Source of the DNA: Mobula hypostoma | Taxonomy: Eukaryota | Direction of reading: 5' to 3' | DNA length: 64,000 nucleotides | Assembly (NCBI RefSeq): GCF_963921235.1 | Contig: NC_086108.1 | Span: forward strand, 51,524,001-51,588,000 | In this document: positions 1 to 64,000 of the stretch, in pieces | How positions within the stretch are numbered: position 1 is the stretch's first letter | Layout: each line of letters begins with the position of its first letter | Notes under the pieces: generated by a model | What the model was told of the DNA's origin: nothing | Database searches by the model: none | Seen by the model: the letters and a program-made list of their open reading frames with translations, nothing else | Position numbers and translations under genes: made by a program

Positions 1-1940
1 GAGAAAATAAAGTCTGACGTAGCAGTATTTCAGTTGAGTCAAGGAAATTACAATAGTATGAGAGAGGAGTTGGCCAAAGTAAATTAGAGGGAGCTGCTGG
101 CTGGGATGACAGCAGAGGAGCAATGGCATGACTTTCTGGGGAAAATGAGAAAGGTGCAGGACAGATGTATTCCAAAATGAAGAAATACCCAAATGGCAAA
201 ATCGTACAACGTGGCAGACAAGGAAAGTCAAAGCTAATGTAAAAACAAAAGAGAGAGCATACAACAAAGCAAAAATTAGCGGGAAGATAGAGGATTGGGA
301 AGCTTTTAAAAACCTACAAAGAGCAACTAATGGAATCATTAGAAGGGAAAAGATGAAATGTGAAAACAATATGAAAGTGAATTGTAAAGCCTTTTTCAAG
401 TAGATATATAAAAGAAGAAAGATGAGAGTGGATATAGGACCACTAGAAAATGAGGTCGGAGGAATAATAATGGGGGAACAAGGAGATGGTAGATGAACTA
501 AACGAGTATATTGCATCATGGAAGACACTACAGATGTTGTACTATGTGTAGTCAGTTGTTGTAGTATGTGAAGGAAGAGAAGTGAATGCAGTTACCATTA
601 CAAGGGAGAAAGTGCTCAAAAGACCTAAAGGTACTCAAGTCATCCAGACCAAATGAACTGCACCCTAGGGTGCTGAATGGGGTAGTGTTAGAGATTGTGG
701 AGGCATTAGAAATGATCTTTCAAAAATCTTTGGTCTCTGGCATGGTGCCAGAGGACTGGAGAATTGCATATGTCACTCCACTCTTTAAGAAAGGAGGGAG
801 ACAACAGAAAGGAAATTATAGACAAGTTAGCTTGACTTCAGTGATGGGGAGGATGTTGGAATCAATTGTCAAGGATGAGGTTCTGGAATACTTGGTGACA
901 CAGGGCAAGATAGGACAAGGTCAGATGGTTTCCTTAAGGAAAAATCTTGCCTGACGAACCTATTGAAATTCTTTGAGGAGATTATAAGCAGGATAGATAA
1001 AGGGGATGCAGTGGATGTTGTATATTTGGATTTTCAGAAGGCCTTTGACAAGGTGCCACACAGGAGGCTGCTTACCAAGTTAGGAGACCATGATATTACA
1101 GGAAAGTTTTAACATGGCTAGAGCAAGAAAGTGCAATGTTGGAAAATGCATGGACATACTTTGGAAGAAGAAAGAAATAAGAAACTATTTTCTAAACAGG
1201 GAGAAAATCCAAAAATCTGAGATGCAAAGGGACTTGGGAGTCCTTGAGCAGAACACTCTAAAGGTTAACTTGCAGGTTGAGTTGGCGGTGAGGAAGGCAA
1301 ATGCAGTGTTAGCATTCATTTCAAGAGGTCTAGAACATAAGAGCAGGGATGGGATGCTGAGGATTTAAAGACACTGGTGAGGCCTCAGCTTGCGTATTGT
1401 GGACAGTTTTGGACTCCTCATCTAAGAAGAGATGTGCTGGCATTGGAGAGGGTCCAGAGGCGGTTCACTAGGATGATTCCAGGAATGAAAGGGTTATCAT
1501 ACGAGGAACATTGGAATGCACTGGGTCTGTATTTGCTGGAATTTAGAAGGATGAAGGGGGATCTCATTGAAACCATTTGAATGTTGAAAGGCCTAGACAA
1601 AGTAGATGTGGAAAGGATGTTTCCCATGGTGGGAGAGTCTAGGACAAGAAGGCACAACCTCAGGATAGAGAGGTGTCCATTTAAAACAGAGATGTGGAGA
1701 AATTTCTTTAGCCAGAGAATGGTGAATTTGTGGAATTTGTTACTAGAGGCAGCTGTGGAGGCCAGGTTTTTGGGTGTATTTAAGGCAGAGATTGATAGGT
1801 TCTTGATTGGACACAACATCAAAGGTTGCAGGGAAAATGCCGGGAAATGGGGTTGAGGAGGGGAAAAAGGGATCAGCTATGATTGAATGGTGGAGCAGAT
1901 TCGATGTGCCAAATGGCCTAATTCTGCACCTACGTCTTAT
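1..1940 (+). mobile_element. CR1-clade LINE, degenerate ORF2 (RT) plus 3' UTR; left end lies outside the window
   Basis: Frameshifted ORF pieces carry CR1 ORF2 motifs (VPEDWRIAYVTPLFKKG, YLDFQKAFDKV, LERVQRRFTRMIPG, RNFFSQRMVNLWN). Typical CR1 3' end (…gccaaatggcctaattctgcacctacgtcttat). Confidence 0.93.
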
Positions 1941-2098
1941 TTTGTGTGTGTTACTTAAACATAAATATTGCTGATTTTAGGCAAATTTCTTCTTGAACAG
2001 TATGTACAGTGTTTAAACTCGGTTCTGAATAAAGTGGAAATAATTCAAGATCAGTGGGGTGATTTCATGGGACTGTGAAGTCTTGTGGTTAGATAGAT

Positions 2099-2711
2099 CA
2101 GTGGTCCCCAACCTCAGGCCGTGAAGCATGCAGAGGTGCAGCGGTAGCCGAAGCACACCCAGCACATCTTTAAGAAAAAAGCCGAAATAAACAAGCTAAT
2201 TGATTCGGTGCTGCCCAGCACGTAAATGTCGGACCAGATCAGAGGCAATTGCTGATTTCACTTGCTCTACACAATGTTCACTCCTCTTTCCAGGGCGCTG
2301 GAGCCTGTAGCTGTTCCATTGTTTGGTCAATTTAAACGCCAGCCCAGACAGTCTGAGAAGACAGGGCTGTCAGGATCGAGGTGACATGTTGAATCTACAC
2401 AAACTTCTAATAAAGTATAGGTGCTGCCGTGCTTTCTTTGTAATGACAGGTACATGCTGGTCCCAGGACAGATCCTCTGACACTTTCCAGAGAGAGAAAC
2501 ATCGATCCTTAATGCCGAAGAATTTAAAGTCGTTGACCATCTCCACCTCAGTTCCTCTAATGAAGGCTGGCTTCTGGGTGGCACCTAATTAATTAGCTTG
2601 TTTATTTCAGCTTATTTCTTAAAGATGTGCTGGGTGCGCTCCGGCTACCGCTGCACCCCTGCATACTTCGCGGCCCTGTATTGGTCTGCGCCTGGAGGTT
2701 GAGGACCACTG
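2099..2711. mobile_element. Non-autonomous hAT (Charlie-like) MITE with long terminal inverted repeats
   Basis: Termini CAGTGGTCCCCAACCT / AGGTTGAGGACCACTG; ~110-130 bp inverted arms (2099-2211 vs ~2580-2711); 8-bp TSD AGATAGAT at 2091-2098 and 2712-2719. Confidence 0.88.
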
Positions 2712-2712
2712 A

Positions 2713-3342
2713 GATAGATTTAGATTATGAGGACACGCAGTCCTCTTTTATTGTCATTTAGTAATGCATGCATCAAGAAATGATACAATATTCCTCCAGT
2801 GTGATATCACAAAACACAGGACAGACCAAGACTGAAAAAACTAACAAAACCACATAATTATAACATATAGTTACAACGTGCAACAATACCATAACTTGAT
2901 GAAGAACAGTCCATGGCACAGTAAAAGAGTTCAAAGTTTCTTGGAAGTCCCACATCTCACACAGATGGGAGAAGGAAGAAAACTCTCCCTGCCATGCCTG
3001 ACCACAGTCCGACTCTGAGTTGTCCAAAAACTTCAAGCCTCCGATCAGCCCTCCGACACCGAGTACCGAGCACCATCTCTATCCGAACGATTTGACCTCA
3101 GTCTCGGTCCCCAGCAGCAGGCAAAGCCGGGGATTTTGAGGCCTTCCCTCCGGAAGATTCTCGATCGTGCAGTAACAACAGCAGCGAACCCGCGTTTCAG
3201 AAATTTCTCCAGATGTTCCTCTGTGCTTTCACGTCTGTCTCCATCAAATCAGAATTGTCCACAGCCCCTATTTAATGGATACGATATCATTTTCACCGGA
3301 GAGCTGCGCATGCACGGCGCGCTGCTGTCTTCTCCTCCCGCC
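2713..3342 (-). mobile_element. Non-coding SINE-like retroposon of unassigned family, with AATAAA and a microsatellite-like 3' tail
   Basis: Clearly homologous to 39590-40255 (shared blocks such as agattatgagga/gaacac…gtcctcttt…attgtcatttag and cacgtctgtctc…atcaaatcag). Minus-strand 3' end reads aataaaagaggactgcgtgtcctcataatctaaatct. Confidence 0.7.
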
Positions 3343-3626
3343 AGATGTGCTGGGTGCGCTCTGGCTACCCCTGCACCCCTGCATGCTTCGCGGCCTGGTA
3401 TCGGTCCTCAGCCTGGAGGTTGAGGATGACCCAAGAAAAGTCAAATGGCTTCCATTTACTGTTTTGCCATTACATTGTGATGAGAGAAGTATTTGACATT
3501 GTTAGAGTGATTTGGGGTTTCGACATTTACATTTAGCAAATGCCTTCTCAGCTACCAATCTGCAAATCTGAATGTAAATTGTAGATTTAATGTAAATGAG
3601 CACTAGGTTCCTAAAAGCTGTGAATC

Positions 3627-6600
3627 ACATAGAAACATAGAAACATAGAAAATAGGTGCAGGAGTAGGCCATTCGGCCCTTCGAGCCTGCACCGCCATTT
3701 ATTATGATCATGGCTGATCATCCAACTCAGAACCCAGCCTTCCCTCCATACCCCCTGACCCCTGTAGCCACAAGGGCCATATCTAACTTCCTTTTAAACA
3801 TAGCTAATGAACTGGCCTCAACAGTTTGCTGTGGCAGAGAATTCCACAGATTCACCACTCTCTGTGTGAAGAAGTTTTTCCTAACCTCGGTCCTAAAAGG
3901 CTTCCCCTCTATCCTCAAACTGTGACCCCTCGTTCTAGACCTCCCCAACATCGGGAACAATCTTCCCGCATCTAGCCTGTCCAATCCCTTTAGGATCTTA
4001 TACGTTTCAATCAGATCCCCCCTCAATCTTCTAAATTCCAACGAGTACAAGCCCAGTTCATCCAGTCTTTCTTCATATGAAAGACCTGCCATCCCAGGAA
4101 TCAATCTGGTGAACCTTCTTTGTACTCCCTCTATGGCAAAGATGTCTTTCCTCAGATTAGGGGACCAAAACTGCACACAATACTCCAGGTGTGGTCTCAC
4201 CAAGGCCTTGTACAACTGCAGTAGTACCTCCCTGCTCCTGTACTCGAATCCTCTCGCTATAAATGCCAGCATACCGTTCGCCTTTTTCACCGCCTGCTGT
4301 ACCTGCATGCCCACTTTCAATGACTGGTGTATAATGACACCCAGGTCTCGTTGCACCTCCCCTTTTCCTAATCGGCCACCATTCAGATAATAATCTGTTT
4401 TCCTATTTTTGCCACCAAAGTGGATAACTTCACATTTATCCACATTAAATTGCATCTGCCATGAGTTTGCCCACTCACCCAACCTATCCAAGTCACCCTG
4501 CATCCTCTTAGCATCCTCCTCACTGCTAACACTGCCACCCAGCTTCGTGTCATCCGCAAACTTGGAGATGCTGCATTTAATTCCCTCATCCAAGTCATTA
4601 ATATATATTGTAAACAACTGGGGTCCCAGCACTGAGCCTTGCGGTACCCCACTAGTCACCGCCTGCCATTCTGAAAAGGTCCCATTTATTCCCACTCTTT
4701 GCTTCCTGTCTGCTAACCAATTCTCCACCCACACCAATACCTTACCCCCAATACCGTGTGCTTTAAGTTTGCACATTAATCTCCTGTTTGGGACCTTGTC
4801 AAAAGCCTTTTGAAAATCCAAATATACCACATCCACTGGTTCTCCCCTATCCACTCTACTAGTTACATCCTCAAAAAATTCTATGAGACTCGTCAGACAT
4901 GATTTTCCTTTCACAAATCCATGCTGACTTTGTCCGATCATTTCACCGCTTTCCAAATGTGCTGTTATCACATCCTTGATAACTGACTCCAGCAGTTTCC
5001 CCACCACCGACGTTAGGCTAACCGGCCTATAATTCCCCGGTTTCTCTCTCCCTCCTTTTTTAAAAAGTGGGGTTACATTAGCCACCCTCCAATCCTCAGG
5101 AACTAGTCCAGAATCTAACGAGTTTTGAAAAATTATCACTAATGCATCCACTATTTCTTGGGCCACTTCCTTAAGCACTCTGGGATGCAGACCATCTGGC
5201 CCTGGGGATTTATCTGCCTTCAATCCCTTCAATTTACCTAACACCACTTCCCTACTAACATGTATTTCGCTCAGTTCCTCCATCTCACTGGACCCTCTGT
5301 CCCTTACTATTTCTGGAAGATTATTTATGTCCTCCTTAGTGAAGACAGAACCAAAGTAATTATTCAATTGTTCTGCCATGTCCTTGCTCCCCATAATCAA
5401 TTCACCTGTTTCTGTCTGCAGGGGACCTACATTTGTCTTTATCAGTCTTTTCCTTTTTACATATCTATAAAAGCTTTTACAGTCCGTTTTTATGTTCTCT
5501 GCCAGTTTTCTCTCATAATCTTTTTTCCCCTTCCTAATTAAGCCCTTTGTCCTCCTCTGCTGAACTCTGAATTTCTCCCAGTCCTCAGGTGAGCCACTTT
5601 CTCTGGCTAATTTGTATGCTACTTCTTTGGAATTGATACTATCCCTAATTTCTCTTGTCAGCCACGGGTGCACTACCTTCCTTGATTTATTCTTTTGCCA
5701 AACTGGGACGAACAATTGTTGTAGTTCATCCATGCAACCTTTAAATGCCTGCCATTGCATATCCACCGTCAATCCTTGAAGTGTCATTTGCCAGTCTATC
5801 TTAGCTAATTCACGTCTCATACCTTCAAAGTTACCCCTCTTTAAGTTCAGAACCTTTGTTTCTGAATTAACTACGTCACTCTCCATGTTAATGAAGAATT
5901 CCGCCATATTATGGTCACTCTCACCCAAGGGGCCTCTCACGACAAGATCGCTAATTAACCCTTCCTCATTGCTCAAAACCCAGTCCAGAATAGCCTGCTC
6001 TCTAGTCGGTTCCTCGACATGTTGGTTCAAAAAACCATCCCGCATACATTCCAAGAAATCCTCTTCCTCAGCACCTTTACCAATTTGGTTCACCCAGTCT
6101 ACATGTAGATTGAAGTCACCCATTATAACTGCTGTTCCTTTATTGCACACATTTCTAATTTCCTGTTTAATACCATCTCCGACCTCACTACTACTGTTAG
6201 GTGGCCTGTACACAACTCCCACCAGCGTCTTCTGCCCCTTAGTGTTACGCAGCTCTACCCATATCGATTCCACATCTTCCCGGCTTATGTCCTTCCTTTC
6301 TATTGCGTTAATCTCTTTTTTAACCAGCAACGTCACCCCACCTCCCCTTCCTTCATGTCTATCCCTCCTGAATATTGAATATCCCTGAACGTTGAGCTCC
6401 CATCCCTGGTCACCCTGGAGCCATGTCTCTGTGATCCCAACTATATCATAATCATTAATAACAATCTGCACTTTCAATTCATCCACCTTATTACGAATGC
6501 TCCTTGCATTGACACATAAAGCCTTCAGGCGCTCTTTTACAACTCTCTTAGCCCTTTTTAATGCTTGCCCTGGATTTGTCGGCCTGCCACTTTTACTTTT

Positions 6601-6740
6601 CCCCTTTGTACTTTTTGCTTCTACGCTCACATTACACCCCTCTGTCTCTCTGCACTGGTTCCCATCCCTCTGTTGTGAACTAACCTCCTCACACCTAGCT
6701 GCTTTAATTTGATTCCCACCCCCCAACCATTCTAGTTTAC
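3627..6740 (-). mobile_element. Young CR1 LINE, 5'-truncated at about the ORF1/ORF2 junction
   Basis: 3' tail of (TTTCTATG)n repeats (plus strand catagaaacatagaaacatagaaa at ~3628-3651), CR1 3' UTR, and an uninterrupted ORF2. Confidence 0.96.
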
Positions 6741-6768
6741 AGACCAGACCATGCTGATTAAAATTCAT
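3727..6768 (-). CDS. CR1 ORF2: apurinic-like endonuclease plus reverse transcriptase (1013 aa; the first ~10 codons probably come from flanking DNA)
   Basis: APE motifs NARSIRNK, GITETWL, VVYRPP, MGDFN, LDWVL, ESDHN. RT motifs [42 protein letters not shown]. No stops or frameshifts. Confidence 0.95.
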   Translation of the reverse strand: MNFNQHGLVCKLEWLGGGNQIKAARCEEVSSQQRDGNQCRETEGCNVSVEAKSTKGKSKSGRPTNPGQALKRAKRVVKERLKALCVNARSIRNKVDELKVQIVINDYDIVGITETWLQGDQGWELNVQGYSIFRRDRHEGRGGGVTLLVKKEINAIERKDISREDVESIWVELRNTKGQKTLVGVVYRPPNSSSEVGDGIKQEIRNVCNKGTAVIMGDFNLHVDWVNQIGKGAEEEDFLECMRDGFLNQHVEEPTREQAILDWVLSNEEGLISDLVVRGPLGESDHNMAEFFINMESDVVNSETKVLNLKRGNFEGMRRELAKIDWQMTLQGLTVDMQWQAFKGCMDELQQLFVPVWQKNKSRKVVHPWLTREIRDSINSKEVAYKLARESGSPEDWEKFRVQQRRTKGLIRKGKKDYERKLAENIKTDCKSFYRYVKRKRLIKTNVGPLQTETGELIMGSKDMAEQLNNYFGSVFTKEDINNLPEIVRDRGSSEMEELSEIHVSREVVLGKLKGLKADKSPGPDGLHPRVLKEVAQEIVDALVIIFQNSLDSGLVPEDWRVANVTPLFKKGGREKPGNYRPVSLTSVVGKLLESVIKDVITAHLESGEMIGQSQHGFVKGKSCLTSLIEFFEDVTSRVDRGEPVDVVYLDFQKAFDKVPNRRLMCKLKAHGIGGKVLVWVENWLADRKQRVGINGTFSEWQAVTSGVPQGSVLGPQLFTIYINDLDEGIKCSISKFADDTKLGGSVSSEEDAKRMQGDLDRLGEWANSWQMQFNVDKCEVIHFGGKNRKTDYYLNGGRLGKGEVQRDLGVIIHQSLKVGMQVQQAVKKANGMLAFIARGFEYRSREVLLQLYKALVRPHLEYCVQFWSPNLRKDIFAIEGVQRRFTRLIPGMAGLSYEERLDELGLYSLEFRRLRGDLIETYKILKGLDRLDAGRLFPMLGRSRTRGHSLRIEGKPFRTEVRKNFFTQRVVNLWNSLPQQTVEASSLAMFKRKLDMALVATGVRGYGGKAGF

Positions 6769-8193
6769 TTAGATGTCTGTGGTGTGGGTGTGAATTGGGA
6801 GGTGTGAAGTTTGTGTGTAGTCTCAAAGAAATCATGTAGGTACACTGTAAATATGGAATTGTCCTTTGATGTTTAGCACATAAAATATTGAGCCCCCACA
6901 TTGTGCCATCCAGATCTTTCAACAGAAAACATCTCCATATGATGTACCTTGTGTTGTCAAACAAAAAAGCTGCTTCATATCTACCAGCACTTTTCTCCAG
7001 TGAATTCATTCACACAACAACATGATCTGGCTTGTCTTGAGTAACATATCTTCTACTCCTGAAGGCAGATTGCATTTGTGGAGTTAAACTTTATCTCAGG
7101 TTGATATATTTAACTTGCCATATTCCACCTTTAATATTTCAAAAATTACCTGCATCAGATTTCCACTGCTTAGTGAAAATTCATTGTGGGTGCAGACTAA
7201 ATGTCAGCTAAACAATTAATTAATGCTAACTGAAATATCACTTAAACTCAACTTGTTATTTCCTGGCACTCCCAGCCTGCATATGCTGGCACCTCCCAGT
7301 CTCCACCCTGGTAATTGGATTCACCTTGTTCACTTATCAGACCAGCTAGTTGCTCCTATCTTTCACTCTCCATCCTCAAGTTCACCTTGTTGCCTGCTGT
7401 GTTTCATTTCCACTGTCTCATTCTGTGGCCCCCTGTGGTTTGTTATTCTGCATTTTATTATGGAAGTTTTCATTCCCCACTGAGTTCTCTGAACTGCCCT
7501 GCTTCTGGGCCAAGCTTCCTCTACATTTCCTGACAGGATGAGTGAACCAACAGCTGACGCAGAAGAGTATGCTCATCTAAAGGAAGTCATCCGCTGATAT
7601 AAGCACACGATCCAGAAGCAGCAGGAAAGCATTGACCATTTGTCCACCACTCTCATCCAGCTCTCTGCCTAGGTGTAACCACTCTGTGGCAGCTAACCTT
7701 CTCCCTCTGAGCCCTTGATTCCTGTGCCCGAATGCTTCGATGAACCTCCAACCTGAAGCTGCAACTTCCTATTCCTGTGCATCTTCTGTGGAATCATAGA
7801 AACGTACAGCACAGAAACAGGCCCTTCAGTCCATCTAGTCTGCACTGAACCGTCTAAACTGTCTCGTCCCATCGACCTGCACTGGGACCATACTCTCCAT
7901 GCCCCTTCCGTCCATGTACCTATACAAACTTCTCTTAAACATTAAAATCAGCTTGCATGCACCCACCACTTGCACTGGCAGCTCATGCCACACTCTCACA
8001 ACCCTCTGACTAAAGAAGTTACTCCTCATGTTCCTCATAAACATTTCATCTTTCACCCTTAATCCATGACCTCTAGTTGTAGTCGTTGCCCCCCAAACTC
8101 AGTGGGAAAAGCCTGCATGCATTCACCCTATAATTACCCTTCATAATTTTGTTTACCTCAATCAAAGCTCCCCTCAATCTTCTACATTCCAAG

Positions 8194-8885
8194 TGTAAGG
8201 GGTTTCTTCTTTTATGTTACTGCGTAGGCTAATTAAAATGGCTTCTTTGTTATGTTAACTGCTGAGAAAGTTCTCTCGCTAGCAGCTTGTTTGGGTTATA
8301 GAGTGAGTTGTATTCAGTTGCTAACAAATTGGGATAGATGTTATTCTTTCTAGTGTGTCTGTAAGCTATTGTGATGCGCGGGTTTTGGGCAGAAGGCACG
8401 ATGGGGAGAGAGAGAGTGGACGCGATGCTGTGAGCTGGCCAACAGGGCGGACCATGAGCCAAACTCTAAGGTCCAGGGTCTTTGGCAAGGAGAGAAGACG
8501 AAGACAGACTCGTGTGGAGCATCTGGTCGACCACCGTGGTTGGTCCCAGGCGGCGGGTCGAGGTGGTCAGAGGGGATCGAATGTTGAGAAGAGGACTGTT
8601 ACTACAGCTCCAACTGTTTGTGCATGAAGAGGTTGAACTTTGATAAGATAAGTTTGGCGCCTTTTACTTTCCTTTTATATTTTATCTCTATTAATTATGT
8701 AGTTCCAGTGATATCTATAAATTGTAATGATTTAATCGTATATGGTGTATTGTCTGTTATTTGCTGGGGTGGGGTACATCACACAGCATCCACACAAACT
8801 TAATTATCCAGTTTGGCGGGGTCGAAGGCTGCTCCCCCTAGACGACAGCGAGTTGAGTGAGCATGAGGCTTACCCGGGGGCTACA
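8194..8885. mobile_element. Solo LTR (A)
   Basis: TGTAAG…CCCGGGGGCTACA termini (TG…CA); abrupt insertion into CR1 coding sequence; no ORF. Confidence 0.75.
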
Positions 8886-8893
8886 CACAGAAT

Positions 8894-9395
8894 TGTAATG
8901 CCCTGGTTCATACTTTTACTGTTATGCTGTATATATTTCATTTTGGCAGTTCTGTAAGAGCAGTTTGTTTTCAGCTTGTTTGGGTTATTGTTGAAGACAG
9001 GAAATGAAGAGAGAAGATGCAGGAGAGAAGAGGTTGCAGGATTCGACCCGGAGTGGGACCATGATTTGATGAAGCCTGGGGTGAGATCAGTGACTTGGAG
9101 AAACTGAGCTCCAACTTGTGCACATTAGACTGTTTGATTAAAATGAGCCATTTTCTTTTTTTGTTCTTTTCTGTACTAATCCTTTAGTCAAACTAAGAAT
9201 CATAATGAAAATCTTTTAATTGTATGCAGTGTACTGTCTGTTATTCTGTGGCACTAATTTGTAACAGGGAAGTAAATTACACAGCAGCCACACAAACAGG
9301 GGTTTGGGTGGGAACACGCCTCTATCTCATGAGTTTGTTGGGGCCAGAGGTTGTCTTCCCTAGACTTACACAACCAAGGAAACCGGGGGCTTTCA
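8894..9395. mobile_element. Solo LTR (B), a diverged relative of LTR A
   Basis: TGTAAT…CCGGGGGCTTTCA termini; 4-bp TSD GAAT (8890-8893 / 9396-9399); shares the blocks agctccaact and ccacacaaac with LTR A. Confidence 0.8.
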
Positions 9396-12300
9396 GAATA
9401 AAGTCCTAAGCTATTCAATCCTTCCTAATAACTCTGATCTTCCAGACATCCTCGTAAATTTTTCCTGTATTCTTTCAACCTTATTTAGGTAGGTGACCAA
9501 AACTGCACACAAGACTCCAAATTAGGTCTCACCAATGTCTTACACAACTTCAACATAACATCCTATCTCCTGTACTTAATACATTGATTTATGAAGGAAA
9601 ATGTGCCAAAAGCTTCCTCTACAAGCCTGTGACACCACTTTCAATGATTATGGACGTGTATTCCCAGATCTTTTTGTTCTACCACACTCCTCAGTGCCCT
9701 CCTGTTCAATGTGTAAAACCTATCCTGGTTGGTCCTACATCTCACACTTGTCTGCACTAAATCTCATCTGCCATTTTGCCAGCTGGTCCAGATCTCACTG
9801 CAAGCTCTGCTAGTCTTCCTCGCTGTCCACTCTACCCCCAATCTCGGTGCCATTTGCATACTTGCTGATCCATCCACATTATCCTCCAGATCTTGACAAA
9901 CAACAACGGACTCAGCACTGATCCCTGTGGCACTCCACTAGTCACAGGCCTCCAGTCAGAGAGGCAACCCTCTACTACCACTCTGACTTCTCCCACAAAG
10001 CCAATGTCTAATTTAACTTACCACCTCATCTTGATGCCAGGCAACTGAACTTCCTTGACCAACCTCCCATAATGGACCTTGTCAAAGTCCTAGCTAAAGT
10101 CTTATGTAGACAACATCCACTGCCTTGTCTTCATCAATTTACCTGGTAACTTCCTCAAAAATCTCTATAAGATTAGTTAGGTACGATGTAACACACACAA
10201 AGCCACACTGACTATCCATAATCAGTCCCTGTCTATCCAAATACCTATCTATACAATCCCCTAGGACCCTCGCGGCAGATTGTGGCCGGAATGCAGAAGC
10301 GCTGGTAGCCCATTACCATCGTGTTCTCTCAGAGCACTTGAAAGCTGAACTGTGTACCAACCTTCCAGATGGATTCTGGCACAGAAGACAATTTTTTTGG
10401 ATAATACTCTATTTTTACAGATTGGAATCCCTAACAAACCTCTTTCTCACCCCTTCAACATCACAGCTCTTGGCAAATGTCCCTTGTGGTTTGGGATAGT
10501 CAAGGCCTGTGCACAAGAGTGTCAGAGAGCACCACGAATACATCCAATTCCTCCTGATTGACTTACTCAACACTCATCCTAGATTATTCCTGGCTCTCTT
10601 TGCACAACCCTTACTTTACCTCGTCATCCAGTATACTGCTAAGTTGGGGACACAACTGCCGGACCTCCTACCTGAAACCCCAGATGATTTCACCCCATAA
10701 ATCCATGGAGACCGAGGAAGCCCTTGACCTTACCAGACTCCCACAGGAATATCATGACTTAGACATCGCCTTCAGTAAAAGGAAGCCAGCACCCTGAAAC
10801 CTCAGAGACCGCAGGACTATGCGAATGACTCCTTGCGGGGAACCACAGTCTGTTCTCCTTCTCTCCTCCGAAGACCCACGCCATGAATGACTAATCACTG
10901 AAGCATTGCACACTGTTTCATTCATCCAACCCAGTCCCCAGCTGGTGCAGGATTCTTCTTTGTCAAGATAGATGGGGGTCTCCATCCATTTAGTCAATGA
11001 AATCACCATTAAGAACAGCGATCCTCTCTCCTTGATGGATAGCACATTTGAAACACTCCGCAGGGCTCAGATGTTCACTGAAATAGGTCTACGGAGCACA
11101 TACAACCTGATCTGCTTCCGCCAGGGGGATGAGTGGAAGACAGTGTTCATAACACCCACCAGTCACCATGAATACTTGATGACACTTTTCAGACTCTCAA
11201 ATAGTTCAGCCATCTTCTAAGCCTACATTAACAAGCTCCTCCGAGACAGGCACACGAGTATGTGTTCGCCCACTTCAATGACTTTCTTATCTTCTCCAAG
11301 AACCCCCAAGACCATATCTGTCACGTCAGTTCAGTCCTCAGCACCTCTTCAAAAAGCAACTGTACTGCAAGTTAGAAAAATGCCAGTTCCAAACCCCAGT
11401 TGTCTCCTTCCTGGGTTACATCCTTTCACCCCACGGCATCACCATGGACCCAGAGAAAATGCGCACCGTTATTAGAATAGCCCCGATTTCACATCCTCAA
11501 ACAGCTACAGTGTTTCTTAGGCTTCAACTTCTTCCGCTGTTTCAAAAAAAAACTACAGCCATATCGCTGCTCTTTCACCTCCTTCACCAAGTCATCTACC
11601 TCATGGATAACTTGGTTTGCTGTCGAGGAACTCAAGAGATGCTTCATCACCGTTCCTATTCTCCACCATCTGAACCCCACCAGACCTTCTGTGGTAGAGG
11701 TGGACACATCTGACTTGGGTGCCTGGGGTCATCCTCTCCCAGCAAGGGGTGGATGGGAAGACACACCCTTATGCCTTCTTCTCACACATATTCAACACTA
11801 CACTGCACAAATATGGAGTAGGAGACAGGGAGCTACTCACTATTAAATGGGCCTTGGAGGAATGGAGACATTAGCTGATGGGAAACATTGAGCCCTTCCT
11901 GATCTGGACTGACCACCAGAACCTCACATCCAGACAACAGACCCACCAACTCAACCCAGGTTAGGCTCCCTGAGCCCTGTTCTTCAAATGATTCAACTTC
12001 ACAATCTTCTACTGACCCAGTTCCAAGAACTCAAAGGCTGATGCCCTGTCACAACAGTTCAACACAGCTGAAGGGAAGATCAACTCTCAACCTCACAGAT
12101 CCTCACAGACCCTCGCCCTGATTGTCTGGAACCTTGAGAGCCAGATCTGCCAGGCCCCACATCACAAGGCTGCCTCAGCCAGTGAGCACTCCAGTGGACC
12201 CACTCACTCCTCACCCATCCCTGGTCACCCAAGTGCACGACGGACTCTGGATTTTCTGTGACGCCAGTTCTGGTGGCCCTCTGTGATCACAGATATACAT

Positions 12301-13998
12301 CAGATTGCCACTGCTTGCCCATTCCTATTTGTCCAACCAGTGGTCCTCTTGGCTGCTGGGGCCCCTATCAGTCCCTCAATGCCTGTGGTCCTGCATCATC
12401 ATGAATTTCTTCACAGGTTTGTCATTTTCTGAAGAAGCCACGGTGATTATGGCAGCCGTAGACTGCTTCTAAGGTGGCCCATTTCATTGCCTTCCCCAAG
12501 CTTCTGGCAGACCTGATTCTCCAACATTTGGTTCTCCTCCATGGCTTCCCTTCAGGATATTGTATCAGACTGGGGCCCACAATTCGTATTCTGCTTCTGG
12601 TGAGCCTTCTGCTCCCTCCAGTGGACCTCAGTGAGTCTGTCCTCTGGTTATCATCTGTGGAGAAGCTTCTGCGATGCTTTGCTGCCTCTGACACTTCCAC
12701 GTGGAAGAAGTATCTGCTCTAGGCCAAGCTGACCCACAGTCTACACACCTCCACTGATATGGGTACTTCAGCCTTTGAAGTGCTTCATGGCTACCAACCC
12801 CCGTTGTTCCCCACAGAGGATCCCACAGTGGAAGTCCTGTTGCCAGGGCCCTGATTCACCACTTCCGTAATGCTAGAAGGAGGGCATGGAGGACCATCTT
12901 AACTGCCAACCATGCCCACTCCTGTCAGACCAACTGCCGTCAGTGCCCTGCCAGACTACTCTGGCCTGGGGACCATATCAGGCTGCACACCCGAGACCTG
13001 GCACGGCACACTGCTTCCCACAAGCTCTCATCCTAGTTCATTGATCCCTTTAAGATTACCCATCACATCAAACAAGTCACACACCATCTCCAGCGACCAC
13101 CACCCCTCAGGATCACAACTACCTTCCACGTGTCCTGCCTGAAGCCAATTGTCCATGGACAACTCAACGTACCTTAGCCTGCACCTCTGGAACCCAGGAT
13201 GGTGGTAGGTGGTCCAGTGTACACGGTTCACCAGCCAATGGATTTACATCATCGTGAATGGGATGTGCCAAGTGCCAAGTGGTCCTGATCGACCAAGAAG
13301 GGCTCAGCCCAGAGGAGGGATCTTGGGTGTTGTCCAGTTACATCTTGGATCCACCGCTCATCGGGGAGCCCTACGAGACCCATCCGGGTTATCCTATGTT
13401 ATTGGGCACCGGCTGTAGGCTGGGATGATGCCCGGTCAGGCCTGCTCCCATTGACACCTCCTCTGCACATGCAGGCACCTCCCAGTCTCCAACCAGTGAG
13501 TAGGATTCACCTACTGCTCATCCCAGACTCTTCACCTATTAAACCCCAGTTCCTATCCACAGTCCTTTTTCACTCTTCAAACCAACCAGCCTCAACCAAA
13601 TGCTACCGGCGTAAGTTCACTTATTACCTGTTGTGTTTGGTTTCTGACCTCTTTTGCTTTGTGGTCCCACTGAATCATCTCCACTGCTCTGCTTTTGGGT
13701 CAAGCCTCCTCTGCATTTCTTGACAATCCTTCCAGCACTGAAACTTTAAACCCAATTTATGAATACCACACTCCTATAATTAAATATTGATGAATTTAGA
13801 AGATAATACATTTGTATGAAATTATTCTGACAATTGTCTGAAAGTTTAATTGAACCAAAACCCTGATAAAACTGTGGATGTAAGAAAAGATAAGCAATTA
13901 TTCTTATAAAATTAAGTATGCATTCTCTAAAATTAGCAGCGTCAATGTCTCATTATGACATTTCAAAATCCATTATGTGTCTGCACCATTATCAATAC

Positions 13999-14113
13999 CT
14001 GACTTAGCATAATCAGCCTTCAAGTGTTTCTCATCTATATGTTTTACGTTGGGAATGTCATTAGAAATCGTACTATCAGGTTTCACGGGTCTTCTAGCAC
14101 GCCCTCTCTTCAC
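13999..14113 (-). CDS. Candidate internal coding exon, unidentified
   Basis: AG acceptor (weak), CAG|gtattg donor, open frame VKRGRARRPVKPDSTISNDIPNVKHIDEKHLKADYAKS; locally CpG-containing. Confidence 0.18.
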
Positions 14114-15480
14114 CTTTCAACTGTCTAAAATGACCAAAATGTAGAATTGGTTGGGCAATATGGTAAAGCAGACTCGATGGGCCGAATGGCCTTCTTCTGC
14201 TCCTGTATCTTATGGTCTAAATATTAGGAAGGCTAAAATCATTATCTTTTGTCTGCACCATATATTTCATTCTCTATTCACAGACGTAATTCTTTGATAG
14301 ATAACAGAAACTAAGTTTGGGTTCGGTTTGATTTGAACACAAGCTTTCATTGACTATCATGGGACTATGCAAACTACTATTTACACTCTCAAACAATATT
14401 TAATTCCACATGACAAAAGAGACTACCATTGCTGGAATCTAGAGCATAAAGAGCTGGAGAACTCAGCCTATCAGTAGCATTTGTAGAGGAAAACTCCACC
14501 TCTGCTTCAGGTGATTTATTACTCAAACAGCTATCCATGGTTTTTGCATTTAAAAATTTAAGGCTTTGACATATTGAGAGACAATGAAATTATGTAGATT
14601 CATAAGATAAAGAGTTAGATGACCTGTGGTGTGGAATTGCATATTGGGCAGCAGAGGTTTAGCAGTTAGTCTATAAGATGACATCAGCCATAAAACCACA
14701 CTGTTTAAATAGCAGACTTTTGAAATCAAGACTTGTACTGATGTTTTTTGATTTCCTGAGTGGACTCCTTGAATCAAGTCAATCCACCTCCACTTAAACA
14801 GATAGAAATTCAGGTAAATTATCTTAATGGCTGAGTTTCCTTTAATAATACATGTTTTTCTACTTGTAATTCCTCAAACTGATACCTATTGTCAGTTATA
14901 GCTTTGAGAAAAGCCACCAGCTCAATGAACCAAGACTGTTCTCGTTGTTCATTGTTGAATGATATTACTAATGCTCCAATGTTGACTTTCAAGCACTTGC
15001 CTAATTCTGGGTACTCTCTTGTTATAATGTGTATTTACACATTCTATTAATTTCATCTGGCTTACTTATCTTATAGGCAAGAAATCACAGTTACAGAATT
15101 GCAGAGGAAAGGAGATAAAATTGTTTTAGTGTAGAACTGGTAGCTCTGTGCTCTGAGGTATAAATATTTCACACATGACAGAGGGAGGTGCAAAAAGGTG
15201 TATGATGTTACACCGTGTATCATGGCGAGGATTATGGCAGTACTCAGAGATATTCTGGAGAATGCAGCCGATGAGGCTATATCGATAGAACCTAGCAATA
15301 AGACCGGGGCAACCACTTTAATGGAATCGTATCATAGAGTTCCCAATAGTCAGTGGGCAGTGGAGAAACAGAGTTATTTAGCGATACAGCACAGAATTGT
15401 CCCTTCCAGGCCTTTGAGCACTGCCACCCCAGCTACCCCATCTTAACTCAATTCTAATCACAGGACAATTTACAATGACC

Positions 15481-17922
15481 AGATTACAAACTCAGCACCC
15501 GAGTGCCCTCATTACCATCTCGGGTGACTTCAACCATGTTACCATGGATAGAACACTGCTCAACTTCACGCAGAATGTGAGCTGCACGACCACAGGGGAG
15601 AGGACTCTGGATTTGATGTATGCTAACGTTAAGGATGCATACAGCTCCTCTCCCCTCCCCCCACTGGGAAGGTCAGATCACAACCTGGTGCATCTAAAAC
15701 CCTGCTACGTGCCTCTGGTGAAGAGTAAACCTGCAACCTCGAGGACAGTGAGGAAATGGTCGGAGGAGGTTTATGAGGCGCATCAGGGTTGTTTTGAGGT
15801 GACAGACTGGCAGGCACTCTGTAAGCCACATGGAGAGGATATTGATGGGCTCACAGAGAGCATCACTGATTACATCAACTTCTGTGTGGACTACAATGTT
15901 CTGACAAGAACTGTCCTTTGTTATTCAAATAACAAGCCATGGGTAACAAAGGACATTAAGGACATCCTGAATGCTAAAAAAAGGGTGTTTAGAGATGGGA
16001 ATAGGGAGGAGCTGAGGGCGATACAGAGGGACCTGGAAGCCAGGATCAGGGAGGCTATAGACAGGTACAGGAGGAAGCTTGAGTGGAAACTCCAGCAGAA
16101 CAACATGAGAGAGGTCTGGAGGGGGATGAGGACCATCACTGGGTTCCGGCAAACTAGCAACAGAGGAGCGGAAGGCAGTGTGGACAGGGCCAATGAACTT
16201 AACCTGTTCTTTAACAGATTTGACATTGTGGCCCCTGCCCATCTCCTATATGAGTCATCTGTTGTCGGCCCCCAACCAACACATATTCCACTCTCCCCTC
16301 CTACCCCTCCTCACCGTCCCCCACCCTGCTCTCATGACTATACCCCTTCCCCACACAAAACCACCATGGTGGGCTTCACAGCTGAACAGGTGAGAAGACA
16401 GCTGAAATGTCTCAACCCAAGCAAGGCTGCAGGACCGGATGGTGTCAGTACCAGGGTGCTCAAAGCCTGTGCCCCTCAGCTATGTGGAGTTCTTCGCCAT
16501 GTCTTCAACCTGAGTCTGAGGCTCCAGAGGGTTCCTGTGCTGTGGAAGACATCCTGCCTCGTCCCTGTGCCGAAGACGCCGTGCCCCAGCGGCCTCAATG
16601 ACTACAGACCGGTGGCATTGACCTCCCACATCATGAAGACCTTGGAGAGACTTGTTCTGGAGCTGCTCCGGCCTATGGTCAGGCCACACTTAGATCCCCT
16701 CCAGTTCGCCTACCAGCCCCGACTAGGAGTTGAGGATGCCATCGCCTACCTGCTGAACCGTGTCTACGCCCACCTGGGCAAGCCAGCAAGCACTCTGAGG
16801 GTCATGTTTTTTGACTTCTCCAGTGTGTTCAACACCATCTGCCCTGCTCTGCTGGGGGAGCAGCTGACAGCGATGCAGGTGGATGCTTTCCTGGTGTCAT
16901 GGATTCTTGATTACCTGACTGGCAGACCATGGGTGCTTGTGACACCGTGTGTCCAACAGAGTGATCAGCAGCACTGGGGCTCCACAGGGGACTGTCTTGT
17001 CTCCCTTTCTCTTCACCATTTATACCTCGGGCTTCAACTACTGCAGAGTCTTGTCATCTTCAGAAGTTTTCTGATGACTCTGCCATAGTTGGATGCATCA
17101 GCAAGGGAGATGAGGCTGACTACAGGGCTACGGTAGGAAACTTTGTCACATGGTGTGAGCAGAATTATCTGCAGCTTAATGTGAAAAAGACTAAGGAGCT
17201 GGTGGTAGACCTGAGGAGAGCTAAGGTACCGGTGACCCCGGTTTCCATCCGGGGGTCAGTGTGGACATGGTGGAGGATTACAAATACCTGGGGATACGAA
17301 TTGACAATAAACTGGACTGGTCAAAGAACACTGAGGCTGTCTACAAGAAAGGTCAGAGTCGTCTCTATTTCCTGAGGAGACTGAGGTCCTTTAACATCTG
17401 CCGGACGATGCTGAGGATGTTCCACGAGTCTGCAGTGGTCAGTGCGATCGTGTGTGCTGTTGTGTGCTGGGGCAGCAGGTTGAGGGTAGCAGACACCAAC
17501 AGAATCAACAAACTCTTTTGTAAGGCCAGTGATGTTGTGGGGATGGAATTGGACTCTCTGACGGTGGTGTCTGAAAAGAGGATGCTGTCCAAGTTGCATG
17601 CCATCTTGGACAATGTCTCCCATCCACTACATAATGTACTGGTTGGGCACAGGAGTACATTCAGCCAGAGACTCATTCCACTGAGATGCAACACAGAGCG
17701 TCATAGGAAGTCATTCCTGCCTGTGGCCATCATACTTTACAACTCCTCCCTTGGAGGGTCAGATACCCTGAGTCCATCCTGATCTTATTTCCTGGCATAA
17801 TTTACGTATTACTATTTAACTATTTATGGTTTTATTACTATTTAATTATTTATGGTGCAACTGCAACGAAAACCAATTTCCCCCGGGATCAATAAAGTAT
17901 GATTATGACTATGATTATGACT
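15481..17922 (+). mobile_element. Rex1/Babar-clade LINE, 5'-truncated, endonuclease C-terminus plus RT with a few frameshifts
   Basis: ORF 15475-17088 (ISGDFNH, GRSDHNLV, KAAGPDG, NDYRPVALTS, DPLQFAY, MFFDFSS) and ORF 17261-17782 (YKYLG, QSRLYFLRRLRSF). Ends in AATAAA plus a (TATGA[C/T])n tail. Inserted into an older short repeat (~15372-15480 / 17923-17955). Confidence 0.92.
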
Positions 17923-18280
17923 AACCTACCCGGAATGTCTTTGCACTGTGGGAGATGTATAGGCAGATTGCAGAAGTGTGTGAAAGCAGTAGGATTATAG
18001 TAATAGGGGATATTAACTTTTCCAATATTGTCCAAAGTTGGAATTCGTAAAAGAAAATTTTTGAAGCAACGTCGGAATCTTATTTAAGGATGAAGCTGTT
18101 CTAAACCTTTAAGTGTTATAGGGAATTTTGGAAATGAAGTTAAGAAGGCAAAAGGGTGCCATGAAATAACCTTGGCTTGTAAAATTAAGGAGAATTCTAA
18201 AACCTTTTGTAGGTATGTTAGAAGAAGGAGGGTTGCTAAGAAAAGAGAGTGACTGAAGAAACAATATGTGTGGAGTGTAT

Positions 18281-18466
18281 GGGGTGTCAGGGAGGGGTAG
18301 CACCTCTGGTGGGGGAACATGTTGCGTCCTTTTCAGGGCAGTTTGTCCACCTTTGGTCCCCACCTGGCACTCAGCTCTCACCTGTGGCTCCCTGTAGCTG
18401 TTTACATGCAACAGAGGCCACACCCCAGGCAACGGCTTTGACAAGCCGTCTAAACCAGGTGAGGGT
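18281..18466 (+). ncRNA. Predicted HDV-like self-cleaving ribozyme (nested double pseudoknot)
   Basis: P1 GGGGTGT(18281-87)/ACACCCC(18420-26); P2 GCTCTCACCTG(18374-84)/CAGGTGAGGGT(18456-66); P3 GGC(18386-88)/GCC(18417-19); L3 begins TCC; AGGCAA follows P1; P4 ACGGCTT-tgac-AAGCCGT; J4/2 C18450-TAA. Confidence 0.72.
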
Positions 18467-18791
18467 AGCCGACGGGTCTCAAACCCTCGGTGAGATAGGG
18501 AGTTGTCTATCCCAGCATGTGAAGACAGACTCTGGCGGACTGAGCGGATGAGACCAATGGAAGGTCCAACGGTCAAGAAGGCGGTCTCTGCAAGCTTCGT
18601 GGAACGTGTAGAGCACGACAAGACACAGAATATGTCCTGGTCATCCACTGCACCTAGTCCCATCTCCAGCCGTCTCGACTCTTGTCTTGCCACTGGATCC
18701 AGATGGGAATTGGGAAGAGAGAGTGAGGCTGAGGCTGTGCAACTCCCCCTCACTTAAATCCAAATTACGCGCCAGTCTCAGCACCATCATA

Positions 18792-18931
18792 GCCGGCTGG
18801 TAGCGTAGTGACATCAGCGCTGGACTTTAGGGCGAAGGTTCCCGAGTTCGAATCCAGTTGAGCCGCTCCCAGGCATGCATTCCATCCGTGCCGGGTTGAG
18901 TGTTGAGCTAGCAACTCGACCTCATAAAAAG
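18792..18931 (+). mobile_element. tRNA-derived SINE (copy 1)
   Basis: A-box-like TAGCGTAGTGA and B-box GAGTTCGAATCC; homologous to the copy at 19074. Confidence 0.75.
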
Positions 18932-19073
18932 TACTAATGGTGTCAAGGTCTTCATTGATGATGATGGATGAACCTTATATGTGTGGAGTGAGGTCCTAAG
19001 TTAATACTTCTCAGTGTTCACAATGGAGAAGGATCTGGAGGGTAAAGCCTTAAGAGAGTATACTGATATTCTA

Positions 19074-19271
19074 GCTGGCTGGTGGTATAGTGGCATCAGC
19101 ACCGGACTTCAGAGCAGAGGCTCCCAAGTTCAAATCTTTCTATCCGTGCTGGTTTGAGTATCGAGCTAGCAACTCGGCCTCGTAAAAATAAGAAAGCCTG
19201 CTTTAAAAAAAAACGCCGTCATGACGGCATCCTGATGACTCCACTCGAAGTTAAGGGTTTTCTATCTATCT
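19074..19271 (+). mobile_element. tRNA-derived SINE (copy 2) with a (TCTA)n tail
   Basis: A-box TGGTATAGTGG, B-box AAGTTCAAATC; shares gagctagcaactcg[g/a]cctc[g/a]taaaaa with copy 1. Confidence 0.75.
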
Positions 19272-20189
19272 GGAGCAAGTATGTATTAGGAAGGAGTAAG
19301 TGTTTGGAATAATGGTGTTCATTATTGAAAAAGCGGTAGAAGAAATAAAACTGGAAGCTAGAGGGTGGCATATATTACATCAGAGAAATTGTTGAGGAAA
19401 ATTCAAAGGGCAGGATCTAATTTCACTTGGAAAGGCAGATAGGAGAAATAAACATGGTTTAGTGCAGGCAGATATCATTGTATGAATCAGATTTGGGCTT
19501 TTATTTCCCCCCGGAGTTAACTCAGGAAAATAATGAAGGCAGAGTAGTACATGTAGCTTATGTGGACTTTATTAACAGGTCCTGCATTATAGACTTGTCT
19601 AGGAGGTTAAGGCACAAAGAATACAAGGTGTGTTGGCAAACTGAATGCAAAATTGGCTTGATGATGGGATGCAAAGGATAATGGTGAAGAGGCAATTTTC
19701 TGAGCGAAAAATCTGTAAGTGGTGTCCTGCAAGGATTGGTGCTGAGACATTGGTTATTTGTTTTAAATAAACTACTTGGATGAGAATGTAGGAGGCCTGA
19801 TTAGTAAATTTGTAGAAGACATGAAAATTGGTGGAGGCATAGATAGTGAAGATGGTTGTCTAAGGATATAGCTGGAGAGAGATCAGCTGGAAAGTTGGGC
19901 AGGATGTGACAAGTGGAATTTAATCCATACAAGTGTGAGATAATGCACTTTGGGAAGTTAAATTCTGGTAGGATATATGGAGTGAATGACAAGGACCTTT
20001 GGAGCATTGACTGAGAGGGGTCTTATGGTACAAGTCCATAGCTCACTGAGAGCTGGAGATAGAGTAATAAAGAAGGCATTTGATGTGCTTGCCTTTATGT
20101 GCTGAGGCATTGAGTACAGAGTTGGGACATATTGTTATTATTGTACAAAATACTGATTACACTGCACTCAGAATACTGTTTACAGTTCT

Positions 20190-20580
20190 ACATAAGAACA
20201 TAAGAAATAGGAGCAGGAGTAAGCCATCTGGCCCGTCGAACTTGCTCTGCCATTCAATAAGATCATGGCTGATCTGGCCATGGACTCATCTCCACCTACC
20301 TGCCTTTTCCCCATAACCCACAATTCCCCGACTATGCAAAAATCTATCCAACCTTGTCTTAAATATATTTACTAAGATAGCCTCCACTGCTTCATTGGGT
20401 AGAGAATTCCACAGATTCACCACTCTCGGGGAAAAGCAGTTCCTTCTCATCTCCATCCTAACTCTACTCCCCTGAATTTTGAGGCTATGTCTCCTAGTTA
20501 TAATCTCACCTACCAGTGGAAACAACTTTCCTGCCTCTATCGTATCTACCCCTTTCTATAAGATCTCCTCTCATCCTTCT
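20190..20580 (-). mobile_element. CR1 3' fragment
   Basis: Tail cataagaacataagaa; ORF RRNCFSPRVVNLWNSLP. Confidence 0.85.
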
Positions 20581-21254
20581 GATTGCCATTCTGCAAGATG
20601 CGGCAGTAATAGAGAAAGTGCAGAAAAGATTCATCAGGATGTTTCCTGGAATAGAGGACTGTATTATAACAAGAGCAGATAAAATGTTTTTATTTTTACT
20701 GGAAAGCAGAGGGCAGAAGGGTGGCCTTATAGAAATTTATAAAATTATGAATGGTATAGATAGGATAGTTTGTCAGAAGCTTTTTCCCCAGGGTAGGGAA
20801 GTCTATAATTAGGGGACACATGATTAAGGGTGAGGCAGAGAAACTTCAAGGAGAATGGAGGAGCAGAATCTTTTTCACACACAGAATTGTGGATACCTGG
20901 AGCAAGCTTTCAGAGGAGGAAGTGGAAGCAGACACAATTACAATGTTTGAGAAGCTCTTGGGCAGGTACTTCGATGTAGGCAAATGAGACATCATGGTCG
21001 GCATAGCTGAGGCAGCTGGGCGTGTCTGTTTCTGTGCCGTACAATCTTATGATTCTATAAAACATTAACTCATTCACTTGGCTTTTTACAGCACCATGCT
21101 CACAGTCAAGTTGTCACAGGTGGCCTCACACAGGTATGGGAGTGAGAGATTTAAAGGAAGGAGGTCTCACAGGATTTTGGCTTTCATCAGCAGCACAGTC
21201 ATGAATCATTAGCAGGGACAAGTGGAGTGACCATTGTTGGAGTTGTCCAGAGTC

Positions 21255-22331
21255 TGTCATAAGGTGGTGGCTGGGAACAGACCCAAGTGCAAGACACAGA
21301 CACTGAAGTACTAGGGACAGGACTAGGATACAGGGTGAGGGCTAGGACATGGACACGAAAACCGGGAATCCGGAACAGGACTGGACAAGAGAGCTAGGAG
21401 CCCAGGCTTGGACTCCAAGCCAGAGACAGGACAAGGACCCAGAACCTAGGTCTTGCCTCTGGCTCGGACCCCAGAACTAGGCAAGGACGTGACTTGGCGG
21501 GCAGGCAGGACAAGGCTGGAGTCTTCAGACTTGAGGCAAGGCTGGAGACCAGAGACTTGAGGCGAGGCTGGAGATCAGAGACTTGAAACTAGAGACTTGA
21601 GGTGATGCTTGAGGCTTGGAGTCTTGAAGTTTGGCTTCGGGCGAGGCTCGGCTAGAGACTTGAGGCGAGGCGAGGTTAGGGGCTTGGGGTCTTGAAGCTC
21701 CTCCTGGGCAGGGCGCGGATCTTCACCCGACGGAGGCAAGGGGCAGGAAGGGACAGAACCAACCGTACGTAACGGCAAGTTGGCCTGGCTTACCCGACGG
21801 AGGCAAGGGACAGGAAGGGACAGAACCAACCGTAGGTAATGGCAATACGGCCTGGCTTACCCAACGGAGGCAAGGGACAGGAAGGGACAGAACCAACCAT
21901 AGGGTAACAGCAAGACGGCCCAGCTTACCCAACTGAGGCAAGGGACAGGAAGGGAGCTAGGTACAGGGTGGCTCCAAGACAAGACTTCAGGCGAGGTGAG
22001 GCAAGAGTTACCGGCAAGACAAGGCAAGGCTTCAGGCAATGCAAGGCAAGACAAGAACTTCAGGCGAGGCGAGAGTTACCAGCAAGACAAGCCAAGGCTT
22101 CAGGCGAGGAAACAGAAGGCAGGGGAAGGGATACAAGGAGTAAGGACAAGAACAATCCAGCCGCCACGCCCTGATCTCTGGAGGTATTTATGCAGCCAGC
22201 CCCAACGAGAATCAGCTGCCTCAATTAGTGCTCCTCAGGAACAGAAACAGGGTAGACCGGAAAACCTGGAGCAAGGGTCAATGGACCGGACGGTGAACCA
22301 GAATGCGGACTTCACGGACCGGACCATGACA
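21255..22331. mobile_element. Solo LTR (1077 bp) with internal tandem repeats
   Basis: Terminal inverted repeat TGTCAT…ATGACA; 5-bp TSD GAGTC (21250-21254 / 22332-22336). Confidence 0.88.
21722..21955. repeat. ~59-bp tandem repeat, about 4 copies, inside the solo LTR
   Basis: Recurring unit ttacccgacggaggcaagggacaggaagggacagaaccaaccgta…ggcctggc. Confidence 0.9.
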
Positions 22332-24190
22332 GAGTCAGAGAAGGAAGGCTTTAGATCATGAAGCTTCAGTGAGAACAGGGTTGAGTGAGGTAAGTAGCTG
22401 GTAAGTTTCTTCATCATCTGTTAGTTCATAGTTAGATCATTGAGAATGGCTCCAGAGGATGTGTTGAGTTCTTTGTATGAGACATGGGAATTCTGGGAGA
22501 CCTCCAGCCTCCCAAATAACCACATCAGCACCAGGTGCACCAAGCTGCACATCCTCAGAGAACGTTTCAATGACTGGGACTGCAGCTTGACGACCTTCGG
22601 CTCATATGGGAAACTGAGGAGGTGATAGACAGGAGTTACAGGGAGGTAGTCATCCCTAAGTTGCAGGAGGCAGGTACCTGGGTGACTGTCAGGGAGGGAA
22701 GGAAAATGGCAGCCATTCCCCTCAATAGTAAGTATACCATTTTACATGCTGTTGAGGAGGATGATCTACTCATTAGTGGGGGAGCGGGAGAGGGAGCTGC
22801 AGTGACCAGGTCTCTGGCACTGAGTCTGACTCTATGGCTCAGAAGGGAAGGGGAGAAGACGACTGCAAAAGTGATAGGGGATTCCATAGTTAGAGTACTG
22901 GACATGAGATCCTATGGATGCGATAGAGACAACCGGATAGTATATTGCCTATCAGGTGCCAGGGTCAGGGACGTCTCAGGTCCCTCCACTACATTCTAAA
23001 GGGGGAAAATTTGTGGCCAGAAGTCTTGGTACATATTGGTACCAATGACATAGATAGGAAAAGCGAGGAACTGATAATAAGAGTATATAGGGAGATAGGT
23101 AGGAAGCTGAAGAGCAGGACCTCCTGGACTGCTGCCTGTACCACACACCAGCGAGGGTAAGAATGGGATGATTTAGGAGATGAATGCGTGGCTGAGAAAT
23201 TGGTGCAGGAGATAGGATCTCAGATTTCTGGATCACTGGGACCTGTTCTGGGAAAGCATGACCTGTATGAAATCGACAGATTACAGCTACACCCGAGGAG
23301 GGCCAACATCCTTGTAGGCAGGTTTGCTAGAGCTGTTGGGGGGGTGTAAACTAATATGGGAACCGGAGTGTTAGAGCAGATGCAGAGTGTAGTGAGACTG
23401 TTAGGAAGGACAAGCAGGCGACAGGGCAAACTTGTAGTCAGTAGGATGAGTTGCAGTGTAAGAGGGGTCAGAATTGAATTGGGTGATGGATGCAGGGCTG
23501 AAGGTGTTATGTTTGAATGCACACAGTATTCAAAATAAAGTAGATGAACTTGTAGTGCAGTTAGAGATTGGCATGTACGAACTTTGTGGGCATCACTGAG
23601 TCGTGGCTGGAAGAAGATTATAATTGGGCGTTTAACATTGAAGGATACAAATTGTATCGAAAGTACAGGCAGGTTGGCAGAGGGGGTCACGTTCCTCTTT
23701 TGGTAAAAAATGAAATCAGATCACTAAAAAGAGGTGGCATAGGGTCGGAAGATGTAGAATCCTTGTGGGTAGAGTTAAGAAACCAAAAGGGTAAAAAGAT
23801 GCTGATGAGAGTTATATACAGGCCTCTGAACAATAGCCAGGATGTGGGCTACAAGTTACAACGGGTGATAGAAAATGTATGTAAAAAGGACAACATTATG
23901 GGAGTCATGGGGGATTTCAATAAGCAGGTTGATTGGGAAAATCAAGTTGGTGCTGGATCCCAAGAGAGAGAATTTGTAGAATGCCGACAGGGTGGTTTTT
24001 TAGAGCAGTTTGTGGTTGAGTCACTAGGGGATCAGCTATTCTGGATTGGGTGTTGTGTAATGAACTGGATTTGATTAGGGAGCTTAAGATAAAGGAACCC
24101 TTAGGAGACAGTGCTCATAATATGATAGTTTTCACCCTGCAGTTCAAGACGGAGAAGCTAAAGTCAGATGTACCAGCAGAGCAAAGGGAA

Positions 24191-24810
24191 TTCAAGTTCA
24201 AAGTACATTTATTATCAAAGTTTGTATACATTATACAACCATGAGATCCGTCTCCTTACAGGCAGCCACAAAATAAAGAAACCCAAAAGAATCCATTAAA
24301 AAAATGAGGAACATCAAACACCCAATGTGCAAGAAAATAAAACAAATCATGCAAGCAATAAACACAAGAAAACATCATTCTGAACTGAAGTCCACAAAGG
24401 AGAGTCTGTCCACAGACCCTTAGTATAGCACAGAGCAGAGGAGCCCCATCACTCAGACCTTTTCAATCTGGCCTTGAGCCTAAATTGTCATCCAAACATT
24501 GGATTCAGCAATTTCAATATGTTCTGGGGCCTGGATTCCGCCATCTCGATTTGGCATGAACTCGACTTTTTCAATTCAGCCAGGCACTTAAATCAATTGA
24601 ACCTCAGGTCTTTCTCACTCTGGGTGATGGGCCTGCTGCCTTGCCTCGGCTCAGCCACATCAAATTGCCTCCAAGTTCAGAGAAAAGTTACAGGCTTTTG
24701 ATTGCAATGATCATTTACCAGAAAAAAAGCGATTGATGAAGTTGTTTTCTTTGTTTAATTGACCACCAGCCAGAAGTTGCTGAGATTCACCAGTGCCATC
24801 TCAAACCAGA
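24191..24810 (-). mobile_element. SINE-like or non-autonomous retroposon inserted into CR1 ORF2
   Basis: Interrupts CR1 ORF2. Minus-strand end AATAAATGTACTTTGAACTTGAA; minus-strand start gagatggcac; non-coding. Confidence 0.6.
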
Positions 24811-27143
24811 GAAACTGGCCAAAGTTGATTAGAAGGGATGACGCCAGTAGAACAATGACTTGAGTTTCTGGGAGAAATTTGGGAAGTGCAGGATACATGC
24901 ATCCCGAAGAAGTACTGTAGTAGTATTCTGAAGGCAGAATGACACAACCATGGCTGACAAGGAATGTCAAAGCCAACATAAAAGCAAAAATAGAGCAAAA
25001 ATTAGTGTGAAGTTAGAGGATTGAGAAACTTTTAAAAACCAACTGAAGACATCTAAAAGAGTCTGGGGGGGGGGAGGAGGAGATGAAATATGAATGTAAG
25101 CTAGCCAACAATATCAAAGAGGATACCAAAAGTGTTTTCAGATATATGAAGTGTAAAAGAGAGGCGTCATTAGATATTGGTCAACTGGAAAATGACACCG
25201 GAGGGGTAGAATGGGGGACAAGAAAATGGCAGATGAAATGAATAAATATTTTGCATCCGTCTTCACTGTGGAAGTCACTAACAGTATGCCAGAAATTTCA
25301 GAGTCTCAGGTTGCAGAAGTGAGTGCAGTTGCTATTATTAAGGAAAAGGTGCTTGGGAAACCAAAAGGTCTGAAGGTAGCTAAGTCACCTGGACCAGAGG
25401 GACCACACCCTAGGGTTCTGAAAGAGATAACTGAAGAGATTGTGGAGGCATTATTAATTATCTTTCAAGAATCACTAGATTCTGGAATGGTTCCAGAGGA
25501 CCAGAGAATTTCAAATGTCACTCCACTCTTCAAGAAGGGATGGCAGAAGAGTGGAAATTATAGGCCAGTTACTCAGACGTCAGCATTAGGGAAGATGTTG
25601 GAGTAAACCAGAAAGGATGTGATTTCAGGGTACTTGCAAGTACATGATAAAATAGGTCAAAGTCAGCATAGTTTCTCTAAGGGAAAATCTTGCCTGACAA
25701 ATCTGTTAGAATTCTTTGAGGAAATAACAAGCAGGATAAACAAAGGAGAAATGGTGAATGTTGTGTTCTTGGATTTTCAAGCCTTTGACAAGGTGCTGCG
25801 TATAAGGATGCTTAACAAGGTAAGAGCCCGTGGTATTACAGGAAATATACTAGCATGGATAGAGCATTGGCTGATTGTCAGGAGGCAAAGTGAGGGAATG
25901 AAGGGAGCCAGTTCTGGCTGGCTGCCAGTGGCTAGTGGTGTTTGCAGGGGTCAGTGTTGGGAACACTTCGTTTTATGTTGTATGCCAGTGATTTGGATTA
26001 CAGAATTGATGTCTTTGTAGCCAAGTTTGCAGATGCTACAAAGATAGGTGGAGGGGCAGGTAGTGTTGAGGAAGCAGGGAGTCTTCAGAAGGACTTGGAC
26101 AGATTAGGAGAATGGGCAAAGAAGTGTCAGGAAGTGTATGGCTTTGCACTTTGGTAGAAGAAATAAAAGCATAGACTAGTTTCTAGATGGGGAGAAAATT
26201 CAAAAATTTGAAGTTGTAAGAGACTTGGGAGTCCTTGTGCAGGATTCCCTAAAGGTTAATTTGCAGGTTGAGACAGTGGTGAGGAAGGCAAATGGAACAT
26301 TAGTATTCATTTCAAGAGGACTAGAATATAAAAGCAAGGGTGTAATGCTGAGGCTTTATAAGGCATCGGTGAGGCATCACTTGGAGTATTGGGACCAAGA
26401 AAGGATATACTTGACATTGGAGAGGAGGCTCATGAGAATGATTCCAGAATGAAAGGCTTATCATTTGAGGAGCAATTGATGGCCCTGGGCCTTTACATGC
26501 TGGAATTTAGAAGAATACGGGGGTGGTGAGGATCATATTGAAACCTATCGGATGTTGAAAGGCCCAGATAGAGTGGATGTGGAGAGGATGTTTCCTGTAG
26601 TTAGTGAGTCTCGGACCAGAGTAGAGGGATGTCTATTTAGAACAGAGATGAGGAAGAATTCCTTTAGGCAGAGGGTGGTGAATCTGAGGAATTTGTTGCT
26701 GCAGGTGGCTGTGGAGGCCAGGTCAATGTGTGTGTTTATGGCAGAGATTGTTAGGTTCTTAATTAGATAGGGCATGAAAAGTTACAGGAAGAAGGTCAAG
26801 GATGGGGTTGAAAGAGAGATAGATCAGCCATGATGAAATGGCAGAGCAGACTTCATGGGTTGAATGGCCTAATTCAGCTCCTATGTCTTGTTATTGATGC
26901 TAAACTGACCTACTGGTACTCTGTTTGATTCAAAAGACTGTATGTCTGAAATGTTCCGGTAGGTGCAATAAACATTAATTTAGCAGATTATCTCCCAGAT
27001 GATCATTAGTTTCTACCCCCTATCTCCTGGACTCCTGGTACACAATTCCACTTGCTTTCTTCCTTACATAATCACTGGAGCCAAACTGGTCTTTGCCCAT
27101 GTGCAAAATGGGCATGAATAAATTAGCAACATGTTTCACATAC

Positions 27144-27288
27144 CGTTTCATTTTTGTTTCTTTGATAATGGAGACTTGGGCACATGCAAAATGAGTTGCC
27201 ACATCATTATTACTTGTTTTGTGCAAAGTCCAAAAAATAATCTTATCCCCAGTTCGAATTACACTTTCCTTTTGGAAGAACTTCTTGC
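27144..27288 (-). CDS. Candidate internal coding exon, unidentified
   Basis: AG acceptor, ACG|gtatgt donor, open frame KKFFQKESVIRTGDKIIFWTLHKTSNNDVATHFACAQVSIIKETKMK in non-repeat DNA. Confidence 0.22.
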
Positions 27289-29401
27289 CTTTTCATAAAC
27301 GTTATATACAATACTGTAATATAATATTCAAGCCTATAAATCAATTTTAGATCATTAAGTATTCTTCTTTAAAGAGCTAATATTTTAAGATGCTTAAAGC
27401 ACCTTCCTGAGGCAATCTGGTCACATAAATTGCTGAACATTTGACTCCAAAATTAGTGATTGAGAATCAGAATCCCAAGGCCGTCCATCACTGAGAAATG
27501 TTTACTTCATTAGAGTTAGTTCAAAGAACTGAGACACTGAAACAAAATGTTAATGTTTTGAAGTGAAAGAAGGAAGAACAGTTGCTGTGGTCCAACTCAA
27601 CATGATTGAATTGCACCACCCAATTAGATGATCACAAAGCAGTGGATATGTTCATGGAGACATCCGCAGCTCAGACTACTCCCCACCCTCCAGGCTAAGC
27701 AATAAGTATGAAGGACAGGCAAAAATCAAAAATGAAAACATGTCTATTTTAATAACACTCTTCCATTGGTGTTGTTGGAAATACTAAATAGTGATGCAAC
27801 CCTTCAAGCATTTCTGACTCCTCTCCCATTTTGTGCGGTTTCATATATGGGTATGAATATGCAATGGACTTTCTTGACATTTACATCAAACTTCATTCAC
27901 ACAAGATGACATTTATACAAAGTCTGCTACCAGGAAAGTTACCTGGTCTGCAAAAATTCCACATTGGAAATTCTGGCATAAACTCTCTGTAATTTTCCAC
28001 TTTCCATTTGTTGCCACTTCAAACATACGTATGCTCTCAGCAAGAAACGTAGTGCCAGGTCGTAAAATCGAGGCTAAATGAGACTTACGACACAGTCGTC
28101 TTCAGTGATAGTGTTCTGCATGGGTTCTGTCATACTCTGCAGACAAGCAGAAAGACAGCCAGAAGTAGCAAAAGAGAAATGTCACTGGCTTGATTGGCTG
28201 TTGTTTTGCATAAATTTTGGAAACATTTGAGGAGAGAAGATTAAATTTACAAATAAAGAAAAGGATGTATATTCATGAACATATGTGAACTATAATAAAT
28301 TTCTTCTTAAATTAGCAATATTTAAATAAGTTTGTTGGTAGGTTGAACTCATTCATGGAGACTTAATCACAGTGCACAATTGTGATAGTTACCAAATATT
28401 ATTGCAGTGAAATTCTAAAGGTTGGGTCACTAAAGTTCAATGGCTTTAATTGTTTATTTCTTCTTAAATTTGTGTACATTGGGTTCTTACTGTTTTGTAT
28501 GAAGAGAATTTTTCAATACTCCCCTAAAACTCAGCACAAGACATATGGGGCTAGAAATCCAATAGTCCAGAATTGATGAAATAGGACTATAAAGATTATC
28601 TGTACTAATTTGTCCCAGTGTCACTAAGATGAATTTCCTTACGTGCACGTCTATGAGGACTTGGGCGAACAGAAGCATTTTTCCTATTAACATGCATCAT
28701 GTGACTTATTTCAGTCATCCTAAGCACCTGTTGAATTTAACTGATGCTGATTTATGTCATGCCTACACCTTTTAAAGAGGTGACTAATGAAATGAACCAC
28801 TGCTGAAAGTCAATGGAATACACTGGTAATAACAAGTGCAGGAGAAGACACTCCATTTCATTGATCTCCTTTCCTCCCCAGAGCACGAGGTCAGGCACCA
28901 ATTCTACCCAAGAATTTTCAGAAACTATTTAGGATGGGAGGATCACAAGATGGAGACGAATGAGCATACACATGAAGATGCTTGGGTAATGTTTACCTCA
29001 CCCAAGTAGCTGCCTGGGCTGTGAAGGAGCATGAGAGAGTCCAGACCTTACTTTACACAAGCTTTGGATTGAGCTGGGAGCTTATTCCTTCCACATGGAA
29101 GCAGTACTCAATGAAAATCCAGCTCTGATTTGGCATCTGATGGTTGAGGTCACAGTTCCCACTGCAGCAGAATGAAATTCCATCTCATGTATGAGTTCTG
29201 CACTGGAAGCTCCAACCTTGCATTATGCCTCTGGATTGTGGGAGACTTTGGGCATGTCACCACATCTCAGTCCTATCCATCAGTTAGTCCTCCAGCGGAT
29301 TACTTGGTGACAGCGTGCAGAATAATCTACTGGGGCTCCCACCATTACTTCCCAATTGTTGCTGTTGTCGGGTTAATGCAAAACAATATATTTTCTCCTT
29401 G

Positions 29402-29669
29402 ATCCTCTCATATCCCTTTTGCCAATCACCTGTCCAGCTCTTGGCTCCATCCCTCCCCCTGCTGTCTTCTCCCATCATTTTAGATCTCCCCCTCCCCCTC
29501 CCATTTTCAAATCTCTTACCAGCTCTTCCTTCAGTTAGTCCTGACGAAGGTTCTCGGCCTGAAACGTCGACTGTACCTCTTCCTAGAGTTGCTGCCTGGC
29601 CTGCTGCGTTCACCAGCAACTTTGATGGGTGTTGCTTGAATTTCCAGCATCTGCAGAATTCCTTGTGTT
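29402..29669 (+). mobile_element. Penelope-like element terminal fragment with hammerhead motif (29537-29572)
   Basis: Highly similar to the copies at 33.1, 42.2 and 48.9 kb; 15-bp TSD TATATTTTCTCCTTG (29387-29401 / 29670-29684). Confidence 0.85.
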
Positions 29670-29924
29670 TATATTTTCTCCTTGGTTTGGTTCACTGTCA
29701 ACATTATTTGTACTGTCAGTACTAGCTCAGGAGGAAACATCCTACTTTATATCTGTGCTGTTGAACCTTCTAAGAGTAATGTACATTTCAATGAAATCAG
29801 CACTTGTTCCTCTAGATTCTGGAGAAAAAAAAGGCCTAGCCTACATGATCTCTCCTCAGCCGATGATCAATCATCCCTGGAATCATTGTTGCACTCCCTC
29901 TCCAGTAAGTACATCATTCTTTTC

Positions 29925-30410
29925 AGGTTCACAAAAATTATTCCAGTTTTGAATGGCTTGTCATATGAAGAGCGTTTGTTGGCTCTGGGCCTGTATTCAC
30001 TGGAATTCAGAAGAATAAGGAGTGACCTCATTGAAATCTACTGAAGGGTGAAAAACCTTGATAGAGTGGATGTGGAGAGGATTTTTATTATATGGTGGTA
30101 GAGTCCAAGACCAGAGGACACAGCCTCAGAATAGAGAGGCACTCTTTTAGAATAGAGATGAGGAGTTGTTTCTTTAGCCAGAGAGTGGTGAATCTGGGGA
30201 ATTCATTGCCACAGGCAGCTGTGGAGGCCAAGTCATTGGGTATATTTAAGGCAGAGGTTGATAAGATTCTTGATTGGTCAGGGCATGAAGGGATATGGGG
30301 AGAAGGCAGAGACTGGGTCTGAGAGAAAAATTGGATCAGCCATGATGAAATGGCAGAAGAGACTCAATGGGCCAGATGGCCTAATTCAGCTCCTGTATCT
30401 TATGTATTAT
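29925..30410 (+). mobile_element. CR1 3' fragment inserted in an older minus-strand CR1 remnant (~29720-30700)
   Basis: LSYEERLLALGLYSLEFRR, FFSQRVVNLGNSLP, and a CR1 3' UTR. Confidence 0.85.
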
Positions 30411-30869
30411 TCTTTTGTTAACAGTCTGAATTCAATATTACAAACATAGTCTCACCAAGGTCTTACAGAACTGTAGAAAGGCAACTTTGCTCTTGTACTT
30501 AAATGAAAACCAACATACTATTTACCTTCCCAAATGCCTGTTGCCTCTACCCATTGGCTTTCAGTGCTTTACAAACTAAACACTGAAGTCCCTTTATATA
30601 TCAACATTTCTCTGTCTCTTATAATTTAAAAGTATTAGCATTTGTTTACTCCAGCAAAGTGGAGAATCTCACCTTTATAAATCATATTGCACTCCAAATT
30701 CCATTGTTTTGCCAAACATTGTGGGATGGCCTTGATGGCACCAGAATGTGTGACGACCCTTGCACTCTGCCCCCAGCACATTGTTACGTTGTGCTGGGTG
30801 TTAACACATTTCTTTGTATGTTATGATGTACGTGCGATCAATAAATGGTTCCAAAATTGAATCTGCAAA

Positions 30870-33800
30870 TTAGGATTTGTATCTGATCCAGCAGTCTTCT
30901 GGCAGCACATTCCAGATATCATCCACTCTCTATGTAAAAGCTTACTCCTCTGATATCCTTTCAATTTCCTGTATTTCACACTAAAGCCATGTTCTTTTGT
31001 TTTCAATACCTAATCATGGGAGAAATACTGTATGCTGACCATCTTCACATTCATCAACACATAATCTTATATACTTTATTATACTTTGCTTCAAGGAAAA
31101 TAAACCTAGCCTGTTCAATCCCTCCTCATAATTGAAATTGTCTGGCTCAGGCGACAACCCGATTAATGGCTTTTGTACCCTGTCCAGCACATTCACATTC
31201 ATCCTATAATGTGGTGACCAAAACTGCACACAATATTCCGTGCAGCCTATCAAAACTAATGTTTTGATAATTTGCAGCATAATGTTCCAACTCATATGTT
31301 TTCTACCCTGAATTATGAAGACAAGCTTGTCATCTGCCTTCTGTGACAGTCAAGGTCATAATTCACAGCAGCAGAATTAGGCCTTTGAGCTCATCAGGTC
31401 TGCTCTCCCATTCAGTCAGGTTTGATTTATTTTCCCTCCCAATCCCATTCTTCTGCCTTTTCTCCATAACGTTTGATGCCCTTACTAATCAAAAACCCAT
31501 TGAACTCCACTTAAATACACCCAAAGACTTGGCCTTTACAGCCATCTGTGGCAATGAATTCCACAGATTCACCACCCTCTCCCTGAAGAAATTTCTCCTC
31601 ATTTCTGTTCTGAAGGGATGCCATTGCATTCTGAGGTTGTGCCCGCTGGTCTTAGACTTTCCCCACTGTTGAAAACATCCTCTCCATGTCCTCTCTATCC
31701 AGACCTTTCAATACTTGGTAGATTTCATTTGTAAAAGCTTCCCAGTCCTCTAGCTTCCCAGTATTTTTTGCTATATTGTATGCACCCTTCTTTGCTTTGT
31801 CACCTTCTTGACTTGAGCATCAACTTTCAGGGAATAATGGTCTCATCAACATTCCTTAGTGCCTTGCCTTTTATTACTTTTGTTCTATGCTATCTGTTTT
31901 CCCAAAATGCAACACTTCACACTCGTTGGGATTAAATTCCATTTGCCAACACTCTGCCCAATTTTCAACTGATTTATATCTTGCTGAGGGCTTAGACAAC
32001 CTTCCTCCCTATCCACATCACCACCAATTTCCTTGTCATCCACATACTGATCATAACTTCTACAGTTGCATCCAAGTTATCAATGTTTATTACAAACAAG
32101 TCCCAGCACCAATCCCTCTACTACACTATTATTCATAAAGCTCCAACCACAAAAACATCTTTCCACCACTGCTCTCTACCTCCTATTAACATGCCAATTT
32201 GCCACCTCACCTTGGACCCTATGTGTCTTAATTTTCTTAACCAGCTTATCAAATGCCTTATTAAAGTGGAAATCAAAAGCATTATTCTTCTTAGTTATCT
32301 CCTAAAGAAATTCCGTCAAATTGGTGAGCTTGGATTTCACTTTCACAAAACCACATGGACTATCTTTGCCTCTGCCTTCCCAAATGTACATAATTCTGTC
32401 CCTTATGATTTTTCCCAGTAATTTACTTATCACTGACTTCGGGCTCACCGGCTTATAGTTTCCTGTCTTCCTTCTTTTTAAATAAGGGACGACATTAGCT
32501 GTCCGCCAGCCTTTTGGTACCTCACCCATGGCTAACAAAGGTGCATTAACCTCCAAGAGTTCTCCAGAAATATTTGCCATAATGGTTTTGAATAGATCTC
32601 AATCCAGTCTTAGGCATTATAAGAATCCAACACCCCAACTTCTTAATACCTGTATAATCCAAACAACCAATAAATCCCTCCAAAAGTTCACTATCCTCCA
32701 CATCTTCCTCCTTTGTAAATATAAACAAGAAATCTTCATTTAGAATCTCACCTACTTCCCAAAGCTCCACGTCTGGAATTTGCCTTTTGGGCCATTGTTT
32801 CCCTTGCTTCTCTCTTGCTCATATGACAGGATACTCTTTAATCTTACCTGCCATGACTGTGGTCATATTTCATAACTTGTTTTTGTCCTCCCAATTTCCT
32901 CCTTAAGTGCTCTCCTTTATCCTCTATATTCCTCAAGGAATTCCCTTGATTTTAGTTGCCTATATTTGTTGCATGGTCCTTATTTTTTTCTCATCAAACC
33001 TTCAGTATCTTTTGTCATTCACAGATCCCTACTCTTTGCCTTTCACATCCACCAGAATATACTGACCCGGAATTCTTAGCAACTCTCTTCTAAAATACTC
33101 CAAGCAACACACATAAAAGTTGCTGGTGAACGCAGCAGGCCAGGCAGCATATCTAGGAAGAGGTGCAGTCGACGTTTCAGGCCGAGACCCTTCGTCAGGA
33201 CTAACTGAAGGAAGAGTGAGTAAGGGATTTGAAAGTTGGAGGGGGAGGGGGAGATCCAAAATGATAGGAGAAGACAGGAGGGGGAGGAATGGAGCCAAGA
33301 GCTGGACAGGTGATAGGCAAAAGGGATACGAGAGGATCATGGGACAGGAGGTCCGGGAAGAAAGACGGGGGGAGGGGGGGAGGGGGGGAGGGACCCAGAG
33401 GATGGGCAAGGGGTATATACAGAGGGACAGAGGGAGAAAAAGGAGAGTGAGAGAAAGAATGTGTGTATAAAAATAAGTAACAGATGGGGTACAAGGGGGA
33501 GGTGGGGCATTAGCGGAAGTTAGAGAAGTCGATGTTCATGCCATCAGGTTGGAGGTTACCCAGACAGAATATAAGGTGTTGTTCCTCCAACCTGAGTGTG
33601 GCTTCATCTTTACAGTAGAGGAGGCATGGATAGACATGTCAGAATGGGAATGGGATGTGGAATTAAAATGTGTGGCCACTGGGAGATCCTGCTTTCTCCG
33701 GCGGACAGAGCGTAGATGTTCAGCAAAGCGGTCTCCCAGTCTGCGTCGGGTCTCGCCAATATATAAAAGGCCACATCGGGAGCACCGGACGCAGTATATC

Positions 33801-34395
33801 ACCCCAGCTGACTCACAGGTGAAGTGTTGCCTCACCTGGAAGGACTGTTTGGGGCCCTGAATGGTGGTAAGGGAGGAAGTGTAAGGGCATGTGTAGCACT
33901 TGTTCCGCTTACACGGATAAGCCTGTCAGATGTTATTCAACCCACAAGCACCTGCTATCAACCTACTTTTACCTCTTCGTCTCTTGGGCCTTCCCTCATT
34001 TAGGGTCTTAACATGAGAAGCAACCTCATTGCTTTCCCCATCTATCTTGACACCTGCAGAAACTTAGGCACTGTTTCCGAAGTGTCTCCCAATCAACAGT
34101 TCCACGTCCTGCCATTCCTAAGATGAAATCAACTACAGCCCTTTCTCTGGTAGGACTATCTACCCATCATCTTAGTAAAAAAGAAAAACCACCTTGGATG
34201 CACTCAACAAAACCTGCACCATCCAGACACTTAAACTCAGGCAATCCCAGTCAACATGAGGAAAGTTTAAAATCCTACCCTTCCAGAACCTGCTGCTTTT
34301 ACATGTTCTGTAGTTTGCTTTTATATCTGTTCCTCTAATTCTTATTGATTACTGGGAGGCCCATAGTATAACCACTGCAATAGTGATCACCCCTC
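30870..34395 (-). mobile_element. Old degenerate CR1-type LINE, with a nested CR1 3' fragment (~31355-31730) and a Penelope-like insertion
   Basis: Remnant ORFs EYCVQFWSPHYR and WRTANVVPYLK…NYKPVS. Confidence 0.7.
33101..33920 (-). mobile_element. Penelope-like retroelement 3' part: GIY-YIG endonuclease remnant plus terminal repeat with hammerhead motif (33167-33202)
   Basis: ORF 33536-33835 reads HFTCESAGVIYCVRCSRCGLLYIGETRRRLGDRFAEH…VATHFN, a Penelope-type GIY-YIG with CxxC; one frameshift downstream. Confidence 0.92.
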
Positions 34396-34397
34396 TC

Positions 34398-34826
34398 AAA
34401 GTTTAATCTAAAAAATATTATCAGAGTACATACATGTCACCACATATAACCCTGAGATTGTTTTTCTGCAGGCATACTTAGCAAATCTATAGAACAGTAA
34501 CTGTAAACAGAATCAATGAACAACAAATTGTGCAAATGCAAATACAATTAGTTGGCAATAAATAACAAGAGCATGAAATAACAAGATAAAGAGTCCTTAA
34601 AATGAGTCCATCAGATGTGGAGACATCAGAAATAGAATGGGTGTAGCTATCCCTATTGCTCAAGAGCCTGATGGTTGAGAGGTAGTAACTGTCCTTGAAC
34701 TTGGTGGTGTGAGTCCTGAGGTTCTTGTACCTTCTACCTGACGACAGCAGCGAAAGAAAGAGCATGGCCTGGGTGGTGAGGATTTTTGATGATGGATGCT
34801 GCTTTTCTACAGCAATGTTTCACATA
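34398..34826 (-). mobile_element. Rex/L2-type LINE 3' fragment
   Basis: LLSSGRRYKNLRTHTTKFKDSYY and a 3' UTR. Confidence 0.7.
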
Positions 34827-35167
34827 GCAAAATTCTGATGTTCCATTCAAATGGCTTCATTGAACAATACCTCCACTATTTCCTCTCTACATATTGCTCT
34901 GATGGTCTTCAGTCATAAGCAAAGTCACTCCCCTCTTCTTCTGCATTTCCCTCAGTATATCCCAGAATTCTTTTCACTCAGCCTGTCCAGATCATCTTGG
35001 AGTCTATTTTTCATCCACTTCACTACTGAAATTCCCACCTGGTTTCATGCTATTAACAAATTTGGAAATATATTTGATTCGTTAATTCTTCCTCACTTTC
35101 TCTGCAATATCTCTTCAATGGAAGAAATCTGAGTCAATCCTTTTCAATCACATTATTATTTTCTGGA

Positions 35168-35352
35168 AACAACAGGAATTCTGCAGATGCTGGAAATTCA
35201 AGCAACACACATCAAAGTTGCTGGTGAACGCAGCAGGCCAGGCAGCATCTCTAGGAAGAGGTACAGTTGACGTTTCAGGCCAAGACCCTTCGTCAGGACT
35301 AACACTGACGAAGGGTCTCGGCCTGAAACGTCGACTGTACCTTTTCCTAGAG
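35168..35352. mobile_element. 185-bp Penelope-derived mini-element with an inverted duplication of the hammerhead segment
   Basis: 13-bp TSD ATTATTTTCTGGA (35155-35167 / 35353-35365); ~50-bp inverted arms around an 8-nt spacer (gactaaca). Confidence 0.88.
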
Positions 35353-35631
35353 ATTATTTTCTGGACATCACATTCATTATCATAGATTTTTATAATTTCC
35401 CCAAATTATAAATGCAGAACAACATGTCAGCAATTCATGTTTTTTTCTTTTCCCCCTTTATTAAATTGAGGGTCTTAGTTGCTACCCTCTGGTGTGCAGG
35501 CATTCATTCCAGAATCCAGATTTCTGAAAAATAGCTGGAGCATCAACCAAGTCCACAGTCACCTCCTTATAAAACTCTGAGATATATTATAACATTTGTC
35601 CTTGTGATTAGTCGTTCATAAACTTCACCAG

Positions 35632-35860
35632 CCTCTTCATTCATAGAAATGGGGATATTGCGAAGGTCAGTAAACCTGTTCGAACTGAAAATTAACGTAC
35701 AGTATTGCATTATGTCCATTTGAAAAGAATTTTTACTTCTAACAGTACTAGGTCGGAACTAATGACTTTTCCAACTAATGCACAAGCCAAGAGAACATCA
35801 TCTGAGTTCCGCAGTGTTGGCACCAATACCATTTTCAAATGGCCTCAACTGATGCAGTAG
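35632..35860 (+). CDS. Candidate last two coding exons (35632-35665, 35746-35860) of an unidentified host gene
   Basis: cttcaccag acceptor, AAG|gtcagt donor, 80-nt intron ending tttttacttctaacag. Phases join in frame to SSFIEMGILRSTRSELMTFPTNAQAKRTSSEFRSVGTNTIFKWPQLMQ*. No homology recognised. Confidence 0.25.
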
Positions 35861-37446
35861 TTTGTACTGTAGAGTAGCTTGCAACACCTTCATCCTGAAA
35901 GTGTTGGCTCAAGATGGAGCAGGAACAGCATCAAGTACTTCAGCCAATTTTGATTTGTGGAAGTCTGAGAACAGAACATCAGTAAACTTGTTTTATTATC
36001 CTTGGGAGGAAGGAATCTGAATCTGATCCACAAAAAAAAGCTCCTTGCAAAATGGAAGTGGAGTTCATTTGATGGTAAGCATGCATGGAAACCCTGACGA
36101 GTTCTATCATGTATTTAGCCTGTGACCCAGTATAGGCCTTCACCAAATTCACAGAATAAGTAGGAAAGCAAACATCAAAATTTCTGTCACACTGAGCAAA
36201 GCATTTACTCTTCAAACGATCAGAGAATCTTAAAATATTACGAGTTTCTTGTTTAAATATGCAGTGCAGCATCAGTTATTCCTCACAAAGAAAAGAAAAT
36301 CATACATGCAAGCATTCATAAAGTTGGTTCAATAGGGGAAAAGATTAACCTTGCTTGTCAAAATCAATTGCTGGTTTTTAAGATCACTTACTTTTTTCAA
36401 CATATAATTTTTTTCAATGATCAAAAAATGGCCTTTGATTTTGTGAGTAGATCGATAGATCTTGGTGGTGTTGCAGCTGTCACAGATCAGACTGAAAGCT
36501 GTGACAGCATTTGATGCAGCTGAAAGGAAGGGTTCGGACTAATGGCCTTTCATAAATACAGTTCCACTCTTACTTCTGGAAATGTTACGAAACTTAAATA
36601 AGCCTGACTTCTCAAACCAAAAGTAGAGAAAAAATTCATGTCATGTGCCATGTACCTCCAGCAGATTAATTGCCCCAACAGTAGGCGCCTTGGTTTTGAT
36701 TTTGCACTTCCCTCAAGGCACAGTCTGGGCTGCTCTGTTCAAACCACTACTTCAACTTTTCTTATTAATGTCTTAGCTGTCCCCTCCCCCAGACTTTCCC
36801 TTCCCCCAAGTGATGCTAGCCATTGAACAACTTCTTAAGTATAAATTACACTACCTCTCCATTTCAGTCATCATATTAAATCAACATTTTATGGAACTAC
36901 AAAGCACGATGAAAAGATTAAAAATCTGTTGGCAATTGTTTCATTAAGTCCATAGATGCGAATAGAATGAGTATTAAAAACAGTTCCCAATCCCTTTCGG
37001 TAAAATACAGCTTTCATTTAGAAAGCAATCAAGTGATTACAATTAAACTTTTCCATAAATCACACTGACATTCCTTCTTCACTTCTCAATATTTCACCTT
37101 GCTTTGAGTAATCCAACCCAATTTTAGTTCCAGTGACTGAGAGGTCAAATTTCAGTATGAAAAGCTTGATGTGTTCATGCTAAAACAGGGAACTTCTTTT
37201 ATTTAAAGAAATGTACATTTAACAGGATTTACTCACATTTGATGAATTTTGTTGATTAAAATAAGTACAGTATATGGTAATAATAGAGGTATTAATAATT
37301 GCATGGCTACCAATACAAAGGGAGACATTTATATTTGGAAAAATATTGATGGGAGCGTTGTTTAAATATTAACAGTAAGCTGTGGAAGTTGTTACATTGC
37401 AACTATTAACAAAGAAATACTTTAAAAATTATTCCCTACTCTAAAT

Positions 37447-38552
37447 GATTCAAGATTCAAAGATTCCAAAACCTTTATTGTCATTCTAACTGTACACAGC
37501 TCTGCAGGGCAGATTGAGACAGCATTTCTCAGGAGCAGTGAAATCATAACATAACAAATGCAACACTAAATAATAAACATAACAATAAATAGTAAAACAC
37601 AACAGCCACATGTCAGTTAAAATCAAGTTATAAGTGTCCAGTGCAAGTTAAAAGTGTCCAAAGCAGAGTCAGGTGGAGCAGCTATTTAGCAGTCTGACTG
37701 CCTGTGGGAGGAAGCTGTTTAGTAGCCTTGTGGTTTTGGTTTTGATGCTCCTGTAACATTTGCCTGATGGCAGAAGAACAAACAGTTCATGGAGAGGGTG
37801 TGAGGGTCTTTAATGATGTACTGTGTCTTCTGGGGGCATCGACTCTGAAAGAGGTCTTGGACAGAAGGTAGGGAGATCCCAATAACCTTCTCTGCTCCCC
37901 TAACCACCCTCTGCAAGGCTTTTTTGTTGACAGCACTGCAGCTGGAGTGCCAGGTTGTGATGCAAAAGGTCAGCACACTCTCAACCACGCCTCTGTAGAA
38001 TGTAGTTAAGATGTTAGTGGGGAGTGATGCTTGTTTAAGCTTCCTCAGAAAGTGCAACCTCTGCTGGGCCCGTTTCACAATCCCAGTGGTGTTCCTGGAC
38101 CAGGTGAGATTGTCCGAAGGAACTTGATGTTTTCCACTCTCTCCGCTGTGGAGCTGCTGGTGCTGAGGGGTGTGTGCTCAGGCTGAGACCGTTTGAAATC
38201 GACGATCATCTCCTTGGTTTTGGTGACATTAAGCATCAAGTTGTTATCCCTGCACTAGCTCCCTAGGTGTTTGACCTCCTCCCTGTACATAGTTTCATCA
38301 TTTTTGCTGATGAGCCCCACCACTGTGGTATCATCAGCAAATTTAATGATCAGGTTCTCCTTGAATCTGGCTGCACAGTCATGTGTTAGCAGTGTAAACA
38401 GCAATGGGCTAAGCACACAGCCTTGTGGGGATCCAGTGCTCAGTGTGATGGAGTCAGAGATGTTCCTGCCAACACGGACTGACTGTGGTCTCTCTGTCAA
38501 GAAATCCAGAATCCAGCGACACATGGCAGTGCTAAGGCCAAGCAGCGACAGC
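37447..38552 (-). mobile_element. Rex/Babar-clade LINE 3' part (RT)
   Basis: [56 protein letters not shown] and (TTGAATC)-like tail. Confidence 0.9.
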
Positions 38553-39054
38553 TGATGATCATGACAGTATGATGATCATCATAAGCAGTTTTTCCTTATG
38601 ACTGTCCAGTCAAGTGCCTTGTGCAAGTTATTATTTTGTTTAAATAAAGAGATGTTTATGCTGCTCTAAGGATATATTGAGTTCATAGTGCAGCAGTCCA
38701 GTCTCACTGAGCTCTTCACATCTCAAAACAAATTTACCACTGGTTCCTCGAAGAAAGAAGTTATCCATTGAGAGCATGGCTGAAGACGACCTGGAGATAC
38801 CAGAGGAATACGACCCCTTGGAGTGGAAATAATGAATGCATATAAATAGCAGATGTATAAATGAGCCACCCAGTTTCACTCTGGAAATGACTTAAGGTGT
38901 TTGCACTGATATTGAGATAACCTTGAGAATGCATCGATCATCAAAAAGAACTGGCAAGATGGAAGTGTGGAATGCAAAGAAATAATATTTATGTGCCTCA
39001 GATATATTTTATCAACTTGTATTCTAACAATTTGCTCATTACAGTAGGGAGGGA

Positions 39055-39190
39055 AGCCAGAAATACACAAGGGACTTCAGATGCTGGAATCGAGCTGATG
39101 GAGGAACTCAATGGGTCAGGCAGCATCTGCAGTGGGAAATGGACACTTAATGGTTCAGCTAGAGACCCATCATCTTGACTGAAGGAAGAG
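39055..39190 (-). mobile_element. Old Penelope-related terminal-repeat remnant
   Basis: cagatgctggaatc…ggaggaactca…tcaggcagcatct resembles the younger Penelope-like ends; the hammerhead core is decayed. Confidence 0.5.
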
Positions 39191-39284
39191 AAGGAAGCCA
39201 CGTAGCTGATCAGGTCTATGCCTTTATACGGTAGGAAACCAGCGCACCTGTCACCCTCACATCGGTCAAACATCGTTCCCGGCA

Positions 39285-39540
39285 ACTGTGTGGCAGCACA
39301 ATAGTACAGCTAGTTGAGCTGCTGCCTTGCAGTGCCAGGAACGCAGATTCAATCCCGACCTGAGGTTTTGACTGTGTGGAGTTTGCACATTCTCCTTGTA
39401 ATAGCATAGGTTTCCTCCGGGTAAGCTGGTTTCATCCCACATTCCAAAGACCTGAAGGTTGGTAGGTTAATTGGTTAATTGGCCACTGGGAGTTGCCTCC
39501 AGTGTGTAGGTGAGTGGCAGCACCTGGGCGAGTTGATGAG
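39285..39540 (+). mobile_element. V-SINE (HE1-like tRNA-derived SINE of cartilaginous fishes)
   Basis: tRNA-like head followed by the V-domain tgtgtggagtttgcacattctcc…ggtttcctccggg…ggtttcatcccaca. Confidence 0.82.
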
Positions 39541-39589
39541 TCATTTTTCCAATATTTTTATTAGTTTCTACATAGAAGAATATAGAGTA

Positions 39590-40255
39590 GATTAGATTAT
39601 GAGAACACTCAGTCCTCTTTCATTGTCATTTAGAAATGCATACATGCATTAAGAAATGATACAATGTTTCTCCGGAGTGATACCACAGAAAACAGGACAA
39701 ACCAAAGACTAACACTGACAGAACCACATAATTATAACATATAGTTACAGCAGTGCAAAGCAATACCATAATTTGATAAAGAACAGACCATGGGCACAGT
39801 AAAAAAAAAGTCTCAAAGTCCCGAGTCGATCGACTCTCAAGTCCCTGATAGCAGGCAGCAAAAGGGAGAAACTCCCTGCCATAAACCTCCCGGCACTGTC
39901 AACTTACTGATACCTTGGAAGCAGACGACCACTGCCGACACTGAGTCTATCCATCTGAAAACTCCAAGCTTCCGAGCAGCCTCTCCGATACCTCCTCCCG
40001 AGCACCATCCTCTGCCGAGCGCCTTCGACCTCTCCCTGGCTGCTGAAACACGCAAAGCCGAGGATTTCGGGGCCTTCAGCTCTGGAGATTCCGGTTTCCA
40101 CATAGTAGCAATGGCAGCAAAGTGGCATTTCAGAAGTTTTCCAGAGGTTCCGCTGTGCTCTCACGTCTGTCTCTATCAAATCAGGATTGTTCATGGTCCC
40201 CTACTTGACAGATAACAGATATTCATCACCGAAGTGGCCACGCACGCTGCCGTCG
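39590..40255 (-). mobile_element. Second, diverged copy of the SINE-like family at 2713-3342
   Basis: Shared sequence blocks along its length and the same tail. Confidence 0.7.
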
Positions 40256-40261
40256 GTTACA

Positions 40262-40780
40262 AGACAGAACATAGAATAGTACAGCACAGTACAGGCCCTT
40301 CGGCCCACAATGTTGTGCCGACCCTTAAACCCTGCCTCCTGTATAAGCACCCACCTTAAATTCCTCCATATACCTGTCTAGTGGTCTCTTAAACTGCACT
40401 AGTGAATCTGCCTCCACCACTGACTCAGGCAGTACATTCCACGCACCAACCACTCTCTGAGTAAAAAAAACCTTCCTCTAATATCCCCCTTGAACTTCCC
40501 ACCCCTTACCTTAAAGCCATGTCCTCTTGTATTGAGCAGTGGTGCCCTGGGGAAGAGGCGCTGGCTATCCACTCTATCTATTCCTCTTATTATCTTGTAC
40601 ACCTCTATCATGTCTCCTCTCATCCTCCTTCTCTCCAAAGAGTAAAGCCCGAGCTCCCTTAATCTCTGATCATAATGCATACTTTCTAAACCAGGCAGCA
40701 TCCTGGTAAATCTCCTCTGTACCCTTTCCAATGCTTCCACATCCTTCCTATAGTGAGGTGACCAGAACAGGACACAGTAC
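40262..40780 (-). mobile_element. CR1 3' fragment
   Basis: YCVLFWSPHYRKDVEALERVQRRFTRMLPG; tail agaacatagaatag. Confidence 0.88.
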
Positions 40781-41742
40781 AAAGTATATATAAAAGGTCA
40801 AAAAAGATTTTTAAAAACTACCAAATACATTATATCTATTCATAATAATAATCTCATTACCCCATATTCATGTAAGTTAATCAATAGTTATACTGAAATA
40901 TACTAATTTATTACAAAATAAGGAGTCTAACCCCTATCAAGACCGAAGCTGTTTGTTAAGGAGAAGGAAAGGTAAAATACCTTCTCATATAATAGAAATT
41001 ACTAATAGCCAACATCTGAACTTAAATAACAAATTGAAGGTTTTGAAAGTTTTGAAAATAATCCAGAAAAGGTCCCCACAATGTTTGAAAGTCTTGACAA
41101 GATTCAGAAATTGAACAACGAATCTTCTCTAAATCTAAGCATGACATAATGTCGCATAACCATTGAGTAGGAGGAAAAACAGCCTTCCATTTAAACAAAA
41201 GCACCCTCCTAGCTATAAGAGAGCTAAAGGCCAAAATATGTAAATCTGATGTCTTCAGCTTGATATCTTGTCCTGCAACAATACCGAATAGGGCAGTCAG
41301 AGGATTAGGCTTAAAGTTGACTTTGAAAAGTAAAGAAAAAGTTTGAAAATCTTCCTTCCAATATTTTTCAAGACTACGAGTCATAAGTAATACGGAATGG
41401 AAACAGGCCCCTTCGACCAATTCGTCCATGCCAACCATGCTGCCAATTAAGCTAGTCCCATATACCTCTAAATTGCTCCTATTCATGTATTCATACAAAT
41501 ATCTTTCAATCGTGTTAGGTAATCTGTCAAACGACTTCTATTTTTCTAAACATTGGAGAACATAGGCTCAAGCTCTCCTCATTCACCATCCCAGTCATTC
41601 CAAATATCAAGTGAGTGAAAGTTTGTTCCATCTCCTGAAAACCAAGTATATCTCTCCAAAGGTATTGAGACCAAAACAAGAGACAGGTTGCACCAAAGCT
41701 TTTAGAATACTTCACTGATCACAAAATCTGTCTTTGTATGGC

Positions 41743-42378
41743 TTTGCTGAACATCTACGCTCTGTCCGCCAGAGAAAGCAGGATCTCCCAGTGGCCACAC
41801 ATTTTAATTAAACATCCCATTCCCATTCTGACATGTCTATCCACGGCCTCCTCTACTGTAAAGATGAAGCCACACTCAGGTTGGAGGAACAACACCTTAT
41901 ATTCCGTCTGGGTAGCCTCCAACCTGATGGTATGAACATCGACTTCTCTAACTTCCGCTAAGGCCCCACCTCCCCCACGTACCCCATCTGTTACTTATTT
42001 TTATGCACACATTCTTTCTCTCACTCTCCTTTTTCTCCCTCTGTATATACCTCTTGCCCATCCTCTGGGTCCCCCCCCCCTTGTCTTTCTTCCCGGACCT
42101 CCTGTCCCATGATCCTCTCGTATCCCCTTTTGCCTATCACCTGTCCAGCTCTCGGCTCTATCCCTCCCCCTCCTGTCTTCTCCTATCATTCTGGATCTCC
42201 CCCTCCCCCTCCAACTTTCAAATCCCTTACTCACTCTTCCTTCAGTTAGTCCTGACGAAGGGTCTCGGCCTGAAACGTCGACTGCGCCTCTTCCTATAGA
42301 TGCTGCCTGACCTGCTGCGTTCACCAGCAACTTTGATGTGTGTTGCTCGAATTTCCAGCATCTGCAGAATTCCTGTTG
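41743..42378 (+). mobile_element. Penelope-like 3' fragment with hammerhead motif (42248-42283)
   Basis: GIY-YIG C-terminal remnant; 10-bp TSD TTTGTATGGC (41733-41742 / 42379-42388). Confidence 0.88.
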
Positions 42379-43164
42379 TTTGTATGGCCATTGTTTGGTC
42401 AATCATGGAGGCAAGTAAGTGCCAAAGTAAGAGCCATAAGAACCACACTGTTGTTACACTGGTGCCACATTTTGCTTTTCACCTGAGTTCCCCACCACTA
42501 TGGAGTTGGTCCTCAACCAAGTTGATTCACTCCAGATAATATCAAGCAATCGCTGGGAGCACTGGACAAGCAGAGATGATGATACCCACCAACATTTTTG
42601 CCACCATACACAAGCTGTCCCAGTACAGTTACAAAACTGGATCTACCCAACTGCATGGGAAATTACATACAGCGCAACGTTCAATACAATCATACCCTCA
42701 GTTCCAATCAAAAAACATTAACATGGAGCCATGGACATGTACAGCATAGATGGAGACCATTTGCCCCATCCTGTCAATGCTCATGGACTTGAGCTTCAGG
42801 AGACAGAAGTTATATGGGGGGAAAATGAGAAAAAAAAATCAAGTCCGTTTTTCACTGATTTTTTTAAAAATGTTGTGTGTCCTCACCTTCTGATGTATGT
42901 ATGGGCATGTATCCAATTTCTCCACTACACAAGTAACCAGCAGGAAATATATACTATTGCAAAATTTTCCTTACTTCACAGATTAGGTAGTTAATCAAGA
43001 TTCTGACTGATGAAGATTATCCTGTTGCTTTTTAACAAGTTCAAAGCGAAGCCTTCAGTAACCTTCTCCAAACAGAATCATCAGAAAAGATTACCTGGTT
43101 AATTGTGAGATCTGCAGACTCGTTACATTGAATTACATCATAATAATGACTGTGAACCATCAGA

Positions 43165-44352
43165 AACCATAGCTCATAACACTCCCTCCAGGCTTCAAGG
43201 CAGCCACCGTCATTCCAGTGCCCAAGAGAGTAATGGTAACTGGCCTAAACAATTAGTGCTCAGTGGCACTGATGTCGACAATCATAAAGTGCTTTCAGCA
43301 GCTGGTAATGGATAACACAGAATGTCACCTTCCAGCTACATTGGATCTTTCCAGTTTGCTTAATACTCAAAATGGTCCACTGATGATGCACTAGCCTTGG
43401 CCCTCCACTCTGTCCTGTCCCACCTAGAAAACAATGCCTCATACACCAGGATGCTGTTCATCGGCTTCAGGCCAATGTTGAACATGATCATCCCTCGGAG
43501 GCAGGTGAGTAAACTGTCCTCATGGGACACAACACCCCTCTCTGCATCTGGATTTTGGACTTCTTAATGGAATGACCCCATCGGTCCCTATTGGCAGCAA
43601 CATCTCAAGCAAGCTCCACCACACTGAGCACTAGTGATCTCTGGAGCCTTGTGCTCAGCCTGCTGTTGGTCATGCTGATGATTCACAACTGTACTGCCAG
43701 ATTCAGCTCAAATCACATCATCAAGTTTGCTGATAATACCACAGCAGTTGCCCTCATCAGCAACGATGATGAATCATACAGAGAGGAGGTTGACAAGCTT
43801 GTCAAATGGTGCAAGAACAACAACCTGAGACAAAAGAGATGTTTGTAGCCTTCAGGAAGACACAGGTCGACCACTCCCCATTGCACATCAATGGCTCTGC
43901 TGTGGAGAGAGTGATGAGCACAAAGTTCCTTGGTGTGCACATAACAGATGATCCAACCTGGACCCACAATTTTTCCTCACTAGTCCAAAGGCACAGCGGC
44001 ATCTACATTTTGGGGAGATGGAGGCATGCAAGCCTTTCTGCCACTATTTTACCAACTTTCTACCGGAGCGCCACTGAGTGTCCCTTGTCTGGCCACATCA
44101 TTATTCTGCACGCCTGCAAGGCGTCAACAGGAAGACCCCACGGTGGATAGTTAAAACAACCAAAAGGATCACCAGGGCCTGCCCCCCACCATTTTTGTGA
44201 CATTTACTGGGAGCATTGCAGACGATGGGCTCAAAGCATTGTTGAAGTTCCCCACCACCCATCCCACAATCTCTCTGACCCACTACCACCAAGAAGGTGG
44301 TACAGAAGAATCAGGACTAGGACAGCCAAACTGTGTTACAGCATCGTTCTTC
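43165..44352 (+). mobile_element. Degenerate Rex/Babar-clade LINE (RT)
   Basis: IIKFADNTTAVALIS, VERVMSTKFLG; its 3' tail resumes after the Tc1 at ~45575-45606. Confidence 0.8.
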
Positions 44353-45573
44353 TGGACATTGCAAGTTTTCCCCATTGAATGGATTGAGGTCTGGACTCTG
44401 ATTTGCTCCCTCCAGGACAATAACTTTGTTGTTTTTAAGCCATTCCTGTGTAGCTTTGACTTTACATTTGGGATCATTGTCTTGATGGAAAAGACATCTC
44501 CCAAATCGCTGTTCTCTTGCAGATTGCATGAGATTTTCCTCCAGGATTTCCCTGTATTTTGCTACATTTATTTTACCCTCTACCTTCACAAGCCTTCCAG
44601 GGTGTGCTACAGTGAAACATCCCCACAGCACGATGCAGCCACAACCATGTTTCACGTTAGGGATGTTGTAGTTTTGATAATGTGCGGTGTTTGGCTTACG
44701 TGGTTAGTCTGATGGCCAAAAAGCTCAATTTTTGTTTCATCAGACCATAGAACCTTCTTCCAGTTGACTTCAGAGTCTCCCACATCCCTTTTGTCAAACA
44801 CTAGCTGAGATTTCATGTGAGTTTTTTCAACAGTGGCTTTCTCTTTGCCACTTTCCCATAAAGCTGTGACTGGTGCACCCAGGAAGCAGTTGTTGTATGC
44901 GCAGTCTCTCTCATCTCAGCCACTGAAGCTTGTAACTCCTCCAGATTTGTCATAGGTCACTTGGTGGCCTCCCTCACTAATCCTCTTCTTGCATGATCAC
45001 TCAATTTTTGAGGACAGCCTGCTCTAGACAGATTTACCGTTGGGCTATATTCTTTCCATTTCTTGATGATTGACTTTAGTATACCCCAAGGGATATTCAG
45101 TGACTGGGAAATTTTCTTGTATCCATCTCCTGACTTGTACTTTTCAATAACCTTTTTCACAGAATTGCTTAGAGTGTTCTTCTGTCTTCATGGTGTAGTT
45201 TTTTCCAGGATACTGACTCACCAGCAGTTGGACCTTCCAGATACAGGTGTATTTTTACCACAATCAATTGAAACACTTTGACTGCACACAGGTGATCTCC
45301 ATTTAACTAATTATGTGACTTCTAAAACCAATTAAACTAAAACAATTGGCTGCACCAATGATGATTTGGTGTGTCATATTAAAGGGGGTGAATACTTTAT
45401 GGAATCAATTATTTTGTATTTTATATTTGTAATTAATTTAGATCTCTTTGTAGAGATTTGTTTTCTGTTGATCAGTGTCAAAAAGAAGCCAAATTAAATC
45501 CAGTGTGATTCAGTGTTATAAAACAATAAAATATGAAAACTTCCAACGGGGTGAATACTTTTTATAGGCACTG
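44353..45573 (-). mobile_element. Tc1/mariner DNA transposon remnant (IR/DR-type end, transposase pseudogene; 3' end lost)
   Basis: KSGDGYKKISQSLNIP (HTH), KHGCGCIVLWGCF, FHQDNDPK, QSPDLNP; TIR CAGTGCCTATAAAAAGTATTCACCCC flanked by TA at 45574-75; inner repeat ggggtgaatactt at ~45385. Confidence 0.9.
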
Positions 45574-46524
45574 TATGTACAGTCAGATGGCAATAAGCTT
45601 GAACTTTCAGATTTGATGTGATTAGCAAAAGATTTCACACAGATCAGTTATTGCATTCTTGACTGTACTATCTGAAACAGTGGTAGAAGCAATTTCAATC
45701 ATTACATTCAAAAAAGAATTGGATAATTAATTGAAAGGTAAAAATTCATTGAGCTACAGAGAAACAACAGGCCAGTGGTATAAAATGAATCACTGCTACA
45801 CATCATAAGGGATTGATGATTCTATGACACATTCTGAAGTCATGAAAGATGCTATGTATAAACCTTTCTCCAACTAGGTGCATTAGGCACAATTATTTTG
45901 CAATATTAATTGTACAATGTCTGTTCCGTCACATATCCTATTTTCATTGCATGAATTAAGTTTTATAAAATATTAAAAACTGTTCCCAGTCGGACTTAAC
46001 ATCTTATTTCATTCAGATACTCTTGCAGACTTGCAGATCTTTGTTTGAAAGATTATCCCTAATCACAACATCTTTAAGTCGATAATCACTCAATTCTCTG
46101 CCGTCGTTCCTCCGCAACCTGCTGGCATTTTAAAGCCAGATTACAGAGCTATAGCAGTATTAGTGAGAGCTTTAGAAGATGTCTACTTTAACTGAAATGC
46201 TGTCACCAGTAAATCAACAGGATCAATTTATACTCTGGATTTTTCAATTAAAGATATGTTAGCATCACACCACAATTAATGCTGAGTTGATTCTTATTCC
46301 AAATGGTCTCCCTTACGAATTATAGCAGCCAATCAAATCAGTTAATCAATTCTTCCAAGTAACAGCAGCACATGAACAAGACAGTATTTTCACACAGGTG
46401 GAAGAATACAAAAACAAAATAAAAGAGGAGCAAGTGTAGCCCCCTGGACCCTGAATCTTGTCCTGCCATTCTATATAATCATGGCTGATCTACCTTGGAC
46501 CTCAACCCCACACATCATACAATC

Positions 46525-47897
46525 ATACTTCCAACACGATCATTCCCTCTGTTCTAATCACAGGCTCCAAAACCTATGTCTCTGTACCTCCCTTTTCTTC
46601 TGGATCCTTGACTTCCTCACTGGGAGACCACATTCTGTGCGGATCAGAAATAACATCTTCTCTTCTCCAACAATCAACACTGCCGCTTCTCAAGGATGCA
46701 TGCTTGGCCCACTACTCTACTTTCTCTACACCCACAATTGTGCAGCTAGACACAACTCAAATGCCATCTATAAATTTCTGGGTGACATAACTATTGGCAG
46801 CAGAATTTCAGTAGGTGACGAGGAAGTGTACAGGAGTGCGATAAATCAGCTGGTTGAGTGGTTTCATAGCAATAATGTCGTACTCAATGTCAGTAAGATC
46901 AAGGAATTGAGTGAGGACTTCAGGAAGGGGAAGTTGAGTGAACACACACCAGTCCTTATCGAGGGACCAGCAGTTTCAAGTTCCTGAGTATCAGCATCTT
47001 TGACAATCTATTCTGGGCCCAACACATTGAGGCAATTCCAAAGAAGACACAACAGCGACTATACTTCATGAGGAGTTTGAGGAGAATTGGTATGTCGCCA
47101 AAGACACACTCATATTCCTACAGGTGTACCACTGAGAGCATTCTAACAGGTTGCATCACCATCAGGTAGGAGGGACAGAAACCTAAAGGCACACACTCAG
47201 TGATTCAGGAACAGCTTCTTCCCCTCTGAGATCCAATTCCTAAATGGACATTGAACCCTTGAACACTACCTCACATTTTTTATATATATTATTTCTGGTT
47301 TTTGCATGATTTTTATATGTATACTGTAATTGATTTACTTATTTTTTTCCTTCTAGACTATGTATTGCATTGAACCGCTGCTGCTAAGTTAACAAATTTC
47401 ATGACACATGCCGGTGATAATAAACCTGATTCTGATTCTGATCCTGATCCTGGTATTGTACAGGATTGGAAAAAGCTACAGAAAGTTGCAAACTCAGCCA
47501 GCTCCATCATGGGCGCCAGCCTCTCCAGCATCAAGGACTCTTCAAAAGGCGATGGCTCAAGAAGGTGGCATCCATCATTAAGAACCCCCATTACCCAGGT
47601 CTCATTACTACCATCAGGGGGGAGGTACAGGAGCCTGAAGACACACAATCAACACTTCAGGAACAGTTTCTTCCCCTCCACCAGCAGATTTTTCTGAATG
47701 GACAGTGAACCCATGAACACTATCAGTATTTTTTCTTTTTTCTCTTTTTTTGCACTACTTATTTAATGTTACATGCATATATATAGTTCTAATTGTAATT
47801 TAAGGTTTTCATTATTATGTATTGCAATGTACTACTTTTGCAAAACAACAAATTTCACAACTTACTGTATGCCAGCAATATTAAACCTGATTCTGAG
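46525..47897 (+). mobile_element. Degenerate Rex/Babar-clade LINE, with a second 3'-end fragment nested at ~47175-47440
   Basis: WILDFLTGRPHSV, SQGCMLGPLLY, LLPSGGRYRSL; two (CTGATT)n-type tails. Confidence 0.8.
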
Positions 47898-48502
47898 ATT
47901 GCCCAGGTATACCAGATTAAATACCCAATGTTCCAACTGGCACTTGCCAGAAACCTGCTCACTGGTGTCTAATTTGGAGATCAGCATGATTTGGCTCCAT
48001 GGACCAAAGAACTAATTTCAGAAGTGATGTGAGAGTTTCTGAATGAGTCTCACATCAGGAAGAGTTGGTAAAACAGAAATCAATGAATATCCAGGAGGAA
48101 AACACCCCGATGATTGTAGTCATACTTTTTACTTGGAAAGGTGAGGATTGCAGGAGGGTAATCTTCTCTGCCCAGATCATTGCTGCATGAGGGTCCTCAG
48201 ACAGCATCCCAGGCTCAACCATTTCCATTTGTTTCATCAATAGCTGTCCTTTCAATAAATGATGAAAGTGTATTATTCAATTCTATTCACAACTTCTCAG
48301 AGTTAAATAAAACTGAAACATGGGATAACAAATGTGAAGTGACATTCAAGACATACATGTATCGGGAAATGTCAAACTCCAATTAGAGAATGTTTAACCA
48401 CTACTCTTAAAATCAATGGCATTACTACAGCTGAGTCCTCACCATCAACCACTCGGAGGTCATCATTGATCAGAACTTAACTAAAGAAACCACATACATG
48501 AT

Positions 48503-49034
48503 ACTGTAAAGATGAAGCCACACTCAGGTTGGAGGAACAACACCTTCTATTCCGTCTGTGTAGCCTCCAACCTGATGGCATGAACATTGACTTCTCTAAC
48601 TTCCGCTAGGCCCCACCTCCCCCTTGTACCCCAGCTGTTACTCATTTTTATGCACACATTCTTTCTCTCACTCTCCTTTTTCTCCCTCTGTCCCTCTGAA
48701 TATACCTCTTGCCCATCCTCTGGGTCACCCCCCGTTGTCTTTCTTCCCGGACTTCCTGTCCCATGATCCTCTCGTATCCCCTTTTGCCTATCACCTGTCC
48801 AGCTCTCGGCTCTATCCCTCCCCCTCCTGTCTTCTCCTATCATTTTGCATCTCCCCCTTCCCCTCCAGCTTTCAAATCCCTTACTCACTCTTCCTTCAGT
48901 TAGTCCTGACGAAGGGTCTCGGCCTGAAACGTCGACTGCGCCTCTTCCTATAGATGCTGCTTGGCCTGCTGCGTTCACCAGCAACTTTTATGTGTGTTGC
49001 TTGAATTTCCAGCATCTGCAGAATTCCTGTTGTC
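48503..49034 (+). mobile_element. Penelope-like 3' fragment with hammerhead motif (48902-48937)
   Basis: Near-identical to the copies at 42 kb and 33 kb. Confidence 0.88.
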
Positions 49035-49758
49035 TACTATTTACAAGACAGGATGCAATAACCACCACTTCCTTAAATGAGTGCAATTCCAATGACGATG
49101 AAAGAAACTCATCCATGTATCCATGACAAAAGACCCATATGTTCTGCACAAAACATTCATTCCCTTCACCATTTTTGCACGATGGTTGTAGTGTTTTCCA
49201 GTGACAAAATTCACTGGAGTTTATTTATCAAGGGTATGAAGACACCAACTCCTGTTGGATTTGACAGTTTCATTGTTATTTTCTTTGCAACTTAACAGAT
49301 AATTACCTGCTGGTATTTTTTATAATTGCTTAAATACATGAAACTGCTTATTATGTTTCCTAGTGGCCACTATATGTATATGCAGCAGTTTAATGTGTCC
49401 GCTGGTGGTTACATTTGTGTGATTCAGGAAAGCTCTAGAAGCTTCCCTTGGTATTGCATCAGTTGAATAGAGGCTATCTGATTGGTTGACTCTTACCTGT
49501 AAACTTAAATGGAATGTTTCTTAGCTTTGGAGTGTAAAATGAACTATCCGTGCGGTGATGCCATTTTCCATTTCCTTCTTTCTCTCTCCCTTCACTTACT
49601 GGAACTCTATCACTGTTTCTTTTAAATTTTTTTTGGTTCAATTAAAACTTCATAAATTATATTGAAGCATCGACTTTTGTGCCTCTTTTCTCACTTCTGA
49701 AAGAACCTTGTATCAAAAACATCAGAATCCAAACCAATAACTTCAGCACCAAGAAGCA

Positions 49759-52700
49759 CAAGGACTGCAGTCACGTGGGAACTCTACCACATACAGGTTT
49801 CCCTCCGAGTCACATGGGAACTCTACCACACACAGGTTTCCCTCCGAGTCACATGGGAACTCTACCACATACAGGTTTCCCTCCGTGTCACATGGGAACT
49901 CTACCACACACAGATTTCCCTCCGAGTCACATGGGAACTCTACCACACACAGGTTTCCCTCCGAGTCACGTGGGAACTCTACCACACACAGGTTTCCCTC
50001 CGAGTCACATGGGAACTCTACCACACACAGGTTTCTCTCCAAGGACTGCAGTCACGTGGGAACTCTACCACACACAGGTTTTCCTCCGAGTCACATGGGA
50101 ACTCTACCACACACAGGTTTTCCTCCGAGTCACATGGGAACTCTACCACGCACAGGTTTCCCTCCGAGTCACATGGGAACTCTACCACACACAGGTTTCC
50201 CTCCGAGTCACATGGGAACTCTACCACACACAGGTTTCCCTCCGAGTCACGTGGGAACTCTACCACGCACAGGTTTTCCTCCGAGTCGCATGGGAACTCT
50301 ACCACACACAGGTTTCCCTCCAAGGACTGCAGGCAAATGGGAACTCTACCACACACAGGTTTCCCTCCAAGGACTGCAGGCACATGGGAACTCTACCACA
50401 CACAGGTTTCCCTCCGAGTCACATGGGAACTCTACCACACACAGGTTTCCCTCCGAGTCACATGGGAACTCTACCACACACAGGTTTCCCTCCGAGTCAC
50501 ATGGGAACTCTACCACACACAGGTTTCCCTCCGAGTCACATGGGAACTCTACCACACACAGGTTTCCCTCCGAGTCACATGGGAACTCTACCACACACAG
50601 GCTTCCCTCCGAGTCACATGGGAACTCTACCACACACAGGTTTCCCTCCGAGTCACATGGGAACTCTACCACACACAGGTTTTCCTCCGACTCACATGGG
50701 AACTCTACCACACACAGGTTTCCCTCCGAGTCACATGGGAACTCTACCACACACAGGTTTCCCTCCGAGTCACATGGGAACTCTACCACACACAGGTTTC
50801 CCTCCGAGTCACATGGGAAATCTACCACACACAGATTTCCCTCCGACTCACATGGGAACTCTACCACACACAGGTTTCCCTCCGAGTCACGTGGGAACTC
50901 TACCACACACAGGTTTCCCTCCGAGTCACATGGGAACTCTACCACACACAGGTTTCCCTCCGAGTCACGTGGGAACTCTACCACACACAGGTTTCCCTAC
51001 GAGTCACATGGGAAATCTACCACACACAGATTTCCCTCCGAGTCACGTGGAAACTCTACCACACACAGGTTTCCCTCCGAGTCACGTGGGAACTCTACCA
51101 CACACAGGTTTCCCTCCGAGTCACATGGGAACTCTACCACACAAAGGTTTCTCTCTCAGTCACATGGGAACTCTACCACACACAGGTTTCCCTCCGAGTC
51201 ACGTGGGAACTCTACCACACACAGGTTTCTCTCTCAGTCACATGGGAACTCTACCACACACAGGTTTCCCTCCGAGTCACGTGGGAACTCTACCACACAC
51301 AGATTTCCCTCCGAGTCACGTGGGAACTCTACCACACACAGGTTTCCCTCCGAGTCACATGGGAACTCTACCACACAAAGGTTTCTCTCTCAGTCACATG
51401 GGAACTCTACCACACACAGGTTTCCCTCCGAGAGTCACGTGGGAACTCTACCACACACAGGTTTCTCTCTCAGTCACATGGGAACTCTACCACACACAGG
51501 TTTCCCTCCGAGTCACGTGGGAAATCTACCTCATACAGGTTTCCCTTCCAGTCACATGGGAACTCTACCACACACTGGTTTCCCTCCAAGGACTGCAGGC
51601 ACATGGGAACTCTACCACACACAGGTTTCTCTCTCAGTCACATGGGAACTCTACCACACACAGGTTTCTCACTCAGTCACATGGGAACTCTACCACACAC
51701 AGGTTTCCCTCCGAGTCACGTGGGAACTCTACCACACACAGATTTCCCTCCGAGTCACATGGAAACTCTACCACACACAGGTTTCCCTCCGAGTCACGTG
51801 GGAACTCTACCACACACAGGTTTCCCTCCGAGTCACATGGGAACTCTACCACACACAGGTTTCCCTCCGAGTCACATGGGAACTCTACCACACACAGGTT
51901 TCCCTCCGAGTCACATGGGAACTCTACCACACACAGGTTTCCCTCCAAGGACTGCAGGCACATGGGAACTCTACCACACACAGGTTTCCCTCCGAGTCAC
52001 ATGGGAACTCTACCACACACAGGTTTCCCTCCGAGTCACGTGGGAACTCTACCACACACAGGTTTCCCTCCGAGTCACATGGGAACTCTACCACACACAG
52101 GTTTCCCTCCGAGTCACGTGGGAACTCTACCACACACAGGTTTCCCTCCGAGTCACATGGGAACTCTACCACACACAGGTTTCCCTCCGAGTCACATGGG
52201 AACTCTACCACACACAGGTTTCCCTCCAAGGACTGCAGGCACATGGGAACTCTACCACACACAGGTTTCCCTCCGAGTCACGTGGGAACTCTACCACACA
52301 CAGGTTTCCCTCCGAGTCACGTGGGAACTCTACCACACACAGGTTTCCCTCCGAGTCACATGGGAACTCTACCGCACACAGGTTTCCCTCCGAGTCACAT
52401 GGGAACTCTACCACACACAGGTTTCCCTCCGAGTCACGTGGGAACTCTACCACACACAGGTTTCCCTCCGAGTCACATGGGAACTCTACCACACACAGGT
52501 TTCCCTCCGAGTCACATGGGAACTCTACCACACACAGGTTTCCCTTCGAGTCACATGGGAACTCTACCACACACTGGTATCCCTCCAAGGACTGCAGGCA
52601 CATGGGAACTCTACCACACACAGGTTTCCCTCCGAGTCACGTGGGAACTCTACCACACACAGGTTTCCCTCCGAGTCACATGGGAACTCTACCACACACA

Positions 52701-55700
52701 GGTTTCCCTCCAAGGACTGCAGGCACATGGGAACTCTACCACACACAGGTTTCCCTCCGAGTCACATGTGAACTCTACCACACACAGGTTTCCCTCTGAG
52801 TCACATGGGAACTCTACCACACACAGGTTTCCCTCCGAGTCACGTGGGAACTCTACCACACACAGGTTTCCCTCCGAGTCACATGGGAACTCAACCACAC
52901 ACAGGTTTCCCTCCGAGTCACATGGGAACTCTACCACACACAGGTTTCCCTCCGAGTCACATGGGAACTCTACCACACACAGGTTTCCCTCCGAGTCACA
53001 TGGGAACTCTACCACACACAGGTTTCCCTCCGAGTCACATGGGAACTCTACCACACACAGGTTTCCCTCCAAGGACTGCAGGCACATGGGAACTCTACCA
53101 CACACAGGTTTCCCTCCGAGTCACGTGGGAACTCTACCACACACAGGTTTCCCTCCGAGTCACATGGGAACTCTACCACACACAGGTTTCCCTCCGAGTC
53201 ACATGGGAACTCTACCACACACAGGTTTCCCTCCGAGTCACGTGGGAACTCTACCACACACAGGTTTCCCTCCGAGTCACATGGGAACTCTACCACACAC
53301 AGGTTTCCCTCCGAGTCACGTGGGAACTCTACCACACACAGGTTTCCCTCCGAGTCACATGGGAACTCTACCACACACAGGTTTCCCTCCGAGTCACATG
53401 GGAACTCTACCACACACAGGTTTCCCTCCGAGTCACATGGGAACTCTACCACACACAGGTTTCCCTCCGAGTCACATGGGAACTCTACCACACACAGGTT
53501 TCCCTCCGAGTCACATGGGAACTCTACCACACACAGGTTTCCCTCCGAGTCACGTGGGAACTCTACCACACACAGGTTTCCCTCCAAGGACTGCAGGCAC
53601 ATGGGAACTCTACCACACACAGGTTTCCCTCCGAGTCACATGGGAACTCTACCACACACAGGTTTCCCTCCGAGTCACATGGGAACTCTACCACACACAG
53701 GTTTCCCTCCGAGTCACATGGGAACTCTACCGCACACAGGTTTCCCTCCGAGTCACATGGGAACTCTACCACACACAGGTTTCCCTCCAAGGACTGCAGG
53801 CACATGGGAACTCTACCACACACAGGTTTCCCTCCGAGTCACGTGGGAACTCTACCACACACAGGTTTCCCTCCGAGTCACATGGGAACTCTACCACACA
53901 CAGGTTTCCCTCCAAGGACTGCAGGCACATGGGAACTCTACCACACACAGGTTTCCCTCCGAGTCACATGGGAACTCTACCACACACAGGTTTCCCTCCG
54001 AGTCACATGGGAACTCTACCACACACAGGTTTCCCTCCGAGTCACGTGGGAACTCTACCACACAGAGGTTTCCCTCCAAAGACTGCAGGCACATGGGAAC
54101 TCTACCACACACAGGTTTCCCTCCGAGTCACATGGGAACTCTACCACACACAGGTTTCCCTCCGAGTCACGTGGGAACTCTACCACACACAGGTTTCCCT
54201 CCGAGTCACATGGGAACTCTACCACACACAGGTTTCCCTCCGAGTCACATGGGAACTCTACCACACACAGGTTTCCCTCCAAGGACTGCAGGCACATGGG
54301 AACTCTACCACACACAGGTTTCCCTCCGAGTCACGTGGGAACTCTACCACACACAGGTTTCCCTCCGAGTCACGTGGGAACTCTACCACACACAGGTTTC
54401 CCTCCGAGTCACGTGGGAACTCTACCACACACAGGTTTCCCTCCGAGTCACGTGGGAACTCTACCACACACAGGTTTCCCTCCGAGTCACATGGGAACTC
54501 TACCACACACAGGTTTCCCTCCAAGGACTGCAGGCACATGGGAACTCTACCACACACAGGTTTCCCTCCGAGTCACATGGGAACTCTACCACACACAGGT
54601 TTCCCTCCAAGGACTGCAGGCACATGGGAACTCTACCACACACAGGTTTCCCTCCGAGTCACATGGGAACTCTACCACACACAGGTTTCCCTCCAAGGAC
54701 TGCAGGCACATGGGAACTCTACCACACACAGGTTTCCCTCCGAGTCACATGGGAACTCTACCACACACAGGTTTCCCTCCGAGTCACATGGGAACTCTAC
54801 CACACACAGGTTTCCCTCCGAGTCACATGGGAACTCTACCACACACAGGTTTCCCTCCAAGGACTGCAGTCACATGGGAACTCTACCACACACAGGTTTC
54901 CCTCCAAGAACGACAGGCACATGGGAATTCTAACACACATAGGTTTCTCTCCCACTCACATGGGAACTCTACCACACACAGGTTTCCCTCCGAGTCACAT
55001 GGGAACTCTACCACACACAGGTTTCCCTCCGAGTCACATGGGAACTCTACCACACACAGGTTTCCCTCCGAGTCACATGGGAACTCTACCACACACAGGT
55101 TTCCCTCCGAGTCACGTGGGAACTCTACCACACACAGGTTTCCCTCCGAGTCACATGGGAACTCTACCACACACAGGTTTCCCTCCGAGTCACGTGGGAA
55201 CTCTACCACACACAGGTTTCCCTCCGAGTCACGTGGGAACTCTACCACACACAGGTTTCCCTCCGAGTCACATGGGAACTCTACCACACACAGGTTTCCC
55301 TCCGAGTCACATGGGAACTCTACCACACACAGGTTTCCCTCCGAGTCACATGTGAACTCTACCACAAACAGGTTTCCCACGAAGGACTGAGGCACATGGG
55401 AACTCTACCACACAGAGGTTTCCCTTCCATTCATTTGGGAACTCTACCACACACAGGTGTCCCTCCAAGCACGGCAGGCAGATGGGAACTCCACCACACA
55501 CAGGTTTCACTCCGAGTCACATGGGAACTCTACCACACACAGGTTTCCCTCCGAGTCACGTGGGAACTCTACCACACACAGGTTTCCCTCCGAGTCACAT
55601 GGGAACTCTACCACACACAGGTTTCCCTCCGAGTCACATGGGAACTCTACCACACACAGGTTTCCCTCCAAGGACTGCAGGCACATGGGAACTCTACCAC

Positions 55701-58700
55701 ACACAGGTTTCCCTCCGAGTCACGTGGGAACTCTACCACACACAGGTTTCCCTCCGAGTCACGTGGGAACTCTACCACACACAGGTTTCCCTCCGAGTCA
55801 CATGGGAACTCTACCACACACAGGTTTCCCTCCGAGTCACGTGGGAACTCTACCACACACAGGTTTCCCTCCGAGTCACGTGGGAACTCTACCACACACA
55901 GGTTTCCCTCCAAGGACTGCAGGCACATGGGAACTCTACCACACACAGGTTTCCCTCCAAGGACGACAGGCACATTGGAATTCTAACACACACAGGTTTC
56001 TCTCCCAGTCACATGGGAACTCTACCACACACAGGTTTCCCTCCGAGTCACGTGGGAACTCTACCACACACAGGTTTCCCTCCAAGGACTGCAGGCACAT
56101 GGGATCTCTACCACACACAGGTTCCCTCCGAGTCACATGGGAACTCTACCACACCCAGGTTTCCCTCCAAGAACGACAGGCACATTGGAATTCTAACACA
56201 CATAGGTTTCTCTCCCACTCACATGGGAACTCTACCACACACAGGTTTCCCTCCGAGTCACATGGGAACTCTACCACACACAGGTTTCCCTCCGAGTCAC
56301 GTGGGAACTCTACCACACACAGGTTTCCCTCCCAGTCACATGGGAACTCTACCACACACAGGTTTCCCTCCGAGTCACATGGGAACTCTACCACACACAG
56401 GTTTCCCTCCAAGGACTGCAGGCACATGGGAACTCTACCACACACAGGTTTCCCTCCGAGTCACATGGGAACTCTACCACACACAGGTTTCCCTCCGAGT
56501 CACATGGGAACTCTACCACACACAGGTTTCTCTCCGAGTCACATGGGAACTCTACCACACACAGGTTTCCCTCCGAGTCACATGGGAACTCTACCACACA
56601 CAGGTTTCCCTCCGAGTCACGTGGGAACTCTACCACACACAGGTTTCCCTCCGAGTCACATGGGAACTCTACCACACACAGGTTTCCCTCCGAGTCACGT
56701 GGGAACTCTACCAAACACAGGTTTCCCTCCGAGTCACGTGGGAACTCTACCAAACACAGGTTTCCCTCCGAGTCACATGGGAACTCTACCACACACAGGT
56801 TTCCCTCCGAGTCACATGTGATCTCTACCACAAACAGGTTTCCCACGAAGGACTGAGGCACATGGGAACTCTACCACACAGAAGTTTTCCTCCAAGTCAC
56901 ATGGGAACACTACCACACACAGGTTTCCCTCCGAGTCACGTGGGAACTCTACCACACACAGGTTTCCCTCCAAGAACTGCAGACACATGGGAACTCTACC
57001 ACACACAGGTATCCCTCCGAGTCACATGGGAACTCTACAACACACAGGTTTCCCTCCAGGAACTGCAGTCACATGGGAACTCTACCACACACAGGTTTCC
57101 CTCCGAGTCACATGGGAACTCTACCACACACAGGTTTCCGTCCGAGTCACATGGGAACTCTACGACACACAGGTTTCCCTGCAAGGACTGCAGGCACATG
57201 GGAACTCGACCACACACAGGTTTACCTACAAGGACTGCAGGCACATGGGAACTGAACCACACTCAGGTTTCCCTCCGAGTCACGTGGGAACTCTACAACA
57301 CACAGGTTTCCCTCCGAGTCACATGGGAACTCTACCACACACAGGTTTCCTTCCGAGTCACATGGGAACTCTACCACACACAGGTTTCCCTCCGAGTCAC
57401 GTGGGAACTCTACCACACACAGGTTTCCCTCCGAGTCACATGGGAACTCTACCACACACAGGTTTCCCTCCGAGTCACATGGGAACTCTACCACACACAG
57501 GTTTCCCTCCGAGTCACGTGGGAACTCTACCACACACAGGTTTCCCTCCAAGGACTGCAGGCACATGGGAACTCTACCACACACAGGTTTCCCTCCGAGT
57601 CACGTGGGAACTCTACCACACACAGGTTTCCCTCCGAGTCACGTTGGGAACTCTACCACACACATGTTTCCCTGCAAGGACTGCAGACACATGGGAACTC
57701 TACCATACACAGGTTTCCCTCCAAGGACTGCAGGCTCATGGGAACTCTACCACACACAGGTTTCCCTCCGAGTCACATGGGAACTCTACCACACACAGGT
57801 TTCCCTCCGAGTCACATGGGAACTCTACCACACACAGGTTTCCCTCCGAGTCACGTGGGAACTCTACCACACACAGGTTTCCCTCCGAGTCACATGGGAA
57901 CTCTACCACACACAGGTTTCCCTCCAAGGACTGCAGGCACATGGGAACTCTACCACACACAGGTTTCCCTCCGAGTCACATGGGAACTCTACCACACACA
58001 GGTTTCCCTCCGAGTCACATGGGAACTCTACCACACACAGGTTTCCCTCCGAGTCACATGGGAACTCTACCACACACAGGTTTCCCTCCAAGGACTGCAG
58101 GCACATGGGAACTCTACCACACACAGGTTTCCCTCCGAGTCACATGGGAACTCTACCACACACAGGTTTCCCTCCAAGGACTGCAGGCACATGGGAACTC
58201 TACCACACACAGGTTTCTCTCCCAGTCACATGGGAACTCTACCACACACAGGTTTCCCTCCGAGTCACGTGGGAACTCTACCACACACAGGTTTCCCTCC
58301 GAGTCACGTGGGAACTCTACCACACACAGGTTTCCCTCCGAGTCACATGGGAACTCTACCACACACAGGTTTCCCTCCAAGGACTGCAGGCACATGGGAA
58401 CTCTACCACACACAGGTTTCCCTCCGAGTCACGTGGGAACTCTACCACACACAGGTTTCCCTCCGAGTCACGTGGGAACTCTACCACACACAGGTTTCCC
58501 TCCGAGTCACATGGGAACTCTACCACACACAGGTTTCCCTCCGAGTCACATGGGAACTCTACCACACACAGGTTTCCCTCCAAGGACTGCAGGCACATGG
58601 GAACTCTACCACACACAGGTTTCCCTCCGAGTCACATGGGAACTCTACCACACACAGGTTTCCCTCCGAGTCACGTGGGAACTCTACCACACACAGGTTT

Positions 58701-61700
58701 CCCTCCGAGTCACATGGGAACTCTACCACACACAGGTTTCCCTCCGAGTCACATGGGAACTCTACCACACACAGGTTTCCCTCCGAGTCACATGGGAACT
58801 CTACCACACACAGGTTTCCCTCCAAGGACTGCAGGCACATGGGAACTCTACCACACACAGGTTTCCCTCCGAGTCACATGGGAACTCTACCACACACAGG
58901 TTTCCCTCCGAGTCACGTGGGAACTCTACCACACACAGGTTTCCCTCCGAGTCACGTGGGAACTCTACCACACACAGGTTTCCCTCCGAGTCACATGGAA
59001 ACTCGATCACACACAGGTTTCCCTCCGAGTCACATGGGAACTCTACCAGACACAGGTTTCCCTCCGAGTCACGTGGGAACTCTACCAAACACAGGTTTCC
59101 CTCCGAGTCACATGGGAACTCTACCACACACAGGTTTCCCTCCGAGTCACATGTGAACTCTACCACAAACAGGTTTCCCACGAAGGACTGAGGCACATGG
59201 GAACTCTACCACACAGAAGGTTTCCCTCCAAGTCACATGGGAACACTACCACACACAGGTTTCCCTCCGAGTCACGTGGGAACTCTACCACACACAGGTT
59301 TCCCTCCAAGAACTGCAGACACATGGGAACTCTACCACACACAGGTATCCCTCCGAGTCACATGGGAACTCTACAACACACAGGTTTCCCTCCAGGAACT
59401 GCAGACACATGGGAAATCTACCACACAGAGGTTTCCCTCCGAGTCACATGGGAACTCTACCACACACAGGTTTCCGTCCGAGTCACATGGGAACTCTACG
59501 ACACACAGGTTTCCCTGCAAGGACTGCAGGCACATGGGAACTCGACCACACACAGGTTTCCCTACAAGGACTGCAGGCACATGGGAACTGAACCACACTC
59601 AGGTTTCCCTCCGAGTCACGTGGGAACTCTACAACACACAGGTTTCCCTCCGAGTCACATGGGAACTCTACACACACAGGTTTCCTTCCGAGTCACATGG
59701 GAACTCTACCACACACAGGTTTCCCTCCGAGTCACATGGGAACTCTACCACACACAGGTATTCCTCCGAGTCACATGGGAACTCTACCACACACAGGTTT
59801 CCCTCCGAGTCACATGGGAACTCTACCACACACAGGTTTCCCTCCGAGTCACATGGGAACTCTACCACACACAGGTTTCCCTCCAAGGACTGCAGGCACA
59901 TGGGAACTCTACCACACACAGGTTTCCCTCCGAGTCACGTGGGAACTCTACCACACACAGGTTTCCCTCCGAGTCACGTGGGAACTCTACCACACACATG
60001 TTTCCCTGCAAGGACTGCAGACACATGGGAACTCTACCATACACAGGTTTCCCTCCAAGGACTGCAGGCTCATTTGAAATCTACCACACACAGGTTTCCC
60101 TCCGAATCACATGGTAACTCTACCACACACAGGTTTCCGTCCGAGTCACATAGGAACTCTACCACACACAGGTTTCCCTCCGAGTCACGTGGGAACTCTA
60201 CCACACACAGGTTTCCCTCCGAGTCACATGGGAACTCTACCACACACAGGTTTCCCTCCAAGGACTGCAGGCACATGGGAACTCTACCACACACAGGTTT
60301 CCCTCCGAGTCACATGGGAACTCTACCACACACAGGTTTCCCTCCGAGTCACATGGGAACTCTACCACACACAGGTTTCCCTCCGAGTCACATGGGAACT
60401 CTACCACACACAGGTTTCCCTCCAAGGACTGCAGGCACATGGGAACTCTACCACACACAGGTTTCCCTCCGAGTCACATGGGAACTCTACCACACACAGG
60501 TTTCCCTCCAAGGACTGCAGGCACATGGGAACTCTACCACACACAGGTTTCTCTCCCAGTCACATGGGAACTCTACCACACACAGGTTTCCCTCCGAGTC
60601 ACGTGGGAACTCTACCACACACAGGTTTCCCTCCGAGTCACGTGGGAACTCTACCACACACAGGTTTCCCTCCGAGTCACATGGGAACTCTACCACACAC
60701 AGGTTTCCCTCCGAAGCACATGGGAAATCTACCACACACAGGTTTCCCTCCGAGTCACATGGGAACTCTACCACACACAGGTTTCCCTCCGAGTCACGTG
60801 GGAACTCTACCACACACAGGTTTCCCTCCGAGTCACATGGGAACTCTACCACACACAGGTTTCCCTCCGAGTCACATGGGAACTCTACCACACACAGGTT
60901 TCCCTCCAAGGACTGCAGGCACATGGGAACTCTACCACACACAGGTTTCCCTCCGAGTCACGTGGGAACTCTACCACACACAGGTTTCCCTCCGAGTCAC
61001 ATGGGAACTCTACCACACACAGGTTTCCCTCCGAGTCACGTGGGAACTCTACCACACACAGGTTTCCCTCCGAGTCACGTGGGAACTCTACCACACACAG
61101 GTTTCCCTCCGAGTCACATGGGAACTCTACCACACACAGGTTTCCCTCCAAGGACTGCAGGCACATGGGAACTCTACCACACACAGGTTTCCCTCCGAGT
61201 CACATGGGAACTCTACCACACACAGGTTTCCCTCCGAGTCACATGGGAACTCTACCACACACAGGTTTCCCTCCGAGTCACATGGGAACTCTACCACAGA
61301 CAGGTTTCCCTCCAAGAACTGCAGGCACATGGGAATTCTATCACACATAGGTTTCTCTCCCACTTACATGGGAACTCTACCACACACAGGTTTCCCTCCG
61401 AGTCACATGGGAACTCTACCACACACAGGTTTCCCTCCGAGTCACATGGGAACTCTACCACACACAGGTTTCCCTCCAAGGACGATGAGTCACATGGGAA
61501 CTCTACCACACACAGGTTTCCCTCCAAGAACGACAGGCACATGGGAACTCTACCACACACAGGTTTCTCTCCACTCACATGGGAACTCTACCACACACAG
61601 GTTTCCCTCCGAGTCACATGGGAACTCTACCACACACAGGTTTCCCTCCGAGTCACATGGGAACTCTACCACACACAGGTTTCCCTCCGAGTCACGTGGG

Positions 61701-64000
61701 AACTCTACCAAACACAGGTTTCCCTCCGAGTCACATGGGAACTCTACCACACACAGGTTTCCCTCCGAGTCACATGGGAACTCTACCACACACAGGTTTC
61801 CCTCCGAGTGACGTGGGAACTCTACCAAACACAGGTTTCCCTCCGAGTCACGTGGGAACTCTACCACACACAGGTTTCCCTCCGAGTCACATGGGAACTC
61901 TACCACACACAGGTTTCCCTCCGAGTCACATGGAAACTCTACCACACACAGGTTTCCCTCCGAGTCACATGTGAACTCTACCACAAACAGGTTTCCCACG
62001 AAGGACTGAGGCACATGGGAACTCTACCACACAGAAGTTTTCCTCCAAGTCACATGGGAACTCTACCACACCCAGGTTTCCCTCCAAGAACGACAGGCAC
62101 ATGGGAATTCTAACACACATAGGTTTCTCTCCCACTCACATGGGAACTCTACGACACACAGGTATCCCTCCGGGAGACGTGGGAACTCTACCACACACAG
62201 GTTTCCCTCCGAGTCACATGGAACTCTACCACAAACAGGTTTCCCTCCGAGTCACGTGGCAACTCTACCACACACAGGTTTCCCTCCGAGTCACATGGGA
62301 ACTCTACCACACACAGGTTTCCCTCCAAGGACTGCAGGCACATGGGAACTCTACCACACACAGGTTTCTCTCCTAGTCAGATGGGAACTCTACCACACAG
62401 AGGTTTCCCTCCGAGTCACGTGGGATCTCTACCACACACAGGTTTCCCTCTGAGTCACATGGGAATTCTACTACACACAGTTTTCCCTCCGAGTCACATG
62501 GGAACTCTACCACACACAGGTTTCCCTCCAAGGACTGCAGGCACATGGGAACTCTACCACACACAGGTTTCCCTCCGAGTCACATGGGAACTCTACCACA
62601 CACAGGTTTCCCTCCGAGTCACGTGGGAACTCTACCACACACAGGTTTCCCTCCGAGTCACGTGGGAACTCTACCACACACAGGTTTCCCTCCGAGTCAC
62701 GTGGGAACTCTACCACACACAGGTTTCCCTCCGAGTCACATGGGAACTCTACCACACACAGGTTTCCCTCCAAGGACTGCAGGCAAATGGGAACTCTACC
62801 ACACACAGGTTTCCCTCCAAGGACTACAGGCACATGGGAATTCTAACACACATAGGTTTCTCTCCCACTCACATGGGAACTCTACCACACACAGGTTTCC
62901 CTTCGAGTCACGTGGGAACTCTACCACACACAGGCTTCCCTCCAAGGACTGCAGGCACATGGGATCTCTACCACACACAGGTTCCCCTCCGAGTCACATG
63001 GGAACTCTACCACACCCAGGTTTCCCTCCAAGAACGACAGGCACATGGGAATTCTAACACACATAGGTTTCTCTCCCACTCACATGGGAACTCTACCACA
63101 CACAGGTTTCCCTCCGAGTCACATGGGAACTCTACCACACACAGGTTTCCCTTCGAGTCACGTTGGAACTCTACCACACACAGGTTTCCCTCCAAGGACT
63201 GCAGTCACATGGGAACTCTACCACACACAGGTTCCCCTCCGAGTCACATGGGAACTCTACCACACCCAGGTTTCCCTCCAAGAACGACAGGCACATGGGA
63301 ATTCTAACACACATAGGTTTCTCTCCCACTCACATGGGAACTCTACCACACACAGGTTTCCCTCCGAGTCACATGGGAACTCTACCACACACAGGTTTCC
63401 CTCCGAGTCACATGGGAACTCTACCACACACAGGTTTCCCTCCGAGTGACGTGGGAACTCTACCAAACACAGGTTTCCCTCCGAGTCACGTGGGAACTCT
63501 ACCACACACAGGTTTCCCTCCGAGTCACATGGGAACTCTACCACACACAGGTTTCCCTCCGAGTCACGTGGGAACTCTACCACACACAGGTTTCCCTCCG
63601 AGTCACGTGGGAACTCTACCACACACAGGTTTCCCTCCGAGTCACATGGGAACTCTACCACACACAGGTTTCCCTCCGAGTCACATGGGAACTCTACCAC
63701 ACACAGGTTTCCCTCCAAGGACTGCAGGCACATGGGAACTCTACCACACACAGGTTTCCCTCCGAGTCACATGGGAACTCTACCACACACAGGTTTCCCT
63801 CCGAGTCACATGGGAACTCTACCACACACAGGTTTCCCTCCGAGTCACGTGGGAACTCTACCACACACAGGTTTCCCTCCGAGTCACGTGGGAACTCTAC
63901 CACACACAGGTTTCCCTCCGAGTCACGTGGGAACTCTACCACACACAGGTTTCCCTCCAAGGACTGCAGGCACATGGCAACTCTACCACACCCAGGTTTC
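49759..64000. repeat. Large tandem array (>14.2 kb, roughly 350 units, runs off the window) of 39-bp units interspersed with 47-bp variants
   Basis: 39-mer GTCAC(A/G)TGGGAACTCTACCACACACAGGTTTCCCTCCGA; the 47-mer ends …CCCTCCAAGGACTGCA and the next unit then usually begins GGCAC. High homogeneity, no unique spacers. Confidence 0.98.

What the first reader, a model, noticed from the sequence alone, without database searches (positions are those of the whole stretch)
18278..18976. Short non-coding retroelement headed by a complete HDV-like ribozyme
Seen: a ~700-bp insertion (~560 bp without its nested SINE) with a perfect 14-bp TSD and a (GAT)n tail. Three nt after the left TSD, G18281 starts a full HDV topology in the correct order: 7-bp P1 (GGGGTGT/ACACCCC), 11-bp P2, 3-bp P3 (GGC/GCC), L3 starting UCC, AGGCAAC after P1 (genomic HDV has GGGCAAC), a 7-bp P4 hairpin and J4/2 C-U-A-A with the putative catalytic C at 18450. 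Established: HDV-like ribozymes process the 5' ends of R2, RTE and some other non-LTR retrotransposons. Inference: this is a non-autonomous family of ribozyme plus tail with no RT, which cuts itself out of host transcripts and is mobilised in trans, probably by an RTE-clade LINE. The predicted cleavage site coinciding with the element's 5' boundary is independent support. In this copy the first P1.1 G reads A (18427, plausibly CpG decay), so it may be impaired.
Basis: partly seen in the sequence, partly recalled or inferred. Interest (0 to 1): 0.8.

Follow-up and report, generated by a model that had tools for sequence, protein, structure and literature searches.

The report
Ribozyme-headed retroelement carrying a SINE
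This is one copy of a large family of short, non-coding jumping elements made from the two ends of an RTE-type LINE found in the same genome; it starts with a predicted self-cleaving RNA and holds a SINE between two complementary arms that likely guide how such elements form.

Summary
The HDV-like fold, TSD and family are real, but the start is wrong. 24 of 30 copies begin at 18272-76, not 18281, and folding and covariation put P1 there. The partner was found: a ~4.1-kb endonuclease+RT LINE sharing the first ~515 nt (88%) and the tail. Its UTRs resemble Repbase RTE-3_AMi and RTE-1_PSi.

The plain derivative (~565 bp) is a known kind, the bipartite non-autonomous RTE or SIDE. Two features were not found in print. 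(1) An 11-bp 5'UTR/3'-end complement marks the deletion joint; the same arms covary in turtle and alligator RTEs and flank the joints of marsupial WALLSI elements. (2) The SINE is not a private nested insertion but part of a subfamily with a nearly fixed 3' joint and 39 different 5' joints in 81 copies, which suggests repeated template jumps.

Cleavage is untested, and this copy is probably impaired.

The parts
18264..18277 (+). Left TSD; its last 6 nt (GGAGTG) stand in place of the element's GGGGTG (5' microhomology join)
18272..18278 (+). Family 5' end and predicted P1 5' strand; A18274 is a mismatch here, G in 80 of 100 copies
18282..18372 (+). J1/2 domain closed by a 10-bp stem, 18282-91 with 18363-72, which sequesters the second G-run
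   Evidence: unpaired probability 0.00-0.10 at these letters in 3 of 4 copies folded; the fourth (L168) pairs only partly; pair changes in relatives
18374..18466 (+). HDV-like core: P2 18374-84/18456-66, P3 18386-88/18417-19, L3 18389-18416 with an inserted hairpin, P1 3' strand 18420-26, P1.1 18390-91/18427-28 (A18427 decayed), P4 18433-38/18443-48, putative catalytic C18450
18467..18776 (+). Remainder of the RTE LINE 5'UTR segment
   Evidence: 88% over 525 nt to LINE L154 for 18275-18790; resembles RTE-3_AMi 147-292 by eye
18777..18787 (+). Left arm of the long-range stem (family CTCGACACCAT; two changes in this copy)
18788..18791 (+). Hypervariable left-part/SINE joint
   Evidence: 39 distinct strings in 81 copies
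18792..18930 (+). tRNA-like SINE head and body (A-box-like 18801-11, B-box-like 18846-54; box consensus recalled), shared with free SINEs that carry other tails
   Evidence: ARAGORN finds no tRNA
18928..18976 (+). LINE-derived 3' end: right arm 18937-47, then the recognition segment and the subfamily-specific end GAACCTT
   Evidence: 84% over 50 nt to the L154 3' end
18977..18990 (+). Right TSD

Best explanation
This is a non-coding derivative of an RTE-type LINE present in the same genome, built from the LINE's first ~515 nt, a SINE head and the LINE's last ~50 nt; its 5' end is predicted to be cut by an HDV-like ribozyme just before G18272, and it was likely copied in trans by the LINE's reverse transcriptase. 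Shown: shared ends, TSDs, pile-up of 5' ends, covarying helices, and an 11-bp complement between the 5'UTR and the 3' end located at the joints. Inferred: the stem brings both ends together, so reverse transcriptase that has copied the tail can jump across it. That would give the plain ~565-bp form from the LINE several times. For the SINE-bearing form, RT would copy a SINE+tail RNA held by its right arm to the left arm of a LINE-derived RNA and then jump onto it; I put about 0.5 on this last step. This particular copy is likely impaired (A18274, A18427, T18449).
For: Family: 1205 exact ribozyme-core matches, control 0. Starts: 24 of 30 at 18272-76, none sharing more than 6 nt upstream. Partner: L154, ~233-4300, with TSD, PF03372 at E 1e-13 and a sub-threshold RVT_1 piece. 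Relatives are ~1060-1070-aa EN+RT proteins, up to 81% identical. Both ends also seen in L253, L258, L259 and the 5'-truncated L153, L256. Ribozyme relatives occur in 4 of 80 metagenome loci; 10 of 41 pairs change on both sides, 0 of 500 shuffles reach this. Stem: the joints of form A and of five further LINE-tailed deletions lie at the arms. Arms read CTTGACATC/GATGTCAAG in RTE-1_PSi and CATGACATC/GATGTCATG in RTE-3_AMi, and WALLSI1, 1A and 2 join there (Kojima supplement; complementarity read by eye). SINE form: 39 joints in 81 copies against one modal joint in 19 of 27 form-A copies. Its left parts share five LINE polymorphisms at which form A is nearly uniform.
Against: No cleavage or RNA-end data exist. 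Rfam has no hit, and L3 is 28 nt with a hairpin whose tolerance is untested. More copies keep 7 of 7 Watson-Crick pairs in the 18281 register (55 of 100) than in the 18272 register (38 of 100); I ascribe this to eroded 5' ends. The covariation set has only ~4 independent lineages, and at least 2 of the 10 pairs are alignment artefacts. An 11-bp inverted repeat alone is unremarkable in 4 kb (3 perfect ones among the 25 longest listed). Other deletions with other breakpoints exist (L286, L153, L253, L257). Against repeated jumps: left-part and SINE variants are linked more than by chance (p=0.009), 0 of 30 tail loci are SINE-only, and L002/L024 share private changes across the joint. No intact LINE ORF was seen (longest stop-free stretch 579 aa).
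Confidence: 0.82

Rival explanations
1. The SINE-bearing form replicates as one continuous ribozyme-headed RNA from many master copies. The joint varies because that RNA is cut or re-joined in cis at the SINE boundary, or through later recombination with LINE copies.
For: Left-right linkage p=0.009. No SINE-only tail copies in 30 (upper bound about 10%). All 30 LINE 3' copies also extend 213 nt or more, so a continuous template explains that absence. L002/L024 share private changes across the joint.
Against: The continuous control, form A, has a nearly fixed joint (p=4e-5). Left parts carry several LINE subfamily polymorphisms that a single founder cannot supply. Joint class is unlinked to left-part sites (0 of 24 informative tests at p<0.05). 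Shared rare variants do not correlate across the joint (Mantel p=0.80).
Confidence: 0.4
2. The 5' end is set by an internal Pol II promoter initiating at 18272, and the fold is vestigial or serves translation of the LINE.
For: A sharp start is also expected from an internal promoter. L1Tc's Pr77 is both promoter and ribozyme (PMC3383444, search listing and abstract start). No cleavage data exist here.
Against: G1 sits exactly opposite the P1 3' strand, and P1 position 5 changes in compensation in relatives. Cap-type extra G is rare: of 19 clear TSDs, 9 have no extra base, 5 a single T and 2 contain G. C18450 and the following TAA are kept in 97-101 of 101 copies and in all four relatives.
Confidence: 0.12
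3. One reading: cleavage at G18281.
For: 7 of 7 pairs in this copy and in 55 of 100 copies. 2 of 30 copies start there.
Against: 24 of 30 copies start 9 nt upstream. The second G-run is held in the J1/2 stem. Forced P1 folds are 7.8 kcal/mol less stable in both copies computed. In relatives, same-register pairing is 7 of 7 in L174, 6 of 7 in L176 and 5 of 7 in L208 and L230 (6 of 7 if shifted by one).
Confidence: 0.08

Closest known systems
Bipartite non-autonomous RTE elements (RTE-N1/N2_Lch, RTESINE1/2, WALLSI3, MAR4_MD; Kojima 2018, PMC5786205, parts 1-4 of 5 and supplement passages read)
   Same: 5' end plus 3' end of an RTE, no ORF. The paper notes that these usually keep the LINE's 5' end and that some RTEs are predicted to carry a ribozyme.
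   Different: The window copy holds a tRNA-like SINE between the two parts, downstream of the ribozyme; the SINEs listed in that paper have the head upstream. A pairing of the arms is not mentioned.
RTE-3_AMi and RTE-1_PSi with WALLSI1/1A/2 (Kojima supplement)
   Same: Recognisably homologous 5'UTR segment and 3' tail; the joint lies at the same arms.
   Different: Different hosts. Only aligned fragments were seen, so the ribozyme region could not be compared.
R2 SIDEs and R2/R1 hybrid SIDEs (PMC3414825, passages read); NARTc, RIME, SIDER (PMC4035085, passages read)
   Same: HDV-like ribozyme plus LINE 3' end, mobilised in trans. Cleavage is shown there, and R2 template jumps to tRNA and U12 are seen in vivo.
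   Different: Other LINE clades; R2 is site-specific; no SINE-bearing family with a hypervariable joint in the passages read.
U6/LINE and tripartite template-switch chimeras (PMC4476161, passages; PMC2104539, abstract)
   Same: RNAs joined during reverse transcription, including by RTE-like LINEs.
   Different: Tripartite cases there are rare single events. Here the three-part form has at least 183 exact tail matches, and the acceptor is the LINE's own 5'UTR at a complementary arm.

Membership tests
HDV-like ribozyme | Nested double pseudoknot with P1, P1.1, P2, P3, P4 in order | tested here: met
   Descriptor hit, 0 in 588 kb of shuffles; covariation. P1.1 is broken in this copy.
HDV-like ribozyme | Conserved L3 UCC and J4/2 C-N-R-A (recalled consensus) | tested here: met
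   97-101 of 101 copies; all four relatives
HDV-like ribozyme | Short L3 and a match to curated Rfam models | tested here: not met
   L3 is 26-30 nt with a hairpin in family and relatives; no Rfam HDV-family hit
HDV-like ribozyme | Element 5' end at G1 of P1 | tested here: met
   24 of 30 at 18272-76
HDV-like ribozyme | Self-cleavage dependent on Mg2+ and the catalytic C | not testable with these tools
   No assay; only contigs were available
Bipartite non-autonomous RTE / SIDE | Only the 5' and 3' parts of an autonomous LINE, no ORF | tested here: met
   Strictly true of form A; this copy adds a SINE.
Bipartite non-autonomous RTE / SIDE | TSDs and interspersed copies | tested here: met
RTE-clade LINE (partner) | Single ORF with APE endonuclease and RT, short 3'UTR | tested here: met
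   the ORF is broken in all copies seen
RTE-clade LINE (partner) | RT phylogeny within RTE | not tested
   No named reference RTs held. UTR likeness to RTE-3_AMi and RTE-1_PSi was judged by eye.
tRNA-derived SINE (Pol III unit) | Copies begin at the tRNA-like head | tested here: not met
   0 of 30 tail loci; 0 of 14 free heads carry this tail
Template-switch chimera | Independent joints with untemplated letters inside one TSD | tested here: inconclusive
   39 joints in 81 copies, inserts 68-72% A, but residual linkage across the joint

The most novel reading that the evidence does not exclude
This RTE lineage keeps a covarying duplex between its 5'UTR and its 3' end that programmes template jumps. 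It explains why bipartite derivatives in this genome and in marsupials break at the same place. A SINE that stole the tail uses the same arm to dock onto LINE RNAs, so each new insertion re-acquires a ribozyme-headed 5' end from the LINE: a SINE that replicates by obligate, base-pair-guided chimera formation.
Probability: 0.35. Interest if true: 0.75.

Novelty: new variant of a known kind. Interest (0 to 1): 0.5.

Why it matters
The ribozyme-headed short element itself is a new member of a known kind. The extra value is a testable rule for an open point in Kojima 2018, namely why only some LINE clades yield bipartite derivatives: end-to-end pairing may fix the breakpoints. The family also offers a vertebrate HDV-like ribozyme with an extended L3 in over a thousand copies, and possibly a SINE that hitchhikes by base pairing.

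Tried and rejected
Rfam at both thresholds: no HDV family. ARAGORN: no tRNA. A guessed LINE-tail pattern gave 1 match against 1 in the control. Other RTE fragments in flanks (L041, L075) have different tails and were rejected as partners; the tails of L057 and L090 were not seen.

No RNA holder was listed among 24 runs. The 8 runs laid are contigs, which cannot show cleavage. Viral contigs: no relative. The 3' end of relative L174 could not be obtained, so the stem was not tested in metagenome relatives; L246 has a decayed tail and is inconclusive. PDB search gave only L1 ORF2, one RT entry and R2 proteins.

Ruminski 2011 and Webb 2009 are not held, so I know them only through citing passages. 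Ten paper searches found no report of the stem or of this family. The library lacks most subscription papers and Repbase Reports, and only part 2 of 15 of the Kojima supplement plus search hits was read. Two look-ups of earlier findings returned nothing.

Dropped before counts: 17 duplicate loci and the rearranged pair L137/L138. Sixteen to seventeen joints were read by hand. No tree was built. An RNase P cut at the SINE head was considered; the head folds without a clear cloverleaf, so it was left as a weak idea.

Full report
Setting. The window is G000:C50:51524001-51588000 in a 3.48-Gb genome. The closest named protein relatives of the partner LINE are from a shark and a turtle at 81%; a cartilaginous-fish host is my inference from recalled repeats, not a result. 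The insertion interrupts an old LINE fragment (the CR1 label is recalled).

Observation. All named helices and the 14-bp TSD are at the stated places. A descriptor scan hits the window once and 0 times in 588 kb of shuffles. Rfam has no HDV match.

Family and 5' end. The element has 9479 first-look candidates and 1205 exact matches to a ribozyme-core pattern. Among the first 30 pattern loci, 24 start at the 18272-76 position, 2 at 18281 and 4 further in; no two share more than 6 nt upstream. Across 100 copies, conservation switches on at 18272. There are two G-runs 9 nt apart. The second is paired in a J1/2 stem while the first stays free in 3 of 4 folds, and forcing P1 on the first is 7.8 kcal/mol better in both copies computed. 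Against this, more copies keep perfect pairing in the second register (55 versus 38 of 100), which I ascribe to erosion of 5' ends by microhomology, as in this copy. Four of 80 metagenome loci encoding relatives of the LINE hold the same ribozyme. On 8 sequences, 10 of 41 pairs change on both sides, with 0 of 500 shuffles as high. Only about four lineages are independent and at least two of those pairs are alignment artefacts, but changes in P1 position 5, P2, P4 and the J1/2 stem are real. The fold is well supported and cleavage is predicted before G18272. This copy has A18274, A18427 and T18449 where 80 of 100, 83 of 101 and 95 of 101 copies have G, so it is likely impaired.

Partner. A pattern just before the joint (400 matches) gave 3 of 30 loci that run on into a long shared sequence. 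L154 is a ~4.1-kb element with a TSD, the same first ~515 nt (88%) and the same tail (84% over 50 nt). It has an endonuclease domain (PF03372, E 1e-13) and a sub-threshold RT piece, and its relatives are ~1060-1070-aa EN+RT proteins. There are 14 exact 5'UTR and 94 exact 3'-end matches, and all copies read are broken. Its UTRs resemble RTE-3_AMi and RTE-1_PSi fragments printed in the supplement of PMC5786205 (compared by eye, no tree).

Two short forms. Form A (26 of 30 ribozyme loci; 3 are form B and 1 is interrupted) joins the left part directly to the tail. Form B, the window's form, has a SINE head and body in between and its own tail end (183 exact matches). All 30 tail loci examined carry the left part. 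Of 30 SINE-head loci, 14 are free SINEs with other tails, 14 are form B and 2 are a rearranged pair. Contigs spanning the form-B 5' joint occur in 3 of 4 other runs laid.

The stem. In the LINE, CTCGACACCAT at 747-757 is complementary to ATGGTGTCGAG at 4257-4267. Such a repeat is not rare by itself. However, form A and five further LINE-tailed deletions (L095, L108, L111, L117, L119) all join at these arms with different joint letters. The printed turtle and alligator RTE fragments have arms CTTGACATC/GATGTCAAG and CATGACATC/GATGTCATG, three compensatory changes in nine pairs across the three lineages, and WALLSI1, 1A and 2 join there. The paper's text does not mention the pairing, nor does PMC3403934. 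Deletions with other breakpoints also exist. Inference: pairing brings both ends together and RT jumps across the base of the stem.

How form B arises. Its 3' joint is essentially one sequence, while its 5' joint has 39 strings in 81 copies, against one modal joint in 19 of 27 form-A copies (p=4e-5). Inserts are 68-72% A, unlike the T-rich extras at element 5' ends (p=2e-5). Left parts share five polymorphic sites with the LINE pool at which form A is nearly uniform, and at least two SINE subtypes occur. This favours repeated joining of a SINE+tail RNA to LINE-derived RNA. Against it: left-part and SINE variants are linked (p=0.009), no SINE-only copy was seen, and one pair shares private changes across the joint. 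I put about 0.5 on repeated jumps in trans and 0.4 on a continuous RNA with many masters or re-joining in cis.

Known kinds. Ribozyme-plus-tail derivatives are described for R2 (PMC3414825, passages), for trypanosomatid elements (PMC4035085, passages) and as bipartite RTEs (PMC5786205, parts 1-4 of 5); a review cites ribozymes in RTEs and SINEs (PMC6765202, passages). Template-switch chimeras are known for RTE-like LINEs (PMC4476161, passages), and tripartite ones are rare (PMC2104539, abstract). Ten searches found no report of this family, of the stem, or of a SINE held inside such an element; library coverage is partial and Repbase entries were not visible.

Verdict. It is a new variant of a known kind, interest 0.5.

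Noticed in passing
window 49769-63958: Large satellite, 39-bp unit, about 350 copies.
   Followed up: no
window 19072-19270: Free, older copy of the same SINE head with a different tail (67% over 141 nt).
   Followed up: partly
window 21500-22110: Cluster of short GC-rich tandem repeats with periods 22-67.
   Followed up: no
L023 flanks (G000:C80:11055274-11058973): The copy sits inside another structured repeat that looks like a different RTE 5'UTR (recalled resemblance); my HDV descriptor did not hit it.
   Followed up: partly
L041, L057, L075, L090 flanks: Several other RTE-type LINE fragments; the tails seen (L041, L075) differ from this family's.
   Followed up: partly
L069:780-1920 (minus strand): Two ribozyme-headed left parts in tandem, about 70 nt apart; the first lacks a normal tail.
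   Followed up: partly
L137/L138 (G000:C2:56284437-56287654): Tail-to-tail inverted pair of form-B copies fused within the SINE.
   Followed up: no
L286; L153, L253, L257: LINE copies with internal deletions at other breakpoints, which suggests a jump-prone RT.
   Followed up: partly
L154 ~780-1080 and loci L169-L248: A second 5'UTR block just upstream of the ORF is conserved at 70-80% in many distant relatives; function unknown.
   Followed up: no
L126, L149 versus L128-L145: The same SINE head occurs with at least three further tails, showing frequent tail exchange.
   Followed up: no
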